In this document: positions 1-24,114 of the stretch, piece after piece | How positions within the stretch are numbered: the first letter of the stretch is position 1 | Layout: every line of letters begins with the position of its first letter | DNA from: a virus | Lineage: Duplodnaviria; Caudoviricetes | Reading direction: 5' to 3' (one strand) | IMG/VR virus record: IMGVR_UViG_3300025018_000525 | Location: 1-24,114 of that record | DNA length: 24,114 bases | Translations under genes and position numbers: made by a program | The notes under the pieces: generated by a model | Seen by the model: the letters and a program-made list of their open reading frames with translations, nothing else | Database searches by the model: none | Told to the model about the DNA's origin: nothing

Positions 1-47
1 GTCACGCTTTTTTGTGGGTCCGAATCTCCCGGCCGCCAGAGCAGGCT

Positions 48-278
48 GTGAGCCGCGCTGAGGAGCTGCGTGCCGACTTCGATGTCCTGGGCCAACTCCT
101 AGCCGAAGCGGACGGATCGGGCGCTGCAGCCATCGCACGTGAGAGGCGGCTGATCTCCGCCGAGCTTGAGCGCCTGGAGGACCCAGGGGAGGTTCCGTTC
201 GTTGATGAACTGGGAGCCCGCCGCCGAAGCACCTCCGAAAATCCTCGTCCTGCCGGCCGCCGCCGCCAGCCTGGATGA
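48..278 (+). CDS. terS: Terminase small subunit (putative)
   Basis: Short helical ORF overlapping the start of the large terminase. The C-terminal VDELGARRR resembles the DEL-x-ARR motif of actinophage small terminases. Start placed at GTG 48 (uncertain; the frame is open from 12). Confidence 0.7.
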   Translation: MSRAEELRADFDVLGQLLAEADGSGAAAIARERRLISAELERLEDPGEVPFVDELGARRRSTSENPRPAGRRRQPG

Positions 279-1698
279 GGCTCACGCCGCCATCGAGCAG
301 TGGGAGTTCTACTCCCGCAAGGAGCTAGACCCGCCGCAGCGACTGGCTGTCGAAGTGATGATGGCCGAATCTGCCGATGGCCGATGGGCCGCCAGAACCA
401 CTGGCCGCGAGATGCCTCGCCAGAACGGCAAGGGCGACGAGGTCGAGGTCGTCGAGTTCTGGGGCCTAACCCAGCGAGGCGAGGCGATCCTCCACACGGC
501 GCACGAGCTCAACACCGTGTCGTCGGCGCACCAACGCATGGTGGCGCTTCTGACGCACAAGGACTTCCGCGGCAAGCGCCAGCCGAAGATCCTCAACGGT
601 CTCGGACAACAACTCATCGCTATGGGCGATGCTGTCATCCAGTACCGGACCCGCACAGCTGGCGGCGGCCGAGGCCTTGACGACATCAGTCGCCTGATAG
701 TCGACGAGGCACAACACGCTCGACCCGAGCAGCTCGCATCGGCCACCCCAATCCTTCTGGCGAACCCGAACCCACAGATGAACTTCGCCGGCACGGGCGC
801 CATCGCCAACGTGTCCGACTGGTGGTGGAGCCTTCGCATCCGAGCGATCGGCACCGAGCCTGGGGCGTTCGGCTACGTCGGCCACACCGCCGAGGTCGTC
901 TACCTCGACCCTGAAGGCGAAGTCATTCAGGAGCCGGTCGACCCCTCGGACCGCACCCTGTGGACGCCGCCAAATCCGGCACTGACATTCGGCCGCGCTG
1001 AGATGGCGTTCCTCGAGGAGCAGTTCCGCATCCTCGGCCCAGCACTCTTCGCACGGGAGCACATGGGCGTCTGGGACGCCCCGCCGTCGGCATCGTCATC
1101 GAATGGCCTGGATCTCGAAGCATGGAACGCCCTAGCTGATCCCGGCGCCACTCGTGGCCGCTCCGTGGTCTTCGGCGTCGACGTCACCGTCGACCGCCTC
1201 GCTCACATTGCCGTCGCATGGCACCGCCCCGACGGTCGGGTTCAGGTGATGCTCACCGACACCGGCGTATCACCCCTGCACACGGCTACACGTCTACAAG
1301 AGGTCGAGGGTCGGTGGAAGGGCCCCGTCATGCTCGGCGGCCCGTCAGCGGCGCTTGAGGGCGACGTGAGGAACGCCACCATCGTATCGAACCCCGAATT
1401 CGCCGCCGCCTTCGGTCGACTCAACGACCTGATCGCCGACGACATGCTCCGTCACGGCAATCAGCCCGAGCTGAACCGGGCCGTGGACCTGGCCCGCCTG
1501 CAGACCTACGGCCAAGCGGGGGAGCGCACATTGCGCCTCCGAGACGCCACTGAGGTCGGCCCACTCGCCGCCGTCGTTCGCGCGATCCACGGCCTACAGA
1601 CGGCACCGCCGCCGCCACCACAACCCGTCTCCGCCGGCACCGCCAGCCCAGCCACCACGTACGGCGACACCGCCGATCTAGCCACGATCTCGTTCTGA
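205..1698 (+). CDS. terL: Terminase large subunit
   Basis: Walker A MPRQNGKG, HTAHE motif, Walker B LIVDEAQ, NPAL..REH segment and nuclease-domain FGVDVT. ATG 205 follows a GGAGG element. Confidence 0.93.
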   Translation: MNWEPAAEAPPKILVLPAAAASLDEAHAAIEQWEFYSRKELDPPQRLAVEVMMAESADGRWAARTTGREMPRQNGKGDEVEVVEFWGLTQRGEAILHTAHELNTVSSAHQRMVALLTHKDFRGKRQPKILNGLGQQLIAMGDAVIQYRTRTAGGGRGLDDISRLIVDEAQHARPEQLASATPILLANPNPQMNFAGTGAIANVSDWWWSLRIRAIGTEPGAFGYVGHTAEVVYLDPEGEVIQEPVDPSDRTLWTPPNPALTFGRAEMAFLEEQFRILGPALFAREHMGVWDAPPSASSSNGLDLEAWNALADPGATRGRSVVFGVDVTVDRLAHIAVAWHRPDGRVQVMLTDTGVSPLHTATRLQEVEGRWKGPVMLGGPSAALEGDVRNATIVSNPEFAAAFGRLNDLIADDMLRHGNQPELNRAVDLARLQTYGQAGERTLRLRDATEVGPLAAVVRAIHGLQTAPPPPPQPVSAGTASPATTYGDTADLATISF

Positions 1699-1711
1699 GG
1701 AGGTAGGCACA

Positions 1712-2932
1712 GTGTCCGACGTTGCGCCTCCCGCGCCTCCGATCTCCGAGCGTGGCTACGTCACGCAAACCACGAACTGGTGGTCGTCGGACGAGTTCGA
1801 GCAGACGCCCGAGCTTCGTTGGCCGCTCTCGATCGACGTCTTCGACAAGATGCGCCGCACCGACGCACAGGTCGCATCAGTCCTCCGTGCCGTGACCTTG
1901 CCGGTACGCCGCACCACGTGGCGTATCGACCCGAATGGCGCACGTGACGAGGTCGTTCAACAGATCGCGCTGGACCTCGGTCTACCGATCGTCGGCGGCG
2001 AGGTCCCCGCCACCCGCACCCGCGACCGCTTCTCGTGGCCGAACCATCTGCGCCTCGCTCTCCTGATGCTCCCGTTCGGGCACATGTTCTTCGAGCAGAA
2101 CGTCCGCATCGACGACGCCGGCAAGGCCCGCCTCCGCAAGCTCGGCCCACGAATGCCCCGAACCCTGACCGCGGTCAATGTGGCCGACGACGGCGGGCTC
2201 GTGTCGATCGAACAAGCCGCAGGAGCGTCGAAGGTCGAGATCCCGGTCAACCGTCTCGTGGCCTACGTCCACGACCAGGAGGGCGGCAACTGGCTCGGGT
2301 CGAGCCTGCTGCGCCCGGCCTACAAGCACTGGATCATCAAGGACCGGCTGCTGCGAGTGCAGGCCCAGACGATCGACCGCAACGGCATGGGCATCCCGCT
2401 CTACCAGGGCGCCCCGAACGAGGAGTCACTGGCGGACGGCGCTGCACTCGCTCAGGCGTGGCGCTCCGGTGACAACTCTGGCGCCGCCGTCCCGAACGGT
2501 TCTGACCTGGTCCTGCGTGGCGTCGAGGGCACGTTGCCCGATGCCGACCCTGCCATCCGCTACCACGACGAGCAGATCGCCCGCGCAGTGCTCGCTCACT
2601 TCCTGAACCTCGGCACCGAGACTGGCTCGTGGGCGCTCGGCTCCACGTTCGCCGACTTCTTCACCCTGTCGCTGCAGGCCTTGGCCGAGCAGATCGCGGA
2701 CGTGTCCACGCAGCACATCGTCGAAGACCTCGTCGACTGGAACTGGGGCGTCGATGAGTCGGCGCCGCGGATCGTGTTCGACGAGATCGGCAGCCAGATG
2801 CCCGCCAACGCGCAGGCCATCAAGATGCTGGTCGACGCCGGTGTGATCTTCCCCGATCGGGTCCTCGAAGAGGCGATGCGCCAACTCCACGGCCTTCCGC
2901 CCAAGGACCTACCCCCACCCGCCGCACCATGA
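1712..2932 (+). CDS. Portal protein (DUF935/Mu gp29-like)
   Basis: Follows terL, with RBS GAGGAGG. Motifs KMRRTDAQV, GSSLLRPAYKHW..K, I-RYHDEQI-AR, GSWALG. Confidence 0.9.
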   Translation: MSDVAPPAPPISERGYVTQTTNWWSSDEFEQTPELRWPLSIDVFDKMRRTDAQVASVLRAVTLPVRRTTWRIDPNGARDEVVQQIALDLGLPIVGGEVPATRTRDRFSWPNHLRLALLMLPFGHMFFEQNVRIDDAGKARLRKLGPRMPRTLTAVNVADDGGLVSIEQAAGASKVEIPVNRLVAYVHDQEGGNWLGSSLLRPAYKHWIIKDRLLRVQAQTIDRNGMGIPLYQGAPNEESLADGAALAQAWRSGDNSGAAVPNGSDLVLRGVEGTLPDADPAIRYHDEQIARAVLAHFLNLGTETGSWALGSTFADFFTLSLQALAEQIADVSTQHIVEDLVDWNWGVDESAPRIVFDEIGSQMPANAQAIKMLVDAGVIFPDRVLEEAMRQLHGLPPKDLPPPAAP

Positions 2933-4170
2933 ACGGAGCGCCGCCCGTGACCGACTTCCGCCAGCGCGTCCAGGCGCTCATGCGTCCCGACCGCCAGCCG
3001 ATCAAGGCCGAGATCCCCGGCGTCAAGGGTGACCGCTCGACGGCGATCATTCGCCTGTACGACTCGATCGACTCGTACGGTGAGTTCTGGGGCGTGTCGG
3101 CAAACGAGTTCGCCACCGTGCTCGACAGCCTGCCCGAGTCAATCCTCGAGATTCGGCTACTCATCAACTCGCCCGGCGGCGAGGTGTTCGAGGGCATCGC
3201 CATCCTCAACCAACTGCGGAACCACCCGGCCCGCACCGTCGCCGTCGTAGAGGGCATTGCCGCATCGGCCGCCTCGTTCATCGCTGCGGGCTGCGACGAG
3301 CTCATCATGTCCAAGAACGCCGAACTCATGGTCCACGACGCCTGGGGCCTGTGCGTCGGCAACGCAGACGACATGACGCAGATGGCCGAGAACCTCGGCC
3401 GGATCAGCGACAACATCGCCAGCATCTACGCCGACAAGGCTGGCGGGACCACCGAGGACTGGCGTGCCGTCATGGCCGCCGAGTCGTGGTTCTCCGCCGA
3501 CGAGGCCGTCTCGTCGGGTCTGGCCGACAGCCTCATTGACAGCGCACCGGAAGACGACGCCAAGCCGGCGAACCGCTTCGACCTGTCCATCTTCAACTTC
3601 GCCGGGCGCGCCCAAGCGCCCGAGCCCAAGATCCCCGCCGACCATCAGGACGTCGGGTCCCGCAACACCCCCCCACCACAAGGAGGCTCTGCCGTGGCGT
3701 TCAGCGACGAGCAGCTCACCGACCTGCGGCAGAAGCTCGATGTCACCGAAGACGCCGACGAGGCCACCATCCTCGCGGCTCTCGACGGTCTCATCGAGCA
3801 GATCACTGCACCGTCGACCGAAGATGACGACGCCCCGGCTCTGCCCGACGGCGTTGTCGCAATCAGCGAAGGCCAGCTCGAAGAGCTGCGCGCTGATGCC
3901 CAGGCCGGCCGCGAGGCCCGTGCTGAGCAGATCCGCAGCGAGCGTACCGCTCTCGTGGTCGCCGCCATCTCCGATGGTCGGATCGCACCCGCCGAGCGTG
4001 ACGCGTGGCTGGCCAAGCTCGATGCCGGTACCGGCGCCGAGCAGGTCCTCGCTTCGCTGAAGCCCGGGATCATCCCCGTCGGCGAGCCGGTCGGAGCCGC
4101 TGGCGCCGCCGACCTCGACACCGAGTTCAACGAATACAACGCCATCTACGGCAAGGAGGCCACGGTCTGA
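2929..4170 (+). CDS. ClpP-family prohead protease fused to a scaffold domain
   Basis: INSPGGEVFEG, GIAASAAS (catalytic Ser), MVHDAW (His) and ESWFSADEAV..GLAD, followed by an acidic helical C-terminal scaffold-like half. Confidence 0.92.
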   Translation: MNGAPPVTDFRQRVQALMRPDRQPIKAEIPGVKGDRSTAIIRLYDSIDSYGEFWGVSANEFATVLDSLPESILEIRLLINSPGGEVFEGIAILNQLRNHPARTVAVVEGIAASAASFIAAGCDELIMSKNAELMVHDAWGLCVGNADDMTQMAENLGRISDNIASIYADKAGGTTEDWRAVMAAESWFSADEAVSSGLADSLIDSAPEDDAKPANRFDLSIFNFAGRAQAPEPKIPADHQDVGSRNTPPPQGGSAVAFSDEQLTDLRQKLDVTEDADEATILAALDGLIEQITAPSTEDDDAPALPDGVVAISEGQLEELRADAQAGREARAEQIRSERTALVVAAISDGRIAPAERDAWLAKLDAGTGAEQVLASLKPGIIPVGEPVGAAGAADLDTEFNEYNAIYGKEATV

Positions 4171-4553
4171 TGTCGGACTACCTGCCCCGTTTCAAGCCCG
4201 GTCAAGCCATCACATCGACGTCCTCCGCTGCCATCACTGGCGGTCGACTCGTGGCGGTTTCCGGGTCCGGCACCACTGCCACCGCGGCCGCCGACTCCAC
4301 GACTGTCGTGGGAGTCGCCGGCCAGGACGTCGCCGCTTCCGGCGAGAAGTTCCTGATGTTCCCGATCAAGAGCGGCGTCGTGCACAAGCTCGTCGCTTCC
4401 GGCGCCATCACCGCCGGAGCCACGGTCGTGGCCGACACCGGCGGAAAGGTCAAGGCCGTCACGGTCGGGACCGCCGCCGCCGCTGGCACTGACCTCGGGA
4501 AGGCCCTGACCACCACCACCACGGACGGCGACATCGTCGACGTCCTGCCCTAG
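4170..4553 (+). CDS. Capsid decoration/cement protein (DUF2190-like)
   Basis: Small Ala/Gly/Thr/Val-rich beta protein between protease and capsid (ASGAITAGATVVADTGGK, GKAL). The ATG overlaps the upstream TGA and follows AAGGAGG. Confidence 0.75.
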   Translation: MSDYLPRFKPGQAITSTSSAAITGGRLVAVSGSGTTATAAADSTTVVGVAGQDVAASGEKFLMFPIKSGVVHKLVASGAITAGATVVADTGGKVKAVTVGTAAAAGTDLGKALTTTTTDGDIVDVLP

Positions 4554-4568
4554 AGGAGCCGCACCACC

Positions 4569-5498
4569 ATGGCAATCACCTATCCCCCCGCGGCACCGTC
4601 CCTCTCGGGCGACGCCCTCACCATCCAGCGGTTCCTCCAGAGCCCCACGCAGGTGTCTCGACGCCTGCGTACGCTCGCCGAGCAGCGCTACATCGCCGAC
4701 TCGCTCCTGACTGGCCGATTCTCGGCTACCGGTGGAGCAATCCTGTACGAGACCGGCGAGTCCATCTTCAGCGGCGAGGACCCCCTTGCCATTGATCCCG
4801 GCGCCGAGTACCCGCTCGTCACCGTGGGCACCGGCTCGGCGTCCCTCGCCCATGTCGTCAAGTGGGGCCAGGACACCCTGGTCACTGACGAGTCCATCAA
4901 GCGACGCCAGATGGACCCGGTTGAACGCGCCTTCGTGAAGCTGGTCAACCAGAACGTGAAGACGGTCGACACGGCTGCGATCGCTGCGATTGCTTCGGCG
5001 GTCACCCAGAGCACCGGCGCCGCCGCTGCTTGGTCCACTGCTGGCACGACCGCCGCGCAGGTCCTCAACGACGTCCTGCAGGCCGCAGCGTCCATCCGGG
5101 CGCTGAACATGGGCTACGACCCCGACACGGTCGTCGTCAACGACGCGGACCATGCCAGCGTCCTGGCCAAGTTCGTGGCGGCCGGCTACTTCGCCCGCGA
5201 GTCCTCGGGCGACAACCCGGCCCTTACTGGCGACTTCCCGGTCATCGCCGGGATGCGTTGGCTCTCGACCCCGAACATCGTCGCCGCTGACACGGCGCTG
5301 GTGCTCGACTCGACCCAGCTCGGCGGCATGGCCGACGAGGATCTCGGCGGTCCCGGATACACCGGTCAGGGCCCCGCTGGCGTCGAGGGCAAGGCGATCC
5401 GCGACGACGACAACGACCAGTGGCGCCTCCGGGTCCGTCGGGTCACCGTCCCCGTCGTCATCGAGCCGGGTGCCGGCTGGAAGATCACGGGGGTCTGA
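4569..5498 (+). CDS. Major capsid protein (HK97 fold)
   Basis: 309 aa, expected position, RBS GAGGAG. Motifs PGAEYP, KWG..VTDE, GYDPDTVVVN and the C-terminal P-domain strand VPVVIEP. Confidence 0.88.
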   Translation: MAITYPPAAPSLSGDALTIQRFLQSPTQVSRRLRTLAEQRYIADSLLTGRFSATGGAILYETGESIFSGEDPLAIDPGAEYPLVTVGTGSASLAHVVKWGQDTLVTDESIKRRQMDPVERAFVKLVNQNVKTVDTAAIAAIASAVTQSTGAAAAWSTAGTTAAQVLNDVLQAAASIRALNMGYDPDTVVVNDADHASVLAKFVAAGYFARESSGDNPALTGDFPVIAGMRWLSTPNIVAADTALVLDSTQLGGMADEDLGGPGYTGQGPAGVEGKAIRDDDNDQWRLRVRRVTVPVVIEPGAGWKITGV

Positions 5499-5500
5499 TC

Positions 5501-5713
5501 ATGGGCCACCGTGTCATCGCCCCACTCGTGCAAGCGCGTCTCTCCGACGGCGGGTATGTCCACGTCTACGCCGGGGGCTCCATGCCGGCCGACGCGGACC
5601 CCGACCAGCTCGACCAGCTGGTCGGGTCCGGCATGGTCGTCGAGGTTGAAGATGCTGAGGAGCCCGCGCCTGAGCCTGAGCCCGCGCCGTCGCGCAAGAC
5701 GTCGGCCAAGTAG
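5501..5713 (+). CDS. Small acidic protein after the major capsid gene
   Basis: MGHRVIAP...LDQLVGSGMVVEV with a Pro/Glu/Lys tail, as is typical of the small gene after MCP. Good codon usage. Confidence 0.7.
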   Translation: MGHRVIAPLVQARLSDGGYVHVYAGGSMPADADPDQLDQLVGSGMVVEVEDAEEPAPEPEPAPSRKTSAK

Positions 5714-5732
5714 CTGACAGGAGGTCGGGCTC

Positions 5733-6098
5733 GTGACCATCACCCTCGCCGATGCACTCGAGAAGCTGAACATCCCCAACGATTCCTCGGAGGTTTACGA
5801 GGTCTCTGACTACATGGATGCGGCCAACGAGTGGATCGCCGAGAAGGTGACGGACACGAGCCCGGCCCCGGTCAAGCTGGCGACACTGTTCCTGCTCGAC
5901 CACCTGTGGTCACTGCAGCGGGGGCCGGCAGTCGCCAACCCGATCGACGACTATGGCGTCGGCTTCATCGGCTCGCCTGGGTTCGCCATCCCGAATCGGG
6001 TGCTCGAACTCATAGCGCCGTACATCACGAAGACGGGACCGCTGTACTCGTTCCCTGACGCCGTCGCCTTCCCTGATCCTGTCGAGTGGCCCACGTGA
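5733..6098 (+). CDS. Head-tail connector/adaptor (gp6/gp15-like)
   Basis: ITLADALEKLNI, PAPVKLATLFLLDHLW..QRG and IPNRVLELIAPY motifs. RBS AGGAGG. Confidence 0.8.
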   Translation: MTITLADALEKLNIPNDSSEVYEVSDYMDAANEWIAEKVTDTSPAPVKLATLFLLDHLWSLQRGPAVANPIDDYGVGFIGSPGFAIPNRVLELIAPYITKTGPLYSFPDAVAFPDPVEWPT

Positions 6099-6580
6099 GC
6101 ACGACCCTGTTCTGGGCTGTGCGCTCATACCTAGTCACGCTTGCTGACTCGTCGTCGGCCCGTGGTGTCGTCACGTTCGACGGCCCGTTGATCAGAGGCT
6201 CCGTGCCGCACTCCTACATCATCATCGGCAGCGATGGCGGCGAGGACGGCGTCGGCTCTGGCGGGCTACAGGATGGCGGCATTGCCAACCAGGTGGACCA
6301 CCCGATCGGCAACGGCGCCCGCGACGAAACGGGCGAGGTCATCTGCTCGTTCTGGTCCCGCTCTGGCGGCACCGATCTAGCTGTCCCCCGGGCGGCAGTG
6401 GCGTCGATGACGTCGGACTTCGTGGCCGCGCTCAACGCCGACCGGACGCTCGGCGGTCTGCTGTCGACGCCTGGGTGGTACGCCGCCCTCTCTTCTCTGC
6501 GTCCCCGTGAAGCCCAGACGGACCGGGGCGCCCTCGCTGGCGAAGTCCTCACCGTCTCTTACCGAGCCCTGCTCATCTAA
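6095..6580 (+). CDS. Tail completion/terminator-like protein
   Basis: Lies between connector and major tail. Motifs TFDGP, RDETGEV and ADRTLGG. The GTG overlaps the upstream TGA. Confidence 0.65.
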   Translation: MSTTLFWAVRSYLVTLADSSSARGVVTFDGPLIRGSVPHSYIIIGSDGGEDGVGSGGLQDGGIANQVDHPIGNGARDETGEVICSFWSRSGGTDLAVPRAAVASMTSDFVAALNADRTLGGLLSTPGWYAALSSLRPREAQTDRGALAGEVLTVSYRALLI

Positions 6581-6596
6581 GGAAGGTCGACACCCG

Positions 6597-6809
6597 ATGT
6601 CCGACGTCGAGAACTTCCGCGACGCCCAGGCCGCCGAATACGGCGAGTACGTGGCCGTGGAACCCATCAACATCAACGGGGTGCGGGCGTTCAACGTCGG
6701 CGACCCCGTGCCCAAGTCGCACGTGACTGGCGCCGTTGTGGCGAAGAGCCAGATCAAGAGCGTGGACGCCAAGGCCTCCAAGGCCCCTGCAACTGGAGAG
6801 GACGCCTGA
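6597..6809 (+). CDS. Small hypothetical virion-region protein
   Basis: MSDVENFRDAQAAEYGEYVAVEPININGVRAFNVGDPVP. RBS GGAAGG. Fills the gap before the major tail gene. Confidence 0.7.
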   Translation: MSDVENFRDAQAAEYGEYVAVEPININGVRAFNVGDPVPKSHVTGAVVAKSQIKSVDAKASKAPATGEDA

Positions 6810-6810
6810 C

Positions 6811-7398
6811 ATGGCGAACACCACCGCAACCCCGAACCTCCTGACCGACCCCGGTTTTCTCTTTTGGGCACCCCTGTCGTCGACTGAGCCCACGAACACC
6901 GTGACCGGCTCCGTCTTCACCGACGCCTGGCCGGTCGCCTGGATCAACCTCGGCGCCACCGCCGACGGCTCTCAGTTCTCCTACGAGACGAGCGTCGACA
7001 AGGTCACCGTCGCGGAGCTCCTCGACCCGGTGAAGTACAAGTCGACCGCCCGCGCCGGCAACATCTCGTTCGCCCTCGCCGACGTGACCCTCGCCAACCT
7101 CAAGCGGGTCCTCAACGGCGGCACCCTGTCGGTCGTGTCCGGCACCGGCGCCACCACCCTGTCGAGCTACACCCCGCCAGCCCCGGGCGAAGAGGTGCGC
7201 TGCATGATCGGCTGGGAGTCCCTCGATGCGACCATGCGTCTCATCGCCTACCAGTGCCTCCAGGGTGGCGACATCTCGATGAAGTTCTCGGCGCTCTCGT
7301 CGACCGACTTCACGTCCATGAGCGCCACGTTCAACTTCGAGATCCCCTCGGGCGGCAACCCGTTCAAGGTCTACACCGCCGGCACGGCTCGCGGCTGA
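6811..7398 (+). CDS. Major tail (tube) protein
   Basis: About 195 aa, beta-rich, with AWINLGATADG motif. Lies directly before the chaperone and tape measure genes. RBS GGAG. Confidence 0.85.
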   Translation: MANTTATPNLLTDPGFLFWAPLSSTEPTNTVTGSVFTDAWPVAWINLGATADGSQFSYETSVDKVTVAELLDPVKYKSTARAGNISFALADVTLANLKRVLNGGTLSVVSGTGATTLSSYTPPAPGEEVRCMIGWESLDATMRLIAYQCLQGGDISMKFSALSSTDFTSMSATFNFEIPSGGNPFKVYTAGTARG

Positions 7399-7886
7399 TG
7401 ACACAGCACCTAGGGGACTTCGGAACCGCCCACGAATCAGTCGATCTCACCTTCGGCTGGTTCGGGGAGGTCATCCGCATCCATCCGGACCTCACCGACC
7501 TGGCCGTCATGGACCTCGTGTCTGCGATGTCGGGCATGGGTGAGATGGCGGCCGACGACGAGAACGCAGCCAAGGCTGGGCAGTTGGTCGCGCAGACCGT
7601 CAAGGACATGGGCACCGTGCTCGTCCACCCCGATGACGTCGCCGAGTTCTGGCGCCTCGCCAAGGCCAACCGTCAAGGCATCGAGGACATCGCCAACCTT
7701 GCCGCGAGTCTGATGTCGGGAGTGGCTGACCGCCCTACCCTGCTGCCCTCCGGCTCATCGGATGGGCAGCAGCCAACCGATACGAGCTCAACGGCGTCCT
7801 CATCCTCGCCGGCCATGGAGCTACTGAACGGTCGCCCAGACCTGCAGGTGGCCGTCCTGCGGGCCGAGGAACGCCGGGTGGGCTGA
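7398..7886 (+). CDS. Tail assembly chaperone (G-like)
   Basis: Follows the major tail gene with a TGATG overlap. Acidic helical protein with an RPT motif followed by a Ser-rich low-complexity tail. Confidence 0.8.
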   Translation: MTQHLGDFGTAHESVDLTFGWFGEVIRIHPDLTDLAVMDLVSAMSGMGEMAADDENAAKAGQLVAQTVKDMGTVLVHPDDVAEFWRLAKANRQGIEDIANLAASLMSGVADRPTLLPSGSSDGQQPTDTSSTASSSSPAMELLNGRPDLQVAVLRAEERRVG

Positions 7887-8125
7887 GCCTGCCCGACATC
7901 TGCGACGCGGCCTACGCCCTCTGGCTGAGCCAACTCGAAGAGCAGGTGCGATCAGAGCGCCAGGTCGCCGCCGTGTTGATCGCGGCGGGCGCCAAGGACA
8001 TCGAGCTTCCCGACCCGGCTGCGGCCAGGCAGAAGCTCGACGCCGAACTGAACGAGATCCGACAGCCCATCTCGCCGTCCCGGCGGGTGTTGCTCGAAGC
8101 CTTGGGGGTGACACGTGGTCGCTGA
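7730..8125 (+). CDS. Tail assembly chaperone extension (T-like), reached by a probable -1 frameshift
   Basis: Stop-free -1 frame from just after TGA 7727-7729 to TGA 8123-8125, absent from the ORF track. Reads PYPAALRLIGWAAANRYELNGVLILAG...LSLPDICDAAYALWL...LLEALGVTRGR and fills the 7887-8114 gap. Confidence 0.75.
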   Translation, partial: PPYPAALRLIGWAAANRYELNGVLILAGHGATERSPRPAGGRPAGRGTPGGLSLPDICDAAYALWLSQLEEQVRSERQVAAVLIAAGAKDIELPDPAAARQKLDAELNEIRQPISPSRRVLLEALGVTRGR

Positions 8126-8579
8126 CATCACCATCACCGGCGTCGACAACTTGCAGCGCCTCGCCCGCGATCTCAAGGAGATCGGTGACAAGGAGCTGCG
8201 CAAGGAGCTGTACAAGGGGATCAACCGGTCTACGAAGCCGATGAAGGCCAAGGTCAAGAACGCGGCACTGGCCGACATGCCGAAGGCTGGCGGGCTGAAC
8301 AAGTTCGTAGCATCGGCGCGCCTTTCGACGACCACTCGCGGCGGCGGCCGAAATCCTGGCGTGACCATCAAGGGCAGGAAGTCGGGCCACGACCTGCGTG
8401 CCATCGACCGCGGGAAGCTTCGTCACCCGGTCTTTGGAGACCGCGAGGTCTGGGTGAATCAGAAGGTGAAGCCCGGCTTCTTCACGAAGACCCTCGCAGC
8501 CGAGGCGCCGACCGTCCGCAAGGAACTGATCGGCGTCATCGACGACATCCGCAAGCAGATGGGCCGCAGGCGTGTCTGA
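8115..8579 (+). CDS. HK97 gp10-like tail component
   Basis: Basic 154-aa protein with ITGVDNLQRLARDLK N-terminus and LRHPVFG..WVNQ..KPGFF motif. Confidence 0.7.
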   Translation: MVADITITGVDNLQRLARDLKEIGDKELRKELYKGINRSTKPMKAKVKNAALADMPKAGGLNKFVASARLSTTTRGGGRNPGVTIKGRKSGHDLRAIDRGKLRHPVFGDREVWVNQKVKPGFFTKTLAAEAPTVRKELIGVIDDIRKQMGRRRV

Positions 8580-10749
8580 GAAGCCGATCACTTTCGACAT
8601 CTTCGCCCGTGACCGCGCATCGGACACCTTCGGCAAGGTCGGCAAGTCGGCCGGCTCGATGGGCGACAAGTTCGCCAAGGTCGCCAAGCTCGCCGCCGTC
8701 GGCGTCGCTGCGATCGGTACTGCCGCGCTCGGCGTAACGGTCGGCTTGGCGAAGCTGGGCGAGTCGTTCGACACCGAGTTCGACAAGATCCGCACCGGCA
8801 CTGGCGCTACCGGCGGCGCCCTCAAGGGTCTCGAGGGCTCGTTCAAGAACGTGCTCTCGTCGGTGCCCGCGTCCTTCGCTGACGCCGGCACGGCGATCGC
8901 CGACATCAACACGCGCCTTGGCCTGACCGGCAAGCCGCTCGAGGATCTGTCGGGCCAGTTCATCAACCTGTCGCGCATCACGAAGACGGACTTGTCCACG
9001 AACGTCGACAACATCACCCGCGCCTTCGGCGACTGGGGCGTCTCCGCCGCAGACATGGCGCCGGCCATGGACAAGATTTACCGGGCATCACAGTCGTCGG
9101 GCATCGGCATCGACGACCTGTCGAAGTCGGTCGTCCAGTTCGGCGCTCCACTCCGGAACCTCGGGTTCGACATGGACTCGTCGCTTGCGCTGCTCGCTCA
9201 GTTCAATAAGACCGGCGTCAACACCGAGACGGTGTTCGCTGGCCTGAAGGCTGGCGTCGGCAAGCTCGCCAAGGCGGGCGAAGCAGTCCCTGAGACGTTC
9301 AAGCGTGTCACGGACGAGATCACGAAGCTCGGCCCCGGCTCCGAGGCGACGGCCAAGGCGATCGAACTCTTCGGCCAGCGCGCCGGACCCGACCTGGCCG
9401 ACGCCATTGCCGGCGGCAAGTTCGAGCTCGGCGGGATGCTCGATGCGATCACGAACGGCACCGACACGATCAACGGCGCAGCCAAGGACACCGAGTCGTT
9501 CAAGGAGAAGTGGCTGCTGCTGAAGAACCGCGTGTTCGTCGGTCTGCAGCCGGTCGCTACGAAGCTTTTCGATCTGCTCGGCACGGGCATGGACAAGCTG
9601 GGCGAGCTCGCCCAGGACGTGTTTCCGATGATCAAGCAGCTCGCCACGATCCTGTTCAAGGGTGACTTCAAGGGCGGCCCGTTCAGCGAAGACTCGAAGA
9701 TCGTCGACGTCTTCTTCGACATCCGTGAGGCGGCCGCCAGGTTCGGCAAGTACGTCGTCGGGACACTCGTGCCGACATTGGTCCGCTTCGGTCAGACCGT
9801 GTACGAGAAGGTCGTCCTGCCACTCGTCGACTTTGGTCGCTGGGTCGTGGCGCACAAGCCGATCCTGATCGGGCTCGCCACCGCCATCGGCGTAGGCCTT
9901 ACGGTCGCTATGCTCACCTACGCCGCAGCCGCCACCGAGGCCGCCTACGCGACGCTGCTGGCTCTGGCCCCGTACGTCGCAATCGGTGCGGCCATCGCCG
10001 CCGTGACCGCCGGTGTCGTCTACGCCTATCAGAACTGGGGATGGTTCCACGACGCAGTGGATGCCGTCGTCCGGTTCTTCAAGGAGAAGCTGCTGCCGGC
10101 CATCGGCTCAGTGGTGTCGTTCATCATCGACACGTTCATCCCGGCCGTTGTCGGCATCTCCAATTCGTTCGCCGATGCCGGCGCCTGGGTCGGTCGCAAG
10201 GTCGGCGAGATCGTCGGGTTCATCACGAGCATCCCTGGCAAGATCGCGCGGACCGTGTCCGGCATGTGGGACGGCATCACCAACGGGATCAAGTCGGCCG
10301 TCTCGTTCGTGGGCGACCGCATCGGCGATCTTCTTGGCGCCGTGGGCCGCCTCCCCGGTCAGATCTCGTCGGCCGCCTCCGGCATGTGGGACGGCTTCAA
10401 GAACGCGTTCAAGAACTCGCTGAACTGGATCATCGACAAGTGGAACGGGCTGTCGTTCACCATCCCTGGCTTCAGTGTCCCTGGGCTCGGCAAGGTCGGC
10501 GGCAGCACCATCAGTGTGCCGAAGATCCCGCGCTTCCATGACGGCGGCATCTTCCAGGGCATCGGCGGCCGACCCGAGGGTCTGGCCCTGCTCAAGTCCG
10601 GTGAGCGCGTCCTGTCGCCACAGCAGACTCAGGACTACGACAGCGGCAAGGGTCGCGGACTGAACGTCGCCGGTGACCTCGTCCTCGGCAGCCGTGACGA
10701 CATTCCTGCCCTCGACTTCTGGGCCCGCACGAAGCTGGCGGGCGTCTGA
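8572..10749 (+). CDS. Tape measure protein
   Basis: Longest ORF (725 aa), Ala/Gly-rich and helical. Has a TP901-like core (TGATG, AIELFG), a hydrophobic stretch, periodic W/F repeats, and a C-terminal IPRFHDGG...GERVL. Confidence 0.93.
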   Translation: MSEKPITFDIFARDRASDTFGKVGKSAGSMGDKFAKVAKLAAVGVAAIGTAALGVTVGLAKLGESFDTEFDKIRTGTGATGGALKGLEGSFKNVLSSVPASFADAGTAIADINTRLGLTGKPLEDLSGQFINLSRITKTDLSTNVDNITRAFGDWGVSAADMAPAMDKIYRASQSSGIGIDDLSKSVVQFGAPLRNLGFDMDSSLALLAQFNKTGVNTETVFAGLKAGVGKLAKAGEAVPETFKRVTDEITKLGPGSEATAKAIELFGQRAGPDLADAIAGGKFELGGMLDAITNGTDTINGAAKDTESFKEKWLLLKNRVFVGLQPVATKLFDLLGTGMDKLGELAQDVFPMIKQLATILFKGDFKGGPFSEDSKIVDVFFDIREAAARFGKYVVGTLVPTLVRFGQTVYEKVVLPLVDFGRWVVAHKPILIGLATAIGVGLTVAMLTYAAAATEAAYATLLALAPYVAIGAAIAAVTAGVVYAYQNWGWFHDAVDAVVRFFKEKLLPAIGSVVSFIIDTFIPAVVGISNSFADAGAWVGRKVGEIVGFITSIPGKIARTVSGMWDGITNGIKSAVSFVGDRIGDLLGAVGRLPGQISSAASGMWDGFKNAFKNSLNWIIDKWNGLSFTIPGFSVPGLGKVGGSTISVPKIPRFHDGGIFQGIGGRPEGLALLKSGERVLSPQQTQDYDSGKGRGLNVAGDLVLGSRDDIPALDFWARTKLAGV

Positions 10750-11600
10750 TGGCCGGCGAGCTCATCTCGGCCGCCGGACAGATCGAATGGAACGGGCTGC
10801 TCTTCGGCGGCCCGACCGCCGACTACCACTTCGGCGGCGACGTCGAGGGCCTGGCCGACATCCCTGATGTCGAGCGTGGCGACCAGCCGAGGGCGCGGGC
10901 GCACGGGCTCGTCCGTGGCCCGATCGTCTCGCGTGAGCGGTACATCACCGTGCAATTGCGGTTCATCGGCGTCGCCTACCTGGCCGAGAAGATCGCCGCG
11001 CTGAACGCTGCCACGACACTGGCCAACTCCGAATCGCCACTCGTGTGGGACTTCGGCGATGGGGCGCGTCGGTCGAACGTCCGCATCATTCGCCGGTCGA
11101 TCCCGACGGTGCCGATGGACATGATCCAGGGTGTCGCCGACGCCACGCTGCAGTTCGTCGCCACGGACCCGCGCATCTATGGCAACACCGAGCAATCAGG
11201 GTCGACGTCGCCCGGGTCCGTCACTGGTGGCCTCAGCTTCCCGCACGGCTTCCCGCACGGCTTCGGCACCGCCACGGCAGGCACCATTCAAGTCGACAAC
11301 AACGGCACCATCCCGGCACCGTGGACGGCTACCCTGACCGGCCCCCTCGTGTCACCGCGAGTCACGACGCTGGACGGCGAGGGCAACCTCCACTTCAACG
11401 GATTCACGCTGGCTGACGGTGAGACGCTGGAGATCGGCAGCCTCAACCGCACGGTGCTTCTGGGCGGCACAGCGTCCCGCTACAACGCACTGACGACCCG
11501 CACGTGGTTCGACCTTCCCGTCGGCCCGTCCTCGGTCCAACTGTCCGCAGCTTCCGGCACCGGCTCGCTAGAGCTTCGCTGGCGCGACACCTACCTCTAG
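10749..11600 (+). CDS. Distal tail (Dit-like) protein
   Basis: Immediately after the tape measure gene (TGATG overlap). Motifs QFVATDPRIYG, FPHGFPHGF, NNGTIPAP and WFDLPVG. Confidence 0.82.
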   Translation: MAGELISAAGQIEWNGLLFGGPTADYHFGGDVEGLADIPDVERGDQPRARAHGLVRGPIVSRERYITVQLRFIGVAYLAEKIAALNAATTLANSESPLVWDFGDGARRSNVRIIRRSIPTVPMDMIQGVADATLQFVATDPRIYGNTEQSGSTSPGSVTGGLSFPHGFPHGFGTATAGTIQVDNNGTIPAPWTATLTGPLVSPRVTTLDGEGNLHFNGFTLADGETLEIGSLNRTVLLGGTASRYNALTTRTWFDLPVGPSSVQLSAASGTGSLELRWRDTYL

Positions 11601-11608
11601 GGGATCAC

Positions 11609-12496
11609 ATGGCTTTCCTCGCTCCGCCGGCATGGCTCGAGAACTCGGCAGCGCACAACGCTCAGGATTACCGCGTCGTACTGTCGTCGCTGGCCCGGTC
11701 TGGTGTGGCGACGGCAGGCGCCTTGGCTGTGTCGCAGAAGTCGGGCACGCCGAACATGAGCGTCGACGTTGCCGCCGGTGGCGTGTTCGTGAAGTCGACA
11801 CGCTCGGCAGCGCAGGGCACCTACCACGCCTACAGCGACGCCGTCATCAACGCGACCCTCTCAGCGTCGGACGCCACGAACCCTCGCATCGACCGCATCC
11901 TCGTGCAGATCCGTGACGAGGCGCAGGACGCGGCACTGACCCAGAACGATGCTCGCATTCTCGTGGTCGAAGGCACGCCTGCAGCGTCACCGTCGGCACC
12001 GTCGATCACGGTCGACGACTACCTCGAACTAGCGCAGGTGACCGTCCCAGCGTCGGCCACGTCGATCGTGGACGCCAACATCTCTGACGTGCGGGTGAGG
12101 TCGACCCCGACGAACGATGCAGCGCCCGTCGTGTCGTCGGTCTCTGCTGTCGGCGACGCCAACGCAGCGTCGTATGCCGACTGGCCGTCGAATACAGCCT
12201 CGATCGCCGTTCCGTCATGGGCGACCCGCGCCATCGTGACCGCCGCCATCGGCCACATCATCGTGACCGCAAGCATGGATGGCGATGTCCGCGTCGTGCT
12301 CGGGGCGAGCAACGGCGGGGACTGGCCGCTCGGTGGCGCCAACGGATACGAGGGCACGTCGACGATCGTCGAAGAGTTCGACTGCACATCAGTCGCAGGT
12401 ACGACGGTCACCGCCAAGACCCAGGCCAAGAGGGTCAGCGGCACGGGAGCGGCGCGCCATCAGCGCCGCACCATCCGCGTCGACTTCTACGCCTGA
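11609..12496 (+). CDS. Minor tail protein
   Basis: TPNMSVDVAAG, NPRIDRI, GTPAASPSAP and LAQVTVPA..I...NISDVR motifs, as seen in actinophage minor tail proteins. ATG 11609. Confidence 0.8.
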   Translation: MAFLAPPAWLENSAAHNAQDYRVVLSSLARSGVATAGALAVSQKSGTPNMSVDVAAGGVFVKSTRSAAQGTYHAYSDAVINATLSASDATNPRIDRILVQIRDEAQDAALTQNDARILVVEGTPAASPSAPSITVDDYLELAQVTVPASATSIVDANISDVRVRSTPTNDAAPVVSSVSAVGDANAASYADWPSNTASIAVPSWATRAIVTAAIGHIIVTASMDGDVRVVLGASNGGDWPLGGANGYEGTSTIVEEFDCTSVAGTTVTAKTQAKRVSGTGAARHQRRTIRVDFYA

Positions 12497-12499
12497 CTA

Positions 12500-13720
12500 G
12501 TGGCCGCCTGGCGCTTCTACTCAGTCGCACTTGCCGGACCAACCGCCGGGGAGGTGCGCGACGAGATCCCGCTCGGCGAGGTCACCGTCACGGACCGCCT
12601 CAAGGGCGTGGGCTCCTTGGCCGCCACCATCCCGCTACGCCACGCCAAGGCCAACCGCACGAACCTGGAGACCGAGAACACGCTCATCGTTGCTGAGCGT
12701 GACGGCGTGCTGCAGTTCGCCGGCCCGCTGCTCGACCTGAACCGAGGGCTCGGCGACGAGGTGGTGGGCCTCGGCTGTGACGGCATGTGGAACCTCGTCC
12801 GCCGCCGGGTGATCCGATCATCGGCTGGGATGACGTACGGCACCACGGCCGCCGGTGAGGTTCGGTTCTCCGCGGTCGATCAGTTCCGTATCGTGGCCGA
12901 TCTCGTGGCGCACATGGAGTCGATATCGGGCGGCAGCCTCGGTATCACCGCCAGCTACACGGCGCTCTCCGGTGTCACCCGTGATCGCACCTACGAAGCC
13001 GACAAGGGCAAGACGATCGGCGAGGCCATCGAACAACTTGCCGACGTCGAGAACGGATTCGACTGGCAGCTCGAACCGGTCGGGACCGTCGACTCGCTGT
13101 CGTTCGTGCTGCGCCTGTCCTATCCGTTCCGTGGTCGCAACACCGGGTATCGGTTCGAGCTCACCGCACCCGACGTTGACCCTGCACTGCCCGACTTCCT
13201 GCTCGACGAGGGCGGCGAACGCGTCCTCGACGAGAACGGGGAATCCATCATCGTCGGCCGGCTCGGCTCAGTGCGCTCGACTGGCTCGGGCAACATCCTG
13301 GCCGTCGGCTCTGCGGAGTCATCTCGCGGGCGACTCTCTCGGGTCACTGCCGTTGGACCGGGTGAGGGCCCCGCCCAGCTCGTGCGCCACGCCGCCGACC
13401 CCAACCTTCTCGGCGTATTGCCGCTCACCGAGGGGTCGGTCGCATACCTCGACGTCACGAACACCAACACGCTCCTGGCCCACGCTCGGCGGTCCCAGTC
13501 GGTCGACGCTCGCGCTTCCCGGCTTCCGGTGCTCCGAGTCGATCCGAACGCCAAGCCCACGTACGGCTCGTACATCACTGGCGACATCGTTCACGTGACC
13601 ATCGACGACGGCTGGGATCAGTTCGATGGTCCCGCCCGCATCGTCGGTCGCACCATCACGGTCGATCGCGTCGGTCGTGAAACCGTCGATCTCGAAGTCG
13701 CTGAGCTGGGGAGGTTCTGA
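12500..13720 (+). CDS. Minor tail/baseplate hub protein (Gp37-like)
   Basis: 406 aa, with DQFRIVADLV, IEQLADVENGFDW, GPGEG and GSYITGDIV motifs. Confidence 0.75.
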   Translation: MAAWRFYSVALAGPTAGEVRDEIPLGEVTVTDRLKGVGSLAATIPLRHAKANRTNLETENTLIVAERDGVLQFAGPLLDLNRGLGDEVVGLGCDGMWNLVRRRVIRSSAGMTYGTTAAGEVRFSAVDQFRIVADLVAHMESISGGSLGITASYTALSGVTRDRTYEADKGKTIGEAIEQLADVENGFDWQLEPVGTVDSLSFVLRLSYPFRGRNTGYRFELTAPDVDPALPDFLLDEGGERVLDENGESIIVGRLGSVRSTGSGNILAVGSAESSRGRLSRVTAVGPGEGPAQLVRHAADPNLLGVLPLTEGSVAYLDVTNTNTLLAHARRSQSVDARASRLPVLRVDPNAKPTYGSYITGDIVHVTIDDGWDQFDGPARIVGRTITVDRVGRETVDLEVAELGRF

Positions 13721-13723
13721 CGC

Positions 13724-14488
13724 ATGGAGATCACGCCGGCCGGTGACGCTGCGCAGTTCGCCAAGGAGATGGCCGACATCAAGCGGCGCCTCGCCGCCCT
13801 AGAGACGTCGCGCAAGTCGCGAACTACCACGGTCACCGACGGCGCCATCCTCATCGTCGACGACGACGGCAACACCATCGGCTCGATCGGTCGTGATCCG
13901 ACAGCACCGGAGCGCACCAGGTTCTCCGTCTTCAACGCCACCACTGGCGAGAACATCGCATCTCTCGGTCAGATCCAACTGACGAACATCAACCCGGTGG
14001 GCACAGAGCTCGACGAGGGGATGATCGTTCAGGACGAGTACGGCGTCGACATCATGCTCATCACCCGTACCCGCGGGATGCTGGCCCCGGCAGTGCAGTT
14101 CCCTTGGCTGACCCCGTCGGCGTACACGGCGGTGACGTCGGCCACGTGGGTCGATGTCTGGGAGACGCAGGTGTCGTGGTCGCCATCGACTGCGGTGCAG
14201 AGCTTCGTCGATGTCGGTTGCGACGCGGCCACGACCGGCGACGTGCGCCTGTCGATCCCCGGGGTCGCCGACACAGCCACGGTGGGGTGTGCTGCCGGCG
14301 CGTTCACGAGCCCTGACTTCAAGTGGGACACGGCGGGGCTCGGTCTCGCCGTCGGCGCCAGCTTCACCGTTCGTGTTCAGGCTCGGCGTACGTCGGGCGT
14401 CGGGAACGTGAACGTGTACCGCCCGAACCCGATGCGCTCGTGGGACACGAAGTCCTACGGCGCCGACACCGACGGCATCTATCCATGA
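13724..14488 (+). CDS. Minor tail protein with short N-terminal coiled coil
   Basis: DIKRRLAALE N-terminus followed by beta-rich sequence. Last gene of the first tail block. RBS GGAGG. Confidence 0.7.
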   Translation: MEITPAGDAAQFAKEMADIKRRLAALETSRKSRTTTVTDGAILIVDDDGNTIGSIGRDPTAPERTRFSVFNATTGENIASLGQIQLTNINPVGTELDEGMIVQDEYGVDIMLITRTRGMLAPAVQFPWLTPSAYTAVTSATWVDVWETQVSWSPSTAVQSFVDVGCDAATTGDVRLSIPGVADTATVGCAAGAFTSPDFKWDTAGLGLAVGASFTVRVQARRTSGVGNVNVYRPNPMRSWDTKSYGADTDGIYP

Positions 14489-14498
14489 TCGGAGTCTC

Positions 14499-15311
14499 GT
14501 GACCGTCACCCGCTACCCCCGAGCCGAGTGGCGCCCGCTCCCCGAGCACGACAAGCAGCCGCACATCGTGCCCACGCAGGCCATCGTGCACAGCATCGTC
14601 GGCAGCGCCAAGTCGGCATGGAACTACTTCAACACCGGCACCAACCTCGAGTCGCATCTGATCCTGCCGAAGCAGGGTGTGCCGTGGCAGTGCATGGACC
14701 TCGACCGCCAGGGCGATGCGAACTACCACGCCAACCGCCGGCCGGACGGCACCGGTGCGCACAGCATGGAGACCGAGGACAACGGTCACCCGGACGACGA
14801 TCCGTGGACCGACTCGCAGCTCGCCGAGATCATCGCTTGGTTCAACTGGGAGTGCGACACGTTCGGCATTCCTCGCCGGGTCTGTCGCACGCCTGACGAT
14901 CCAGGCATCGGGTTCCACTCCCTGTTCGGCGCCCCGTCGGAGTGGACGCCGTCACGTGGCAAGACGTGCCCGGGCCGTATCCGCATCCAGCAGTTCCACG
15001 ACATCATCGTGCCCGCAGTGCTGGCACCTCAGGAGGACGACGACATGGGTCCAGCCGCATTCGTAGTGGTCACGTACTACGCCATTCTCGGCCGCCGGCC
15101 CGAGTCGCTGCAGACGATTGCCAAGTGGGTCGAGATGATCCAGAAGGCCAACGACGGCGGCAACTCGTTCATCTCTGCCGTGGCGAACAGTGACGAGGCG
15201 AAGGCCCGTGAGGCTGCGCTCAGGGAGCATGCCAAGGCTGACGCCCCGCCGGTCGATCGGGTCCGCAGCGACGAAGAGATCCTGGCCGTCGTCAGGAAAG
15301 CACTGGGCTGA
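14499..15311 (+). CDS. Endolysin: N-acetylmuramoyl-L-alanine amidase (Amidase_2-like) plus C-terminal helical domain
   Basis: Zn-amidase motifs IVHS, SH, SMETE, WTDSQL, GFHS and KTCPG. The C-terminus YYAILGRRPE...W...NSDE is DUF4214-like. Confidence 0.88.
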   Translation: MTVTRYPRAEWRPLPEHDKQPHIVPTQAIVHSIVGSAKSAWNYFNTGTNLESHLILPKQGVPWQCMDLDRQGDANYHANRRPDGTGAHSMETEDNGHPDDDPWTDSQLAEIIAWFNWECDTFGIPRRVCRTPDDPGIGFHSLFGAPSEWTPSRGKTCPGRIRIQQFHDIIVPAVLAPQEDDDMGPAAFVVVTYYAILGRRPESLQTIAKWVEMIQKANDGGNSFISAVANSDEAKAREAALREHAKADAPPVDRVRSDEEILAVVRKALG

Positions 15312-15643
15312 TGCGTGTCGTGGTCGTCGAGGACGATCGTGACCAGCGCATGATCCTCGGCGCCCTGTTGACCGGCATCGACGTCGACATGTTCCCGCTG
15401 CCGAGTGCCGTCCCTGATGATGTGCTGGCCGCTGCCGATGTGGTCGTCACCGATTGGCTGATGGCCGGGGAGTGTGGCGCCGACCTGGTGGCCCGAGCCG
15501 CCGACCTGTGCCCTGACGCCCGGGTGTACATCCTGTCCGGCATGGCGGCCGAGATCCTGCGTGACGGCCAGGCCGGTGGGGCGACGGTGCTGTCCAAGCC
15601 GATGCCACCGACGGAGCTGGTGGAGACGATCCGAGGTGGATGA
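15311..15643 (+). CDS. Stand-alone response-regulator receiver (CheY-like) protein
   Basis: 110 aa with all receiver hallmarks: VVVVEDD acidic pocket, DVVVTDWLM phospho-Asp, G-x-D-L, ILSG (Ser/Thr) and LSKP (Lys-Pro). No output domain. Confidence 0.88.
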   Translation: MRVVVVEDDRDQRMILGALLTGIDVDMFPLPSAVPDDVLAAADVVVTDWLMAGECGADLVARAADLCPDARVYILSGMAAEILRDGQAGGATVLSKPMPPTELVETIRGG

Positions 15644-15647
15644 CGCG

Positions 15648-16091
15648 GTGGAGGATCGGATCACTCGGCACATCGACACTCGGTTCTCGGCGTTCGAGCA
15701 GGTGCTCGATACGAAGATCTCGGCGCTGTCGGATGCCATCCATCACGGCGACGCACAGGCCGCTCAGGCGGTCGCCGGACTCAGGGCCCTGCACGAGCAG
15801 AACGCAGCCGCGGTGGACGAGATCCGCCGTCACAGCCACAAGCAGGGCGAGCGGATCGGGACCATTCACGGCGAGGTCAACGACCTGCGCCGCGACGTCG
15901 TCGACCTGGCACACAAGGCCAAGGCGCGCGACATCGTCATCGACCATGAGCGCGAGCAGCGGGTCGAGAATACCGAGTGGCGCAAGGACATCAGGCGCGA
16001 CATGGGCCGCTTCGTCGCCGCCGTCAAGTGGCTCGGGCCGGTCTACACGGCCGGCCTCGTCGCCGCACTCATCAAGCTCTACGGAGGCTGA
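15648..16091 (+). CDS. Coiled-coil protein with C-terminal transmembrane segment (lysis-cassette membrane protein)
   Basis: Heptad-like helical, His-rich body with hydrophobic end WLGPVYTAGLVAALIKLY. Start is GTG 15648 after GAGGTGG (alternative GTG 15636). Confidence 0.75.
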   Translation: MEDRITRHIDTRFSAFEQVLDTKISALSDAIHHGDAQAAQAVAGLRALHEQNAAAVDEIRRHSHKQGERIGTIHGEVNDLRRDVVDLAHKAKARDIVIDHEREQRVENTEWRKDIRRDMGRFVAAVKWLGPVYTAGLVAALIKLYGG

Positions 16092-16102
16092 ACGGCCACC
16101 GT

Positions 16103-16145
16103 GCCCCGCCCCCAGCCCGTGAGGGCATGGTGACGGGGACGGGGC
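16103..16145. terminator. GC-rich stem-loop between convergent genes
   Basis: Outer arms GCCCCGCCCCC / GGGGACGGGGC with an inner CCA-GCCC-GTGA-GGGC-A-TGG hairpin. No U-tract, so the terminator role is inferred. Confidence 0.45.
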
Positions 16146-16679
16146 TCACTCCCCTGACGGGAAGCGATCTAGTGAACGAGCCTGGAGACGCCGGCGCCGG
16201 CGTTTGGCGATCTCCTGCTTCGTTTCGTAGCGGGAGACGTGAGATTGGTCGCTGCAATCCTGGGGGGCTGCGGTGCGCCGCCTCCCGCACGCGTCACATA
16301 TGGACGGCTTACCGTCCGGCGGGGGTTGTTGACGCCTCAGCTGTCGCAGTGGGGTGTCAGTTCTGGCCGAGACATCCGCCGCTTGATGCGCCATGGACCG
16401 CAGACGCTCGATGTGCACGCCCTTCCCCTCTTCCCACTTAGATCGCAGCATTTCGGAGACGTCGGCCGACACGAGTGGAACCTCAAGCGGGATCAGCGCA
16501 GCGAACTTCAAGTCGCGGGGGCTGATCCCATGCCTGAGATGCATGTGTGTCCCGAGATTACGGAACGTCCGGCCGGGGCACCACGGGCACGCCAGTTGGC
16601 TGATGTGTTCCCGCAAGACCGTCACGCTCACGTCATGTGGGTCGCGCGGATCTCGGGCTTCCCCCCCGATCCATGCCAT
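16146..16679 (-). CDS. Ros/MucR-like zinc-finger protein with a second Cys/His cluster
   Basis: CPWCPGRTFRNLGTHMHLRHGISPRDLK matches the C-x2-C..F..L..H...HG-x-S/T-P pattern. Second cluster CDAC..C..H and an Arg-rich tail. RBS AAAGGAAG upstream of the ATG. Confidence 0.72.
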   Translation of the reverse strand: MAWIGGEARDPRDPHDVSVTVLREHISQLACPWCPGRTFRNLGTHMHLRHGISPRDLKFAALIPLEVPLVSADVSEMLRSKWEEGKGVHIERLRSMAHQAADVSARTDTPLRQLRRQQPPPDGKPSICDACGRRRTAAPQDCSDQSHVSRYETKQEIAKRRRRRLQARSLDRFPSGE

Positions 16680-16732
16680 CGCTTTACTTCCTTTCGTCAG
16701 GGGTCCGGGTCACCACAACCGGGACGCCACCA

Positions 16733-16761
16733 ACAGTACACCCACCACTCGGAGGTGTCTA
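16733..16761 (-). promoter_or_regulatory. Leftward SigA-like promoter for the zinc-finger gene
   Basis: Minus strand reads TAGACA (16761-16756), 17 bp spacer, TACTGT (16738-16733). Confidence 0.6.
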
Positions 16762-16764
16762 CCC

Positions 16765-16947
16765 ATGAAGAGGGAACCTGTAGCCATTGCCGCGCTCGTG
16801 CGCTCGGTGCTCCTGATGGCCGTCGCCTTCGGCGCGCATCTGACGCCCGAGCAAATCGCCGCCGTGATGGTCACCGTGGAGATGTTCGCGGCCATCGTCG
16901 TGCGCCAGCGTGTGACGCCTGAGCCGATCATCCTTCCGGGCGACTGA
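16765..16947 (+). CDS. Holin (two TM segments)
   Basis: 60 aa, MKREPVAI...LTPEQIAAV...RQRVTP, the pattern of small actinophage holins. RBS GGAGG 16751-16755. Confidence 0.75.
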   Translation: MKREPVAIAALVRSVLLMAVAFGAHLTPEQIAAVMVTVEMFAAIVVRQRVTPEPIILPGD

Positions 16948-17471
16948 TGGTCGCCGTCGACGTCACAGCGACGATGACGCAGGACGGTGACCTCACCGTC
17001 GCTGACGCTGTCACGCAGACCACGCTCGCTGCGATCGAGACGCTTCTCGGTGGCACGCTCGCCGTCGACACCGACGTCACCGCCCTCGCCACCGAGGCGA
17101 AGCTAGAAGCCGTCAGGCTGCTGCTCGCCGGGACCCTGGCTGTCGATACCGGGCTGACCATTCCGACGCCACAGACGGACGCCGTGACCCGCGCCGAACT
17201 GGATGCGGCACCGGTCAGCACGAAGCACGCCACCGCCGACGGCACATGGGGCTACCACGCCGGCACATCTGGCACGCCGACCATCACGGGCCGCGTCGTC
17301 GGTATCACCGCTACGGGTGGCACCTCGGCTGCCTCGTTCACGATCAACGGCGGCGACACGATCACAGTTCCCGCCGACATGAGCATCGAGGTGACGCCGA
17401 GGGGCAACCTGTCGGCGCCAACCATCGTCTTCACCGGCACCGCCAGTTACTTCGTCGAGGTCGTCAGCTAG
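16947..17471 (+). CDS. Putative virion fibre/structural protein with internal duplication
   Basis: Thr/Ala/Gly-rich, with two copies of a helix ending LL(G/A)GTLAVDT and a small C-terminal beta domain. Confidence 0.65.
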   Translation: MVAVDVTATMTQDGDLTVADAVTQTTLAAIETLLGGTLAVDTDVTALATEAKLEAVRLLLAGTLAVDTGLTIPTPQTDAVTRAELDAAPVSTKHATADGTWGYHAGTSGTPTITGRVVGITATGGTSAASFTINGGDTITVPADMSIEVTPRGNLSAPTIVFTGTASYFVEVVS

Positions 17472-18199
17472 TGCCCGCCCGGTTCAAGGGCGGCGGCGGG
17501 GGTGGTGCCCCATCCGGTCCGGCCGGGTTCACTGATGACTTCTCCATCGAGCTAGTCGTCGCCGACTCCACGTCCACCCCGACCGACGCTGCTACATACG
17601 AGATCGCACTGGCCGAGTCGGACACCAACGCCGGCCAGACGGAGACGGTCACGCTCGGGTTCCCGGCTGGCAACTTCGGCGACGACAACATCGCCCCATC
17701 CGACGCTCAAGCCTTCACCGCTCGCGTGTGGCTGACCGGCAACGCCGGCTCTGGTGTCACCAGCCCGGCCAACGCTGACGGCCAGAACAACGGGACGGTG
17801 GCGACGCTCGCCACCGCACTGGCTGGGTCCAGCACGGAGACGATGACCTCGCCCATCGGCCCCGCGATCCCTGCTGGCATGACCTTGACCTCAGTCATCT
17901 ATCGGGGCTGGTTCACCTCGGCCAACACGCTCGTCACGTCCAAGGGTGAGTTGCGCGCTCGGTCGTCGTCGGCGCTGTTCGCCGAGGTCCTCATGTTCCG
18001 CAACCAGGATCTGAACACGACCGTTGACCACTCGTCAGGCGACTTCACCTTCGACCTGATCGCCGCAGGGATCGACACGTCAGCCAAGTTCGCCAGCTTG
18101 CAGATCATCCACGAGGCATCCGATGCCGCCGCAGGCGTCACCCCTCATTCGATGACCGTCGACGCCGGTTGCCTAGAGATCACGGGAGCGTTCACATGA
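17471..18199 (+). CDS. Putative virion structural protein (beta-rich)
   Basis: GTG overlaps the upstream TAG. Poly-Gly linker, then Thr/Ser/Ala-rich beta-sandwich-like sequence. Confidence 0.62.
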   Translation: MPARFKGGGGGGAPSGPAGFTDDFSIELVVADSTSTPTDAATYEIALAESDTNAGQTETVTLGFPAGNFGDDNIAPSDAQAFTARVWLTGNAGSGVTSPANADGQNNGTVATLATALAGSSTETMTSPIGPAIPAGMTLTSVIYRGWFTSANTLVTSKGELRARSSSALFAEVLMFRNQDLNTTVDHSSGDFTFDLIAAGIDTSAKFASLQIIHEASDAAAGVTPHSMTVDAGCLEITGAFT

Positions 18200-18678
18200 C
18201 CGACATTGCCGAGCACGACACCAACAGTGGACTGGTCGGGCACTGGGTCCTTGACGTCTACGAGGGCGACATCGTCCGAGACGCCGACGGCAACATCTTG
18301 AACGAGCAGGTCGACCGGCTCGAGGGTCACAACCTGATCACGACCGTCGGCAAGCAGATGATCATGGACCGCCTGTTCGGGCTGTCCGGGGTCGGCGCGA
18401 TGTCTCGCTGTGGTGTCGGCACTTCGGCCACGGCCGCGGCTGTCGGTAACACGACGCTCACGTCGGGCGCGTTCAAGGTGTTCGACTCCACCCCGACCCG
18501 TTCGTCACTGACGGTCACCGCCGTGACCACGTTCGGCACGGGTGACGCCAACATCAACTGGCAGGAGCTGGGCCTGGACAACGGCACCACGCTACTCAAT
18601 CGCATCGCTCCGATCGGGCCGTTCAACAAGACGAGCGCCGTGAGCATCATCGTCACCGTGACGGTCACGCAGTCCTGA
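18196..18678 (+). CDS. Tail-collar/fibre-attachment-like structural protein
   Basis: HNLITTVG...GVGTSATAA...TTL...F...AN..WQELGL...LLNR pattern, resembling tail-fibre N-terminal/baseplate-wedge-like domains. Confidence 0.65.
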   Translation: MTDIAEHDTNSGLVGHWVLDVYEGDIVRDADGNILNEQVDRLEGHNLITTVGKQMIMDRLFGLSGVGAMSRCGVGTSATAAAVGNTTLTSGAFKVFDSTPTRSSLTVTAVTTFGTGDANINWQELGLDNGTTLLNRIAPIGPFNKTSAVSIIVTVTVTQS

Positions 18679-18680
18679 CC

Positions 18681-18995
18681 GTGGGCTCGCTGATCGCCAG
18701 CTACAGCTTCGAGCTCGACGTGCCGCCGCAGGTAATCGAGGGGCCACTGACAGGCACGGTCGACGCCGACGCGCTGACTGGCGCCGTCATCGCCGACACG
18801 CTCACCGGGACGCTCGGGCCGGGCACTCCCGACTACCTGCGCGACGAGTTCGGCGAGCCGGTCCTGGACGAACTGGGCGGCTTCATCTGGGTCGCTGCCG
18901 CTGCGATCACGCTCACCGGGACCATCACGGATGCCGCGCTCACGGGGACCATCACCACGGAACTGATCGAGGGGACTACTGCATGTCAACCCTGA
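18681..18995 (+). CDS. Small structural protein with LTG(T/A) repeats
   Basis: LTG(T/A) repeats at about 9-residue spacing, interrupted by PDYLRDEFGEPVLDELGGFI. Confidence 0.6.
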   Translation: MGSLIASYSFELDVPPQVIEGPLTGTVDADALTGAVIADTLTGTLGPGTPDYLRDEFGEPVLDELGGFIWVAAAAITLTGTITDAALTGTITTELIEGTTACQP

Positions 18996-19318
18996 CGACG
19001 CTCTCCCAGGCCGACGTCGAAACCCGCATCCGCTCATGGGCGGTACGTGACGCAGCGGGTGACCTCGTGGTCGTGGACGCCATGAAGTTCTACGCCCGGC
19101 TGAACAGGTCGTCCACGCCGATCGTGTGGACCACTGACGGCGCCGGCGGGAGCATCGCCGGCGTTGTCGACAATGGCGACGGGACCGGCACATGGACGGT
19201 CACCGCGGGCAACCTCCCTCCTGCCGACTCCTACGACTGGTGGGCGCTGGCAACTGTCGGCGCCGAAGAGATCATCCCGACTGCCCTTGAGGGCACGTTC
19301 CGGATCACCGACCGATGA
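18983..19318 (+). CDS. BppU-N-like/Ig-like adaptor protein
   Basis: 111 aa all-beta pattern (Q.D....W.VRDAAG...G...TV...YDW...EGTFRI), located just before a tailspike gene. Confidence 0.55.
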   Translation: MSTLTTLSQADVETRIRSWAVRDAAGDLVVVDAMKFYARLNRSSTPIVWTTDGAGGSIAGVVDNGDGTGTWTVTAGNLPPADSYDWWALATVGAEEIIPTALEGTFRITDR

Positions 19319-19346
19319 CCGATCACTCCGACAGCAAGGGGACCTC

Positions 19347-20483
19347 ATGGGCCTGTTGAACAACTACCCGGTCCGGACGACGATCACGTCCGGTGACCGG
19401 GGCCTCGGCTCCGACGACGGCACCACCGTCCTGTTCACCCCCGACGCTTACGGCGCCTACGTGGCCGGACGGCTCGGCGTGTACAACGTGTTGGACTACG
19501 GCGCGGTCGGGGACGGGGTCACCGATGACACCGCTGCTATCCATGCGGCCATCTCGGCCGCTGGGGCGGCTGGCGGCGGCGTCGTATGGCTGGTGGGGAC
19601 GTTCCTCGTCACCGGTCTGACGGTGTCCAGCAACAACGTCCACATCCGCGGCGCCGGACGACACGCCACCACCATCAAGTCACACGCGTCCATCGGGTCG
19701 AACCCCGTCCTGACGATCGACGGCCAGTATTGCAGCGTGCGGAGCCTCACTCTGAACGGCAACAGCCTCGGGGCATCACTGCTCTACCTCAAGCGGTCCC
19801 GCTTCGTCGCTGACGATCTCTACTGCATGAACTCGGCGACCCATGGGATTCGAGTCGCCGGCACGGCAGGGAACACCGCCCACGCCGGGCAGTTCACCAA
19901 CATCTACGTCATCGCCTGCGCCGGCAATGGTGTATTCCTCGACGCCTATGCGTACGACACCGAGTTCACAAACCTGTGGGTGGGGCAATGCGGCGTCGGA
20001 GTCCGCGCCCAGGACGGGGCACTGTTCTTCGAGAACCTCCACGTGTGGGGCTGCACTGGCAACGGGGTCGAGGTGAGGGCGAATGCCAGCAGGTTCTCAA
20101 ACGTGTACCTGGAGAGCAATGGCGGCCGCGGCATTGACATCTTCAATTGCAGCAACATCTCGGTCATCGGTGGCGTTCTGTGGAAGAACGGCGGCGCCGG
20201 TGCAACGTGCAACACGGCCAACCGCAACCGGTTCGTGGGGCTTGGCGTCTACGACAACACTGGCGCCGGGATCAGCATCAACCCCGGCAACTACAACCAA
20301 ATCACGGGCTGCAACTTCTTCGACGATCAGGGCACCAAGACGCAGACCTATGGAGTCAGTCTTGGCGCCGGGTCCACATCCAACATCGTCGCCAACGCCG
20401 TCGCACGTGCAGGGGACCACCTGACGGGGAGCATCCTCGATTCGGGTACGACGTCGGTCCTGACGGGGAACGTCACCGCCTAA
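19347..20483 (+). CDS. Tailspike/depolymerase with right-handed beta-helix (pectate-lyase-3-like)
   Basis: YNVLDYGAVGDGVTDDTAAIHAAI, IRGAG...TTIK, then Asn/Gly/Cys-rich beta-helix rungs. ATG 19347 follows AAGGGG. Confidence 0.85.
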   Translation: MGLLNNYPVRTTITSGDRGLGSDDGTTVLFTPDAYGAYVAGRLGVYNVLDYGAVGDGVTDDTAAIHAAISAAGAAGGGVVWLVGTFLVTGLTVSSNNVHIRGAGRHATTIKSHASIGSNPVLTIDGQYCSVRSLTLNGNSLGASLLYLKRSRFVADDLYCMNSATHGIRVAGTAGNTAHAGQFTNIYVIACAGNGVFLDAYAYDTEFTNLWVGQCGVGVRAQDGALFFENLHVWGCTGNGVEVRANASRFSNVYLESNGGRGIDIFNCSNISVIGGVLWKNGGAGATCNTANRNRFVGLGVYDNTGAGISINPGNYNQITGCNFFDDQGTKTQTYGVSLGAGSTSNIVANAVARAGDHLTGSILDSGTTSVLTGNVTA

Positions 20484-20507
20484 CACCCACCGCAAGGGAG
20501 GCCGACC

Positions 20508-20726
20508 ATGCCCGAGTGGATGCGCCGGCCCCGCGGTGACGTCGTGGTCGCCACCATCTGCACCTACGAGCTAGCCGCGCTCCACCGCCGCAGCCCGCTC
20601 CCCACCTTCTCCCACCTCATCGAGACGAGGCGGCACGGGTGGCTGCTCGGCGTCGCCTTCCTCGGCGGCTTCGGCTGGCACTGGTGGGGGCCGACAGTCC
20701 AACAGTCCATCTACCGAAGGGGGTAG
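20508..20726 (+). CDS. Small membrane protein
   Basis: Strong RBS AAGGGAGG. TYEL...PTFS motif and a hydrophobic segment ending WHWW. Confidence 0.65.
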   Translation: MPEWMRRPRGDVVVATICTYELAALHRRSPLPTFSHLIETRRHGWLLGVAFLGGFGWHWWGPTVQQSIYRRG

Positions 20727-20728
20727 TG

Positions 20729-20965
20729 ATGGCATTCGACCTCGCCACCATCGAGGCCAAGTCGCGACCACAGGGGCCACGGTGCACCGTCGGCATCCTG
20801 CTCGACGAACTCAACGACCACGACACCAAGATTCTCACGGTGGCGATGGAGCGACCGGCCATCGCCGGCACAGCGATCGCCGAGTACCTCACCGAGCAGG
20901 GGCACCCGATGAACGCCAGCCCGATCAACCGCCACCGCAAGGGCCGGTGCTCCTGTGGCACTTGA
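20729..20965 (+). CDS. Small HTH-like protein with C/H/CxC metal-binding residues
   Basis: GPRCTV...AIAEYL..QGH....INRHRKGRCSC. Overlaps the phosphoesterase start. Confidence 0.7.
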   Translation: MAFDLATIEAKSRPQGPRCTVGILLDELNDHDTKILTVAMERPAIAGTAIAEYLTEQGHPMNASPINRHRKGRCSCGT

Positions 20966-22151
20966 GGGAATGCTCGAGAAGCTCTCAGCCGTCGCATCCA
21001 ACGTCCCCGCAGCCGGACCCCGCGAGGGGCAACCGTCGGTCGACTGGGACGGCAACGCCGGCAGCCTGACCACCGGGCCGCTCGACAAACAACCCGACTC
21101 ATGGGATGCGCTGATCTCCGATTGGGGCCTCGACCCCGCCGAGGTCCAGGTCGTCGCCGGCAGCGTCCAGATCCGAGCATGGGACGCCAACGTCGGCAAG
21201 GGTGAGATCAAGCGACTCCGCTATTACAAGGCGCAGCTCGAACGCCGATGCCCGACCGTCGACACCGAGGACATCGAAGAACTCAAGCGGGCCCTGATGC
21301 GCCGCAAGCCGTTGGCACCTGCCAACACTGGTACCACTACCGGTGGCACGCGCATCGTCCTACTCTCCGACTGGCAGCTAGGAAAAGGGGACGGGGACGG
21401 CGTCGAGGGCACCGTCAAGCGCATCGCACTGGGGCTGGACATGGCAGCGCGGCAGGCGAAGAACTGCGACCGCATCGTCCTCGCCGGGCTCGGTGACCTC
21501 GTCGAGCAATGCACCGGCCACTACTCCGGCCAAGCCTTCACCGTCCAGCTAGACCGGCGAGAACAAATACGCTTCGCCCGTCGCCTGATCCTCCGGGCCG
21601 TCGACACGTTCTCTCGCATCGCCCCTGTCGACGTCGTGTGCGTCCCCGGCAACCACGGCGAGAACCGCGAGGGCGGGAAGGCCTTCACTCGCACGAGCGA
21701 CAACGACGACTGCGCCGTCTTCGAGCAGGTCGCCGACATCGTCGCCGAGACCGACCGCTACCCGGACGTCCAGTTCGGCTTCCCTTGCGACGACTACCCC
21801 GACACCGTGACCATCCACGCCAACGGCGTTGGCGTAGCGTTCAACCACGGCACCGAGGCGGCAAAAGCCTCGGGAGGGTCCACCGAGAAGAAGCTCGAGA
21901 ACTGGATCAAGGGCCAACTCGCCGACATCGACAACCCGCTCAACGGGTGCCAGGTGTTCTGCTTCGGCCACAAGCATTACTCGATCGTCAACGAGGGGAT
22001 GGGCAACCGCCTGATCCTCCAGAGCCCGGCCAGTGATGGCGGCTCCGAGTGGTACAAGAAGCGGACGGGCGCGTGTGGCCCGCCAGGCATGATGGCCTTC
22101 ACCGTCGGCGACTTCGCCCACCGAGTATGGGGCGATCTGGCGCTGACATGA
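20955..22151 (+). CDS. Calcineurin-like (Mre11/SbcD-type fold) metallophosphoesterase
   Basis: Five motifs: SDWQLGK, GLGDLVE, PGNHG, NHG and FGHKH. Confidence 0.85.
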   Translation: MALEGMLEKLSAVASNVPAAGPREGQPSVDWDGNAGSLTTGPLDKQPDSWDALISDWGLDPAEVQVVAGSVQIRAWDANVGKGEIKRLRYYKAQLERRCPTVDTEDIEELKRALMRRKPLAPANTGTTTGGTRIVLLSDWQLGKGDGDGVEGTVKRIALGLDMAARQAKNCDRIVLAGLGDLVEQCTGHYSGQAFTVQLDRREQIRFARRLILRAVDTFSRIAPVDVVCVPGNHGENREGGKAFTRTSDNDDCAVFEQVADIVAETDRYPDVQFGFPCDDYPDTVTIHANGVGVAFNHGTEAAKASGGSTEKKLENWIKGQLADIDNPLNGCQVFCFGHKHYSIVNEGMGNRLILQSPASDGGSEWYKKRTGACGPPGMMAFTVGDFAHRVWGDLALT

Positions 22152-22294
22152 CCGATCTCGATGACTGGTTCGACCGGGCCGACGCTCTGCTCGCCGAGCT
22201 CGACGCAGACTCAGAGCAGAGAGCGCCGGCGGGCGAGGATGTTGGAGACGGTGGTGTGACTGACCCCGGCCCACTCGGCGATGTCCCGGAGTGA
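22148..22294 (+). CDS. Short acidic hypothetical ORF
   Basis: ATGA overlap with the upstream stop. The 3' part overlaps the convergent HTH gene. Confidence 0.35.
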   Translation: MTDLDDWFDRADALLAELDADSEQRAPAGEDVGDGGVTDPGPLGDVPE

Positions 22295-22405
22295 CATGCC
22301 GGACTCGTGAGCCCGGACGATCGCCTCATCCCGTGAGGCAGCCGCCTCCTCCAGTGCCGTGGTGGCGTCCTGGATGGCGACTGCCTCGTCGGTGACCTCG
22401 CTCAC
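22211..22405 (-). CDS. Helix-turn-helix DNA-binding protein
   Basis: RDEAIVRAHESGMSLRDIAEWAGVSHTTVSNIL is a clear HTH. The GTG start overlaps the upstream TGA. Confidence 0.82.
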   Translation of the reverse strand: MSEVTDEAVAIQDATTALEEAAASRDEAIVRAHESGMSLRDIAEWAGVSHTTVSNILARRRSLL

Positions 22406-22827
22406 TGCTCGCCCATCTCGATGCACCGACGTGCGGCGGCGTACAGCGTCTCGACCAGCAATTCGGCCAGCCAGTCGTCGTCGCTGGCGTCGACGTGTCC
22501 GCCGATCCACAGGTCGTACAACGTGCTGGCGTCTTCCTCGGCGAGGATGCCGTGGGCGTCGGCGACGGTCATGGCGGTGGCATCCAGCATCTCTCCGATG
22601 TCGAGCAGCCGACATTCTTCCTCGACCCAGACCTGGCGACGCTCGCAGTTGTCGTAGACCCATGTGCCAGGGACGACGACGTTGCCGTCGGCGTCGATGC
22701 TGATGATGCCGTCCTGGGCATCGTCGCTGTACTCGGCCTGCTCGGCGGTGGCGTAGCCGATCCGCTTGCCGGTCTCGGCGTCGATGAGGTCTCGGGTGGT
22801 GGTGTTGGTTTCCGTGGTGTTTGTCAT
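22402..22827 (-). CDS. Acidic hypothetical protein
   Basis: MTNTTETNTTT... with good codon bias. The ATG lies just downstream of a -10 element (probably leaderless). Confidence 0.72.
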   Translation of the reverse strand: MTNTTETNTTTRDLIDAETGKRIGYATAEQAEYSDDAQDGIISIDADGNVVVPGTWVYDNCERRQVWVEEECRLLDIGEMLDATAMTVADAHGILAEEDASTLYDLWIGGHVDASDDDWLAELLVETLYAAARRCIEMGEQ

Positions 22828-22833
22828 GTCCAC

Positions 22834-22866
22834 ATTATTGACACACCCTTGAAGGGGTGTCAATAA
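22834..22866 (-). promoter_or_regulatory. Leftward promoter embedded in a palindromic operator
   Basis: Perfect 10-bp inverted repeat TTATTGACAC (22835-22844) / GTGTCAATAA (22857-22866). The minus strand reads TTGACA-18bp-AATAAT-6bp-ATG. Confidence 0.72.
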
Positions 22867-22912
22867 CATTGCCAAAGAAATCTGTCGGCTCCCCCCTAGT
22901 CGGCCGATTGAG

Positions 22913-22951
22913 ACGCCCTCGGCCTTCGGGTCGAGGGCGTTTCGTCGTTTT
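22913..22951 (+). terminator. Rho-independent terminator ending the late operon
   Basis: Stem ACGCCCTCGGCC, TTCG loop, GGTCGAGGGCGT, followed by TTCGTCGTTTT. Confidence 0.85.
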
Positions 22952-23081
22952 CGGGGGCGGTCCGGTACCGAGGACTAGTAGCGATCAGCTAGCGGGCCAC
23001 TCCGACAGCACCGACGCCGACACCCCGAGCACGTCGATGGCGTCCACGGCGCGCCGAGCCTCCACCCGCTAATTGGCAAGA

Positions 23082-23127
23082 ACTTCTGCATTGGTACTTG
23101 ACATAGACTTATGCATTGGCACAAGAT
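23082..23127 (+). promoter_or_regulatory. Rightward early promoter with two direct-repeat operators
   Basis: TTGACA 23098-23103, 18 bp, CAAGAT. Repeats ACTTCTGCATTGGTAC (23082-23097) and ACTTATGCATTGGCAC (23107-23122) in an AT-rich island. Confidence 0.6.
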
Positions 23128-23135
23128 GACCGCCG

Positions 23136-23333
23136 ATGACCAACACCCAAGACCACCTAATCGGCGCACAAGCCGCGGCCGTCATCCTCAACGTCGACCG
23201 CTCGACCCTCACTCGAATGGTCCAGTCCGGTCGACTCGCCGAGGCGATGAAGCTCGAAGGCCGCACCGGCGCCCGACTGTTCCGCCGCTCCGACGTCGAG
23301 CTGCTTCGTGACGAGATGGCGAAGGCGTCATGA
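23136..23333 (+). CDS. Excisionase/MerR-type HTH protein (HTH_17-like)
   Basis: LIGAQAAAVILNVDRSTLTRMVQSGRL...GARLFRRSDVE. Confidence 0.85.
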   Translation: MTNTQDHLIGAQAAAVILNVDRSTLTRMVQSGRLAEAMKLEGRTGARLFRRSDVELLRDEMAKAS

Positions 23334-23625
23334 GCCTCATCGACACCACGACCGGCGAGATAGTCGCCAGCCTCGAAGCCTGCGAGCAGATCATCGAGCG
23401 GGGTCTGGAGACCTTCGTCGAGGCACGGCGCTGATGACGATCAGGGAGAACCGCTGGCACCACGATGCCGGGTACTCCAACTTCGACACCTACTGCCGCG
23501 ATCGCTGGGGCATGAGCCGGACCTACTCGACGCGACTCATTGCAGCCGCCGAGACGATGGCCGACCTCGACGAAGTGGTGCCCATGGGCACAACAGCAAG
23601 AGACCTACGGAACAGGGGAAGAGGA
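23330..23625 (+). pseudogene. Frameshifted phage protein gene (CE..IERG..TFVE / ..IR......F..YC..RWGMSR type)
   Basis: Frame 1 (23330-23434) ends TFVEARR*. The expected continuation GTALMTIRENR...NFDTYCRDRWGMSRTYSTRLIAAA is in a different frame from about 23422. Confidence 0.6.
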
Positions 23626-24114
23626 ATGAGCGAGGCGACGGAAATCTCATCACGGTCCGAGATGCTGTGGGGCTGGAAGCTGGTCGGAGTCGACCTGTCC
23701 ACCTCCAATCACAACGGTGGCCGATACCGCTACCACCTCGGCGAGTGGTGTGAGCCCGATCCCGCCGGTCGGCAGTACACCACTGCCGACTCCTGCCCCC
23801 AATTCCCTGGCGACGGATTGTGCGTCGCCCGGACGCTCTCGGGCGCCCAGTCTGGTGGTGCTCGCCTCGGATCGTCCACCATGCTCGTCGTCGGATATCT
23901 GCCGGCCGATGTGCTTGCCGAGTCTGGCGACAAGGTGCGGGTGCGACGGCTGTGGGTCCACCCGGATCCGGTAGACCCGATCGCCATCATCGCTACACCT
24001 GGGGCGGACCTCGCCGGGGCGGACCTCGCCGGGGCGAACCTCGCCAGGGTGAACCTCGCCAGGGCGAACCTCGCCAGGGCGAACCTCGCCGGGGTGAACC
24101 TCGCCGGGGTGAAC
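23626..24114 (+). CDS. Pentapeptide-repeat protein, truncated by window end
   Basis: ATG 23626 after purine-rich AGGGGAAGAGGA. N-terminal WKLV..D......RY..G...C....GLCV...KVR domain, then (G/R)(A/V)(D/N)LA repeats. The frame is open from ATG 23434. Confidence 0.8.
   Translation, partial: MSEATEISSRSEMLWGWKLVGVDLSTSNHNGGRYRYHLGEWCEPDPAGRQYTTADSCPQFPGDGLCVARTLSGAQSGGARLGSSTMLVVGYLPADVLAESGDKVRVRRLWVHPDPVDPIAIIATPGADLAGADLAGANLARVNLARANLARANLAGVNLAGVN
24001..24114 (+). repeat. 15-bp tandem repeat encoding pentapeptide repeats
   Basis: Unit (G/A)GGG(C/T)G(G/A)ACCTCGCC, seven full copies plus a partial copy at the window edge. Confidence 0.95.

Follow-up and report, generated by a model that had tools for sequence, protein, structure and literature searches.

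Why does a phage carry a two-component receiver domain directly behind its endolysin gene, and could such a protein shift the time at which the host is lysed? Phage lysis is known to be timed by holin build-up, antiholins and superinfection signals, and a search of the literature found no work tying a two-component receiver to it. The stretch of DNA analysed here (the window) is a linear virus record of 24,114 bases, about 52% complete, with 62-70% G+C. By Pfam, its genes run in the order terminase, portal, Clp-type protease, capsid, tape measure and distal tail protein, followed by the lysis genes; therefore, the window represents a siphovirus late region. An actinobacterium is the likely host, because the named relatives of the amidase are endolysins of Streptomyces and Brevibacterium phages (26-30% identity) and because the amidase also matches a prophage-like locus in an Actinomycetes assembly (49% identity). 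Nearly the whole stretch is contained in a single sequencing run, an aquifer metagenome from which it may derive; no RNA run was listed as containing it, which carries no information on expression. A Logan contig, possibly from the same sample, covers positions 13000-19000 unbroken and without indels, with one substitution outside the receiver gene. Beyond the lysis genes, tail-like or adhesin genes form another block (16947-20483, plus strand), the last gene of which encodes a pectate-lyase-like beta-helix protein.

The receiver and the genes around it

The gene at 15311-15643 (plus strand) encodes a real, intact stand-alone response-regulator receiver domain of 110 residues. The Response_reg search recommended in an earlier note on this DNA gave a PF00072 match above the cut-off (E 7.6e-9, 36.2 bits against 30.2) over residues 3-108 and profile positions 1-111, and a Pfam search of the open reading frame (ORF) found no other domain. 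The AlphaFold2 model, built on a 29-row alignment, reaches a pLDDT of 93.6 and has five strands and five helices in the (beta-alpha)5 fold. Almost all of its top 50 PDB matches in Foldseek are receivers (TM 0.76-0.87), with PhoB, CheY and Spo0F at about 0.8, and the top match among the viral structures of BFVD is gp30 of Alteromonas phage V22 (E 6.8e-8, TM 0.85). According to the accessible part of one source, five catalytic positions (DD, D, T/S and K) define a receiver versus a pseudo-receiver.[PMC12632262] All five are filled here, by E7/D8, D48, S76 and K96; the motif residues E7-D8-D9, D48, S76 and K96-P97 are those which the earlier note had read from the sequence, and Gly stands at T+1.

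The domain departs from the norm in carrying Val93 at K-3, Ala instead of Pro at D+4 and a short alpha2. Tyr or Phe occupies K-3 in 86% of receivers, as stated in the same accessible text,[PMC12632262] and with Val93 the domain lacks the aromatic residue of canonical Y-T-coupled (CheY-type) receivers. As had been claimed, the polypeptide has no output domain: the 110-residue ORF stops at 15643, and the Logan contig shows no indel, which also speaks against a receiver–membrane protein fusion split by a frameshift or an assembly error. Codon use is like that of the rest of the phage (GC3 0.83, CAI 0.64). On the reading favoured below, the receiver would be phosphorylated by a host kinase or a small phosphodonor. 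A profile search for HATPase_c agrees with the earlier note that the window holds no histidine kinase, in a contig that is only about 52% complete and thus lacks half of the genome.

The preceding gene (14499-15311, plus strand) encodes the endolysin, an N-acetylmuramoyl-L-alanine amidase of 270 residues that matches PF01510 (Amidase_2, 29.3 bits against a cut-off of 26) and the phrog_1493 endolysin (E 1.5e-8). H31, H140 and C157, which we take to be the His-His-Cys zinc ligands of Amidase_2, are invariant in 25 homologues. The C-terminal helical domain has a weak DUF4214-like match, and no transmembrane (TM) or signal helix was found in the protein (best hydropathy 0.78). The start codon of the receiver does overlap the amidase TGA by one base (TGATG), as first noted, and the two proteins are presumably co-expressed. 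Overlaps are routine in this phage, occurring at 12 of the 28 same-strand junctions and at six of them by one base; therefore, the overlap is no special evidence of a coupling to the endolysin, contrary to the weight first placed on it.

The gene that follows (15636-16091, plus strand) encodes a charged helical protein of 151 residues with a single predicted C-terminal membrane helix, which is likely a second holin-like lysis protein. It had been described as a membrane-anchored gene directly behind the receiver. The gene does adjoin the receiver and its product is helical, but it may start at GTG 15636, as in the collection record, which gives an 8-nt overlap with the receiver, or at 15648 (147 residues), and the hydropathy of the membrane helix is borderline (1.49 in the best 19-residue stretch). 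A ribosome-binding-like motif accompanies each of these in-frame GTG codons, which are spaced by four codons, and a dual start is possible. The single-sequence model is all-helix at low confidence (pLDDT 53), and the hydrophobic share at heptad positions a and d is 0.72 in the best register. The match to XhlA stays below the cut-off (E 0.034, 14.8 bits against 34.7), DUF2746 gave no match at E 0.1, and a homologue search from the 15648 start found no related sequences. Its ESM Atlas neighbours, by language-model features and with no HMM match, are viral DUF7201-like clusters (0.93).

A reverse-strand ORF of 177 residues (16146-16679) comes next, with a Cys/His zinc-finger-like stretch and weak Pfam matches only (ROS_MUCR, E 0.064). 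It has the lowest CAI (0.48) and GC3 (0.73) of 33 genes and is likely a later insertion that parted the holin from the other lysis genes. The holin itself (16765-16947, plus strand) has 60 residues and two predicted TM helices, recognized by phrog_9752 (E 2.4e-5) and two hydrophobic segments, and its homologues occur downstream of related amidases. The receiver does lie upstream of the holin, as the earlier note stated, but the holin begins 673 nt beyond the 15636 gene, past the reverse-strand ORF. A scan of 13500-17500 found neither promoters nor terminators.

Receivers and lysis genes in other phages

Close homologues of the receiver were found neither in viral_contigs nor, by tblastn, in INPHARED; a set of 5.8 billion sequences returned the receiver alone, and metagenome_contigs returned only its own record. 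Against 1.84 billion representatives, 542 matches were obtained at E 0.001, all of them ordinary receivers by size and identity, and the best are mostly 27-47% identical. The nearest sequences and Atlas clusters are cellular receivers. Among viral records with a related amidase, none of 50 contained PF00072 (near-complete records: 0 of 15), and among further viral records none of 30 did (28 with a related capsid and two with the amidase; mostly fragments, near-complete 0 of 3), while the same search recovered the window's own receiver gene as a positive control. Likewise, a profile made from 49 viral receivers, with the window's row left out, matched only the window among 83 sequences. The receiver is therefore dispensable in this phage group.

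The membrane gene has a different distribution. Among 52 receiver-less amidase loci, surveyed with crude gene chaining and a hydropathy filter, 26 have a single-TM charged gene as one of the four downstream, and in 10 of these 26 the TM helix is C-terminal, as in the 15636 protein. The 15636 gene thus seems to be part of the usual set of genes in these cassettes, to which the receiver seems to have been added, and the adjacency of the two could come from insertion into any such cassette. A profile of these 10 receiver-less C-terminal-TM genes did not match the 15636 protein (E 1.6).

Outside this group, stand-alone receivers were found in seven Alteromonas phages (V22 gp30, A5 gp11, R8W gp48, R9Y2 gp12, PB15, XX1924 and V19 gp10) among nine cultured phage records chosen on their names in two tblastn lists. 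In 7/7, the gene immediately upstream of the receiver is a small helical one, which passes the single-TM filter in 5/7, and lysis genes lie within five genes of the receiver in 6/7. The receiver stop is overlapped by a GH108 lysozyme gene in R9Y2 and by an M15 peptidase gene in PB15; a 3-TM holin follows two genes after the receiver in XX1924 and PB15, a holin precedes it by two genes in R8W, an annotated endolysin comes three genes after it in A5, and an annotated amidase lies two genes before it in V22. In V19, the TM-helical gene and the receiver (gp11-gp10, 2727-3450 of the extracted locus) are inverted among tail genes, no lysis genes were found near them within the 6 kb examined, and gp10 has neither the phospho-Asp nor the Lys. 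Therefore, the pair can move as a unit. The receivers of R8W, V22 and A5 are in print as PhoB or CheY-like auxiliary metabolic genes; the accessible parts of the three papers draw no link to lysis.[PMC8228385, PMC7289586, PMC10579305] No lysis link was found in the other two cultured records, Stenotrophomonas phage Bhz63 and Komp_PAO1_1. The 40-kb genome of Bhz63 carries a complete PhoP-like regulator and a sensor-kinase-like gene (3001-4547 of its extracted locus).

IMG/VR was sampled with a degenerate receiver motif that was not chosen for lysis. From about 310 loci, 124 were taken, and all 130 of 130 matches were receivers; the 80 loci with flanks, less seven near-duplicates and one cut gene, comprised 42 stand-alone receivers (175 residues or fewer) and 30 multidomain ones. 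Lysis labels were assigned by Pfam (three genes on each side) and PHROGs (same strand, two genes on each side). A labelled lysis gene on the same strand within two genes was present for 4/42 stand-alone versus 0/30 multidomain receivers, which is not significant (Fisher p=0.11); the loci are L105 (GH108), L108 (Amidase_2), L134 (phrog_894) and L162 (holin). In L104, L125 and L158 the receivers sit among unlabelled membrane genes, and adding these loci gives 7/42 versus 0/30 (p=0.018), a count that is not relied on. The other 35 of the 42 stand-alone receivers occur in other contexts. In a second, GC-biased motif sample (24 new loci, two of them not gene-called), a labelled lysis neighbour was found for 0/14 stand-alone or near-stand-alone receivers, 10 of which had scannable neighbours, and a strict window-like motif returned one contig, with no lysis link by PHROGs. 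The lysis-gene association on which the earlier note's proposal depended holds in most of the Alteromonas phages and in part of the survey, but not in the window's relatives, in the GC-biased sample or as a significant enrichment.

Each of the four lysis-labelled stand-alone receivers shares 4 nt with a single-TM helical gene (L105, L134 and L162, with L108 established by hand); the order in L108 is amidase, 2-TM gene, receiver and TM-helical gene, and L125 and L158 share the window's order of receiver and then C-terminal-TM gene. A single-TM charged gene adjoins the receiver in 5/42 cases versus 8/113 for other genes (p=0.25), with a null that is inflated because four of its eight adjacencies come from the same lysis-like loci. 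A post hoc test limited to overlaps gives 5/42 versus 3/113 (p=0.034) and is not relied on; all five of these receiver overlaps measure 4 nt. The pairing of a receiver with a single-TM helical gene recurs in lysis clusters of unrelated phages. HATPase_c was not found in the complete genomes of L125 and L104, both of which have the layout, and the 15636 protein shows no detectable homology to the partners of the lysis-linked receivers (E 0.24).

In an alignment of the window receiver with seven IMG/VR lysis-linked copies, D8, D48, K96 and P97 are invariant, so that conservation of the phospho-Asp, which the earlier note made a condition of its proposal, is borne out in these copies and fails in V19 gp10. 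In a quick tree of 69 rows, mostly unresolved, the window receiver is no nearer to lysis-linked receivers than to others and falls outside the Alteromonas phage CheY-like group; the cellular rows were picked by likeness to the window, and their grouping is circular. A single clade of the 13 lysis-linked receivers is weakly rejected (p-AU 0.0455, for a group with long branches that was named after the loci had been seen), which suggests repeated recruitment of receivers into lysis clusters.

Some further viral receivers were observed in the survey. In a 195-kb viral record (L224, 1575-4657, minus strand), a histidine kinase gene is followed by genes for a stand-alone receiver, a helical-tailed receiver and a coiled-coil protein with a C-terminal TM helix, which makes a full relay ending at the same kind of membrane gene. 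Closely related CheY-like genes occur in three low-GC viral records, L113, L124 and L160 (receiver at about 2830-3240), and in the first two they lie between the DNA end protector and head closure genes. A viral contig of 71% G+C (L229, 2847-3694, plus strand) has two tandem CpdR-like receivers.

Possible roles of the receiver

The reading favoured here, although held tentatively, is that the receiver is a lysis accessory which binds the neighbouring holin-like protein under host phosphorylation and so shifts lysis time. A host kinase or a small phosphodonor would supply the receiver with a phosphoryl group, the receiver would bind the predicted single-TM, holin-like 15636 protein through that protein's helical, cytoplasmic portion, and this binding would shift the time of lysis; we infer the binding partner, its holin-like role and the effect on timing. 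That a receiver and a single-TM helical gene are repeatedly found closely coupled, whichever of them comes first and next to endolysins of different kinds, suggests the membrane protein as the target and the host as the source of the donor. The intact active site, the Gly at T+1 and the overlap of the receiver with both neighbours are consistent with this role. According to the accessible part of one source, single-domain receivers work through partner binding or by serving as a phosphate shuttle or sink,[PMC5964349] and LysF1b, a single-TM, highly charged protein of mycobacteriophages, is a shown lysis-timing factor in the available text of another.[PMC13056207] Against an accessory role stand the 80 related records without PF00072, the enrichment that is not significant, and V19 gp10 with its lost phospho-Asp and Lys. 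More doubtful, yet possible, is the wider proposal of a lysis clock that directly reads the two-component or metabolic state of the host: in phages whose hosts are unrelated, receivers of host type would have been taken repeatedly into the lysis cassettes, where host kinases or acetyl phosphate would phosphorylate them and they would bind a single-TM holin-like protein and set the lysis time.

It is unlikely, but worth weighing, that the receiver, expressed late, serves as a phosphate sink or a competitor which drains a host histidine kinase (e.g., one of envelope stress) and blunts wall repair during endolysin action, leaving the phage membrane protein untouched. Acting as a sink or shuttle is an established mode of single-domain receivers in the accessible part of the source.[PMC5964349] Without an output domain and a K-3 aromatic residue, no canonical Y-T output is expected, no kinase was found in the contig, and the cellular nearest sequences and Atlas clusters are what host capture would produce. 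However, a sink leaves unexplained both the repeated overlap with a single-TM helical gene and the V19 pair with its lost Asp. Leu/Met at D+2/T+2 of the receiver would favour slow self-dephosphorylation, which would suit a sink poorly.

A second rather improbable alternative is that the receiver is a passenger (moron) which landed in the variable region behind the endolysin, with a role unrelated to lysis or with little role at all. The absence of PF00072 from all 80 related viral records fits such an arrival, as do the other apparent insertion in the same stretch (16146-16679), the many phage contexts in which stand-alone receivers occur (35/42), the non-significant enrichment tests and the routine nature of overlaps. 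Yet the phage-like codon use and the retention of all catalytic residues at only about 30-47% identity to the best relatives argue for long selection, and the same three-part layout is seen in several unrelated lineages. Very unlikely is a role, not dependent on phosphorylation, as an adaptor or chaperone of the membrane partner or of the endolysin. In its favour, V19 gp10 keeps its pairing without the phospho-Asp and Lys, and in the window receiver alpha2 is short and Ala and Val occupy D+4 and K-3; the invariance of D8, D48, K96 and P97 in the window and the seven lysis-linked copies speaks against it.

The receiver is a plain PF00072 member, and phage copies are already in print as auxiliary genes. 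If the accessory role is true, phages could sense the phospho-signalling of the host as lysis occurs, and the 'CheY' and 'PhoB' auxiliary metabolic genes of Alteromonas phages would need re-reading. The cultured carriers PB15, R9Y2, R8W, A5 and V22 make the lysis link directly testable. The window adds a divergent, high-GC case of actinobacterial type, seemingly acquired separately and present as a single copy with no close homologues.

Comparison with known systems

The window receiver shares its fold, five catalytic residues and absence of an output domain with the single-domain response regulators CheY, Spo0F, CpdR and MrrA; CheY is its best PDB sequence match, and a CpdR-like cluster is its top Atlas structure match (TM 0.86). 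Unlike these, it is phage-encoded, lies in a lysis operon with no kinase found in the partial contig, and has no K-3 aromatic residue, no FATGUY-type beta4 and a short alpha2. The FATGUY motif surrounds the conserved Thr in the single-domain regulators MrrA and SdrG, whereas beta4 of the window receiver reads Y-I-L-S-G-M.

The CheY-like genes of Alteromonas phages provide the same arrangement of a stand-alone receiver beside a small gene for a helical membrane protein, in most cases within a group of lysis genes. Their products are only 15-24% identical to the window receiver and carry a C-terminal helical extension that it lacks, and the partner gene lies upstream in these phages but downstream in the window.

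Phage N4 offers another likeness in gp62/gp63, where the proposal is that the product of a separate small gene controls a single-TM holin via its cytoplasmic part.[PMC12642591] The proposed signal there is superinfection, and in the accessible text the term 'Receiver domain' denotes a cluster of mutations in gp63 and not a two-component receiver fold; as a precedent it was set aside as a match of name only.[PMC12642591] Closer in composition is the LysF1a/LysF1b cassette of mycobacteriophages Girr and NBJ, for which the available part of the report describes no receiver.[PMC13056207] As described there, LysF1b has an N-terminal TM helix, a charged C-terminal tail and DUF2746, whereas the 15636 protein has a predicted C-terminal TM helix and no DUF2746 match. 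Both actinophage cassettes combine an endolysin, a 2-TM holin and a single-TM, highly charged protein.[PMC13056207]
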